This document shows positions 1 through 64,000 of a DNA stretch of 64,000 bases, one piece after another (position 1 is the first letter of the stretch; each line of letters begins with the position of its first letter). The notes beneath the pieces are model-generated. The model was not told where the DNA came from. It worked only from the letters and a program-made list of their open reading frames with translations, and did not search any database. The stretch is from Ministeria vibrans ATCC 50519 (lineage: Eukaryota; Protista; Filasterea), in contig CALSCP010000216.1 in assembly GCA_943704425.1 (NCBI GenBank), forward strand, positions 1 through 64,000. Reading direction: 5' to 3'. Made by a program: the position numbers and the translations under genes.

Positions 1-324
1 TATATATATATATATATATATTGAGAGGGACATAAGGCTCTGCCAGCACAAGGGCCGGCACTAGGTGGGAGGAGCAAGCTCAAGGACCTTTTGGAATTTG
101 GGGGGAGGCGGTTAACTATTATTCATTATCACTTTACGATTGGTTGAATACAATTTCAATTTGTATTGGAAACTGAAACCGAAACATTAAAATAATTAAA
201 CACGTCATCAGCCATGTACTTTTAATTGTAATAATGATGGAGGGTTTTATTTGAATTTATTAATATGTGAAATGTTCATTTGAGCAATGAGCAAAAAAAA
301 AAGAAAGAAAGGAAGAAAATGAAA

Positions 325-528
325 CTATACAAGCAACATACACTCACCCAGGTAAGTGGTCATGCGGCCTTCGTTGTAGGGGCAAGCGTCGCTCTCCTTG
401 GTAGCGCGATCCAGGCTTTGCAGGTTATCAGCACTGAGTGGCAGACTCTCAAAGCGCTTTCCGTCACTCAAGAAGAATACTCTGCCACTGGGCTGTCTGG
501 CCATACTCAAGCGCAAGCGACTAACAGT

Positions 529-600
<72 letters not shown>

Positions 601-712
601 NNNNNNNNNNNNNNNNNNNNNNNNNNNNNNNNNNNNNNNNNNNNNNNNNNNNNNNNNNNNNNNNNNNNNNNNNNNNNNNNNNNNNNNNNNNNNNNNNNNN
701 NNNNNNNNNGAG

Positions 713-764
<52 letters not shown>

Positions 765-986
765 AAGTGATAGAGAGAGAGAAACAAAGTGTAAGGGAGT
801 AGGCAAGAATCGCTCAGACAAACAAGAGTACCGATAGGATCGGGGGGTGATGCTCTCAATAGTGCTCTTGGTGAATCGCCACGTGTCGATGACTGCACGA
901 TCGTTTTTGCTTGCCGTGTTGCTACTGTGTTTGTCTTTCCAGCTGTCTGGGACTGAGCTGATCTCAATACCTGAAAATTACAAGCA

Positions 987-1035
<49 letters not shown>

Positions 1036-1463
1036 GAAAATAAGAAGGGCGCGTTGAAATCATTGGTTTAGTAGTATTACCGTTGGGTGAGATGATGATG
1101 TGAGCAAGATCCTGTGATTCAATAGGCGCCAACACGTCACTCGGAGACAGCTAGTTGAACAACGAACAAAGACAAGAGAAAGAGAGAGAGAGACACACAC
1201 ACACACACGCACGCACGCAAGGCAAAATGGAAATGAGAACGGGAGAGGGCGGGACGGTCGAAGGGTACCCGTTGGAGCTGTGTGGACGAGCGGTCGCGTC
1301 CCCGTCGACTCAACCGCGACACAATGTTCGAAAGACCCTTTTTCTTAGGCGGAGGCGACCCAAACGCAACAATGTGTTTGAACACCTGAAAAGAGGGCAA
1401 AAAATTAATTTTGATGTTCCCTTGAAACAAAACACTAATACAAAATTGCCTCTCACTCGATAT

Positions 1464-1555
<92 letters not shown>

Positions 1556-3071
1556 TGTACCTCTGCAACGCCTTCGGATGTGAATGCACTCGTCTCAAAG
1601 TAGAGCATTGGCACGGGGTTTTTGTCGTCGGTAAGGGTCTCAATGGCCTTAAGCACTGTGTCCTTGTCCATGGCCCGCACCTGTCTCCCATGATCAATCA
1701 ATTCTGTGTAATTCCATTTGTTTAGTTTTCTTCATATACGCGGCTGAATTCTTCTTCTTAGTTCTTACGTGTGGATGCGTCGGAACGGTCGGGTGAAATT
1801 AAGTCAATTTGAGTGCCGCAGATGATGATGGGGGCAGAGGAGAGAGAGCGGATTTCAGGAATCCATTTTCGCTTGACGCGCTCAAATGTTGCCTAGCAAG
1901 CGGAATAAAGAGAGAGCAGAGAGGGAAGCAAAAGGAGAAAGAAACAAAAAAAAAAAAAAGAGAGAGCGAGAGAGACAGAAGGGAGAAAGAATCAAGGTGA
2001 TAGAGAAAGAGAGATGAGTAGAGCGTCGCGGGTGGCGAGATGTACTGACCGGCGCCATGACACTGAAACACACAAGAAACACATCCGCAGTGTACACCTA
2101 AAAGAAAGGATGTCATTGTTCCTTTTTCTCTCTCACACACATGCACATACACATGCATACACACTCTGTCTCTCTGCCTCAGCCTTCCGCGTTCTCCGTT
2201 CGTCCGTACCTTCTCTTCGACACTTTCAAAGTTACACCCACTGCCAAACTCAAGTATTGATAATTGCACCGGCTCGGCACCACGGAGCGCCCACGTCGAC
2301 TGGAAGACATGTAGCACCGTTGCATGATGGCACTATGAAAGGACAAACTGGTTCAGAAACACAAAACTGACGTCGGAAATCGAGAAGTTAACAAGAGGGA
2401 TCAATCGAGAGAAGCGAGGTCGCGAAAACATCCTCATACACCCCAAACATATATGGTGCGTCCAATGGTACCATTCAAAGAGTAAGTTTCGCGCGGCAAA
2501 AGGGAGAAGAGACAAGCGAAAAAAAAAAAGAGGGGCGACATCGAAGGAAAACCACTGTGGATGCATCTCATCGTGTGGAGTGCAGACGGAGTTGCAAATG
2601 ACGCGACACGACACGGTGCGGCAGGGGTGAGGTCGTCGGATCGCCAGGGAGCGCAGGCAGAAGGCAGCAAGCGAAGCGTCCTGAATGACCCATCAAGACG
2701 GGGGGCAGGGCGGGCGGCGGGGACGCCACGATGGCCCATACGGACACATGGGTGATGCGTAGGCAGGCAGACTGTGGTAGATCGTATTGCGGGCACGTCA
2801 AAAAAAGCGACACAATTTCAGTAGAGCAACACATCGCAAATACAGACGACACACACACTCGCAGGGAGACGCGCATGCGCCCCAGTCGCGTGGGAGAGCC
2901 GCTCGCACCCGTTGCGGGTACAGCGCGTGCAATCCGCATAGGATGGATGAGCCGGATGGGGTTTTTTTTGGATCTCACCTCAGGCAAAGATCTTAAACCG
3001 AAAAACCCACTCTTTAGTAAGCATGTCTTGCCGCACGCATCGCCGACAACGACGCAACGCAGGGTGCGCAT
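325..3071 (-). CDS. Atypical Rho/Cdc42-family GTPase with C-terminal extension (multi-exon; region between exon 1 and the 2333 exon unresolved; 3' end uncertain)
   Basis: Spliced exons read MRTLRCVVVGDACGKTCLL, VYTADVFLVCFSVMAP, ATFERVKRKWIPEIRSLSSAPIIICGTQIDL and YFETSAFTSEGVAE|VFKHIV, matching Rho G1, G4 and G5 regions. Phase-compatible exons continue at ~1081-1150, ~831-970 and 325-521. Confidence 0.78.
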
Positions 3072-3368
3072 GAGACCACAGACAGGAAAAACGTTGTTAA
3101 TAGATTTCTTGTTGAATAATGAATGACGAACGCTGATTAAATTGTTCTACTTCAAGGAGTCAGCAAATTGCTGTGAAACCAGTTGACTTGTATTAAAATA
3201 TATATTTTCTTATGTGTGGGTCTATGGGTGCTCCATCTTCTTGGGGCTAGTCTATGGCGGAAGCATTGTACTTTTTATTGTATTATATTTTCGTCTTCTT
3301 GAGTAAACTTTCCATAAATTAACTGGCACTGTGTGAAACGGATATCGGGTTTGTTTATTCACGTAGAG

Positions 3369-3533
3369 CTACGAGAACTCAAGACCAACTGCAACGCCGA
3401 GTGAGACGACATAGAGTACAATCAAAAAGATTCCGTATTTTCTAGAAGACCAAACAAACAATCAAAGTCAGCAGAAATAGAGTCATTGAAAGTCGCGCAA
3501 GAGAAGGGAAAGAGAAATGATGGGGAAAGAACA

Positions 3534-3570
<37 letters not shown>

Positions 3571-6500
3571 TGGTATGTGTGTCTTTGTGGTATGTGTGTG
3601 TTTATGGTGTGTGTGTGGGTTTGTGGTGTGTGTGTGTGTGTGTGTGTGTGTGTCTTTGTGGTGTATGCGCGTGTCTTTGCAAGATTATATATATATATAG
3701 GAAGAGCATCGATCAGCTGTACCTGCCTGTCCTCCACTTGTTGAGAGGCACAAAGACGGCAGTGCAGGCAAGGGAAGCTATGAGGAAAATGCCGTCGACA
3801 AAAAGCTGGCTGTTGCTCTCAAAAGGGTAGCTGTGAGAGGAAGAGCGGAGGGTCGCAATGAGACAGGAGATGCCAATGCCCAACAGCATGTTCATCAGCG
3901 GACCGCCGTAGCACGCGCCAATGGCCATGTTGGGATAGCCATGTCTGAAGAGGAGATGGAGAGAGAGAGAGACAAACACTGAGTACACAGACACGCGACA
4001 ATAATCCGACTACACAAATGCACATACCGAGCCATCGTGGAGTCAGACACAGTGTCACCAATGGAGTTGCCCCATGCAAGTACGGTCAGACCCAACAGTG
4101 CCTCACTGATGTGAAACATCAGCCCAAACGTCTGATGAACAAAACACGAGTAAGACTGGAAACGACGGAAGGAGGATAATATATGAGATACCTGTAGAAG
4201 ATTGACAATCTCGTTGGCAATGGCATAGATCCACACGACGCTCATGAGGAAACCGAGGAAGGCAAACGCACGGTGGAAGGACGGGGAGCGGTGGTGGTGC
4301 GAAAAAGCAACGGCAAGCACAGCAGAGACGCCCCCAATGAGCAGGCAAAGGTCGTACACGGGAAACACTCCGCCGAGGGGCTTCAAACCAGCTGAAAATA
4401 AATAGTGTGTGTGTGTGTGTGTGTATGAGTGTTTGAGAAAGACATTTTTTTGATGTACAGAGAGCGTGTCATAAAATTTCAGTGCGTTCTTAAGTATGTA
4501 TGATTATAGACGAGTGCGACATCATTCGACCCGTGCCATTTTGGTTGTTAGATTGTTTGTGTGTGTCATTGTACCTTTGATGATGAAGACAAACACGATG
4601 GGACTGATGATGAGGTGCAGGGCATTAAGCAGTCGGTTCCATTTCTCATTCTGCAGCAAAGAAAACACACAAACGGGGAGAGAGAAGAAGAAAGAAAGCG
4701 AGAGAGAGAGAAAAAACAAAAGAAAGTGTGAGAGTGTGGAGCCGTGCACAGACAGCAAATTGGCAAGTACCTCAAATTCAGTGTCGACAACGGGAATGGT
4801 CAGATTGAGAATGAGAAGAATAGGCCACTGAAAGACATTGTAGACCTTCCCGTACCACTTGGCCTCTTTAAAGTCATCGTACGACATGGGATTGACTCCA
4901 TTGAGAAAGTGCTCATATTGACTAGGAGAAGGTCACAACGTTAAGAGAGAGCGAGAGAGAAAGAGAGTTTAAGAGAGCGAGAGAGAAAGGAGAAAGAAAC
5001 AAAGTGATAGAGAGGGAGAGAGAGAGAGGAGAAAGAAACAAAGTGATAGAGAGGGAGAGAGAGAGAGGAGAAAGAAACAAAGTGATAGAGAGGGAGAGAG
5101 AGAGAGGAGAAAGAAACAAAGTGACAGAGAGAGAGTGTGTGTGTGTGTGCGTGCGCGTGTGTGTGCGTGCGCGTGTCTGTCTTTAGTCTGTCTTTAGTTC
5201 TTTAGTGTGTGTGTGTGGTGCGCAAAATATAGTGAGTGAATGTATGACTTACGAGGCACCGCCATATGCATCCGACGGCATGACTGTGTTTGTGCCGGGC
5301 AACAGCGGTTCATATCCAGTAGTGCCTTGACACGAACACCGCTCCCAGTCAGTTTTGCCTCCTTGATTTTTTTTCTTTTTTTTGCATCTCTCATTCAAGT
5401 ACCTTGTGTTGATTTGCCTTTGTGTATCTCACTCGTCAACGCACGTGGCTAAACACACCGCAAAAAAAAANNNNNNNNNNTCCCTTTTGTTACGGGTAAT
5501 TTTCAACTATTCAGTGCGTTTGTCTGTCTCAGTGTGTACGGGATCAACAGATACAATGATAAAAGTAAAATAAATACTCTATCGGGAATGTTCAGGTCTG
5601 CACCCAACGAGAGAGTGGATGTGGGACGATGTGAGACACTGTGGTGGCGTGTGATGATATGGTCGTCGTCGGGTGCAGGAGCAAGCACACGCGAGCTACA
5701 AAGGATACTCTCAGAACGACCGTACAAAAATGAATGGAAGAGCTTACGGTGCGTCCGAGAAAGACATGCGGAGAGAGCGGTTGCTGAGAGCACGCGAGCG
5801 CGACTGGAGACGGGCACGGACAGAGTCGGGTGAGGTAGGAGGGGAGTTCGGGGCTGACGTGACTTGGATGACCATGCCTGGGACTCCAAGCGTGGCTGTG
5901 GCAGCGGGAGAGAGACGCGACGACGAAGATGGATCTTGGCTGGCGTCCAAATCGCTCGTGGTGGTGGTGATGGTAATGGAGGACGACCCTGCAGCGTTGT
6001 GGTCGCTATCGGAGGAGATGGCAATGGTGGGCGGCTGGTAGGCAGAGGAAGGGCTGTCAACGTCGACGTTGGCAACCAGCGCTCGCGAGTTGACAGCAAA
6101 GCGCGTGTCGTCATGGTCGTCGTAGGCACGCACCACATGCACCTTGGGCGACTCGCCCGTCGCCGTCACCGACCCACTCTCGTCGGCCACGCTCAGACTC
6201 GCGACCGCCTCCTCCTTGGCCAGTCGTCGCTTCTTCCACGACTGGTACAGAATACGACCACCAATAACCACCCCCACATATATAATGTAGAGCAGCAGGA
6301 AGACGACAGCCTCGGCCAGGTGGATCGTACCAATGTTGATGAGGATGAACGTGAGCACTGTCGCCAGCAGGTAGAATAGAACGTCTCGCATGAAGGGACG
6401 TCGCACCAACTTAAAGTCCGAAATGAGTGACACGATGCCTGTTACAATCGTCGTCACAAACAGCCCCGCTCCAAACAGTTCGCCCACGGCCAGCGCGGCA

Positions 6501-7454
6501 CCATTCTTGTTCGAATTAATCGACGCAATCACACTGAAAATGTCCGGCGCACCATTGCCTGTCAGACAAGATAGAGATGCATTTCAGAATCACACAAACA
6601 AGGGCAAATGCAATAAAACATGTTCACTGGTCGGTACCAAGGGCAAGGAAGGTGACGCCGGCAACATTGTCACTGAGTTTCAACGTGTCCGCAATCACAT
6701 TGAGAGCTGGACAGAAACTACGCAAGCAAGCCGAGTCAGATTTGGTGTTGATTTGGGTTTTCTTACTATTCTTCGGCAGTCACACCGAGAGCTACAAAGA
6801 GAAAGAGAAGCCAGAGGAATTCGATGATCATGGCAGCAGGAACGGCGCCGGGCATGACGCAGAAGGGCAGCTTGTAGTAGTTGATGAAGCCACCGCCCGG
6901 CTGACAGTCCGGCACGGTCGAGACAAACGCACACTTGTCTGCTGCCTGATGAAACGCCTCACACTGCAAACATGCAAACAGCAAACCATTTAGAGCGGCG
7001 TCGGCGAAGAGATGGCGCAGGGAAAGGCAAGCGAGAGCGCGAGGTGCACCAAAGAAGGTTCGGATGACAAACCGCCACTCCCTGACGACACCAGCGCGCA
7101 GACGCGCTGGGCAAACACAAGCCGCGGTATACAACCAACCTACCTGGACCGTGGAGTTGTCGGCACTCTGCAGTAGGCTTCGGTGGATGCTACAGAGAGA
7201 AAGCAAATCAATCGTTATCAATGAATGCTGAAGAAAGAACGCCCTGACGCGTACAAGTCCTGTGCCGGTTCCCAACGCGACGGAAGCACTGCGGGCGGGG
7301 CTGTGCGAGCAACAAACAAGGCGAGTTGATGAGAGAAGAGGACACAACATTTCCTTGGGAGCAGACCATTGATTCTGGAGACGGCCACACGAATGGAGAA
7401 GAATCCCAGCAATGAGACTGCAATGAGGAGTCGTTGCTTGGACCACAACTTCAT
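3369..7454 (-). CDS. SLC8B1: Cation/Ca2+ exchanger, CCX/NCLX family (multi-exon)
   Basis: Alpha-1 repeat (GVTFLALG|NGAPDIFS, GELFGAGLFVTT), alpha-2 repeat GLTVLAWGNSIGD, ACYGGPLMNMLLGIG, N-terminal hydrophobic signal. Last exon KYGIFLIVLYVVSLGVAVGLEFS ends in a stop at 3369. Confidence 0.9.
4990..5130. repeat. Intronic tandem repeat of ~39 bp (gagaaagaaacaaagtgatagagagggagagagagagag), ~4 copies
   Basis: Direct inspection; the core ACAAAGTGATAGAGA recurs elsewhere in the window. Confidence 0.9.
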
Positions 7455-7751
7455 TTGGTTGAAAGAGATAGTATGAAAAATTTATTGAAATTTGAAGTAA
7501 ATGAAGAAGAAGACATCACTCAAGAAGTCTCAACACTCAAAGAGTCAAAGTCTGAAGCAGAGTTAAGACTTAAGACATTCCCCTTTTACCTTTATCCAAC
7601 ACCGCTTTATTCAAATAGAATACAAAGAATTTGAAACAGAAGATATTTCTATTGAAATTTAATTACGTCTTGGTGTTGAGTATTTTGATAGCTTTTTGTG
7701 TTGTCGCTTTTCGTTTTGTGATTGAGAATTGGAAATATCTTCTATTTTCGT

Positions 7752-8312
7752 TTACTTTCCGAGAACATACGAAGCGATTAAAGGAAACACAATGGTTGCA
7801 TCACTCTCGATCATGTACTGCGGTGTGCCTTGCTTCAACTTGCCCCAGGTGATCTACGAAAATTCGAGTCAACAGGAGAATCATAACAAAACGTAAATAT
7901 TACTATTATTTTTGGTACCTTCTCATTGGGCGGTGCACCGGAGTAGCCACCGTACGACGTGAGTGCCTCGCTGATTTGACAGAAGTACTGCCATGTGTCG
8001 ACGGGACGATCCATATCTTGGCGCAAAAGAGGAACAGCGCAAATGGCAAAATCACCCGCAATTCCTACATATAAAAATAACATAATTTGAGACATCGTTG
8101 CGCAGAATTCGGTGTTTAAATGTACCGCCTCCAATTTGGAAGAAACCAATCTTGCTTCCAAGCGCATCTTCCTTGGCATACCACTCGCACAGATGCTCCA
8201 TCTGCTCCACTCCCGAGCACACTGGATACCTTTCAATGAATGAATGCTCGTTCATTTTGACACCGAGTGACATCAGTGTGTGTGTGTGTGTGTATGTGTG
8301 TGTATGTATGTA

Positions 8313-8370
<58 letters not shown>

Positions 8371-9115
8371 GCTTACCCTTTGAGGTTGCCCTTCATCTTT
8401 TCGGCAACAATAATGTTTCCGCACGTACTGTCCTCCCAGCCAGGAACCCACACCTAACCAGACACAGAGGAAGGGAAAACCCAAAGAGATAAAGGAAAAA
8501 GAAAAATTACTGCGCATACATCTTCCTTTTGTGCAGGTGTGTGTGTCTTACCGGAATATCTTTCTCCGTCGCCGCGATAAGCCACGAGTTGACTGGATCA
8601 ATATCGTACGCGTGTTCAAGGGTCTTTTCCCGGATGATTCTGCACGTCGAGTAGAGAGACGAGTGAGATCTGTTGACTCAGCTGCGCACTCACACGCACA
8701 CGCACACACAAAGGCACACCACAAAGGCACACCACAAAGGCACACCACAAAGGCACACCACAAAGGCACACCACAAAGACACACACACACAGACACATGC
8801 AAAAAATACCGCTTGAAGAGATCAACGGGCATGATGCGATGCCCACTGGTGTCCGCCTCTTTCCAAATGCGAATGAGCTCCTTGGCACAGATTTTGAAGG
8901 CCTGCTCTTCCGGAATACACGTATCGGTGACTCGGTTAAAGCCCTTGGCGTGGAGTGCAGTGTCGTCCGCCTCGGAGATGGCACGCCAGTTTGGGATGCG
9001 GTAGTAACTGCAAGGAGGAAGCTGATTTATTTGTATACTCACATACGGAGAACATACATATATATAATATAATATAATACCCCGATAGACTATCTAAGAC
9101 GCAACGACGCACATA

Positions 9116-9160
<45 letters not shown>

Positions 9161-9179
9161 ACACCCACACCCACACCCA

Positions 9180-9210
<31 letters not shown>

Positions 9211-9730
9211 CATACAACCCCCCAGCTAGGACCCACGGCGAAGGGCGCCTACCTCTTGTTCGCAATGAGATTGAAGAAGTCCTCTTCGAGGTTGGCAGCC
9301 GTGCATGAGATGGCATGGATCTTGTCCTGACGAATCATTTCGCTCAGAGAGATGCCCAGCTCCGCCGTGCTCATTGCACCCGCCAAAGACACCACCATCT
9401 TCCCGCCCTTGTCCATCAGATCACAGTAGCCCTGGAGGGGAAAGAGGAAAAAAAGGTCCACTCAGAGAAAAACCCACAAAAAACACACAAGACAATATCT
9501 GCCGCACACGGGCAGATAGCGCTCGGTTCGCCAGCAATGGCTCTCACCTGAGCGGCCTCCACGGTCGAAGCAGCGTTGAAGTGGCGATAGTTCTTCAACA
9601 TGAATTCCTTGATCAGTCCATCCTTGTTGCCCGCACTGCCAGCTGCCATCGCCGCCGTTCCATGCACACTGCGCCGCATCATCGTCGACACAGATCCAAT
9701 TTTAGTCGCACATGTTGCTAAGCGAAGCAT
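7752..9730 (-). CDS. Bacterial-type deoxyhypusine synthase-like protein (possible homospermidine/aminobutyl transferase) with putative mitochondrial presequence; about 8 exons
   Basis: NYRHFNAA, LAGAMSTAELG, ISCTAANLEED, NRVTDTCIPEE, FQIGGG|IAGDF and YGGYSGAPPNEK|ITWGKL (catalytic Lys retained). N-terminus MLRLATCATKIGSVSTMMRRSVHG. Confidence 0.9.
8708..8780. repeat. Intronic 13-bp tandem repeat (acaaaggcacacc), ~5 copies
   Basis: Direct inspection within a DHS-like gene intron. Confidence 0.9.
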
Positions 9731-9947
9731 TTTGAAGACAAACGACAAAAATATTTTCGTTTGAAAAATCAAAATTGAAAATTGAAATTCTGTCAAATTC
9801 AAGTCGGCGTTTTGTTTTCTCTTTCACTGATTCTAGAAATTACTAATTAGAATCTAGAATTCACTCTTTTCGCTCGTATTCCATACATATACATACATCC
9901 CTACTCCGTTGGCTCACCTGCACATACTCAGCTCTAAGCAAACACAA
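9731..9947. promoter_or_regulatory. Putative bidirectional promoter between the DHS-like and SpeD-like genes
   Basis: 217 bp AT-rich interval between divergent start codons, with repeated aaattga. Confidence 0.6.
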
Positions 9948-11858
9948 ATGTATGCAACTCATCCTCTTCAAAAATATAAAAATCGTTAGCGTCAACGTCC
10001 CTGTGCGCACTCGCTGATGCACCACCTGTATAGTTCCACCCACACGATCCGCTGCAAGCGCATCCTCCATATTCGTTGTCATGTGATTTTTTTTGAAAGC
10101 GTTTTTTTTTTGTTTGAAATATCGTGTGAAATCACATCCGTCCCAAGTGAGCAGACGCCGCAATTGCCGCTGCCCTACCCGCATTTGTCTGTGCATACGC
10201 TCTACGCTGTTTTTATGTGTCACTCTTTGCCATTTTCGTCCCTTCCGGCGGCTTTTGTGGGTCGTTTGTGGTTAGGTGCGCCCGCACTGCATTGAGGCAC
10301 CCGCCTCGCTTCGTCCGCGCCCCTTTCACGCTGCCGCATGCCCGGTGTTGACGATCACGCCTACGTTGACTCTTACATATCTCTTTCTTCGCTTCTCTCA
10401 GTCGATTTGTTGCACTCCTTTTTCTTCTTTTTTTTTTCTTCTTCCTTCGTTCCCTTCTCTTTCGTCGCCTCTGGCGCCAGCTGTGCTGTGAACCAACCGA
10501 CGCCGGTGTTTGATGCCACTTACTCGACCGTGTCTCTTCTTCTCCGCAGGGCTCAATCGTGTGGAAAGCACGTCTTTCTCGACTTGCATGTCGACGGACG
10601 CATTGATTGCACTGGCGGCGAGGCGGACGACATGGGCTGGCTCATGTCGACGCTGAGTCGGCACATTCAACGCACGCGCATCCGCATTGTTCACCAAAAG
10701 AGCTTCCCTTACTACACAGTCGATGAGGATGGAAAGGCGGGTGCCGTTGCAGGGTTCTCGGGCATTTTCTTGTTGGACGAGAGTCACGCCAGTGTGCATG
10801 TCGCTCTCGACACGGGTATCGCACACACTCGCCTTGCACACAGCATGTTGCGCACTTACCCTCTCCCCACGGCAATCACTCTGATGCTTGTTTTTCCTCT
10901 TTGACCGTACAGGCTCGGTCATCTTTGATGTGTTTACCTGCGGTACCACCGACCCCGTTGTCATTGTCGATGGCGTTCTTTCCGACGTGCGCGAGCGCTT
11001 TGGTGCGTGCGCGACCGTCCTGCAACGGCACCAGACCAACCGTTTCTTTGATCGTATTCAACCCATTGGCAACACAAGTGTGGCGGGACCATTGCCTGTT
11101 GCTGAAGGTACAGTCCCCCCTCAAAAAAAAACTTTTTATTATGCAGAATTTATTTCAATTTCTTATTGTGTTCTGACCTTTTCGTTTGGCTCCTCCGTAG
11201 TTATGTGTATTGGAGGACACACATTTATGGATGTGACTGGATTCGTGTTCCCGACAGTGAGCCAAGGACCGTGGCTTATTGAGCGCATGCAGACGCACCT
11301 GACGGCAGCCCTGGCGGCAGAGCGACCCTCCGACCTTCCCACCAGCTGGGCCAATCTGCCTTCTCCATCTCCCTCTCCCTCTCCTACCAGCACCATTTCT
11401 ACTCCCACTTCATTCGTCAGCATGACTCTCCCCTTGCCCCGTCGCACCACCTCCGTCACCCACCGACAGCTTGTGTCACTGCCCCCGCCCGGCCGTGACT
11501 CCCCGCCTGGCTTTACGTGCTGCTGCATGATTGATGGCTACCACGTCACTGCTCACGCCTACGAAGACATTGGTACGCCACCCATATCGAATTTTTGCAG
11601 TGTTTTGCACGGGCAATAACTATAAGAATAACCCTGCATTGCTCCTTCTTAGGTCTGCTTGCTATTGACGTCCTGGTTGACGACAACTGGCGCGCCAACA
11701 GCATTATTGACGCCCTCACAGCCGACCTCAACTCCCTGCCAGGCGTCTCCGTCGTCATGCGGCATGCCGTCGCGCGCCTCAGCTCGTCGACCTCCTACGA
11801 CAACATTGCTGCGCTCGCGACTCTTGCCGCCCCCGCTCCTCTTTATGCCACCGAGTAA
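9948..11858 (+). CDS. Pyruvoyl-dependent decarboxylase with two tandem SpeD/AdoMetDC (class 1B) domains; domain 1 has the E|S cleavage site, domain 2 is degenerate
   Basis: Exons approx. 9948-9949, 10550-10815, 10913-11108, 11201-11572, 11653-11858. Domain 1: GKHVFLD...GFSGIFLLDESHASVH...IFDVFTCG. Domain 2: GGHTFMD...PPGFTCCCMIDGYHVTAHAYEDIGLLAIDV. An alternative in-frame ATG lies at 10338. Confidence 0.85.
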
Positions 11859-12093
11859 ACAAACAATTATGATTTCCATCGAGTCATTGGAATGCCGATG
11901 AGCTTCATAATTCATTTATTTTCGAATTGCTCATACCCAATTGTGGAACAGAGTCAACAGACCAAGCTCCAAACTCATTTGACATTCTCTCTACTCTTCA
12001 GTCAGCAGTCATCGGGTTCACTGACTTTCACACAATTAATTTTAATATTAATTTTATTTTTTCCTCTCTATCCATTTTTTTTGATAAGATAAG

Positions 12094-14115
12094 ATGTCAA
12101 CATTCACCAAGATCGGCCACATCGACGCAGAGGTGACGCGGAGTGCCGCCGAGCTCTTTCGAACGCCGTGTAACCTTTTGTGCTTAGGATCTGTCCGCCG
12201 TTGTGGATGGTTACACGGCTCATTTCGAAGACAAGGACGCAAGCGAGTCGGCCGAAGCACGTCGCGAAAAAGACTACAAATCAATCGTACGCGGGTGTCC
12301 GCCCACCCACACACGCACACTCATACACACACACACACAGACACGCACACACACACACACACACGCGCGCATACACGCATGTGGCGTCGCGCTGATTGTC
12401 ACACCCGCTATGTCTGTTTGCTGGTGTAGACCAAGACGTACTACGATCTGGCGACCGATTTCTATGAATACGGATGGGGAGAGTCCTTCCATTTCAGCGC
12501 ACGTTACCCTGGCGAGCACAAGGATGTGGGGATCCTACGACTGGAGCACTTTATCGCCGACAAGCTGCAGTTGGGCGAGGGGATGAGCTGTCTGGATTTA
12601 GGTATTTTGATTGGCTACTGGTGGTTGTGCTTGACTTGCACGACGCCCCGTCGCTCGAGGCGCACCTGCTCTTTGCGAGTGGTTGCTGATCGACGGTTGA
12701 TTGATTGTTTGCGCTGCAGGGTGTGGCGTGGGTGGGCCCGCCCGACACATTGCGGCGCACTCCAAGGCACATGTGACGGGTGTGAACATGAACGCGTACC
12801 AGATTGACCGAGCGCGCAAACACACGTCCAAGGCGAACCTTTCGCACTTGGTCGAGTTTGTTGAGGTTCGAAGGAGGGAGATAAAGGGAAAGGAGGGAGA
12901 AGGAAGAAACTATGTGATGGAGAGAGAAATGGAGAGGAAGGAGGCACATTGTGATAGCGAGTGTGTACTTGGTGTTAATCTTGCGCTTTTTTCGACTCAG
13001 GCCGACTTTATGCACATGCCCTTTGAGGACAACAGCTTTGATGCGGCGTATGCGTTTGAGGCAGTATGCCATGCGCCCGACAAGGTACACGCAAATTCAT
13101 TATGTCGCGCACACAATAACATCCCTCTTCTCTTCAGGTCAAGTTTTTCGAAAACTTGTTTCGGATTCTGAAGCCAGGAGGGGTGTTTGCCGTGAGCGAC
13201 TGGGCCATGACACCCCAGTACAACAGCAGCGACGAGAGCGAGCGGGCGATCAAGTGGGGCATTGAGCAGGGCGACGGCATTGCCAACCTCGAAGTGACTA
13301 CTGTCTGGCTTGATGCACTCCGCACTGCCGGGTTTGAGGTCGTCGAAACCGAGGACTTGGCCGACACGCAGCGCTACGGCACTGTATGTCACAGCTCAAA
13401 GAGTGTACGATGCGCACTCATCTCATACCCTTCTTCTCTCTCTCATTTAGATTCCGTGGTATGAGCCTCTTGAGGGCAGCTGGTGGGGCTCGGGTCTGCG
13501 TCACACCAGCGTAGGCCGTTTCATCACTCACTACATGGGTAATAGCTATTTCACAAGACAATTTTCACACACACACACATACACCCACACCACAAAGTCG
13601 CACACACTACAAAGTGTCACACACACACACACACACACTTGCTCACATATTCACTCACTTACTCAACACACTCCCTCCCTATTTTTTTCTTTCTTCCTCC
13701 TCTCTGCCCTTTCACTCTTCTTCTCTTATCTAAAAGTGGGTGCGATGGAAATGCTGGGCATTGCTCCCGCCGGTTCGCAGAAGATCAGCGGATTTCTTTG
13801 CACCGCAGCCGACAACCTCGTCGCCGGTACCCCAACTCTTTTCTATTTCCATTCATTAATTTTTATGTTGCTCTCTCTTTTCACACCTTAGGCGGTCGCA
13901 AGAAGATTTTTACGCCAATGTTCTTCTTCAAGGTGCGCAAGCCTCTATCGAGCGGAAGCAGCGCGTCAGCAGCACGCAAGAGCGCTGCATCTACCACCGC
14001 TTCGTCGACACCCTCTGCTTCTGCTTCGCCCAAGCGTGCTCGCTCGCCCTCTCGCTCTCGCTCTGCCAGCCCCTCTCGCCGCTCCAAGTCGCCTGCGCGC
14101 AAGTCCAAGAAGTAA
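12094..14115 (+). CDS. ERG6: Sterol 24-C-methyltransferase (multi-exon) with Ser/Arg/Pro-rich tail
   Basis: YYDLATDFYEYGWGESFHF, LDLG|CGVGGPAR, ADFMHMPFEDNSFDAAYAFEAVCHAP, FRILKPGG, IFTPMFFFKVRKP. Confidence 0.95.
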
Positions 14116-14274
14116 ACAAACAGTGAACAATTCCCTTTTTCGCATTATGTGAATATATAGTTGCCGCCATCCCTGTGTCGATCATTTTACACTGGGACCT
14201 CAGCCGCGTTACCGGCGTGCCGACAGTATCAATATTTGATGGCGTTGTACAAGTCTCAATTTTCAATCAAACAT

Positions 14275-14320
14275 CGAAAGTCAAAAGTCAAAAATCAAAA
14301 GTCAAAAGTCAAAAGTCAAA
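14275..14320. repeat. Tandem (TCAAAAG)n array, ~6 copies, upstream of the dynein start
   Basis: tcgaaag-tcaaaag-tcaaaaa-tcaaaag-tcaaaag-tcaaaag-tcaaaa read directly. Confidence 0.85.
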
Positions 14321-14394
14321 ACTAAATAACTAATAATAATAATTATTAGTAATTAGCATTTAGCAATAAATTTTCATATACGTCTGCGTCACCG

Positions 14395-14874
14395 ATGGAC
14401 CCCCCTTCGTCGGAGATCGACGCGGCGGCCGCAGGGCAAGCGATGCGGTCGTTTGTCGTGGGCGTGCTCCACTCGCCGCTCGGTGGTGTTGCGCCCGATG
14501 TCGCGTCTGCTGCCCTCGACGTGCCCGCCTCGGCCGCCTCCATCGGACGGTTTGCCTCAGATCCACAGGTCTCCGTCTGCTGCATTGCTGTCGAGCCACA
14601 GTCGACTGGTAAAAAAGAGGAGGGCGGGGTTGTATAAAGTGTCTGTGTTCTTCCTGTTCTAAAAGGAGAAAAAAAAAAAAAAAAAAAGTTATCGCTCGCT
14701 TTTCCTTTCTCTCATTTGTCGTGTCACAACCCACATCGCCGGCTCTTTTTGTCCCCAGTCAATTGCTTCCTTTAAACCACAGCTCTTTATCTGCCAAACG
14801 CCCCAGCGAATGGGTCAATATAACAAGAGGAAACGCAAACGCACTGTGACTGCCGTTGTGAAACACATCGCCTC

Positions 14875-14916
<42 letters not shown>

Positions 14917-17900
14917 CCTCCTCTCTCCTCCTCCTCCTCCTCCTCCTCCTCCTCCCCCTCCTTGCGCCCTCGCTCTCCTCCTCCCGCCGCCACAGCCACC
15001 CGCACGCACATCTTCCTCCATGATCCCGTGAGCCTTGAGCTGCTTCATCCGTTACGCTACTCTTACATCCACAGCATCATAACCGTTATTTTTTTTTTCT
15101 ATTTCAACACACTCTCTCTCGTACACCACCACTGACTCACTTGTTTATTTAGACGGTGACGATGAGGAAGAGGACGGCACGAGCACGGCGCCCTCCTCAG
15201 CGGGCGCTGCGTCCGCCTCCATTCACGTCGACACCAGCATTGCTTACCGTGGTTTGCGAACACGCATGATTGTTGTCATGAAACGAGCCGCCGTTGCCAT
15301 TGATCCGTCCAAATCAATCGCCTCACAGGTCACACATTCCGAAACAATCACAAACAAAAAACCAAATCAACTCAAACTCCTCTTCTCGAAACACGCAACA
15401 GGTGTCCGTACTGGACCTCAGTGGTGAGGGCTCTCCATTCGAGACCATTCACTCGGTGGTACACAAGGCTCTCACACCCCTCTTTGACGCCTATGTGCAC
15501 GCCACCCACCGTGACGATGCAGACAAGGGCTCCAAGATTGGCATTCCCACCGTCAAGGGCAAACTCGCGGACCTCGAACTCTCCCTGCTCCACCTTCAGC
15601 AAAACATCGACATTCCCGAAGTGCTCTTTGATATTCACCCTCACATTGCCCAAGTCATCGAGCAGGTATTGGATTTCTTCGCTTTTCTTCAACTCGAGAG
15701 TCCCAAGTTTCATGGGGGGTTTTTTTCTTGTTTTTTTTTCAGTGCAAAGCCAAAGGTACTCGCCCCAAGCTCGCCGACCTTGGTGCCATTGTCGAGGAAG
15801 ACCGGTTTCTCGGCTTTTTACAAGCTGGGGTGAAAAAATGGATTCGTGAAATCCAAAAGGTAATCGGATACGCATAAAAAACTTTTTTTTAAACCTATGT
15901 TTATTTAGGTGACAAACCTTGATCGAGACCCGTCGTCGGGCTCGGCGATGCAGGAGATCCGGTTCTGGGTGAACATGGAGCGAGCACTGCTCAACATCCA
16001 GTCGGCACTCGACTCGGACGGCGTCCTGCTCACTTTACAGGCACTCAAGCACGCCAAGCGATTTTTTGCCACCACCGGCTTTGAGTCGGACACGTCGCTC
16101 AAGCAGGCACTCGATCGTGCTCACAACTACAACGTCCTCATGAACGACTTTCCCCTCAACGAGCTTCTTGCCGCGCCCGACCTTGACCACCTCACGTCGG
16201 CACTCTCCGACATCTTCACACACCTCAAAAAGCTTCGCGCAACTACGTACCCAGCGCAGCGCGCTCTCTACCTGCTTGAGGCTGTGTCGCGCGATGTCAC
16301 TAGTCAGCTCATCAAGATTCTTGCTGGTCGTCGTCTTGCTCACACCACCTACGACGAGTTTGAGCGCGCCACCCACTCGTGTTTCAACGTGTTTGCCGCC
16401 TGGGAGGACAACTTTGTGGATTTTCGCAACATGTGGCGCGACATTGTCCACAAACGTGACGCCTCCCAACGCAAACTTGCCATTCGCGTCACTCCCACAC
16501 ACGGCCTCTTGCAGGAGCGTCTCTCGCAGCTGCGTGCCTTCCGTAAGCACCACGAACAGCTTATCGTTGTCATCAAGCGTGTGCAGCAAAACGCCTCGTC
16601 GTCCGTCACGCCAAGTGCCGCTCTTGCCTCCTCGTCGTCGCCCGCTGCCGAAATCGACTCGATGGAGGCCATCTCGCGTGCTTTTCAGGTGGTGCAGGCC
16701 GTCGACGTGCTTGACGTGTCGCCAGCTGGTATTGAGGCCTGGGTCGCGGCACGTCAGCTGTACGACGAGCGCATTGATCGTGTCGAAACGCACATCACCG
16801 CACATCTTCGCGACCAGCTTGGCACCGCCAAGAACGCCCAAGAGATGTTCCGCATCTTCGCGCGCTTCAACGCTCTTCTCGTGCGCCCACGCATCCGTGG
16901 CGCGACGCAAGAGTATCAATCCAAGCTGATTCAGCGCGTCAAAGACGACATCCGTGCGCTTCACGACAAATTCAAGGTGCAGTACCCATCCTCCATGGCC
17001 AGTCGCATGTCGCAGCTGCGCGATCTGCCACCCGTGTCTGGTGAGATTATTTGGGTGCGCCAGATTGAGCGTCAGCTTGCCACGTACACGCGCCGAGTTG
17101 AGGACGTTCTCGGCAAGGGTTGGGAGAATCACGTCGAGGGCAAGCCGCTTTTCTCGGACATTACAAATTTCCGTCGCATGCTCGACACTCAGGCGCTCTT
17201 CGACGCCTGGGCAGCCGCTGTTGAGAACCGCAACGTCGAAGTCAAGGGTCCTATCTTCCTCATCAAGTCGGTGCGTGTTCGCGCCGCCGACGGCTCCGTC
17301 TCCACCCAACGCCGTCTTGTCGTCAACTTTGACGAGCAGCTTATTACTCTCTTTAAAGAAGTTCGCAACCTTCAGGTACAAAAAAAAAAAAAAAGAAGAA
17401 GAAGAAAAAAACAATCTCATTTTAATAATAATAATTATTATTTTGTTAGGCACACGGACTCAAGGTACCGTTTCAGATCAGCAGCAATTCGAACAAGGCC
17501 AAGGAGATGTACCCAAGTGCCATTACGTTGCTGGAGGCCCTGAAAACCTACGACCAGACACGCGAGCGCATTGCACGTGCCAGCGACGTGGCGCAGCTCG
17601 TCGCGAGCTACCACCGAGACATCCGCAAACTCATCAGTGAGGGCATGCCTCACCACTGGGAGTTTAACCATCGCAAAGAGTACGTGCGTCGTCTGGCCGA
17701 GGCGGTGCTTGTGTTTCAGGAGAAGGTCGACGAAATTCAACAGTTTCTCGAGGCCGTCGAAAAGTCGCTGGCCGAACTCTCCTCGTGCGCCTACACCTCG
17801 GATGCCTTCCGCGCGCCTCTTGTCGTCATTCAAAAGTCCGTCGACGAACTCAATCTGCGCGGCTACAGTAACCTCACGGCGTGGGTGCGTCAGCTCGACG

Positions 17901-19696
17901 CACGCGTCGAATCGCAACTGATTGCGCGCCTTGTTCACGCCCTCGAACTCTGGATCACCGACTTCACCTCGGGTCCCGTGCGTCGTCCGCTTCTCCATGA
18001 AATTCGCATTCGCAACCAAGTTCTCAGCATGGAACCGCCGCTGGAGCACGCTCGCGCGTCCATGCTGGGCCAGCTTCACGAGTGGCTCGGCGTTGTGTGC
18101 AGCCTGACACGCGTGCGCACTGACGTACTCACGACCGACGACGGCGACGACCTCGACACCATGGATAGCGCCACCTACCGCAGTGCGCTCAATGGTCTTT
18201 CGCTTGCGCCCGCCTACGAAGTCATTGAGCAGCGCCTTGCTGAGGTGGGCGCCTACGTTCACGAGTGGCTGCAGTACCAGTCACTGTGGGACATGCAGCC
18301 GGAGATGGTGTATGCGCGCCTGGGTGAGGACGTCGCCACCTGGAAGCAGCTGCTCGTCGAGATCAAGCAAGCTCGCGCCACGTTTGACAACAGCGAAATT
18401 CGTCGTTCTTTTGGTCCCGTCATTGTCGACTACCGGCAGGTCCAGTCCAAGGTCAACCTCAAGTACGACTCGTGGCACAAGGAGATCCTCTCGCGCTTCG
18501 GCTCGCTCCTCGGCGATCGTATGCACATCTTTTTCGACGAAATCGCGCGTGCACGCAGCGAACTCGAGTCTCGATCCGTCACCACCGAGAGCACCGTGGA
18601 GGCTGTGTCGTTCATCACTTATGTGGGCGAACTCAAGCGCAAGTCGCTCGCCTGGAGCGACAATGTCCTCGTCTTTCGCGAAGGTCAAAAGGTTCTCGAG
18701 CGTCAGCGCTACCAATTTCCGTCAGACTGGCTCCATTGCGACCAGGTTGATGGCGAGTGGAGCGCCTTTTCCGAAATTCTCAAGCGCAAGGATACCGTCA
18801 TTGATAGCCAAAAGGCGTCGTTGCAGGGCAAGATTATTAACGAAGACCGCGCCGTGAGCGTCAAGATCACCGAGGTGCTCACGGACTGGGAGCAGAACAA
18901 GCCGGTGCAAGGCGACACTCGACCCGACACGGCCGCCAACACATTGCAAATCTACGAGGGTCGTCTACAGCGTGCGCAACAAGACCACGATCGTCTGTTG
19001 CAGGCGAAGCGTGCGCTCGATCTTGACGCAAGCGCCGAGGACCGTCTCGTACCTGCTCTGGAAGAGCTCCATGACCTCAAGGGTGTCTGGTCCGAGATGG
19101 CGCGTGTGTGGACGGCACTCGACGATCTTCGTGACCGCCCCTGGGCAGCCATTGTGCCCCGCAAGATTCGCCAGAGCCTCGAAGAGCTCGTCACGCAGAT
19201 GCGCGCTTTGCCCAACCGCATGCGCTCTTACGCTGCCTACGATCATGTGAACGGCGTCATCAAGGGCTATCTCAAGACCAACTCGCTGCTGATCGACCTC
19301 AAGTCGGACGGTCTTAAGGAGCGTCACTGGAAGATGCTCATGAAAAAGCTCCACGTCTCTTGGTCACTTCACAACATCAACCTAGGCTTGCTCTGGGACG
19401 CAAACCTCATGCAACACGAGCGTGTCGTGCGCGACGTCATCAATGTCGCTCAGGGCGAGATGGCTCTCGAAGAGTTTCTCCGTCAAGTGCGCGAGTTCTG
19501 GCAGCAATACGAACTTGATTTGGTTAACTATCAGAATAAGTGTCGCCTCATTCGCGGCTGGGACGATCTCTTTGACAAGGTCAAAGAACACCTCTCGGCT
19601 GTGGGTGCCATGAAGCTGTCGCCTTACTTCAAGGTAAGTAAATAATACTATAGAACGTAAATTACGTGATGTGTTATGTTGCTAATATCTTGGCTT

Positions 19697-19730
<34 letters not shown>

Positions 19731-22700
19731 TAGGTGTTCGAGGAGGAGGCTGTTGCGTGGGAAGACAAGTTGAATCGAATTTTGTCTCTCTTTGACGTGT
19801 GGATTGACGTGCAACGTCGTTGGGTGTATCTCGAAGGCATCTTTACTGGATCGGCGGACATCAAGAACCTCCTGCCGGTCGAGACGGGTCGCTTCCAGAA
19901 CATTAGCACCGAGTTTTTGGGTCTCATGAAGAAGGTATGTTATTATTATTATTAATTTATTTGATTCCTAATATTGTATCGCGTTATTAGGTATCTCGTG
20001 CACCTCGTGTCCTCGAGGTCCTCAACATCCAAGCAGTGCAACGTCTTCTCGAGCGACTGTCAGATCTCCTGGCCAAGATCCAAAAGGCCTTGGGAGAGGT
20101 ACCCAAGAAAACGATTAATAATAATTATAATATTATTAGTACTGTTAATAATAATATTTTTATTTTTCGTTGTAGTACTTGGAACGTCAACGTGCAACGT
20201 TTCCTCGATTCTACTTCCTCGGCGACGAAGACTTGTTGGAGATTATTGGCAACAGCAAAGATATTTCCAAGCTACAGAAACACTTCCGCAAAATGTTTGC
20301 CGGCGTCAATTCCATCACGCTGAGTGACGACGGTGAAAAAGTGGTGGCGGTGTGCAGTCGCGAGGGCGAGACTGTGCCACTGCACACGCCCGTTTCCATC
20401 AAGGAGAATCCCAAGATCAACGAGTGGCTCACGCGCATGGAGAAGGAAATTCAGCTGACACTGGCGCACCTTTTGGACGCTGCTGTACAGTCGGTGTCGG
20501 AGCTTGGAGGCGCAGGCAAAGCGTTTGATGGTGAGGCCTACTTGCGTTGGATGGATCAGTATCCCGTGCAGATTGTGGTGCTCAGTGCACAGGTGGCCTG
20601 GTCGCAAATGGTCGAGCCGGCGCTCGCCCGTGACGATCGTGAAGCGGCCCTAGGCGCCGACGGTGTGTCAGGCATGCTCGCGGCAACTCTCAACATGCTC
20701 GCGGATACTGTGCTTGTGCACCAGCCGCCGATTCGTCGACGCAAACTCGAGCATCTCATCACCGAGTTGGTGCATCAACGTGACGTGGTGCGCATTCTTC
20801 AGGCGTCTCGTGTCTCTGGACCGCAAGCTTTTGAGTGGCTCTCACAGATGCGCTTCTACTTTGATCCGAAGCACGCCGATGTGCTCAAGCGTCTTGAGAT
20901 TCGCATGGCCAATGCCACCTTCCACTACGGCTTTGAGTACCTGGGCATCACCGACAAGCTGGTGCAGACGCCGCTCACGGACAAGTGTTACCTCACCATG
21001 ACACAGGCGCTTGAGGAGCGTCTCGGTGGCAACCCTTTTGGACCGGCGGGCACGGGCAAGACCGAGTCGGTCAAGGCGCTCGGCTCGCAGCTCGGTGTCT
21101 TCACGCTCGTCTTTTGTTGCGACGAGACATTCGATTTCAAGGCCATGGGACGTATCTTTGTGGGTCTCTGTCAAGTTGGTGCCTGGGGCTGCTTCGACGA
21201 GTTTAACCGACTCGAAGAGCGTATGCTCTCCGCCGTTTCTCAACAGGTACGAAAGAGAAAACGTTCAAATCATTCATAATATTAATTTTTATTTTGATTA
21301 GTATTTTGATTAGTATTTTTATTATTATGATTATTAATTTTATTATGATTATTAATTTATTATGATTATAATATTAATTTTTATTATGATTATTAATTTT
21401 ATTATGATTATCTAATTTTATTATGATTATTAATTATAATTTTTTGTACGAGTGGCACTCTCTTGCGTGTCTTATCAACGTCGTTATATACAATTAATAA
21501 TAATAATAATTACTCTTTGTCTTCTTTCCAGGTGCAAACCATTCAGACTGCTTTGAAGGACGCGGGTGGACGCAAGGATGTGGCTGCGTCTGAGATCAAC
21601 ATTGAGCTCATTGGCAAGCACGTGCGCGTGAACCCGCGTGTGGGCATTTTCATCACGATGAATCCGGGCTATTCCGGCCGCAGCAATTTGCCAGACAATC
21701 TCAAGAAGTTGTTCCGCTCGCTGGCCATGACTGCTCCCGATCGTCCTCTTATTGCTCAGGTGATGCTGTTCAGTCAGGGATTCCGCGATGCCGAACTGCT
21801 CGCCCACAAGATTGTGCCCTTCTTCCAGCTGTGCCACGAACAGTTGTCGTCGCAGAGCCACTACGACTTTGGTCTGCGTGCCCTCAAGGCTGTGCTTGTG
21901 AGCGCAGGCAGTATTAAGCGCGAGCGCATTCAGGAGCTCAAGAAACGTGCGATTGAGTCGTCGGACACGGCCGTTGCTGTCGACGAGAACACCATTGCAC
22001 GCGAATTCTCCGAGCAGGAAGTTCTCATTCAGAGCATCACAGAGACCATTGTGCCGAAGCTGGTCGCCGACGACATTCCCTTGTTGCACAGCCTGCTTGC
22101 CGACGTGTTCCCTGGCAAGAAGCACTCGCCTGCGCCGCTGGAGCAACTTCATGAGCAGATTCGACGGGTCTGCAAGGAGCGTCACCTTACACTGGGTGAC
22201 GAGTGGATTGGCAAGATTATTCAGCTCTTCCAGATCCAGACGCTGCACCACGGTGTCATGATGGTGGGACCGAGTGGCAGCGGCAAGACGGCCGCTTGGC
22301 AAGTGCTCTTGGAGGCACTGGAGCGTGTCGAGCAGGTTGAGGGCGTCAGCTACGTGATCGACCCCAAGGCAGTGAACAAGGACGACCTGTATGGCACACT
22401 GGACCAGACGACGCGCGAGTGGACCGACGGTCTCTTCACTCACATCCTTCGCAAGATTATCGACAATGTCCGAAACGAGAGCAGTCGTCGTCACTGGATC
22501 GTTTTCGACGGTGATGTCGATCCCGAGTGGGTTGAGTCGCTCAACTCGGTGCTTGATGACAACAAGGTACGAGAAACAATCCCTCCTACCTTTTCTCACA
22601 TCACGTTTTTTTGTTTTGTTTGCTTTGTTTTGTTTATAACAGGCTGGTTCAAACTGAAAGTTCATATTGATGTTTGAGTTCGGTTCCTCGATGTCGNNNN

Positions 22701-25700
22701 NNNNNNTTTTTTTTTTTTTTTTTTTTTTTTTTTTGTAGTTGCTGACACTTCCGAATGGTGAGCGTTTGAGCATTCCGCCGAATGTGCGAATCATGTTCGA
22801 GGTACAAGATTTGCGCGAGGCGACGTTGGCCACGGTGAGTCGATGCGGCATGGTGTGGTTCAGCGACTCGGTCGTGTCTACCGAAATGCTACTGTCACGC
22901 TATCTCAGTCGTTTGCGAGAGATCCCTCTTGACGAGGATGAGGCCAACTCGCTGACAGCGACCGCCACGAGCGATGCCGACGCTGCAGGAGGCGATGGTG
23001 AAGAGGGTGCCAGTGGTGCGGTGTCAGAGACGATGCGTGTGCAGCGCCAGTGTGCCACGGTCCTCGTGCCGCACTTCACCGCCGATGGTCTGGTGGCCAA
23101 GGCGTTGCATTTCACCGCGAAGCAGGAGCACATTATGGACTTGACCGCACTGCGTGTTCTCACCGCTCTATTTTCCATGCTCAACAAGAGTGTGCGCAAC
23201 GTGCTCGCCTACAACCAGCAGCACGCCGACTTTCCCATGGAGTCGGATCGTGTCGAGCAGTACATCAGCAAGCGTCTGGTGTTCTCGCTCATCTGGAGTT
23301 TTGCGGGCGACGCGCGCTTGCGTGTGCGCGAAGAACTCGGCGAATATGTGCGCGGCATTACCACTATTGGCTTGCCATCGGATCCCACCACTCCCATTGT
23401 GGACTTCGAGGTGACCCTCCAAGGCGACTGGGTCCCCTGGCAGTCGCGTGTTCCCTCTATCAAAATGGAGACACACAAGATTCAAGAGGGCGACGTCGTC
23501 GTGCCCACTGTTGACACTGTCCGTCACGAAGATCTCCTCTACACCTGGCTTTCGGAACACAAGGTATAAATAATGTTAAGTTTATTATTATTATTATTAT
23601 TCTTATTATTATTATTATTAAATAATTTGGTATTAATTTATTATTTTATATTATTATTTTATTATTAATTATTTTTATATTATATCATTATTATTGATTT
23701 TTTTTTTCTCTCCGATTGTCGTTTTGGTAGCCTTTGGTGCTGTGTGGTCCTCCCGGTAGTGGCAAAACCATGACATTATTCAGCTCTCTTCGAGCACTGC
23801 CGGACCTCGAGGTGGTCGGTCTGAACTTCTCGAGTGCCACAACACCCGAGCTGCTACTTAAGACATTGGAGCATTATTGTGAGTGTCGCCGCACGCCGCA
23901 AGGTGTAGTGATGGCGCCCATTCAGATTGGCCGCTGGCTTGTGCTCTTTTGCGATGAAATTAATCTGCCCGATTACGATGCGTACGGCACGCAGCGTGTC
24001 ATCTCCTTTCTTCGTCAGATGGTCGAGCGCGGTGGATTCTGGCGCAACTCCGACAAGGTGTGGGTGACGCTGGAACGCGTGCAAATTGTGGGCGCGTGCA
24101 ATCCGCCGACAGACCCTGGTCGCAAGCCCTTGTCGGAGCGCTTCCTGCGTCACGTGCCTGTTGTCATGGTCGACTACCCTGGCCGTGTGTCTCTCAAGCA
24201 GATTTACGGCACGTTCAACTCGGCGTTACTGCGTCTCATGCCGTCGCTGTCGGGCTACGCTGAACCACTCACGGACGCCATGGTGGACTTTTTCACGCAG
24301 TCACAAGAGCGATTCACCGTCGAGATGCAGCCTCACTATGTGTACTCGCCGCGTGAGCTCACGCGCTGGGTGCGTGGCATGTACGAGGCGATTCAGCCGC
24401 TGGAGTCGCTCTCCCCCGAGGCTATGGTGCGTGTGTGGGCGCACGAGGCGCTGCGTCTGTTCGAGGACCGTCTTGTGTACGACGAGGAACGACAGTGGAC
24501 TGAGGAGGCTGTCGATCGCTGTGCCGAGAAACACTTTCCGGGCATCAAGTTGCGCGAGGCGCTCGAGCGACCCATTCTCTTCAGCAACTGGCTCAACAAG
24601 GAGTACGTTTCGGTGGATCGCGAGGAGCTGCGCGACTTTGTGCGAGCACGTCTGCGCGTCTTTTACGAGGAAGAGATGGACGTTCAGCTGGTGCTGTTCA
24701 ACGAGGTGCTGGACCACGTGCTGCGCATAGATCGAGTCTTTCGTCAGGTGCAGGGCCATGTGTTGCTGATTGGTGCGAGTGGCGCGGGCAAGACGACCCT
24801 CTCGCGCTTTGTCGCCTGGATGAATGGCCTCTCGGTATTCCAAGTGAAGGTTCACAATCGGTACACGGGCGAGGACTTTGACGAGGACCTGCGATGCGTG
24901 TTGCGTCGTGCTGGGTGCAAGGGCGAGAAGATTTGCTTTGTGATGGACGAGAGCAACGTGATGGACTCGTCCTTCCTCGAGCGCATGAACACTCTGCTTG
25001 CCAATGGCGAGGTGCCTGGTCTGTTTGAGGGCGACGAGTTTAGTGCGCTCATGACGCAGTGTAAGGAGGGTTCGCAACGCGAAGGGCGCATGCTCGACTC
25101 GTCCGACGAGCTCTACAAGTGGTTTACCATGCAGGTGATGAAGAACCTCCATGTGGTGTTCACCATGAATCCCAGCACGGACGGTCTCAAGGATCGCGCG
25201 GCCACCTCGCCGGCGCTCTTCAACCGTTGTGTCCTCGACTGGTTTGGCGACTGGTCGACGCACGCGCTCTTTCAGGTCGCAAGCGAGTTTACCATGCGTT
25301 GCGACCTCGAGGAGGCGCGCTACTCACCGCCGGCACAGATGCCGCTTGCCTACGAGGGTCTCGCTCTGCCGCCCACCCATCGCGATGCCATTCTCAATGC
25401 TCTCGTGTATGTGCACGGGACGGTGCGCGAGGCGGCAGCGCGTCTCTTCAAGCGCCGTGGTCGTGCGACGCATGTCACGCCGCGCCACTACTTGGACTTT
25501 ATCAATCACTTTGTGGCGCTCTTCTCAGAGAAGCGTGCCGAGTTGGAGGAGCAACAGCTTCACTTGAATGTCGGACTGCAAAAGATTCGCGACACAGTCG
25601 AGCAAGTGGAGGAGCTGCAACAGTCTTTGGCGTCGAAGAACATTGAGCTGGAGTCGAAGAACCAGGCGGCCAACCTCAAGCTGAAGCAGATGGTGGCGGA

Positions 25701-28700
25701 TCAGCAGGAGGCGGAGCGCAAGAAGGCCGCTTCGTTGGAGATTTCGGCGACGCTCAAGGTGCAGCAGGTGGAAATTGAGGAGAAGCGCACCAATGTCATG
25801 GCGGACCTGGCCAAGGTGGAGCCGGCGGTGGAGGACGCGCGCAATGCGGTGCAGGGCATCCAGAAGGGACACTTGGCGGAGCTGCGCAAGATGGCACAAC
25901 CCCCTGCGCTGGTGCGACTCGCCCTGGAGGCGGTCTGTGCGCTGTTGGGTGCGCGTTCGCTTGACTGGAAGGGCATTCGCCAGTTTATTGTGCGCGACGA
26001 CTTTATTGCGAGCATTGTCAACTTTGACTCGGAGTCGCTCTCGGCCGAGATGCGCGAGATGATGAAGCGTGACTTTTTCTCCAAGCCCGACTTTACCTTT
26101 GAGAAGGTCAACTACTCGTCGCACGCGTGCGGACCCATGGTCAAGTGGGCGATTGCGCAGGTGGAGTACGCGGACATGTTGAAGCGCGTGGACCCGCTGC
26201 GCAACGAGCTGAAGGCGCTCGAGGACACGGCTGAGGCGAGTGTGCGGCAGCAGGGTGAGCTCGACCAGCTCATTGGGGAGTTGGAAGAGTCCATTGGACG
26301 CTACAAGGACGAGTATGCGGTGCTGATTGCGGACGCACAGAGCATCAAGACGGCCATGTCGTCAGTGAAGAGCAAGGTGGATCGTTCGATTGCGCTGCTG
26401 AGTTCCCTCGGTGGCGAACGGGGTCGTTGGGAGGGCGAGGCGGAGGCGTTCAAAGCGCAGATGGGCACTATTGCGGGCGACGTCCTCGTCTCGGCGGCCT
26501 TCCTCGCGTACGCCGGCTACTTTGATCAGGGCTACCGCGCGTCGCTTTGTGGTCGCTGGCGAGCGCACTTGCAAGCGGCCGCCGTGCGCTACCGCTCTGA
26601 CATGGCTCTTGGTGAGTTCTTGTCGACGGCCGACGAGCGCATGGAATGGCAGTCGAATGCGCTGCCAGTCGACGACCTGTGTACCGAGAATGCCATCATG
26701 TTGCAGCGATTCAATCGCTACCCGCTCATCATTGACCCGAGTGGCCAGGCGACCGAGTACATCCTGAAGCAGTTTGCAGAGCGCAAGGTGACGCGCACGT
26801 CTTTCCTCGACACGAGCTTCCGCAAGCATCTCGAGTCGGCACTGCGCTTTGGCACGGCCCTTCTGGTGCAGGATGTCGAGCGCTACGACCCCATTATGAA
26901 CCCCGTGTTGAATCGCGAGTTGCGCCGCACGGGCGGACGTGTGCTCATTCGCATCGGCGATCAAGACATTGACTTCTCGCGCACCTTTAATGTGTTCCTT
27001 GTGACGCGCGATCCCACCGTGGAGTTCCCGCCCGACGTGTGCTCGCGAGTGACCTTTGTCAATTTCACGGTGACGCTCGGTTCGCTGCAGTCTCAGTGCC
27101 TAAACCAGGTGCTGCGCTCGGAGCGGCCCGACGTCGACGCCAAGCGACTTGATCTGCTCAAGTTGCAAGGCGAGTTCCGCTTGCGACTGCGTCACCTCGA
27201 GAAGGAGCTGCTGAATGCGTTGAACTCAGCCAAGGGCAAGATTCTCGACGACGACGCGGTGATTACGTCGCTGGAGACGCTGAAGAGCGAGGCGGCCGAC
27301 GTTGCACGCAAGGTGGACGAGACGGACACGGTCATGGCCGAGGTGGAGCGTGTGAGCAGTGCATACCGCACACTCGCAGTGGCGAGTGCCAGTGCCTTCT
27401 TTGCGCTCGAGCAGATGGGTCAGGTGCTCTTCTTGTACACCTACTCGCTGCGCTTTTTCCTCGACGTCTTCCATCATGTGCTCAAGGGTGGCGTGGACGG
27501 CACGGCGCTCAAGGGTCTGACCGACTACGACGAGCGTCTTGCGGCTATCACTAAGCACTTCTTTGATGAACTGTACTCGCGTGTGTCGCGTGGACTGCTG
27601 TACGCCGATCGAGCGGTGTTTGCTGCGGTGCTTGCGTGCATTCGTCTGCGTGGCACTCCCAGCGAGATTCCGGAGAAAGAATGGACCTACCTAATGGGCG
27701 GCTCGGATGGGGTGTTACAGGCGGCGACCGAGAACACAAGCCGTGTGCTTGCCTCGGTAGATGCGGCTGCGTCGGCTCGCCTTGCGCGTTTGTGTGCACG
27801 TCTGCCGGACAGCTTTGACGTGACTCGCAAGCATGCAGAGACGGAAAGTGGTGCGTGGGAGGCGTTCCATGCGACGCAGTTTGCCGAGACGGCTGTGCCG
27901 GCAGCCGCGATTGCTGGCGACGACGAGGCGGTGCGTCTCTTCCGCCAACTGTTGGTGGTTCAAGCGGTGCGACCGGATCGCGTACTCGCGTCGGCGCGCC
28001 GTTTCTTTGGCGCGGCTCTCGGCGAGGAGATGATGCACGAGAGCGAGGTGCGCGGCGTCGATCTGGACCATGTGGTGCGCTTGGAGATTACCTGCAACAC
28101 CCCCGTGCTGCTGTGCAGTGTGCCCGGCTACGACGCGAGCGGTCGTGTTGATGACTTGGCGCTGCAGACGCACGCGCGCCTCGAGAGCATTGCGCTGGGT
28201 AGTGCCGAGGGATTTGGTCTGGCTGAGACGGCGGTGGGCGATGCGCTGCGCACAGGCTCGTGGGTGTTGCTGAAGAATGTGCATCTGGCGCCGCAATGGC
28301 TTGGGTCGCTTGAGAAGCGCTTGCACAGCGCGACACCCCACGCGGACTTCCGACTGTTCCTTACGATGGAGATATCGCCCCGTGTGCCGAGCAATCTGGT
28401 GCGTATGTCACGCGTGTTTGTGTTTGAGCCGCCGCCGGGTGTCAAGGCGAACCTGGAGCGGACATTGGAGTCGCTGCCGGCGGCACGTCTGGAGCGTGCT
28501 CCGGCTGAACGATCACGCGTCTACTTTATGCTGGCTTGGTTCCACGCAGTGGTTCAGGAGCGTCTGCGCTACGCTCCTATTGGCTGGACGAAACGTTACG
28601 AGTTTAGCGAGACGGACTTGCGTGGTGCGTGCGACACGGTGGACACGTGGCTGGACATGGTGGCCAAGGGCCGCTCGAACGTGTCGCCCGAACACATTCC

Positions 28701-30163
28701 CTGGCCGGCACTGCAGACGCTGCTTGCCCAGTGTATCTATGGCGGTCGCATTGACAATGACTTTGACCAGCGGCTGATCAGTGCATTCCTCGAGCGTTTC
28801 TTTAGTGCACAAGCGTTTGACGTAGACTTCTCGTTGTGCACCGGCATTGCGGCGCCCGAGTCGACGCGCCACGCTGCCTTGAGCAAATGGGTGGACGAAC
28901 TTCCATCGCAGCAGACGCCTGAGTGGCTTGGCCTGCCCGCCTCGGCCGAGAGTGTGCTGCTGGCGACGCAGGGTTCGGTGCTTGCGGCGAAGCTGTTGAA
29001 GATGCAGACCATGGATGACGATGAGATTACCGTAAGATACTTTGAGGGATTGTGTTTGTGTGTGTGTGTGTCTTCTTTGATTCGCATTTCAAGCAGTGTG
29101 AANNNNNNNNNNCGATCTAAGCCGCTTCCACTGTGCCATCGGCGAGAGAAAAGTTATTAGGATTTTTTTGTGTGTGTAATGCTGTATTGTGTGGTGTGTA
29201 GGATGGCGGAAGTGGTGGTGAGGGAGGGCGTGCGATGGACGAAGACGGCCGACCTTCTTGGATGCGCAATCTTCACAAGTCTGTGACGGAATGGCAAAAG
29301 TTGGTTCCCGAGGTAAAATAAAAACAAAGGAACAGAAACATAGAACCAACTGTAATTGGTTTAGAGCGAATGAACACAGTTGTTGATATGTATTTGTGTG
29401 TGATAGGTTGCGCTTGGATTGCAGCGCACAACGGAGAACATCAAGGATCCGCTGTTTCGCTGTTTCGACCGTGAAGTGCGTATGGGGAGTGCGCTGCTTG
29501 CGACGGTGCGCGACGACCTGAGTGCAGTTGCGGCGGTGTGTGTGGGCACGCGCAAGCAGACCAACCATCTGCGAGAACTCATGGATGCTCTGACGCGCGG
29601 GGCCATTCCAAAGGCCTGGCTGCGCTACGTTGTCCCGCGCGGTCTCACCATCAACCAGTGGATGGCTGACTTTGCGCTGCGAGTGGAGCAACTTAAGCGC
29701 CTGGTGGCGTCACGCGCACTTGCACGCGAGCCCGTCTGGCTTGCGGGCCTGTTTGTGCCAGAGGCGTACATTACGGCGACGCGTCAGTATGTTGCACAGG
29801 CGCATGAGTGGTCCTTGGAGGAGCTCGAGCTTGAGCTGTGTGTGCACGTGGATGCGACCAAGGACGATCCGGATGCGTTTGAGTTGACTGGTCTGTTATT
29901 GGAGGGTGCTCACTGGGCCGATGCCAAGGTAGTTTTGTCGGTGGGTGCACCACATGCGCTGGAGAATACGCGTTTGCGATGGGTGCACGGTGGAGAAGGG
30001 GTAGCGACGGCGCGTGCGGCCAAGGCGGGTGCACTGCCGGTGTACCTCAACTCGACGCGAGCCAACCAGTTGTTTGTTGTGTACTTGGCGTCGGACGCCA
30101 ACGACAGTGAGCTCTACATGCGGGGTGTGGCGGTGCTTGCGTCCACCATGAAAGGAGCCGAGT

Positions 30164-30165
<2 letters not shown>
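14395..30165 (+). CDS. DYNC1H1: Cytoplasmic dynein 1 heavy chain (multi-exon, including a ~5.3 kb exon at 23731-29031)
   Basis: Tail motif [12 protein letters not shown]; P-loops [24 protein letters not shown] and GASGAGKT; stalk coiled coil; C-terminal cap [10 protein letters not shown]...RGVA. Confidence 0.98.
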
Positions 30166-30197
<32 letters not shown>

Positions 30198-30303
30198 TGT
30201 GTGTGTGTGTGTTTGTGTGAGAGAGAGACAAGTAGAGACCGACGAGTGAAAAGAAAAAGAGAGTAGCACACAAATTGAAATTGATAAGATGCATCTGCCT
30301 GTA

Positions 30304-31026
30304 TTAGTCCTTCTTTCCTTCCATGTGGGCTTTGCCGGGAGTTGAGACCTGCGACGGGTGAGGTGTCAAGGAGATATCTTTGTCGAGGGAGAGGGGTTTC
30401 GTTTGTGTATCCGTTCGTACTTGGAAAAGTGTTCCTTGAAAGGAGAAACTGCCGAAGACATCGCCCCAGAACTGCAGCTTGCATTCCATCACGGACGACG
30501 CGCCGTTCTCGATGGCTTTCGCAAAGGTCTCCTGATGAATTGTTGTTGTTGTTGTTTTTTTTTTTTTTTTGGTTGTTTTTTTTTATATATTTTATTTAAT
30601 AATAATTTTTTTTTCTACCTTTGCGTCTGCCAACTCCACATAGAGCGCCACGGTTGGGTCGAACGAAGGGTTGGCATCGTCGCCGCTGTGTGGGGCCTGG
30701 TTGGCCGGGGGGTCGCGAGCAGGGCCCTTGATGTTGCCTGTGTGCGGTTTGAGAGTGAGTGCGTTTCGGTTTCGTTTCTTTCGTGTCCTACTGTCCGAAA
30801 CAAAGACCGTTTTTCCTTCGAGCGTCAGCGCAGAGTGCATGACCTTCTCTTTGACCTCGGGATGGGCCATCTTGTTCTGGACCGTGGCGCCAAAGACCGT
30901 CTCGAGGAAGGCGATGGTTGCGTTTGCGTCGTGCGCCAGAATGTAGGGCACGGCTCCCTTGCCGCCAGGGTTGGCAATCGCTTCGTAGTCCTCGCGAGGG
31001 CGCTTGGGTGTCGGTTCTTCACTCAT
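30304..31026 (-). CDS. VOC/glyoxalase superfamily protein, PhnB-like (4 exons)
   Basis: VPYILAHDANATIAFLETVFGA, VMHSALTLEGKTVFVSD, VALYVELADAK|ETFAKAIENGA, QFWGDVFG. Confidence 0.85.
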
Positions 31027-31101
31027 CCTTGCTCAATTGATTCAAAATGTGTGGGATAATAAATATTTAAATATCTTTTTTGATTTTTTGATTGTTTGTT
31101 T

Positions 31102-33378
31102 TTATTCGTCTCGAGAGAGATCTGCTGCAAAGCGATTGACTTCGTTGTCAAAAGACGAGTGCGCAGAGTCACGAGCACACAAAAGAATCAACAAGTTGTC
31201 GACAACGGCCGTGTGGACGCCGGGCGAGAGGGGCCACTGCCAGCAGGCGGTGCTGGTGCGCGCATGCTCAAAGTCACCGTTGCGCATGTGCGAGGGCGCC
31301 GTTGTGGCGGGCGCAAGGGAGCGCAGCAGCCGGTGAGACACGTCGACGGCGAAAAGCGACGGCATGTGAAGCTGGAAGCGCTGTCGGAGCGACTGCGCAA
31401 TCGACATACTGTGCACGACGACTCTGTTACGGGCAAACACACGCTGCACAATGGGCAGCCACAACGGCCCGTCCGCCGCAAGCATGTCGCACAGGAGCAC
31501 ATGTTCCGGCGTCGCCACCAACAACAGCTCGACAAACTCGTCGGAGATTATCACAGTGTCCACAGCAATCTCTCCTCGACCAAAACTTTCAAAGTGGCTC
31601 TGCGCCAGCTCAAACGAATTGACCAAATCCACAGTCATAGGAACACGCATACCACCACCTGAAGCATTGGTTCCAGTGGGAGCAACGGTCGGAGTATGGG
31701 CTGAGTGTCAAAAACAAAAAATGAGGGAAAAAAAGAAGAAAAAAAAGACGACGAGAAGGAAAAACGACACAAACAAGGAGACAATTTAGTATCAAGCAAA
31801 AAAAAAGAAAAAAAAGAAAAAAAAAGAAGAGACACAGGAAGAAAAAAACAAAACAAATTCATGAGTTTCATGAGTAGTACCAAGTGATGATGTGTTGAGC
31901 CACATGGGCGCACGAGAGTCTGACACGGACACAAGACTAGCAGAGGGGACATGAGGCAACAAAGCCGTGTCCACAACAGAGGCACTGGCCACACGATTGC
32001 CAGGCCGCCCAATGGGAGTAGGCATTGACGAACCACTGTTCGTCCCATTCACTCCACCTCCTCCACCATCACCTGCTCCTCCCACAACACCTCCACCTGT
32101 CACACCATTGTGGAACACCCCCGGTCCCTCACTTCTCATCATCATCATCTCATTCACATTCGTCTCGTCACGCACACCCACCCTACCCACTTGCTTGTTT
32201 CCACCCCGCGTACTCCCTCTGCCATCACCGCCACTGCCATTGCCGCTGCTGCCACCATCGTTCTCGTTCTTCTTCTCCTCCCCTTCCTCATCGTCAATAA
32301 TATCAATGATATCCGCCGCCAGGCGTTCTCCATGCTCATCCGCCGTGTCCAACCGGTTCCTCTCCAGACCCGGTGTTGTTGTAGTGGTCGCAAGCTTGGA
32401 CCCATTAACATCCGCCGCCGCTTCGCCACTCACCGTGTCGCAATCTCCCATCAAGCAAATGCGGCCGGTCGCATTGTAACCAACCAACTCAACGTGTCTG
32501 TTCACAAAGTCGTCGGCCGACGTGAACGTACACTCATGCTGTGCAAACATAATCGCCAGCTCATCCTCACTCAGACTTGCACCCGCTCCACCGTGATACA
32601 GCTTGTCCACAATCAAGTCGGTCACTCGCATGTCGCCAGTTCGCAACAGCGTCGCAGTGCCATCCACAACGTGACTCGCACGCGCCCCCGACCCCCACGA
32701 CGACGGCGGAGCAGCCGTCACCGTTGTGACGATGGGCGACGACGAAACCTCTCTCACCGTGGGCGTCGTCGAGAGCGTCGTTGTCGTCACCGGCCGCCCG
32801 GCAGACAGTGAACTGGGCGGAGATGGGTGGTATCCGGGAGGATGCAGCACAATGGGTCCCTTGAAGAAGGGCAGAGGAGGGTCTGCAAAAGGTGCGTGGA
32901 CGAAACAACAAAAAACAAAAAAAAGAACAGAAACAAGTGTCAGAACACCAGGAAGGTTGCTGTGTGTGTGTGTGTGTATGTGTGTGTGTGTGTGGAGGGA
33001 GAAGGGAGGGTTGGCAGCCGCGTGGGGTGTGCGAGGCAGCGTACAATCGGTTCCATCGGCGAGAAAGCGTCGTCCCCAGTAAGTCTGCTCCAATGTCGAG
33101 TGGGCCTTTGTACACAGCTTGCCACGCGGACAGCGGCCCGCCACAGCAAGACTACACACGGGATAGCTTGAAGCAGACTGCAGCGGGCGGATTCTGCACA
33201 CTTCGTGGGGGAGAAGGAGCCATTGGAGTTCGCCTTTTCGTCCAGGACCCACACTGCAGCACACAAGCGTTGCTTTGGGGCGCCGCGTGTGCGTCGTGCG
33301 CGAGTTACACCTCACAAACGGCACGAGGCATTGGCAGCAGATGTCGCCTACCCAAAACGAGCCAATGCCAACTGGCAT
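31102..33378 (-). CDS. CCCH zinc finger (ZC3H7/HELZ-like) protein with low-complexity middle and a degenerate DEDDy-like 3'-5' exonuclease fold
   Basis: C-x6-C-x5-C-x3-H in CSLAVAGRCPRGKLCTKAHSTLEQTYW. C-terminal IAVDT...LLLVATPEHVLLCD...VVVHS...WQWPLS resembles EXD/WRN-exo domains. Confidence 0.55.
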
Positions 33379-33501
33379 GTTTGTTTAAATAAATCAACAA
33401 TGAAAAATAATTATAATGATTGAGTCGAATAAAAATTAAAAATTAAAAAAAAAACAAAAAAGATTTTATTATTATTTCGAACTCCCTTGTCCCTTGGCGA
33501 C

Positions 33502-35422
33502 ATGGAACGGCGTTGGTATCAACAGCAAGAAAAGGACTTTGTTCGTGCCGACTTGCAGCGCTACGGCGCTCAAGATCGTTGGTTGAGACTTCAGGCGAGT
33601 CAAGAAGATCGCTGTGACACACGGCGCACCGCGAGACTCACCTATGAGCAGCAAAAGATGCGAGAAGAAGCAACGGCAGCGGCGGAAACGGAGCGAATTC
33701 GCGTACGTCGTTCGGTTTTTGCCATGACAACCGTTTAAATTATTTTCATCTTCTTTGCGCACTCTCCCTTGAGTGTGCCAAGCGATGCCTCGCACTTCCC
33801 TCCAACTATTTTGCGTCACCGACTATGTTTCTTGAATTTCGCGTCTACGTCGACTCCGTTGACACGCCTGCCATGATGTTGTGTCATCACTCATTGTCAA
33901 AATATTCAAAATTAGTAGTCGTTTTCGTTAAAATATATATATTATGGTACTCTCCGATCTCCTTCATAGAAACAAAGGGAGCGCGAACGGATTCAGGAAG
34001 AACGTTTGGCAACGGTTTTGGCGGAAGAGAAACAGCGCGAACTCGCCGAGCAAAAACGGCGTCAGTTACTTCGCCAACAGGCGCCAGAGCTGCGCGCACT
34101 TGAGCAGAAGGTATGATCAATCTGTATGTCTTCTTTGACAAAGAATGCCTTTTTGTCTGTATGATCATCAATAGCTTCGATTGGCCGTGGTCAACAAGGA
34201 GCGGAAAGTCCAGGAGACGGAGCGCCAGGCGATGACGGCACGAGAGCGAGAACAAGAGAAGGAATGGGAACGTCACCTGGCAGAAGAGTTGACGCGCGCC
34301 GCTGAACGTGAACGACTGGAACAGTTGGGAGTGCGCGAGCGCAACGCCACGTACCAAAGTGAACTGGAGACGCAGATTGCACAACGCGAGGCACTGCGTA
34401 AAGAGGCATACGAAGAGTATTTGCGAGAGAAGACGCTCATTGACGAGGCAGTACGGAAGATTGTCGAGGAGGACATGCGCGCCGAGGAGCGCAAGCAGGG
34501 ACTTGTCGAGCAGACACGATGGGAGCAGGAGGAGTTTCGAAGGGTGCGCGAGGAGCAACAGACACGCATGAAACAGGTGCAGACGCAAGAGGAGGAGCGG
34601 GTGCGGCGCGAGATGGCAGAGCAAGAAGAGCGCAAACGGGAGCGGGAGCAAAAAGCGCGCCAAGAACTGGCATGGAAGGAACGCGTCGGAATGCGATTGG
34701 GGGAGCAAATTGAGCAGGAGCGGAGGCAGCGCGAGGAAATGGAGGAGGTCCGACAGACGCTTGCCTTTGAGGAAGAAGAGTTGGCTGCACGACAGAAAGC
34801 GCGTGAAGAAATTGAAAAGAAGGTATTGATCGCTCGACATTGTTTTTTTTTTAGTCATGACTAATAATTATTATCAATGGCTTGTATTCTATCTATCTAA
34901 ATTATTATAATTATAAATTATAATGCTTTGGCGTAGATTCGAGTACGAATGCAACTGCGAAGTGCGCAGGAGACGGAGAAGCGCGTGCGAGCGGAACGAG
35001 TAGCGGCACAGGAGGCGGAAGAGGAGGAATTCCGACGGCGAATGATGGCTAAGTTTGCTGAGGATGAGCGAGTAGAGCAGCTGAGTGCTCAGCGACGACG
35101 GATGAAGGTGCTGGAGCACAAGCGGGCGACGGAACGGATGATTGAGGAGCGACGTGTCGCACGCGAGCAAGAGCAGGCTGAGCATGTAAAGGAGACGATC
35201 GCGGAGACACAGCGTAGAGATGCCTTCCAGGCGGCCATTGAGGAGGAGCGCCAACGTCTCCTGCGCGAGTACGCCACACAGTTGGTGGACCATTTGCCAC
35301 CGGGGACTCTCCGCGAAACGGATGTTGATCTTCTTGGTCTGCGCGATCACTTTACCGCTCGTGCAGCGCCCGAGAATCCCTACGAGGACGACACCCATGA
35401 TTATACCAAAAGGCGAAAGTGA
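33502..35422 (+). CDS. MNS1: Meiosis-specific nuclear structural protein 1 (axonemal coiled-coil microtubule inner protein, TPH domain)
   Basis: RQLLRQQAPELRALEQK|LRLAVVNKER, MMAKFAEDERVEQLSAQRRRMKVLEHKR, LLREYATQLVDHLPPG...DVDLLG. Confidence 0.88.
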
Positions 35423-35762
35423 TGAAAAACTGAAGCATTTCCAATTTATTATCGACTTCTAACTTCCATTTCTTTCAAGACTCAATAAGCGACTGTACAA
35501 ATCAAATTAAACAGCTCAACTCACCCACTCACTGCTCAAGTCTCAAAACAGGGAGCAGAGGCCACCGCCACTTTCAGTTGATCGCGATTTATTCGTCATA
35601 ATAAATATTTATTATTCTGTCGGCACTCGGTCACTCGACTCACTCATTCATATGAAAAATATATACAATCAAAAGTTGAATCTGTTGAATTAGTTTCATC
35701 TTTATTATTTATTATTGCAAAGTCTGTCACGACAACACGCGCTACTCGAGAAACGGGGCTGG

Positions 35763-36912
35763 ATGAGCGCGTTACTCAATGTGCTCTCGCCGGCACTGCA
35801 AGCGAGCGCAAAGGTCTGTCTCGTCTCGTTCACATCAATCCTCTTATCAATGCGTGAGCGCTTAGGTGATCGTGCTGTGCGGGGTGGGCATTGTGATGAT
35901 GTGGAATGGGACAATGCCGCCTGTGAAGCAGCTGAGTAGTATGCTGGTCAAATGGTTCATTCCAACTCTGATCTTCTCGAACGTGATTGTCACGCCAACA
36001 TTTGAGATGATCAAGCGACTATGGCCGATTACGGCGTGCGCCTTTGCCTACGTGCTGCTCAGCATGCTCGCCGGGTATGTGCTGGGGCGCTTCCTGCTGC
36101 GTCTAAGCCATGATCTGGCGCTCTTCTTCGGCGTCTGCTGTGCCTTCACCAACACCACGTCCATTCCGCTGGCGCTGGTCACGTCGCTCTCCGCCACGAC
36201 GCCTGCACTCAAACTCACGCCGGACGAGACGCTGGCGGAGACGATCGCCCGCGGAACCGCCTACGTTCTCTTCTTCACCATTTTTGTGATGGTCCTGCGA
36301 TGGAGCATTGCCTATCCGCTCCTTGCACCGCCCACCGCAAGGCACGGCGTCCAAGCTGTGCCGCAAGACGACGACACCAGCAACGGAGACACGCGACTGT
36401 CGTTAAGATACGTCCACGACAACGACGGGGACGACGGGGACAGGGACAGGGACGGAGACGGAGACGAAGACGCGGACGGAGAGAACGTACCGATCGTGGT
36501 CACGGCCCATGGCATCGGCAGTCCTCTCGCCCCTCGTCCCACTACCTCCATCAAGGTGGTTCCACGATGGCGTTCTACTCTTGATAAGATTCTGTCGCCT
36601 CCACTCATCTCGGCCGTGGTATCACTCGTCCTCGCGGCCATTGAACCATTGCGCAAGTACGTGAACGCGAGAGATTAACTATTAAGAGTTTCTTGTGATA
36701 ACCTTTTTATATATTTAGTCTGTTTGTCGATCCACTGGCACCCTTCAGTTTCTTCTACGAGGCATCCGTTACCAGTGGACATGTGGTAGTACCTCTGACT
36801 ATGTGCATTCTAGGTGGGCCACACACTGCAACACTCGAAGAACTCAGCACTATAAACACAAACACGAACATCACAAATACTCTCTCTCACACACCCACAC
36901 ACCCACTCACTC

Positions 36913-36948
<36 letters not shown>

Positions 36949-37288
36949 GCACACTTGCTCAGGTGCGAACTTGTCTAGTGGTCCCATGCGCACCGGTGCG
37001 ACTTTGCCCCTGCGCTTCCTCTTGGGTGTCGGCACCTTCAATCTTGTCGTCAAACCCGCGCTGTGCTTTCTTCTCATTCTTGGCATCCGCTCCCATCTAC
37101 CGCCCGACCCTATGATTATCATGGTGCTTCTTCTCGAGGCTGCCATGCCGTCTGCCATCAACTTAACCATTATGTGTTCGCTTCATAGTTATCGCGAAAA
37201 GGAAATCTCCGCCATTCTCTTTTGGCAGTATCTCGCGTCCATCTTCACCGTCACCGTTGTCTCCATGTTCATCATCCACCTCCTCTGA
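35763..37288 (+). CDS. Auxin efflux carrier (AEC)/PILS-family membrane transporter
   Basis: FIPTLIFS, CAFTNTTSIPLAL, SPPLISAV, VPLTMCILG|ANL and EAAMPSAINL; two 5-TM halves separated by an acidic loop. Confidence 0.88.
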
Positions 37289-37694
37289 ACCCTCTGTTAC
37301 TCTAAGGACTGAAGTACAATACTCTGTAACTAAACCATTCCCTTTCAACCTTTGTCGCGAGTTGTTCTCTTCTTCCTCCCACCAATACTAGTCTATAATT
37401 AATTATTATCCTTTAGACTGTGATACAACAATGCCAATATCTTACGTGACTGTGTGCGGCTTCAGCTTTAGGGGTCCTCCCTCTTTTGAACCCTCTTCAG
37501 CTAGATCAGCTTCAATGAAGTATTCCTCATTTCTTTTATGGCGATAGTTTTGTATTGCTCATAATTTATTTGATCATAGATTCTTCCGAAACGTGTCTTC
37601 CTAATCAGCTCATCCAAACTTTAAAACTTTTCACTTTTCTTTCTCTTAGTTCTTTATTTCCAACTTTCAAACCCCTAAGCCACCCTATTACATC

Positions 37695-39807
37695 ATGGCG
37701 AACGTCGGAGCGGTATGCACACAGCCACTCTCACACACACACGTCACATCGCACAGCCTAAAAAAAAAGTCGCACTTGACACTTTTGACTGTTTGTTACA
37801 CTGCAGAATCTGCCGTACGAGGACGTCGGCATGGGCGAGCCCAACTTTGGCAAGATCAAGAAGATCCTGGTGGCCAACAGAGGGGTATGCGTGCGTTGCG
37901 TGATGTCGTCCTGAAGTCGTCCGTCGCATTGCGTGTGCGATCGGCTGAACTTTGCCGTTCTCTCGCCCCATCCCGCCCTCCCCCCGCCGCCATTCGTCGC
38001 CCATGTCTTATGCAATTGCATCACACGTCGTCTGAACCGCCATTCGTGTGGATCGTCGAGAGAGTGAAAAAAAAAACGTGAAATCGTATTCGAAATCACG
38101 AGAAAACTGTTTTGTGCGCCGTACGACCGCATTTTGAGGTGGGCTCACACCGATTCCCTCTAGGAAATTGCCGTGCGTATCTGTCGAGCGGCTCACGAGC
38201 TTGGATTGAAAACGGTTGCGATCTACGCAGCGGAGGTACGTTTCATATGATTGTTGGATTTGCGCGAAACACTTCAAACTGATCTGACGCTTTTCATTCA
38301 GGATTCCCTTACGCTGCACCGGCATCGTGCCGACGAGTCTTATCAACTCAAGGTATTGCAAAGGAGCCCCTGACGTTGATGTGCCGCTCTTGATTGACTC
38401 GTTGCTTCTCTCGTAGGGCACATCCCCAGTCGGCGCCTATCTGGACATTGCGCAGATCATTAGCATTGCCAAGCGTACCAAGTGTGATGCGATTCATCCC
38501 GGTTACGGGTTTCTCTCGGAGAACGAGGCGTTTGTCAATGCATGCACGGACGCCGGTATCATTTTTATTGGGCCCACCGCGAAAGTCATCGAGGTGCGTA
38601 CACATGATCATTGAGGGAGAGACGACAGAGGATAGAATGACTCATTGGCACTCGTCTTGTGTGTTAGACATTTGGTGACAAGACGGCAGCCAAAACACTC
38701 GCGACGAAATGTGACGTGCCTGTTGTGCCAGGCAGCGATGGAGCGGTCGCCAGTGCTGACGACGCACTTGACTTTGTGCGTGCTCACGGCCTCCCAGTCA
38801 TGATCAAGGCAGCGTAAGAGCATGCATGAAATGAATTTATTAGAATCGTCTTTGATACCAATGGGTTGGTAGGTTTGGCGGAGGCGGTCGTGGCATGCGT
38901 GTGGTGCGCCGCGAGGATGAGGTTGCCGAGAGCTTCCAGCGCTGTGTGAGCGAAGCTCAGAGGTATGAAAGAGGAATGGAAACCAGGAACAGCAATATAA
39001 TATTTATTAATGATTATTGTGCTATGTGCAGTGCGTTTGGCGATGGCACAGTGTTCATTGAGCGGTACATTGATGCGCCACGCCACATCGAAGTGCAGAT
39101 TCTGGGCGATTCGCACGGCGGACTGATCCATCTTTTTGAGCGCGACTGTAGCGTTCAGCGTAAGTTCCCTCATTCACTCATCGAAACGCGCGCGACACTG
39201 AATTTTTTTTTTCTTTCTTTTCACGTGGTGTAGGTCGTCATCAGAAGGTGATTGAGATGGCACCCTCGCGCGGTCTTTCCGAGGCAGTTCGTCAGGGAAT
39301 GTACTCAGCGGCAGTCAAGTACGCAACTTGCGCGCTCTTTTTCACACGAGTGGTTTTGACACGTCTTGTCTTATTTCTGTTTAGACTTGGTCGTGCGTGT
39401 GGGTATCAGAATGCAGGTACTGTGGAGTTCCTGTTCGACTCACGTGATGAAAAGTACTATTTCATCGAACTCAACGTAAGAATCGTATTCACAAAGACAG
39501 ACGTATGATCATCTCATATTTTGTATTATGTGTGTGTATCTGTTTTGATAGCCACGGATCCAAGTGGAGCACACGGTGACGGAAGAGATTTGCGGCATTG
39601 ACATTGTGGCAGCGCAAATCCGGGTGGCGGCGGGGATGTCGCTGGAGGCACAGGGTCTCACCCAGGCAAGCGTCTGCCCGCGCGGCTATGCCATCCAGTG
39701 TCGCGTCACGGCGGAGGACCCCTCCAACGGGTTTGCTCCCAGCACTGGCAAGATTGAGGTCTACGTGTCTAGCTCCGGCGCCGGTGTGCGTCTCGACGGT
39801 GCAACTG
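37695..39807 (+). CDS. PC: Pyruvate carboxylase, 5' exons (most of the biotin carboxylase domain)
   Basis: KKILVANRG|[31 protein letters not shown]|[24 protein letters not shown]; ends at [10 protein letters not shown]+G with GT donor at 39808. Confidence 0.95.
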
Positions 39808-39961
39808 GTACCCACTACTCCTTTTGACCCGGAGTGCCCCCCCCCCCCCCCCCCCTCTCTGTCTCTCTATCTCTTTGTGTGGCTGTGTGGCGCAGTCTCT
39901 TATCAATGTTTTGTCGCCTCTTTTTGCTTTCTCGTCTCATGTTTTTGTCTCTTACTTTCAG

Positions 39962-40298
39962 CTCCGCCTTGCGACACGCTGACGTGCGATTTCGTCGGAA
40001 CAGCCTATGCCGACGTACCAACGCGCCTCTCTCCCCTCCCCTGACATACCGTTGACCGCCCTCCTTCTTTCTTTGCAGAGCAATGGGACGCAATGTCAAG
40101 CGGGCTCGTCCAACACCTACTTACAGATCGTGCCTGCGTCCGCATGTGCTCTCGGCGGCGCCAACGTACACGAGTCTCCCTTTCTTGCCAGTGAGAACCT
40201 TCTCAGGGTACGTACTATCATTTTTGTTCTCTGTCCACTAATAATAATATTTTATTGTTATTATTGTTATGTTATTATTATTATTTTTATTATTATTA

Positions 40299-40333
<35 letters not shown>

Positions 40334-41070
40334 AAATATAATAACAATAGTAACTATTTCGTTTGGAAGTCTACGGCGGAAGTATTGTTCTGCTCTTTGT
40401 TTTTTGTTTTGACATTGAGTACAGCTCTTGATTCTCTATTAATTCTTTTTCTTCTTATCATTTTTTTCTTCTTCTTTTATCTGCGCAGATGAACACGTCA
40501 AGTGTCGCCTGTGGATTGGCCGACAACAATGCTCAGACCTCTGGCGTCACTCTTGAATTTATTAACTCCGACTCGTCGTGTACACCCACTCCCATTGCAC
40601 GAGACAACGTACAAGCCAAATCACAACAGTGCTCCAACTCAAACACTCTTGTTGTCTTGTCTCTCTCACGCAACCTCACTAGGCTGCATACACATGTAGC
40701 GTCAACGGCCAAGACGTCAGCTTTGTTCAGTGGAACTCGACGTGTGTGGGTGCACCCACGTCGTTTGCCAAGTACACGCTCGGCGTGTGCAACCAGGACG
40801 AGCTCTCCCACTCGTTTGAATTCCTTGACAACCTTCCTTGTGTGCCGCTCCACATTGAAAACAAACCTGAAGAGGTAAGGAAAAAAGCCTTCCCCTCTTC
40901 CCGAATACTCTTCCGTGCTGGTTATGACTGTGGATGTGCAATTTCAGGTGAAGCGTACTGTAGCGATTGCCTTGAGCGCAACCATCATCGTGGTGTCGTG
41001 TGCCGTCGTTGTGCTTGGTGTGTACTACCGCAGGGGCCACGGTGGATATGCCTCTCTCTCCGCAAAGTGA
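39962..41070 (+). CDS. 3' portion of a type I membrane protein (Cys-containing ectodomain, one TM, short tail with YASL); 5' exons not found
   Basis: Spliced exons APPCDTLTCDFVGTAYAD|SNGTQC..., then VAIALSATIIVVSCAVVVLGVYYRRGHGGYASLSAK-stop at 41070. No start codon or signal peptide upstream. Confidence 0.6.
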
Positions 41071-41506
41071 TATTTCTTCTCTTCGACTTTCTACTGTACA
41101 CATATCAATGCATCGAATATTTTTATAATATAATAATAATAATATAATTATAATAATAATTATTTTTCTTTAATAATAACAATTACTATTATTATGATAC
41201 TACATTTTTTTTGGTCAAAGCGAGTCACTTACTTGGCAGTTGGCTCTAGTGAAAGTTTGATTCTGAAAATGATGGGAACAATAAATATATTATTGAGTAT
41301 GAAAGAATTAATATATTATAAAGTTCACTCAAGTAGACCATATTCAAGAAAGAGTGACATGCAATACTTCCGCTATAGTAAACATTAGGAAAAATATAAG
41401 CTGATGGGTTCAGCAAAATGAACATCATTCTCAGTTGAAGCAAAATATTTATGTTCTTCCAAATGACTTTGGAATTCTTTTGTATGTGTTTGCTCTTTAT
41501 TATTAT

Positions 41507-42786
41507 TTAGTCTCGCACAAGTTTGATGGGAAAATTCTCAGTTACCAAATGGCCATCTTGAAACACAACGACCACATTCACCTCAAACTCAACCTTGAAC
41601 GACTACAAAGCATACATACAGTCAGTCATACGTAGATTTAGTGCGTGCGTGAGAGAGTAAGATGTATGTTATGTGCGACAGCATGTTTCATGTACCTTTG
41701 TTGCGAGAGTGGGACAGGTAAAGAGGCGCGGGAAAATCATGTAAATGGGAATGGCCATTTTGGGAGCAACATTACCATCACCTAACACATCACAATACAC
41801 AATGAGTGACCATTGCATAATAAGTGAAAGCTTATAACACAACATGAAGTGACAAAAAAAAAAGATTATACCAATCTGAATGTTCTGGATCTCCGTTGCG
41901 TCCTTTGCATATCCCTCTGCACACCCACACGTCTCCACACGCACCAACTGCAGCTCAATCGACTTGATGGTTGCCTCACTCTCTTCCACTGTGATCTCCC
42001 CTGCCAAACACATTAATTTTAATCAGGCGACGTTCTCCCTCTGAATCTTTCTCTTTCGTACCCACAAACGGCTGTTCTATCGAACAAACTGCTGACTCGA
42101 GTTTTCCCGACAATTTAAACTTTGGAATTCGATCGCGCTAAAACGAGAGGTTATAACCGCACACTCACCTTTATTATTATTATTTTATTATTATTACCTG
42201 CTTGACATTTTCGAGGTTTTCAGGACTAACCGTAAACTCGACAGGTTGCGTTGAGTGTTTCTGAGCCGATTTCTAAAAACACACGAAAATAAATATCACA
42301 ATACTTTCACATGGACAAACACACACACTCTCTCTTTCACTCGGGTTCATTTGTGTTACTTTGTATTCCACTTTGAATTTGACTTCGTTTGCAAGATCTT
42401 TGCTCAACATTGAGCGTTTCATTTCTGCTCGAATCTAAAATACATAAAAACCGTTTCAGTAGCATATGTGTTTCTCACTCTTTCCGTCTCTGCTTTACTT
42501 TGTATGTGATGTTGACAAACACTCCGTGGTATGTTTCGTAGAGCTGAAGACCACTTTTGGCCTTGAGAGGAATTTCAAAGGGAAGTTCGGTCCGACCACC
42601 TAACAAAACAACAACAGTTCATCGTCCGACTGTCTTTTGGCAGTCCTAATTCTTAATTTTTACCGGGCAATCGACCGGGACGGGCGACGTCGGCACTGTA
42701 GCTCATGAGCTGAATAGGCTTGATGCTGTTGTAGAACGCTTCAAACATCCCCACACTCTTGGCGGACAGTTGCAGGTTCACAATGC

Positions 42787-42820
<34 letters not shown>

Positions 42821-43400
42821 TGTGTGTTGTGACATTACATCAGTGAGTAGAACATTCAACTCGAATTCCTTCGCCCCCATCTCGTTTCGCAACCACATAC
42901 TCAACATGCACTTGAAAAAGCACCATCCGGTGCACAGACACCCCGCCAGAGGTGCCTTGTAAATGCCCCAAAAGGGACGCAAGTTGGAACGCAACCCTGT
43001 TTGGGCGCATCCTCGCCCAATGCGGCATGCCCGCACTGCAATTTCATGCGTAACACACTCCCATACACACTCTCAGTAGTCTCTCACAACTTGAAAGCGC
43101 CGCGCAAGCCTCTCTTTGTCAGGGTTTGCAAGAAAAAGAGAGACAGAGAGAAAAAAAAAAGGGATTTTTACCTCAAGGCTCAATTTGATACCCTGATGGG
43201 CAATATCACCCATACTGGTCACCACCACCACTCCACTGATGACTTCCTATCCCCGGAGAGCGCGTGTGCGGGTGGGAGAGAGAGCGAGAGGGACAGACAG
43301 AGGAGAGAGAGTGAGTTGATGTCAAAATGGCTGACCCACAACGCTGTACCCCTTCATAGTAGACTTTGTCCGGCCTTTTCAATCTGATTTCCAACGACAT
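41507..43400 (-). CDS. VPS26C: Retriever subunit VPS26C (DSCR3)
   Basis: MSLEIRLKRPDKVYYEG, NLQLSAKSVGMFEAFYNSIKPIQL, LYETYHGVFVNI, IELQLVRVETCGCAEGY, PIYMIFPRLFTCPTL, TENFPIKL. Confidence 0.96.
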
Positions 43401-43515
43401 GCTGCACTAAGATGGGCTAAACACGAAAAAGAATAGTTGATTAGACTTTTTATTTTACTTGACTGTCTTGACTTGACACTTTAACAGACAACTTTATTTT
43501 TAGACAACCACTAGC

Positions 43516-43590
43516 ATGAACCAACTTATGACCCCGTCCGCGGCGGACGCGGGTCTTTGGCAGGTGCGACATTTTTGTCCTCTCTTCTCT

Positions 43591-43626
<36 letters not shown>

Positions 43627-46600
43627 CTTCTCTTTCCTTCTCTCTCTCCCCCCTCTTATCCCCTCTTCTTTCACGTTCACACTCAATACGCAACGTATTG
43701 CCACACGTCCGCCGCTCTCAAAAGGACTTATCCACGTCATTCTCACACTCGTCGACCTTTTTTTTTGTTTCCTTCTCTTCTCTCTCTGTCTCTCTGTCTC
43801 TCTCTCGCTCTCCTAGTTGCTTTTGGTCAACGACAGCCACGGAAGGTTGCGCGATGCTCGGGAACGCCTTAAGCTTGGCTCGGCCTCGGGAGACTTTCCT
43901 TTGCGCGGTCGTTTCTTGTCGCATTGGTTGCGCCACCGAACTCTCGTCCAGTGTGTCGTCGCCTTCAGTCTGATGGCGCTCTTCTCCGCGTCGCTCATGA
44001 CCAACCTCAATGTGCTGCCCAACGACCGCTTTTTCGACAGCGACGAAGCCTGGTTCAACCACACGACCAAACGGTTGCTCAAGGAGGACCACCAGGCCTT
44101 TGGCGTGTGCTCTGGCCAGCCCGAGCGGCCCACCATCCGCTGGACGGTGTGGCCCATGTCCATGCTTAATGGCGAGGCCAACGTGAGCATGTGCGAGCCC
44201 GATTGGGACGATGTCTTTGAGAGTGCCATTCTCTTTGAGCAAATCTCGGCACAGAAAACGGCCGCAGATCAGGTGCCGTTTCGCCGCGACCTGAACACGA
44301 CCGTCACGCGTCTGCTTGCACATCCTTTTACTCGATCGGAGGTCTCCTTTTTCTTGGATAAAGCGTCGGGTGCAATGAAGGCGGCACGCTCGAGTACGGC
44401 AATTCTCGAGCTACGGCGGCGTCCCGTTCAAATAGCCTTTGCCCTGCTGCTTGCCCTTGCGTTTGTCTATGCCATTGGCGAGATTACTCGAACACGAACA
44501 TTTGAGCGCTATGTCAGTGCCGGACCGCGCAGTTTACGTCGTGTGTTTATAGCGTCTAGTTCGCGACCCGGTGCCTCCGCACCCTCGCTCAACTCGGCCA
44601 TGTCCAAGCACGGCAGTGGCTCGTCCCTCTACTCCAACGACAGCAACTATCACGGCGGCTCTACCTCTAGCATCACCGGTACCAGCAGTGTGCGTCGTGG
44701 CAATAGCAGCGGCAGCAACATTATCAACACAACAAACAACTCAAGTACAACGGACGACAGCGCACACGCAAAACCACATCACGGAGGTGGGGCGGCCACA
44801 TCACGACACAGCAGCTGGCCATGGTTACTCCTGTGGATTCCCGCTCTGATTGCACGAAGTGGCATCGTCATGGGTAGTAATCGCAGCGACTCGAGTCGAC
44901 GGCACTTTAGCATGGGTGCGCGTCAGAGCAACGCCGCCGCCTTGCTCGCGTCCCATCGACGGGCGCATGCCATGAGCACCTGGTACCGTGCTGAGTTTGA
45001 TGCCTTCCTTGGTTGTGTCGCCTTTTTCCTGGATCACGCCGCGCCCCTTGCCTGTGCCTTCTTTGGCACTTACACTGGCTTGCTCTGGTCGGGCTCGTGG
45101 TCCCATTGGGACTTTGGCTATGCCATGCCCGCCGGTCTCTTTCTTGCCACTCTGCCGCTCATGGCACTCACCCGTGGCCAGATTGCCGCCATGGGTCTTG
45201 TGGCGGCGGCCCTTTCGCCGGCCGTTGATGCGCCCAATTACGGACACTTCTTCTTCCCACTCGCAGGTGTGCTGTTTCTTCTGCTTGTGGCCATCACCGG
45301 CGGCGAAGTGCGGCGTGTCGTCACCAACAGTCTGCTGGGTGGCTCAGTGGGCTTTGCCGTCATGATTATTGACGTTGTCACGAGCGAAATGGGCAAAAGC
45401 TCAATGAGCTGGTGGTACTCGACGAACGCAGCAGTGATTGCTTTGACCCTCATCTTTGTCATTGATGCGCTGCTCTTTGTGCTTCACTCTAATTTGGTGG
45501 CACCTGTGCTAGGCGAGCCACTCAACTCAAGCATTGCCATTGGCGCCCTTCAGTTGTTCATGGCGTTTCTCGAGACACGCGAGGGATCCCCTGCTTACTT
45601 TCAGATGGTAGTCGATGCGTGTCGTGTAGTGGCGACGCCCCTGACCTTTTACGGCGCTCATTTGGTGCTGGGCGTTCTTGTCATTGCCGTTGTGCTCGCG
45701 GGGTTTCTGCTCATCTTTCGCTTCACACGCAACTTCACTGAACTGGACTTGACCATGACTGGCATTATGACACGCTGGTCGTGCACCGGCACGGCAGGGT
45801 TTCACCTCGCACTGCACTTTCTCATGCGATGCGGACCATTATTTCCCGTGTCACTCGCACTCACCGCCTGTCTGTGGGTGTACATGCGTGTCGATCCGTA
45901 CCGTGCACAGATTGCCGAACAGGTGAAGGACGCCGAAGGAGGCGACACGCCTCTGCATGTGCTGGTGCGTCGACGCGACTGGCCTGCTGTCACCGTGCTT
46001 GTAGAGGCGGGCGTCGACGTGTCGCGACGCAACGGACGTGGATTTCTTGCTCACGACATGGCCAGCGATGATGCGACGGGCGACGTGGCGCCACCCGAGG
46101 TGCTGCGGCTGCTGGAGACCAAAAAAATGCAGGAGGCACGCGAAAAGCGTGAATTGCGTGAGATTACAGCACAGCAGGCCGAAGAGGCGGCACGACAAAC
46201 GGCAGCGGCTGCGGTGCAGGCAAATGAGTTACAGGAGCGTAAGGAGCGAGCACAACGCAAGAAACAGGAGGCAGCGGTGGCCGCGCAGGCTGCCAAGCAG
46301 GCTCGCAAAGAGGAACGACAGCGTAAGGAGCGCGAACGAAAGGAGCGCGAGAAGGCAGAGAGGGAGCGGAGGCAATTGGAGAAGAAGGAGGAGGAGGAAG
46401 AGGAGAGGGCGGCGGTGGAGGAGGAGGAGGAGAGGGGGGAAGAAGCGGGACCCTCTGGTGTGGTAGAGTCTAATGAGACACGTGGGCGTGAGAAGGACGA
46501 GGGGGAAAAGGTAACGGGGGAAGAAGAGAACGCAATAAGAAGAGCCGCAGCCATGGCCAAACAAGATGAGGAGACCTCACTGGAGGTTGTAAGGTCAACG

Positions 46601-47632
46601 GAAGCCGAACCGGCGCAGGCACATAAATTGACGCGGGATGGAGCGGGCGTGACCAGCACTGACACGTGGGGTGCAGAGGAAGATGCAATTTTGTCGGCGG
46701 TTGCACATAATCGGGTACGTATTAATTATGATGATAAGTTTAATATTGTACTGATCTTGTACTGTTGTTTTTCAGCTTGACATTGAGCGAGTATCAGAGG
46801 TGGGATCGATTCTAACGGAAGACGCTGAGAGCGAAGAAGAAGAGGACGACGACGACGATGACGACGAAGAGGAAGGGGAAGAACACGATGATGAAAACGG
46901 CGATGAAGAGAAGGAGGAGGAGGATGGGTTAGAAAAAAGGAGTATGATGTTGGAGCGAGAGACCACGTTGGTGGTGGGAGAGCGCATTACGAAGAGTGGG
47001 GGTGTGGTGGGAGCACTGCCGCACGGAATTCCAGTGAGTGCGAGCAGTGCTGTGTCTACTGGTGCGAGTGGGAGTGGCGATCCTGAGTTGCGAAGGGCAC
47101 TACAGCGCATTACCGAACTGGAGATGCAATTGGAGTATTCAGAGAGAGTGCAATTGGCGGCAGCAGCCAAGAAGCAACGTGAAGTGGACGAGGTAAGAAG
47201 AGACAGAGAGAGAGAGAGTTCAAGAGAGAGAGGAGGGAGAAAGAAACAAAGTGATAGAGAGAAGGAGAAAGAAACAACGTGATCGAGTGAGAGAGGAGGG
47301 AAAAAGAACAACGTGAGACAGTTGTAGGGTGTGTGCAATTAATAATTATTATAATATTAATATTACGTCTTTTTATTGTTATTATTTTGTTGTAGGAGAC
47401 GATGTGTGTGTTGTGTATGTCGGGAAAACGTGAAGTGGCTGTGCTTTCATGTGGGCATTTGTGTATGTGTACGCGCTGCTCGTTCTCCTTTAACGAAGGT
47501 ACGGAATTCTTCACCCTCGTTTGTGTGTGTGTGTCTAACTTATTGTCTCCACGCTTAGCCTCTTGTCCGCTGTGCTATGAAGATGTCGTTGCGAGTGTGC
47601 GCATCTTTTGTCACTGCAATGCCGATGAGTGA
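43516..47632 (+). CDS. Multi-pass membrane protein with ankyrin repeat, coiled coil and C-terminal C3HC4 RING (putative E3 ligase)
   Basis: About 12 hydrophobic segments; GDTPLHVLVRRRDWPAVTVLVEAGVDV; E/K/R-rich coil; CVLCMSGKREVAVLSCGHLCMCTRC...CPLC. Confidence 0.75.
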
Positions 47633-47975
47633 TGAAGAAGGATTGGAAGAGGGAAGGAAGAGGGAGCTGTCATAGTAGTTGAAACTTGAATGTGAATAAA
47701 TCTTTTGGGGTTTTTTTGCAATGGGATCAACATAAAAGAGACGAGAAGAAAACGACAGAAATGAAAACCGCTATAAGATTACTCTACAAGATCTACCTCC
47801 TTCTTTTGTGCGTCTGCGCATTCCTCCGAATTTTAAGTCGATTCAATCATTGAAATGATTCAGATTTCTTTCTTTGTCACTGGGACAGAGCTGGGGATCT
47901 TCGACACGTACCTTTAGAGAGCCACGATAGTCTCGACTCAAACTTGACATTTGTACAGTCGACTTTTCGTTGAAA

Positions 47976-48894
47976 ATGAGTGGTAATTATATACTCTCTC
48001 TCATTCTCTCTCATTCTCTCATTCTCTCATTCTCTCATTCTCTCTCGCGCCTCTTTTCTCACGCTCCTCCTTGTAGACTCATCAACTTTCAATGACAGTG
48101 CAACGGCAACGGCGACTGAGAGTACGGAAATGGCTCATTGTCTTATCTCTACGTCGTTTTTTTTTTGACTATGAAAATCACTTTCCGCTATTGATTTAGT
48201 CACGAGCCTGGCCACGCAAGTCGACGCATCACTGAGGCTGTCTACGGTCGACGAGTGTCCGATCTGTCTCGATGAGTTTAGCGATCCAGTCACTTGTCCG
48301 TGCGGTCACAAGTTCTGCTTCCTCTGCATCAAAGGGACCGCACAGCACACCGAGGCGTGCGCCCTCTGCCGCGCCTCCATCCCCGAAGAGTTCTTCAAGA
48401 AGATTCCTATGCGGACCGAGGCGAATTCCGCCGACGAGACGGTACGCGACGCACTCGCTCTGACGGACTCGCTGTCAATGCACCCCTGCCTGACCCTCTC
48501 TCTGTAGACGACAGACACACCGCAGAAAAAGGTGTTCTGGTATTACGAAGGCCGCAATGGCTGGTGGGAGTACGACACACGTACAGTGGAGACCCTGGAG
48601 AGTGCCTTTCAGAAGGGCGACGACTCTGTAGACGTTCTCATTGCCGGACATATGTACCATGTTGATTTCAAGGTGAGAGAGCCTCAACCTTGCTTGTCTT
48701 CTTTCTCATTCTGTTCTCCAACCAACTCTCTTTGTGAGCAGAAAATGCTTCAAGCTCGCAAAACAGATCGACACAAGGTGCGCAAGGTTAAGCGAGAGAC
48801 GACCAACAGCATCCACGCCAAAGGAGTGGCGGGCATTCCGTCTGCGTCGCCCCCCTCGTCGTCAGCCTCGTCGACTCCCGCTACCGACCAGTAG
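47976..48894 (+). CDS. RNF146: RING-WWE poly(ADP-ribose)-dependent E3 ligase (Iduna)
   Basis: ECPICLDEFSDPVTCPCGHKFCFLCIKG...CALCRASIPEEF; WWE domain WYYEGRNGWWEYD...LIAGHMYHVDF...RKVKRE...KGVAGI. Confidence 0.9.
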
Positions 48895-49167
48895 TCTTGC
48901 CTGTCTGTGGCGTATGATTTGTACAAACTCCCACCATAATAATAACATTCATAATTTTATTATTATTGATAATAATATTAATATTATTGCTTTGTTATGA
49001 TAATAATTATTACTAATTTATTCGTCACACAAAACTCCTCACTCTGACTTCTGAGTCTTCAGCGGCACTCCAGCGTCGAGCGCTTCTCGAATTCTTAGGA
49101 GTTGATCATTTTTCACCATTTAGTCGGAAATCGCAAAATGAAATTATAAAATCATTAGANNNNNNNN

Positions 49168-49575
<408 letters not shown>

Positions 49576-49626
49576 AGACAGCCATACAAAAATAATAATA
49601 ATGTTAAAACTACTTTGTCCTCTTAC

Positions 49627-50524
49627 GTCGCAAACGTTCTTCCACGACCACTTGGCGAGCGGGTTGAATGTCTGCTTGCCGGCCTCAAACACGTCGAGCT
49701 CGACACGCTTGTTGCCCTGGTCGCAACGACGACCGGTGATGGTGACGGCAGCGTCGGCCGCCTTGAGTGATCGCTCCATCGGCGCAATTTTGCTAAACTT
49801 GTCAAAGTCGGCATCCTTGAGCTCCACCGGGAAGCCGTACTTCTTGACGAAATCCTCGCGCGTCTCGCACCCCTCAGGCTTGTTGATGATGTACTTGAAG
49901 TCAGCGTAGCGCTGTTGCATCTCCGCGGCGACTTCCAGAGTCTCGGGGAAGAGATGAAGAGTGTCGACGGCAGCCTATGAGAAACGTGATCGATTCGGTG
50001 AGGAAAAAAAAACCATGATCAACCCACGAAGGTAAAAAAGAGCACAGAATCAGAGTGGCAGACGGGTGGGTCGCGTTAAGAACTTTCCACAGAGGTGTGT
50101 GGTGAGCGGGAGTTGGCAATTGGTTGGGTGTAGGCGGTGGTAGGAGTCGACACGTGAAAAAGGTAAAAGGTGCACTGTTCGACGTGTTCAGAGACCCTGG
50201 CAAGAATACGCAACGCGAGCAGTCGGATACGACAGTGTACAGCGGTTCAAGTGATATCGGCGTGACGGCAAGGCAAACAAACGCCAGCAAGGTGGTCGTT
50301 GTGACACTCAGATGACAGGGGAAAAAAAAACCGACTAAACCACTATCACGCATTTACAAGCACCACGAGTCGGTATACGGCAAGCGCACCCAACCAAAAC
50401 ACACACGTGATGGACGCATGTGTCGTGGACCAGACGACGCTCGCGTACACAAGGAGCACAGTGTTGCACAAGTGAAAAGCGGCATTTTCCTTTTTTTTTT
50501 TTTTTTTTTTTTTTTTGCACTCTC

Positions 50525-50555
<31 letters not shown>

Positions 50556-50772
50556 TTTGACGTACCACTGTGGGGCGCACGTTGGTGTAGCGCGCGAAAA
50601 GGTCCTGGATGGTAATGTCGGAGATGAGCCAGGCGGAGGCAATGACCACCTTGGACGACTCAATGCCATTCAGGTGAGTGGCAACGTCCTTTTGAAAGTC
50701 GGCCACGAGCGAGTCGAGCGTCGCGTCGCTGGCCGATGAGGAGCCAACAAGAGTCATGGGAGACGGAGGCAT
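49627..50772 (-). CDS. APS/PAPS reductase (CysH/MET16 family, no CC Fe-S motif); 3' exons lost in the gap at ~49160
   Basis: VDTLHLFPET, DFDKFSKIAPMERSL, ITGRRCDQG, NPLAKWSW. The C-terminal ECG-H motif is not visible. Confidence 0.85.
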
Positions 50773-51152
50773 GGCGGAAAAGTGCGTGTTGGAAAGAGGT
50801 GAATAAAAGTTAATTTGGAATTTTGGATTTTGAAATTGATTTTGGAGCTTCTCTACATGTCGAGCTTGAGGCCAAAAGCGCCTTTGAACACGATAAAATA
50901 TCAGACTCGACGCCTATCAATCATGTATCGATGGGCGTGTGCGGCCAAATGGCTGCCAGGGAAGCGACTAGAGATGCGCCCAGAGTGCCGGTCGTGACAA
51001 CAAAAATGAGCAGCCAATGAAATGCACGGAAACTTTTCGCGCAAATGCCGATTTCGCCGCAATTGCAAAATGGGGCGCATTCCACCGTTGCCTGGTTATC
51101 ATTCTCTTTTAGACGTCTCTCCCCCGACCACTCCCCTTTACCTTTCTCCATC
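50773..51152. promoter_or_regulatory. Putative bidirectional promoter between APS/PAPS reductase and sulfite reductase
   Basis: 380 bp between divergent starts of consecutive sulfate-assimilation enzymes; contains CCAAT and CGTGA. Confidence 0.6.
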
Positions 51153-54100
51153 ATGTAAGTGTTTGTGAGACGTGATCGACAAGAGAGCCGCCAGAGAGCT
51201 CAGCGTCACGCCCCTTTCCTCTTGCGCTGATGACATGACTTTGGTCGCTGTCTCGTTTCTCTTGACAAACCCTTCGTTTTCCCCCGCCACACACCTCCAT
51301 CCTACGTATAATGGGAAGTTCTGACGCATCGAAGTGGTCGCAAGCGTTAAAATGCGCGGCGCCGTTGAGACGTGCAAAACCTTTGTGTGGGTTGATTTTT
51401 CTTTCGCGCTAACCACACTCAATATAAAAAGCAAAAGATTTGCACCTTCTCCGTTGTCACCTCTTATGCATTTTTGTGTGTGCCTACTAAGAATCATGAA
51501 CGCCTCGCTCAAATATAAAAAAATCCTTATCTTCTCTCTTTGTTAGGCCTCCCACTCCGAATCCCGTCGCCCATGAGTACAACAAGCCTCTGCCGACACT
51601 GGAGACCCCGCCCGCCTCGCCCTCGGTCAAACAACAGCAGCTGTTGCTGGAGGAGCGCAACCGAGACCTCCTCAAGCTGATGGGCGCCGACGAGGCTCTC
51701 GCTTCCAATGTGCTCGCGCTGTCGGACCTGGTCCTCGTCTACCCCTCGTCGAACAAGGCGACGCGCTATGTGGGCGAAGCGGTTCTTGCGACAGCCAGCA
51801 ACAGCGAGACACGCGCTCGCAACGTTGATGGCGTCGTTGTGGCCGTGCGTAGTCACGAGGTGACGGCCGCCATTGGCGACGCCCTCATTGGCGCCCTTGC
51901 CACCGCGCCCTCGTCGCGCATTTCCGTCTGCATTCCTTCTGCCGCACTTCCTATGATCCTCCCGGCACTTCAAAGTGCTCAGCGACTGCCGGGCGGAGCA
52001 CCGGTGACGGTGCACGTTGCCGCCTACAGTGTCAGTGCCGAGTACCGTCGCTTGCGTGATCACGGTGATGTGCTCGTGGCACGCGACGCCGCCCTGCCCA
52101 TCCTGTGCAGTCGTTCGGTGCAAGAGGTGCACGATGTGAGCGCCGCTGCCTCTTCGCTTGCCATTGCCACGCGCAGTCCCGTCATCCACTTCTTTGATGC
52201 GTCCCTCTTGCACGAGTCGACCACCGTGCGCATCCTCACAAAGGCCAACTTGCTGCAACTTCTCAGCGACAACACGGCCCACAGCGCCGCCGAGCAATTC
52301 GCACGTTTGCCCGACCACGTGCCCCGCTACCGTCCTTTTGAGTTTGTGGGCTCACAAGATGCGCGCCACGTCTTGGTTGTGTCGGGCACGGCGGCACTCG
52401 CGTCGCAGCATTGCATTCGCCAGCTCTACATGAACGCAGTGGGCGTTGTGACGGTGCGTCAGGTGCGTCCCTGGAACGCCAAGGCATTTCTCGAGGCACT
52501 TCCGGCCACCGTTGAGCGAGTGACTGTCGTCGATCAACTGCGTCGTGGACAGCGTGGTGCCGCTGCTACTTCAAGTGCGCCCCTCGTGGCCGACGTGCGC
52601 GCCACCCTGCGTAGCGAGGAACACGCCATCTCCGTGGTGTCGGCACTGCTTGGAGGCGATGACTTTGTGCCGGCACACGCCGAAGCACTCTTGCGCACGC
52701 CGGATCATGTCGCACAGCCCGTCGACGTGTCCCAGCTGGCGTCGTCACAGCTGCGCGTCGGCACCGCCAACGCTCTTGCTCAGTGGGTGGTGTGGCACAC
52801 GGATGCGTTGGCGAGTCGTGACGACGACGTGGTTCAGCGCGCACTGCAGTCGCTGCATGAGCACTCTGGCATGCACATTACAGCGGGCACTATGTACGAC
52901 AACGACCTGAGCGGCCAGGGCGACGTGGTGCGCAGCCACGCGAGCATTGTCGCGCCCCACCGTCACCTGAGCTCGTCCAACGGTGCGTCCACCTACTCCT
53001 GCTACGACTGCGTCTCGGCCGGCTACGTTGCTGTCCATGACATGTCACTCGTGGCGCGCTACGGCGAGCACCTCATTGACGCCCTCAAGATTGGCGGCAC
53101 TGTTGTGTTTCGCTGCGCTCACGAGGACGCCGACCAGCTCGAGCGCAGTCTGCCGGCGGCTCTCCGTCGCGTGCTCGCACACAAGGCAGCGGCCGTCTAC
53201 ACCCTCGACACGTCGGCGGCGCTTGACGACAAGGCACACGCAAACGACCAGTTGCTGTCGGCGCTGCTCGCGCATAGTGGCGTCTCACGTGCCAAGCTGG
53301 ACGCGTCGCTCGCCGACCTTCTCGAAGGCGCTCTCGAACAGCTCACCTTTATCAACGTACCCGATCGCTGGCTCACGGCGATCGACGGCGACCACGACGA
53401 CATTGACGAGGAGGGCAACGCCTGGCTGCCGCGCGTCACCCTCGCCAACAGTACCACCGTGTTGCCATCGGTCGTGTCCGCTCACTTGCGCACACGAAAA
53501 CTGCACCAGCAGCAGGCACAGCTGCTTGAGCGTCACCAGCTGGCCTGGACCATGATGTTTCCCGAGGCGTACGCGTCACACCCCGCATTGCGCCCGCAAG
53601 CCAAGAAGCTCTTTGAGGTGCGCGTTGCCGAGTTCCGTCGTCTCACACCGGACGCGTACGATCGCAATGTGTTCCACCTGGACCTCGACACGAGCGAGGC
53701 AAACGTCAGCTATGCCATTGGCGATGCGCTCGGCGTCTACGGCCACAACGACGAGGCTCTTGTCGCGGCCTTCCTGCACGACTACGGTCTCGGCGACGGC
53801 TCGGAACTGGTCGCGTACGAGCATGGCGACCGAGGCGAGCGCCAGATCCACTCGCTGCTGCACGTCTTTACACAACTGCTGGATCTACACGGACGCCCTG
53901 CCAAGCAGTTCTACGAGGCGCTCCTTGACGCTGCAACCACCGACGCCGAACGCACGCTTCTCGAGAATATCCTTGCCAACAAGGACGACGAGTACAAGCG
54001 TCGCGTCGCCGAGACACTAACCTTCGAAGATCTCCTGCGCGAGTTCAAGTCGGCGCGTCTCACGCTCCCTCAGCTACTGCAGCTCATTCCCCCAATCAAA

Positions 54101-54211
54101 CCCCGCCACTACTCCATTGCCAGTGCCCACAGTGTCCACAAGAACAGCATTCATCTGCTGATTGTCACCCACGACTGGACCACGCCCAGTGGAAAGCCCC
54201 GCATTGGACAG
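51153..54211 (+). CDS. MET10: Sulfite reductase [NADPH] flavoprotein (MET10-like: degenerate PFOR-like domains plus FAD-binding domain); truncated before the NADPH-binding domain
   Basis: YRPFEFVG, VRQVRPWN, RRLTPDAYDRNVFHLDLD, YAIGDALGVYGHN, IKPRHYSIAS, IHLLIVTHDW...GQ followed by a GT donor at 54212. Confidence 0.88.
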
Positions 54212-54264
54212 GTAGGATAATAATAATAGTACAATGGGTATTGTTTTTGTTTGTGTGCTGAGCC

Positions 54265-54300
<36 letters not shown>

Positions 54301-54339
54301 CTTTTTTTTGTGTCACTCAAAACGAGTGTGTCTGTGTAG

Positions 54340-57300
54340 GATTTGCGGGTGCCGTCATTTCGCCTTTCTTTGACTCACTTCTGGTCAAAGTGACGGCTCA
54401 CGCAGACTCCTTTGACACGTGTCGTCGTCGTCTGCTTCGTGCGCTCACCGAGTTTCGCATTTATGGTGTGACCGTAAGAAGAAACAAATCTGACTGATAG
54501 TTTGTTTGTTTGTTAACATAATGTTTATCTTCCGTTTATCACTAAAATATATATTATTATTATTATTATTATTGTTATTATTATTATTATTATTATTATA
54601 ATAATTATTTTTATATTACTTTACTTTTCTTTTCTTTCTTTCCATATTGATTTTCCCCCTTCTCTTCTCTCTCTCTCTTACTCGCTTAGACCAATCTCGT
54701 ATTCTTGCAACGCGTCTTGTCTGACCCTGTGTTTACGGCCGAGCCGGTCACAACCAACTTCCTCGAGAACCGCCCGGGTCTCTTCTTGCCCTACACGCAC
54801 GACACTGGGTCCCACAAAACACTCCAATTCCTTGCAGACACCCTCGTCAATGGCCCTCAAATTCCCGGCCAAGTACCAATCTGTGCAAATGATTCATCTA
54901 CTGAAAACTCGTTGTGTTTTGACCCGTGTAGCATGGATCTCCGGGCCCTATTCCGCCCCCTCCCACTGCAATTGAGAACGTCGACTTTCCCGTGACCGAT
55001 GCACCCCCAGTGGGCCTGCGCCACCTGCTTGACTCTAGCAAAGGCGGCTCACCCGAGAAGTTCTGTGCCGGTATGCGACGCCCATTGGAAGAGAAAGACA
55101 TTATAATTTGTGTATTTTTTTTTTCGTGCGTCTGGTATGTAGCGGTGCGTGAGCGCAGTGAGCTGCTGTTCATGGACACGACCTGGCGCGATGCACACCA
55201 GTCACTTCTCATGACGCGCGTCCGCACCCACGATCTTCTTCGTGTCGCTGCGCACACTGCTCATCTTACTCCCGAGCTGTTTGCGCTGGAGATGTGGGGC
55301 GGTGCCACGTTTGACGTTGCCCTTCGCTTCCTTCACGAGTGCCCTTGGCGTACGTACCTCATCCTCTTCCCTCCCTTCCCCCCAATACTAACCGTTTTTT
55401 TGTGGTGCTCAGAACGCCTGAAGGTCCTCCGCGATCGTGTGAGCAACATTCCCTTCCAGATGCTGCTTCGTGGCTCTAACGCTGTCGGCTACTCGTCTCA
55501 GCCTGACAATGTTGTGCGTGAGTTTGTCAAGCAGGCGCACGCACACGGCATTGACATCTTCCGCGTGTTTGACTCGCTCAATTACGCGCCCAACTTGCGT
55601 AGCGGCATTGATGCAGTACGCGAGGCGGGTGCCGTGTGTGAAGCATGTCTGTGTTACACGGGCGACGTGAGCGACGACGATGACAGCGACGAGACTCTCG
55701 ATGCGCCGTCACCCCCGTCCTTCTCGCTTGCCTACTTTGTGCAGTTGGCAAGCGAGCTTGTCAAGATGGGCACCCACATCATCGGCATCAAGGACATGGC
55801 GGGTCTTCTGCGCCCTCAAGCTGCTCGAAAGCTGGTATACTGCGCAAATATATAGTAGTTTCATAATAATAATAATTATTATTGTTTCAATTTTTTTTTT
55901 CGTAATTTTCAAGGTTGGAGCATTGCGCCGACGTTTCCCGAAGCATCCCATCCATGTGCACACGCACGACTCGGGCGGCTGGGGCGTGGCCGCGATGCTT
56001 GCGGCAGCTGAGGCAGGTGCTGATGTGGTTGACGGAGCAGTCGACTCGATGAGGTATGATCAGCACGACGTGTGGAAGTGTGCCCTTGCTGTCTGTGACC
56101 TTTTGTGACCATGTAGCGGCCTGACAAGTCAACCGTCATTGGGGGCAATGCTTGTCTCAACGGAGGGCACTGCGCGTGCGTCAGCTCTGTCGCTGCATGC
56201 CGTACAGGAGCTGTCACGCTACTGGTCCGGTGTGCGCGACCACTACCGCTGCTTCGAGCCCGGTCTCAAGTCTACCTCAAGCGAGGTAGTCCATCATGAA
56301 ATTCCCGGTACGATGAAGTCTGAGAGAGAGGAGGGGGAAAGACACAAAGTGATAGAGAGAGAGAGAGAAGAGGAACACAGAAGGAAACAAAGTGATACAA
56401 AAGGAAAGGAAGGAGGAAGAAGCACAGAGAGAAAAATGACAAAGAGAAAGGAGGGAGAAAGAAACACAAAGAGAAAAATGGAGATAGTTTGAGAGAAAAA
56501 ACAAATTGAGAGAGAGAGACAAAGTGGTAGTAGATATGAAACGCGACTGAGAAATGAATGGTTTGGCTGGCACAGGTGGACAGCTGTCGAATCTTTGGTT
56601 CCAGTCGCACTCTCTGGGGCTTGCCGACCGTTGGGATGACATTGTTGCCGCGTACTCGGCCGCTAATAAGCTCTTGGGCAACATCCCCAAGGTCACTCCG
56701 TCCAGTAAGGTTGTCGGTGATTTGGCACAGGTAAAACAGAAAAAAGTTGGAGCCGCCTTCCCTCATTGATCTCTTTGTCTCTTCCTCTTTTTTAAATATT
56801 TTTTTGTACCTACCAGTTTATGGTACAAAACAACCTGACGGCGGATGCATTTCTTGAGCGAGCTTCAGAGCTGTCTGTGCCCAACTCGGTGATTGACGTA
56901 CGTGCCAAAAAGGACGAAAGAGAGAAAGAAAGAGAATGAAGCAAAGTGATCGAGAGGAAAAGGAACCAAATTGATATGTAGATTGCAGAGCGGCTTACAG
57001 TGTGATTGTTCTTTTTAGTTCCTCTCTGGTGGACTAGGCGTGCCTCCTAATGGATTTCCCGAGACCATCACCAAGGCCCTGGCAACTGGGGGGTCGGAGG
57101 GTGTGCAGTCGGCCGCGCAGCGCAAAGCGGTGCCACTGGACTTGGCAAAGCGACTGGTCGAGCTGAAGAAGAAGCACGGTAATTGGGTGTCGCTTTTGGA
57201 CGCCCTCTCGTCTGCTTTCTATCCGGACGTGTTTGATGAGTTTGCCGCGCATCGCAATCAGTATGGCGACATATCGACGCTGCCAACACACCTTCTGTTG

Positions 57301-57888
57301 AAGAAGATGGTCATTGGCCAGAGTGTCACGGTCAAATTGGGCACTAAAGACGCAGACGTACCAATCAAAGACTATCTTTCATACCTACACCTATTCATGC
57401 GACTTTTTCTTAATTTCTTTATTCAGATTTCATTGCTTGGCTTTGGCGACAGTGTCAAGGTGGACGGGCGTCGGGACGTGTTCTTTGAGTTCAATGGCGA
57501 GACCATGTGCGTGTCGGCGTTGGACCGTCACGCAGATGCAGTGCAGGAGCAGAGGCGCAAGGCGAGCGCAAGTGTTGTGGGTGAGGTGGGCGCGCCCTTG
57601 GCCGGCATGGTCGTCAACGTGCGTGTCCTCGAGGGCTCCCATGTCACTGCCGGCGACCCCATTGTTGTGCTTGCTGCCATGAAAATCGAACTTGTCGTCA
57701 AGTCTCCTGTGACTGGGTACGTCATGAAATGTGTGACAGCCTATTGAATCGTACTCATTGCTTTTATTGTTATTTTTTTTTTGACTTGGTGCTTTAGAAC
57801 GGTTCGCCAGCTGTTTGCGGTCACTGGCGATTCGCTCAATTCAAATGACCTCATTGCCATCATTGCAAACGATGAGGTCAAAGTGTGA
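54340..57888 (+). CDS. PC: Pyruvate carboxylase, 3' exons (end of BC domain, carboxyltransferase, biotin carrier)
   Basis: [75 protein letters not shown], biotinylation motif AMKIE. Confidence 0.95.
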
Positions 57889-57987
57889 AGTGCAAAAGCA
57901 ATGCGTGCGAGTGAAGAACGACAGAAAATTTCAAATTTCAAACAGAAGTTAGGCAATGTGGTATTCAGTCAATTACAATTAGAAAAG

Positions 57988-59687
57988 TTAGGGACAAGTG
58001 CCCCAGATAGGGCGCGGAAGGGACCACTGCAACGCACTCGTGTCAACTGTCAAACAGAAAAGGAGGGGGAAAGAATAGGGAGAGAAGTTAACAACACAGG
58101 AGCGATAATAATTTCATAATAATAATAATAATAATAATAATTATTATTATTATTATAAAGAGTAGTGGTACAGTTCGTTGGTTCTTCGCCGATTGCACTG
58201 ACACACCAGGAGGATATATCCTGATTGAATGCACTGAATTGGAACATATTGTCCATGTTCAGTACCTAAATAGATTCTAAAGTGAGTGGAACAGGTTTAG
58301 AGTACTGATTGGCTTACATTGCGCACATCCCAAGAGCCGATAGGGTGATTGAACGACAGTGCAATGTTAAACATACTCTCCATATTCACAACCTACAGAA
58401 TATAATAAAAAAAGAAAGACAGACCAAAAGCGCACAACGTCAAGCGTACTTGACTGACTTCCCAATGATCGAGCGGCTGATTGAATGCAATCGCATCCTG
58501 AAACATTGCCTCCATAAACATCACCTTTGAACACACACACACACACACACACAAATACATACACATTTGACAGTCAGTCAACAGAATAATCCTGCACACA
58601 CGGAAGGTGCTGAATGTGTCCTACTGAGTGTGTGTCGAGGAAGAGTGGTTGGTTAAACTTGGATGCAGAGCGGAACATCCATCGCATATCCGTCACCTGG
58701 CAGACCAAAAACACTCAGAGTGAGTGCATTGCATTCACAAACTCAACCACAATGAACTGAAAATTGAAAAACCAATGACAAAAATCACACCTTCGATGTG
58801 TCCCAATTTGTCAATGTTTGATTAAAATCTGAAGCCAAATAAAAAAGATACGACATATCCGTCACCTAAACCAGACACGATGAGGGCACGAACGTCGAAC
58901 GTGAAGAGACTCTCAAGAAGTCCATATGAATTGTCAGTGTGCAAATTGTGAAAGGCGCATATACCTGGCTCACATCCCACGCATCCAGATTGCCTGTTGC
59001 GCCTACACCCGTCAGACGGAATGCCCGACTGAGTGTGTGTGTACCCGTCAGGTCAAGTGCATCTGTCGCAAGGATCTCCAAATTGGCTGCACCATCAAAG
59101 TAGGCACTGTTGTTGCCCAGACGAAGGGGTCCCCACTGCAGGACCGTCAGCAGCTTGAGCTTGTCACCGGCATCCGCAAATCGCCAACCCTCAATGCGGC
59201 CCATCATCACGACGGTGTACTCTCCTGGCGAGTCATACGAGTGCAGCACTGCTGCATTGTCGTGCGCCGTAATGCGGTCGTGTGTTCCGTCTCCCCACCA
59301 CACTGTGAAGTTGTACGTGCCCATCGCCTCGAGAGGCAGCCGAATCTGGTTTGCGGCAGACGAGGACGCCGACGTCATTCTCGTGTCCCACGTCGAATTA
59401 AACGAGGAGGACGTGGTCGTAGTGTGTGTAGCACACGAGCACGCGGCCGCCTGCGCCTCAAGCTGGCGGATTTTCGCCTTGAGCTGGACAAGCGCCGAGT
59501 TGAGCTCGGTTGAGGTCAAGACGCGTTCGCCGCTGACTAACAGTGCGCCGTCGACGACAATGGAGCGATTGAAAGCGGGAGCGAGCACGATGTCTCCGTC
59601 GACATTGTACACACTAACCCCTTGCCCAAGTGCATGTACAAACAGGACACAGCACAAGAGCGAAGGGAGTCGAAACTGAATCATCAT
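57988..59687 (-). CDS. Secreted BspA-like/DUF285 (25-residue repeat) surface protein with N-terminal coiled coil and PKD-like domain; 7 exons
   Basis: Signal peptide; YNFTVWWGDG...HSYDSPGEYTV; repeats VTDMSYLFYLASDFNQTLTNWDTSK etc.; C-terminus FNQDISSWCVS...PRPIWGTCP. Confidence 0.88.
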
Positions 59688-59689
59688 AA

Positions 59690-59835
59690 TAATAAGATGA
59701 ATAATAATAATAATAATAATAATAATTATTATTAATTTTTAATTTTAATTTTTAATTTTAAAACTTAACAATCATGCAGCTGTGTATTACAATACTAATA
59801 ATTACTATGTTATTATTATTATTATTATAATTATA

Positions 59836-59895
<60 letters not shown>

Positions 59896-60020
59896 GTTAT
59901 TGTTATTATTATTATTATTTTTATTTCTCTCGATTCTCCATTTATTTCTTATTATTATTATTATTATTTCTCTCGATTCTCCATTTATTTCTTATTATTA
60001 TTATTATTATTATTATAATT
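59690..60020. repeat. AT-rich (TAA/ATT)n tracts plus a ~39-bp duplication (ttctctcgattctccatttatttcttatt...)
   Basis: Direct inspection. Confidence 0.85.
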
Positions 60021-60409
60021 ATTTTAATATTAATGATATGACGCCTTCTTATTCTTATTTATTAATAATGTTATACTTCAATCTTTTGTCTGTCTTCATT
60101 TACATTACGTCTTCTTATTACATCGCGCAGAGGCAATGGAATTCGTACGAGGACCTAAGAGGGTGATACTCAAAAGGCGATTTACAAACGAGAGTACCGA
60201 GTATGAACCGAGCATTTATCGAGACGTTGATCTCCTACCTGCGAAGAGATTGCCGCGAGCGCCAAAAGCTATCTGGTATTCTTATTCTTTTTGATACGCA
60301 TCGACTTTTTTTTTTGGATACTTCTTCTTTTTCGATGAGCTTTAGGTTTCGTCCCGTAAGTCATCGTAAAACTCCCGCTACGTCCACTGAATAGTATAAT
60401 ATAGTACAT

Positions 60410-62707
60410 TTAATTATTGGTTACATTTGCATTCGCCTCTGAAAGTAGGCAAGCAAAAGATCCTCTGTGATCACAGGCTCAGCATGCTACAACAACAAAC
60501 ACACACAATTAGCACACGCAAAATGGATACACTACAGTCTTTACCAATAATTCTTGGTCAATCTGGTGAAGTAGCACATCTGCATTCGACATGGCCTGCT
60601 CAACAGTCGCAGAAAACTACGAAAAAAAAAAAAAAGACCCCATAAGTACACGAGAAAATTAGAGCCCCATAGGTTCGTACTTGAAGTTTTTGGGTGACCC
60701 ACGAAAACATGGCAACGGCGAGGGTCTCCCAGGAGGAGCAGGACACGTCGGCAAAAGAGTGGCGGACATGGTCGACAATGTGTGCAAAGAGGGCAAAGGT
60801 GCCGGAGCGCATGGCACGCGCCAGGATGTGGCGCTGGATGGCGTCGGAAGGATTGTGCGGTGCAGGGGTGGTGTCGGAGGTTGCAGTGGTCGCAGGTGGA
60901 CCGGTGCCCTCGCTATGTAAAAACAAGCAGGTGTAAGTCGACAACGATGCACAATTTTAATGAAATGAGCTTACAGTAAATTGAGCTGCGCAGTGAGTGC
61001 GGCAATTTCTTCCGTCTGCGCCTCTCTCTTGCGGAGCATAATGCGGATGAGGTCGGCGGCCGAGTGCAACACAGCGGCCTGGCTCATCTTGGCAGCGCCT
61101 CCCTCGTTGGGCAGCTTCTTCTTGAGCTCGGCAATGACGACAGGAACACTGGCGCGACCGCGCGGGAGGTCAATGGACTGGCTGGGGATGTTGGAGTCCA
61201 GGTCGGTGGAGGAGCGGTGATGATGGTGGTGCGGTGGGTTTTGGTGCTGGTGCTGAAGGGAGGAAGCGGAAGAGGAAGAAGAGGGTGAGATGGCAACTGC
61301 TGCTGCTGTTGTTGTCATTGTTGCTGCTGCTGCTGCTGCTGCTGTGGTCGTGGGTGGTGCCGGAGTGTGACTCGGAGGGATATCGCGGGAGAACACGTCC
61401 AAGGGGAGTGCAGCAGCCACAGCAGTGCCGGCGGGTGGGTGTGAGTAGGGAAAGGCGTAGTCGGGCAGTGGGTGGGTGGCTACAACCAGAGGGTTGAGCG
61501 ATGCCTGAAGGAGCTGTGCGTCGGACATGGCAGCGGCAAAGGCAGTCGCCGCAAACCCATATGCAGGTGGTGTGGGGTGGGTGCTTAGTGTCGCGTCTAA
61601 AGAGGTGTCGTCCGGCGATGTATCTGAGAGGTGGTGTGCACGCGGTTGAAGTTGCTCATGATGATATTGCTGTTGATGTTGTTGTTGCTGTTGTTGCTCG
61701 TGTTGTTGATAGCTGTGTTGCGGATGATACCGTGTGCGCGAGGATGTGCCATGCACTGTGGTGAAGAGTGTGTCGGCAATGTCGTCGATTTCCATGTCGT
61801 GGTCAAAGCGATAGGGCTCGGCAGCCAGGGGTGTTGCAAGCAACTGCGTGACAGCGTCCTGGACATCTTCGAATCCGGTCCATAACGCGTCGTTGGGCGC
61901 TGGCAATCGTCCCTTCATGAGATTGACACATAGTCGCTGTTTCCAAAAACGACGACAGCGCAAGTAGTCGTCCGTCACCGACGTCTCTTTGCGCTCCCAA
62001 TAGTTACCCTCAAGAATTGCAGCTCGCACAGGAATCTTGGCTCCTCGTTTAGGGCCTTCGGGAAGACCGAATTGAACAAACTTGGTCGGTCGCTTGAGAT
62101 GCTGTCAATGTACAGTGACAAACAAAGAGAGTGCGAGAGAGAGAGAGTCGGTGAGAGGAGAGCAGAAGAGGAATACATTACTGCTGCTTCACAGCGGCTG
62201 CATGTACCTTCCACATGTACCATGCGCGCCAGATGGCATTGTCAAGGCGCTTTTTGTCTCCTACGGTTCGCAGTCAGGCACACGAGTCAGGATCAGTTGC
62301 ATATTCACTCGCACTCTCTCGCACTCTCTTGCACTCGCCGTACTCTTGTCGGCGTCCGACCCCTGCGCGCGAGAGAATCGCTTCCAGCTGCGGTAAGTGG
62401 GGGAGAGCAGACGAAGCGGTGAGAGTCGGACAGGACGAGAGAGACAAAGGAACACACAACGACAATTAATCCGTTTGGCGCACTCTGCTCACTCAGCAAC
62501 GCGACAAGGAGTCGACGGCGTACCTTGGGCCGTGATTGACCGTTTCCGACGCGTACTCCAGCGTCATGTGGCGGAACAGCTGCAGTGGGAGGCAGTGAGC
62601 AGTGCATCAGTACACTCTCGGCTGAGCTGCCAAGACCATCTCACCTCGACAAACGAATTGTCCGTTTTTGGTGTGCCCGTCGACGCCGCCGCCATCGTTG
62701 CATCCAT
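60410..62707 (-). CDS. Mondo/ChREBP (MLXIP)-family protein: MCR2-4, HLH-ZIP with degenerate basic region, DCD-like tail
   Basis: LFRHMTLEY, DKKRLDNAIWRAWYM, AAILEGNYWERK...YLRCRRFWK, KMSQAAVLHSAADLIRIML and the DCD-like FALFAHIVDHVRHSF...SWV. Confidence 0.85.
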
Positions 62708-62894
62708 ATTCAAGTCGTGAGGATGCTCAGACATCGACACGACGTACGATGAATATTTCTAATTTTCTATCAAGTCGATTAAAATTTCCCAGATCAAGTA
62801 TCAACAGTTTTAGTTTGTTTTACTCTCATCTCAGGTCGCCCGGTCGCTCCGCATCGTCCGACTTGCCGCGCCGTCACGTCGCCCCGGAGTCCCC

Positions 62895-64000
62895 ATGCAA
62901 GATCCCTTGAAGCCCGACCCGCTCGACGGCCGAGTGGACGTGGAGGCGCTGCTTGCGTCCCTTCCGCATGACACCGTCGATTCGTGGGATGGCGGCCGCG
63001 TAAGGAGCCCCTGCATTCCTTCTTCTTGCTTCCCCACTACGCCTGCAGCCCCGGAGACTTTTCACACTTCTCCTTGCGTTTTTTTTTTTCTTCTTTTCTT
63101 TACGCTAAGAAGTTGTTTGGACNNNNNNNNNNAAAAAAAAAAAAAAAAAAAAAAAAAAGGAGAGCCAAAAGTCTCATGTGACCTTGAAAAAGAGGGTGTG
63201 CCATACTCACTGCGTGCATGTGTATTGCCTGTACTGCCAACTTCGGGCGCGAAAGCCACTCAAATCGACCCACATCTGACACAAAACGCACTTTTTTTCC
63301 TTCTTTGTTCGCAGTCAACAACACTTCGCGGTCTGAGTGTGCGCAGCCGCGTCCTGCTGGTTCTGGTGACCTTGGAGATCATTGCCATCATCGGCCTCTC
63401 CATTGAGCGGTACGCACGCCCCTCCTGCGGCCAATCGCACTCGGTTGCGTTGCACTCACCCGTCTCATTCTCATTCGCTCGCTGCTCTCCCTTTTCAGCC
63501 TCGCTACGATTACGCTGCCGCTCAACACAGACTCACGAAGGGCAGACTTCACCTATGCTCTGGTTCTCATTCTCAATTCGATTTTCTGCTGCTACTACGC
63601 GTTTCATGGGTGTCTTCGCGAGCGACGAATGGAGCTGATCATCTTTGTGCTTGCCTCCATTCTTGTGAGCGTCTATGTAATTTATCAGTTTGCCTCGACC
63701 CACGTCGGAGTTTATTCTGACTGGAAGGCCGTACAGCTGGCACGCTTCATCATTGTGTGTGTACTTGTGCCGCCCTCGTCAATATTAGCAGGGGTGGTGG
63801 CGCATGACTTTGGCTGGCTCGAGTTTAAGACGGTGGGCGCCGACGAAGCGCTCAAGTCTATGTTCCGCACCTACGGTCTCTTTACGGGGCTTCTCAAGCT
63901 GGATCTCCAGCTGGCAATGACTCTGGTGATTATGAGTGGCTTCAATGGCCTGACGGTTGGCGTGGAGCTTGCCATCAACATTGTTGGCCTCGTTGTGACG
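62895..64000 (+). CDS. Multi-pass membrane protein, UPF0658-like (partial, runs off the window)
   Basis: TM helices; HGCLRERRMELI, DFGWLEFKTVGAD, LLKLDLQL. Confidence 0.6.

Follow-up and report, generated by a model that had tools for sequence, protein, structure and literature searches.

A divergent pair of nuclear, intron-bearing genes in Ministeria vibrans ATCC 50519 probably encodes the two core enzymes of an agmatine-dependent homospermidine pathway, a reading to which we give a probability of roughly two in three. The pair lies in a window of 64,000 nucleotides, the whole stretch of DNA analysed here (contig CALSCP010000216.1, positions 1 to 64,000). The sequences establish family, domain architecture, catalytic motifs and the linkage or fusion seen in other organisms; substrates, product, organelle location and shared regulation we infer. 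A SpeDA-type enzyme would cleave itself at Glu-Ser to form the pyruvoyl cofactor and then convert L-arginine to agmatine, its live domain being fused to what looks like a degenerate second copy. A SpeY-type NAD-dependent enzyme would use its catalytic Lys to join two molecules of agmatine, giving N1,N9-bis(guanidino)homospermidine (G44G). A third enzyme, an agmatinase, is needed because characterised SpeYs couple agmatines to bis-guanidino-homospermidine, and a homologue encoded on another contig (C335) would release homospermidine and urea from G44G. The pathway, possibly located in an organelle, would run parallel to the canonical ODC/AdoMetDC/spermidine synthase/DHS set and not replace it. 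Its genes appear to be prokaryote-derived and domesticated, with introns, host-like GC3 and N-terminal extensions.

The SpeY-like and SpeD-like genes lie head to head where the first-pass annotation had placed them, with the following features.

7752-9730, minus strand: SpeY-like (DS-fold) gene, 8 exons, 358 codons plus stop
9730-9548, 9431-9253, 9007-8810, 8639-8552, 8453-8377, 8229-8126, 8064-7919, 7853-7752, minus strand: exons 1 to 8 of the SpeY-like gene
7836-7954, minus strand: SpeY-like active-site motif, divided between exons 7 and 8, with intron 7854-7918 inside the range
9620-9730, minus strand: N-terminal extension of the SpeY-like protein, about 37 residues, from the translation
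9731-9947: divergent intergenic interval, AT-rich (33% GC), 217 bp only with the split start
9948-10549, plus strand: putative split start and 5' intron (AT at 9948-9949, then a 600-nt intron, GTATGC...polypyrimidine...CAG)
10550-11858, plus strand: SpeD-like gene, 4 exons, two tandem repeats of probable SpeD/AdoMetDC class-1b type
10550-10815 (A), 10913-11107 (B), 11201-11572 (C), 11653-11858 (D), plus strand: exons of the SpeD-like gene
10550-11107, plus strand: SpeDA-like repeat 1, exons A and B
10816-10912, plus strand: SpeD-like intron 1, phase 1, inside a Gly codon
11201-11858, plus strand: SpeD-like repeat 2, exons C and D

A check of frame and splice sites gave an in-frame SpeY-like exon sum of 1077 nt, and every intron of both genes is GT-AG. 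Two intron-containing genes diverging from 217 bp had been described at first pass; genes, introns and orientation stand, and the 217 bp is conditional on a split start of the SpeD-like gene. In that model, which is plausible, the start codon would be divided as AT/G, with donor GTATGC and an acceptor at 10549; exon A opens five residues ahead of the G-x-H that starts archaeal SpeD domains. A continuous ORF opening at the in-frame ATG at 10338 is the other possibility and would make the interval 607 bp.

By its sequence, the DS-fold gene is a prokaryote-type member of the SpeY family and not a canonical eIF5A-modifying DHS, in agreement with the bacterial-type assignment made earlier. Window proteins were searched and placed in trees exon by exon, without a joined model and with a quick tree method. 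Per-exon HMM scores sum to 399, 374 and 346 bits against SpeY groups, versus 13 bits against canonical archaeal DHS, and the exon fragments fall inside a SpeY clade with 100% support, together with eukaryote-type SpeYs. Exon 2 alone found 518 relatives, with identities of up to 80%. Poseidoniales SpeY reaches up to 75% identity at exon 7, and per-exon identity to SpeYs of Bacteroidota, Chloroflexota and others is 52-73%; relatives from these two phyla have been validated experimentally (PMC13625781). The DS domain of a eukaryotic homologue, P0070, aligns colinearly with all eight exons in tblastn (50-67% identity). Exons 2, 3 and 8 match Pfam DS. The canonical DHS of the same genome (five exons on contig C2697) has the Pfam DS fold and WGK catalytic lysine in common with the SpeY-like gene, but scores 231 bits against Pfam DS where the best single SpeY-like exon scores ∼ 25-29. 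Single exons gave no phmmer match in the PDB, exon 2 no tblastn match among plasmids, and a metagenome scan with exon 3 yielded only relatives of ≤ 63% identity, none of them a close eukaryotic one. The NCBIfam equivalog cut-offs for SpeY (NF002699, NF001980; 450-500 bits) are reached by no tested clade member: single SpeY-like exons score ∼ 20 bits or less and full-length P0023, P0070 and P0243 77-120. Both models are built around Thermus and alpha-proteobacterial types and do not cover the SpeY-like clade.

The motif GGYSGAPPNEK/ITWGKL is confirmed across the exon 7/8 junction, with ITWGKL opening exon 8. The catalytic Lys of WGK is retained, as are Glu (-6) and Trp (-2), and the position of human DHS Asp316 (-13) is a non-acidic Tyr; residue roles in the DHS/CdmS active site (CdmS Leu286, Glu293) are taken from PMC10981699. 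Archaeal DHS structures align gap-free with the WGK region of the SpeY-like family profile. The Tyr at -13 discriminates weakly, since archaeal DHS 8PUT is likewise non-acidic there (Leu). Bacterial SpeY/CdmS proteins (Thermus thermophilus, Anabaena, Winogradskyella, Caldilinea; PMC10981699, PMC13625781) share the DS fold and catalytic Lys, and like the protein described here keep the guanidino-binding Glu and are non-acidic at the Asp316 position. The SpeY-like gene differs from them in its eukaryotic origin, its presequence-like extension and its scores below the equivalog cut-offs. SpeYs from a wide range of phyla, Bacteroidota and Chloroflexota among them, produce G44G, which agmatinases convert to homospermidine (PMC13625781, PMC10981699).

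Prokaryotic SpeYs begin ∼ 10 residues ahead of a YRHFNA motif. The N-terminal extension of the SpeY-like protein holds three Arg, two Lys and no acidic residue, is rich in Ala, Ser and Thr and is presequence-like; Arg-rich N-termini also occur in the eukaryotic homologues P0070, P0155, P0168 and P0243. The extension points to a probable organelle-targeting peptide.

The earlier suggestion of a SpeD-fold pyruvoyl decarboxylase as partner is supported by a SpeDA profile of archaeal homologues, which matches all four exons (29.7, 27.6, 26.9 and 9.3 bits) and aligns colinearly with them, twice, and by repeat 1, which has a Glu-Ser self-processing site (LLDESHASVH), a His after it and the FTCG Cys. 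The sequence most resembles the SpeDA clade, arginine decarboxylases found in Marine Group II (MGII) archaea and derived from SpeD. Among prokaryotes, the SpeDA and SpeY domains of Poseidoniales give the best profile matches to the SpeD-like exons. In a local search repeat 1 best matched the SpeDA part of Poseidoniales fusions, at 31-35% identity (E ∼ 1e-12 to 1e-13); against that of eukaryotic fusions identity is 43-49% over just 30-35 residues. The SpeDA-domain profile matches structures 2III, 1TLU and 1VR7 at ∼ E 1e-11. Putrescine, agmatine and dcAdoMet had all been offered as the product of the decarboxylase; homology favours agmatine. Arginine is the only substrate decarboxylated by SpeDA from MGII, Nannochloropsis and Tribonema (PMC10407285).

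In the family libraries exon A matches only Pfam AdoMet_dc (PF02675) and TIGR03330, at 17-18 bits, and the Pfam match is marginal and below threshold (17 bits, E 0.007). Scanned in all six frames with PF02675, the genome as a whole gave no match at E ≤ 0.001; even exon A itself was missed because it is too divergent. Exon A found no match among phages by tblastn and no candidates in a word search; the open frame of exons B-C found a near-identical strain fragment only. A near-identical strain contig, L007 (99.1% identity), has 8 of its 11 differences inside intron 2 (8 per 93 intron bases versus 2 per ∼ 900 exon bases), a concentration that supports the exon model.

Repeat 2 has Gly-Tyr in place of Glu-Ser (IDGYHVTAH) and VDD in place of TCG; with the self-processing site lost, we predict that this repeat no longer self-processes. 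It also holds a low-complexity Pro/Ser/Thr insert. Intron 3 (11573-11652), in repeat 2, has the same alignment column and phase as intron 1 in repeat 1, so the duplication would have occurred inside a eukaryote, after intron gain. A single chain that carries a live SpeD domain ahead of a dead copy is also seen in the Victivallis vadensis fusion of SpeD1 with a degraded SpeD2 and in class-2 eukaryotic AdoMetDC (PMC10407285). The tandem described here looks like an independent event, and its live domain appears to be of SpeDA (arginine) type, not AdoMetDC.

Among 160 prokaryotic SpeY loci, SpeDA is fused in 22 and adjacent in 15. Those that come from named genomes are all Poseidoniales, in which speB, speDA and speY are adjacent or fused (loci L024-L047) and an arginase-fold gene lies directly upstream. 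Eukaryotic transcripts, from dinoflagellate transcriptomes and metatranscriptomes, encode SpeDA-MTase-SpeY fusions (P0070, P0152-P0156) and a SpeDA-SpeY fusion (P0158). The N-terminal part of the fused-family profile matches the AdoMetDC class-1b structures 2III and 1TLU, and the C-terminal part matches DHS structures. The MTase domain is an N-methyltransferase of NNMT/PNMT/TEMT type, also resembling GntF; because it is fused to the pathway enzymes in other eukaryotes, the eukaryotic end product may not be plain homospermidine. That SpeDA and SpeY are functionally coupled, as the first-pass annotation had it, is supported by the archaeal adjacency and fusion and by the eukaryotic fusion proteins. 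At P0243, another eukaryote-type SpeY, the divergent neighbour is unrelated and not SpeD-like, and the linkage is absent. The fusion machines of diatom long-chain polyamine synthesis were considered as a parallel and rejected, being AdoMetDC-aminopropyltransferase fusions with no DS fold.

Elsewhere in the genome are a canonical DHS (C2697), a class-2 AdoMetDC, spermidine synthase and ODC, so that both DHPS and AMD1, for which a check had been proposed, are present. The agmatinase-family gene on C335 is unlinked and 44-58% identical to Poseidoniales speB. Neither a PF01234 methyltransferase nor a match to the LHC family was found in the genome.

The closest known system is the Poseidoniales speB-speDA-speY cluster (PMC10407285), which comprises the same three enzyme families as this genome. 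Here, in contrast, nuclear genes with 7 and 3 (or 4) introns diverge instead of running in one direction, and the agmatinase is unlinked; SpeY carries an N-terminal extension, SpeDA is a tandem with a dead second copy, and the eukaryotic SpeYs stand outside the archaeal clade in trees. Those trees nest them in no sampled bacterial group either, and their scattered occurrence among eukaryotes, in a family of prokaryotes, is consistent with the horizontal acquisition proposed at first pass. Eukaryotic SpeDA is already published from two algae: the proteins of Nannochloropsis gaditana (XP_005856029) and Tribonema minus (KAG5182568) are likewise encoded by intron-bearing genes, belong to the MGII-related SpeDA clade that the SpeD-like gene resembles, and are shown arginine decarboxylases that were read as trans-domain transfer (PMC10407285). 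Both algae are photosynthetic stramenopiles, unlike this genome with its lack of an LHC match. The part of PMC10407285 consulted holds no mention of eukaryotic SpeY, of the linkage or of a tandem dead domain, and our literature search found no report of eukaryotic SpeY, of SpeDA-SpeY linkage in eukaryotes, or of such fusions.

Several observations count against the main reading. Repeat 1 is very divergent, and the sequence does not reveal the substrate. The SpeY-like clade falls below the equivalog cut-offs and P0243 lacks the linkage. The unlinked agmatinase could serve ordinary agmatine catabolism. The last point bears on a reading that is unlikely but deserves attention, in which the same enzymes yield another end product: G44G (caldomycin) itself, some other aminobutylated or N-modified amine, or the product of a different acceptor. 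Thermus accumulates G44G as a natural product (PMC10981699), the agmatinase is unlinked here, and the N-methyltransferase around which the eukaryotic fusions are built implies further tailoring. However, the genome has no PF01234 match, it does encode a close homologue of the archaeal speB that neighbours speDA-speY, and all agmatinases tested in PMC13625781 hydrolysed G44G.

We regard as improbable that the SpeD-like gene encodes a second true AdoMetDC, or else an ornithine decarboxylase, next to a DS-fold enzyme that passes an aminobutyl group from spermidine to putrescine as plant HSS/DHS do. Both folds permit it, the genome has genes for the synthesis of both amines, and the only library matches of exon A are Pfam AdoMet_dc and TIGR03330, an AdoMetDC family. 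Yet a class-2 AdoMetDC is already present, the archaeal SpeDA profile (27-30 bits per exon) outscores AdoMet_dc (17 bits), and members of the SpeDA clade have no AdoMetDC or ODC activity (PMC10407285); moreover, tested SpeYs make G44G and eukaryotic DHS does not (PMC13625781), and Tyr replaces human Asp316. Decay of one or both genes into functionless relics of an old transfer, suggested by the degenerate repeat 2 with its insert and the high divergence of repeat 1, is very improbable given that all 12 exons are open with canonical splice sites, that the catalytic motifs of the SpeY-like protein and repeat 1 are intact, and that strain differences gather in the intron. Slighter still is the chance that the DS-fold protein modifies a protein lysine, for instance in an organellar translation factor, or is a non-catalytic DHS partner as in trypanosomatids, with the SpeD-like neighbour incidental. 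The retained catalytic Lys and NAD-type motifs and the presequence-like extension speak for this, and a DHS paralogue pair is known in the PDB (6DFT), but the protein sits in the SpeY clade, distant from canonical DHS, its catalytic residues are intact, unlike those of dead paralogues, and the many organisms in which the two domains are fused or adjacent argue against incidental linkage.

Homospermidine is regarded as rare in eukaryotes, where either a DHS-derived or a bacterial-type HSS produces it. To our knowledge the agmatine/SpeY route, worked out in 2024-2026, has been shown to work in bacteria only, with the gene cluster known in marine archaea. If the agmatine-dependent reading is correct, nuclear SpeY, SpeDA and agmatinase genes would carry this route into eukaryotes and tie together the scattered reports of eukaryotic SpeDA. 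It predicts G44G and homospermidine in the organism, and arginine decarboxylase activity in a live/dead pseudo-dimer. The natural SpeDA/SpeY fusions are Rosetta-stone evidence for joint action and point to an undescribed methylating branch. The duplicated SpeD gene with its matched introns offers a dated re-enactment, in nature, of how class-2 AdoMetDC is modelled to have arisen. Poseidoniales that carry SpeY alongside a canonical DHS are relevant to the question, raised in PMC13625781, of whether agmatine- and spermidine-dependent DHS both occur in archaea.

We speculate further, as a doubtful but possible generalization, that several eukaryotes (this heterotroph, the source of the dinoflagellate-associated transcripts, a high-GC picoeukaryote and stramenopile algae) domesticated SpeDA-SpeY(-SpeB) as an organelle-targeted, probably mitochondrial, pathway from arginine to guanidino-polyamine or homospermidine, parallel to the cytosolic spermidine/hypusine system. 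Some lineages may have built from it a decarboxylase-N-methyltransferase-aminobutyltransferase 'assembly line' for undescribed methylated polyamines, and here SpeDA may have independently re-enacted the live/dead tandem route proposed for class-2 AdoMetDC.

The window, eukaryotic DNA from a genome of 2860 contigs (29.7 Mb), has GT-AG introns, and (GT)n or (AC)n microsatellites fill several of these. Frame and splice sites define two divergent genes, one related to SpeY, the agmatine-coupling homologue of deoxyhypusine synthase (DHS), and one to SpeDA, the SpeD-derived arginine decarboxylase:

9730-9548, 9431-9253, 9007-8810, 8639-8552, 8453-8377, 8229-8126, 8064-7919, 7853-7752, minus strand: SpeY-like gene, eight exons
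10550-10815, 10913-11107, 11201-11572, 11653-11858, plus strand: SpeD-like gene, four exons (A-D)

The SpeY-like exons total 1077 nt, are in frame and are separated by introns that are all GT...AG. Pfam DS (PF01916) matches exons 2, 3 and 8, and the DHS-like motif quoted in the first-pass annotation was located across the exon 7/8 junction. Three introns of this gene consist mostly of microsatellite repeat: (GT)47 at 8276-8369, a 13-nt unit × 7.4 at 8702-8797 and (AC)46 at 9119-9210. The SpeD-like exon model is supported by a 1.2-kb contig (L007, 99.1% identity) from the sequencing run of a near-identical strain, since 8 of its 11 differences fall inside intron 2.

The best single exon of the SpeY-like gene reaches only ∼ 25-29 bits against Pfam DS, versus ∼ 231 bits, summed over five exon matches, for the canonical DHS encoded by a separate gene on contig C2697. 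Exon 2 (59 residues), used as the query of an exhaustive phmmer search, returned 518 relatives, the best 150 of the 518 at 62-85% identity; they are mostly bacterial-looking stand-alone proteins of ∼ 320-340 residues (e.g. P0023, from a Gram-negative MAG). We built four group profiles, with canonical DHS from the same Poseidoniales genomes as the outgroup, scored each SpeY-like exon separately and summed the bits. The eukaryote-type SpeY-like profile gave 399, the bacterial SpeY-like 374, the Poseidoniales SpeY 346 and the canonical DHS profile 13. Trees that took exons 2, 3 and 7 as individual fragments set the SpeY-type sequences apart from archaeal DHS in a clade with 100% support, within which the window fragments fall with eukaryote-type sequences. 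The description of this protein as bacterial-type rather than canonical DHS is thus upheld. The sampled bacteria and archaea occupy their own side of one branch (SH-aLRT support 94-96%), and the trees therefore do not single out a donor lineage; their root, on a very long outgroup branch, is unreliable.

Bacterial members of the SpeY clade include Flavobacteriales and Caldilineaceae. The SpeYs of Winogradskyella algicola and Caldilinea aerophila were shown experimentally to convert two agmatines to N1,N9-bis(guanidino)homospermidine (G44G) (PMC13625781), and the Thermus enzyme CdmS likewise couples two agmatines into G44G (PMC10981699). Relative to the catalytic Lys of its WGK motif, the SpeY-like protein keeps Trp at -2 and Glu at -6, the latter equivalent to CdmS Glu293, which has been modelled as binding the guanidino group (PMC10981699). 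At -13 it has Tyr; the counterparts there are the spermidine-binding Asp316 in human DHS and Leu286 in CdmS (PMC10981699); this position discriminates weakly, because one archaeal DHS structure also has Leu there. No SpeY-like protein of this clade that we tested reached the NCBIfam equivalog cut-offs for SpeY. By sequence, the minus-strand gene is therefore filed as a member of the SpeY family, in a clade outside the coverage of those models.

The family of the SpeD-like gene was not revealed by word searches with its own sequence, and library models matched exon A only (PF02675, 17 bits; TIGR03330, 18 bits). It was recognized because P0070, a match of the exon-2 search, joins SpeD and DS domains and matches both window genes. 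P0070 is a single ORF of 756 residues on a marine metatranscriptome contig (L016), with the order Arg-rich N-terminus, AdoMet_dc (PF02675), NNMT/PNMT/TEMT-type methyltransferase (PF01234), DS. All eight SpeY-like exons can be aligned to its DS domain (50-67% identity), and the ends of exons A and C to its SpeD domain. A profile built from archaeal SpeD domains was then matched against each exon separately:

Matches of SpeD-like exons to the archaeal SpeD profile
Exon A: 29.7 bits, profile positions 9-69
Exon B: 27.6 bits, profile positions 78-119
Exon C: 26.9 bits, profile positions 2-32 and 47-72
Exon D: 9.3 bits, profile positions 75-120

The exons thus follow the profile twice, as A/B and again as C/D, so that the gene product consists of two SpeD repeats in tandem, which bears out the first-pass assignment of this partner as SpeD-type. 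Repeat 1 retains the Glu-Ser cleavage site, His and Cys (LLDESH...FTCG). In repeat 2 the corresponding places are taken by Gly-Tyr and VDD, and a Pro/Ser/Thr-rich insert is present; with these changes the repeat is predicted to be unable to form a pyruvoyl group. The within-repeat introns (10816-10912 and 11573-11652) occupy the same alignment column, both in phase 1 of a Gly codon (GGC and GGT), so that SpeD was duplicated in a eukaryote, after intron gain. This duplication repeats, independently, the course that the live/dead tandem model proposes for class-2 AdoMetDC. With a profile of the fused family, the N-terminal part matches class-1b AdoMetDC structures (2III, 1TLU, 1VR7; E ∼ 1e-11) and the C-terminal part DHS structures. 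The clade of SpeD homologues related to those of Marine Group II (MGII) archaea has been characterised: the proteins of MGII, Gimesia, Solirubrobacter, Nannochloropsis gaditana and Tribonema minus decarboxylate L-arginine but not ornithine or lysine, and the two also tested in an Escherichia coli speD deletion, those of MGII and Solirubrobacter, did not complement it (PMC10407285).

The functional pairing of the two proteins proposed in the first-pass annotation recurs in other organisms. Among 160 prokaryotic SpeY loci fetched with their flanks, SpeDA is fused to SpeY in 22 and directly adjacent (gap 0-4 bp) in 15, all Poseidoniales where the genome is named; 50 of the 160 loci have an arginase-fold gene no more than 3 kb away, and the order on long archaeal contigs is speB, then speDA-speY. 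A word search with P0070 recovered further three-domain proteins (one of them from the dinoflagellate Polykrikos kofoidii, EukProt transcriptome), two-domain SpeD-DS and SpeD-methyltransferase proteins, and ∼ 60 clusters of ∼ 431-residue SpeD-DS proteins from marine metagenomes, which belong to Poseidoniales (MGII) wherever a genome is named. The archaeal fusion and adjacency, together with the eukaryotic fusion proteins, are strong independent evidence that SpeDA and SpeY act in one pathway. The linkage is not universal among eukaryotes: P0243, a stand-alone SpeY of the eukaryote type (368 residues, 56% identity to the SpeY-like exons) that carries an Arg-rich presequence, is encoded by an intronless gene (6266-7372 of the 68%-GC metagenomic contig L195) beside which no SpeDA was found, its divergent neighbour 220 bp away being an unrelated acidic protein.

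Several relatives extend the family. P0070 and P0152-P0156, from marine eukaryote metatranscriptomes and P. kofoidii, share Arg-rich N-termini and the order SpeDA, N-methyltransferase, SpeY; the methyltransferase (NNMT/PNMT/TEMT-type) also resembles guanitoxin GntF. This architecture suggests that the product is a methylated polyamine or guanidino-amine not described so far. P0219 (EukProt Gymnodinium smaydae) has a SpeDA domain with intact Glu-Ser, no DS domain and a long C-terminal region that is hydrophobic and apparently crosses the membrane several times. Five Poseidoniales genomes (G001-G005; L105-L114) each encode a canonical archaeal DHS (∼ 300 bits, Pfam DS) and a SpeY-type protein (∼ 140 bits), which is relevant to a question that PMC13625781 raises, namely whether archaea possess both agmatine-dependent and spermidine-dependent forms.

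The reported 217-bp interval between the two window genes (9731-9947) is exact only if the SpeD-like start codon is split, with AT (9948-9949) and G (10550) on either side of a 600-nt intron; the alternative is an uninterrupted ORF from the ATG at 10338. The GTATGC donor, long polypyrimidine tract and CAG acceptor fit the putative split start, as does exon A beginning just five residues ahead of the SpeD-domain start of prokaryotic homologues. Closely spaced palindromic motifs, TTCTAGAA / TCTAGAATTC, heat-shock-element-like by eye, lie in the AT-rich divergent interval (∼ 9838-9873) and may be a shared regulatory site.

Elsewhere in the genome, a probable third pathway enzyme is encoded:

1258-2181, intron 2182-2242, exon to ∼ 2437, contig C335 (L013): agmatinase-family gene, best NCBIfam model TIGR01230

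This one-intron gene is unlinked to the window; its product is 44-58% identical to those of the speB genes adjoining archaeal speDA-speY and has an N-terminal extension of ∼ 55-60 residues. With P0070 as query, no second SpeY or SpeDA copy was detectable in the genome, nor was a PF01234 methyltransferase found there. The canonical AdoMetDC, which like canonical DHS the first-pass annotation had proposed looking for, is present (C1740), as are spermidine synthase (C2720) and ODC (C2643); the SpeDA-SpeY module thus exists alongside the standard eukaryotic pathway.

From the families, motifs, architecture and cross-organism linkage observed here we infer the substrates, product, location and co-regulation of the pair. 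Repeat 1 would self-cleave at Glu-Ser to give a pyruvoyl enzyme that makes agmatine from arginine, and repeat 2 would act as a structural pseudo-subunit. The SpeY-like enzyme would oxidize one agmatine with NAD, carry the 4-guanidinobutyl-derived imine on its Lys and hand it to a second agmatine, yielding G44G, from which the C335 agmatinase would free two ureas to leave homospermidine. We put the probability of this pathway at roughly 0.65. Its main rival, which we regard as unlikely, has a different end product, namely G44G itself or a tailored derivative. For the homospermidine pathway a location is also suggested: the N-terminal extensions of the SpeY-like protein, the agmatinase and all eukaryotic homologues are basic and Ser/Thr/Ala-rich with no acidic residues, which suggests an organelle. 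The mitochondrion is the simplest candidate, because no LHC genes were found in the genome, which thus appears non-photosynthetic.

The agmatine route to homospermidine is already known in bacteria, the same speB-speDA-speY cluster is documented for MGII archaea, and published work on SpeDA in eukaryotes covers two photosynthetic stramenopiles (PMC10407285). In the searchable literature, which leaves out most subscription journals, we found no report of a eukaryotic SpeY, a SpeDA-SpeY gene pair in a eukaryote, SpeDA-methyltransferase-SpeY fusions or a live/dead tandem SpeDA; such an absence is weak evidence. The SpeDA-SpeY pair of M. vibrans is of solid interest to polyamine specialists.
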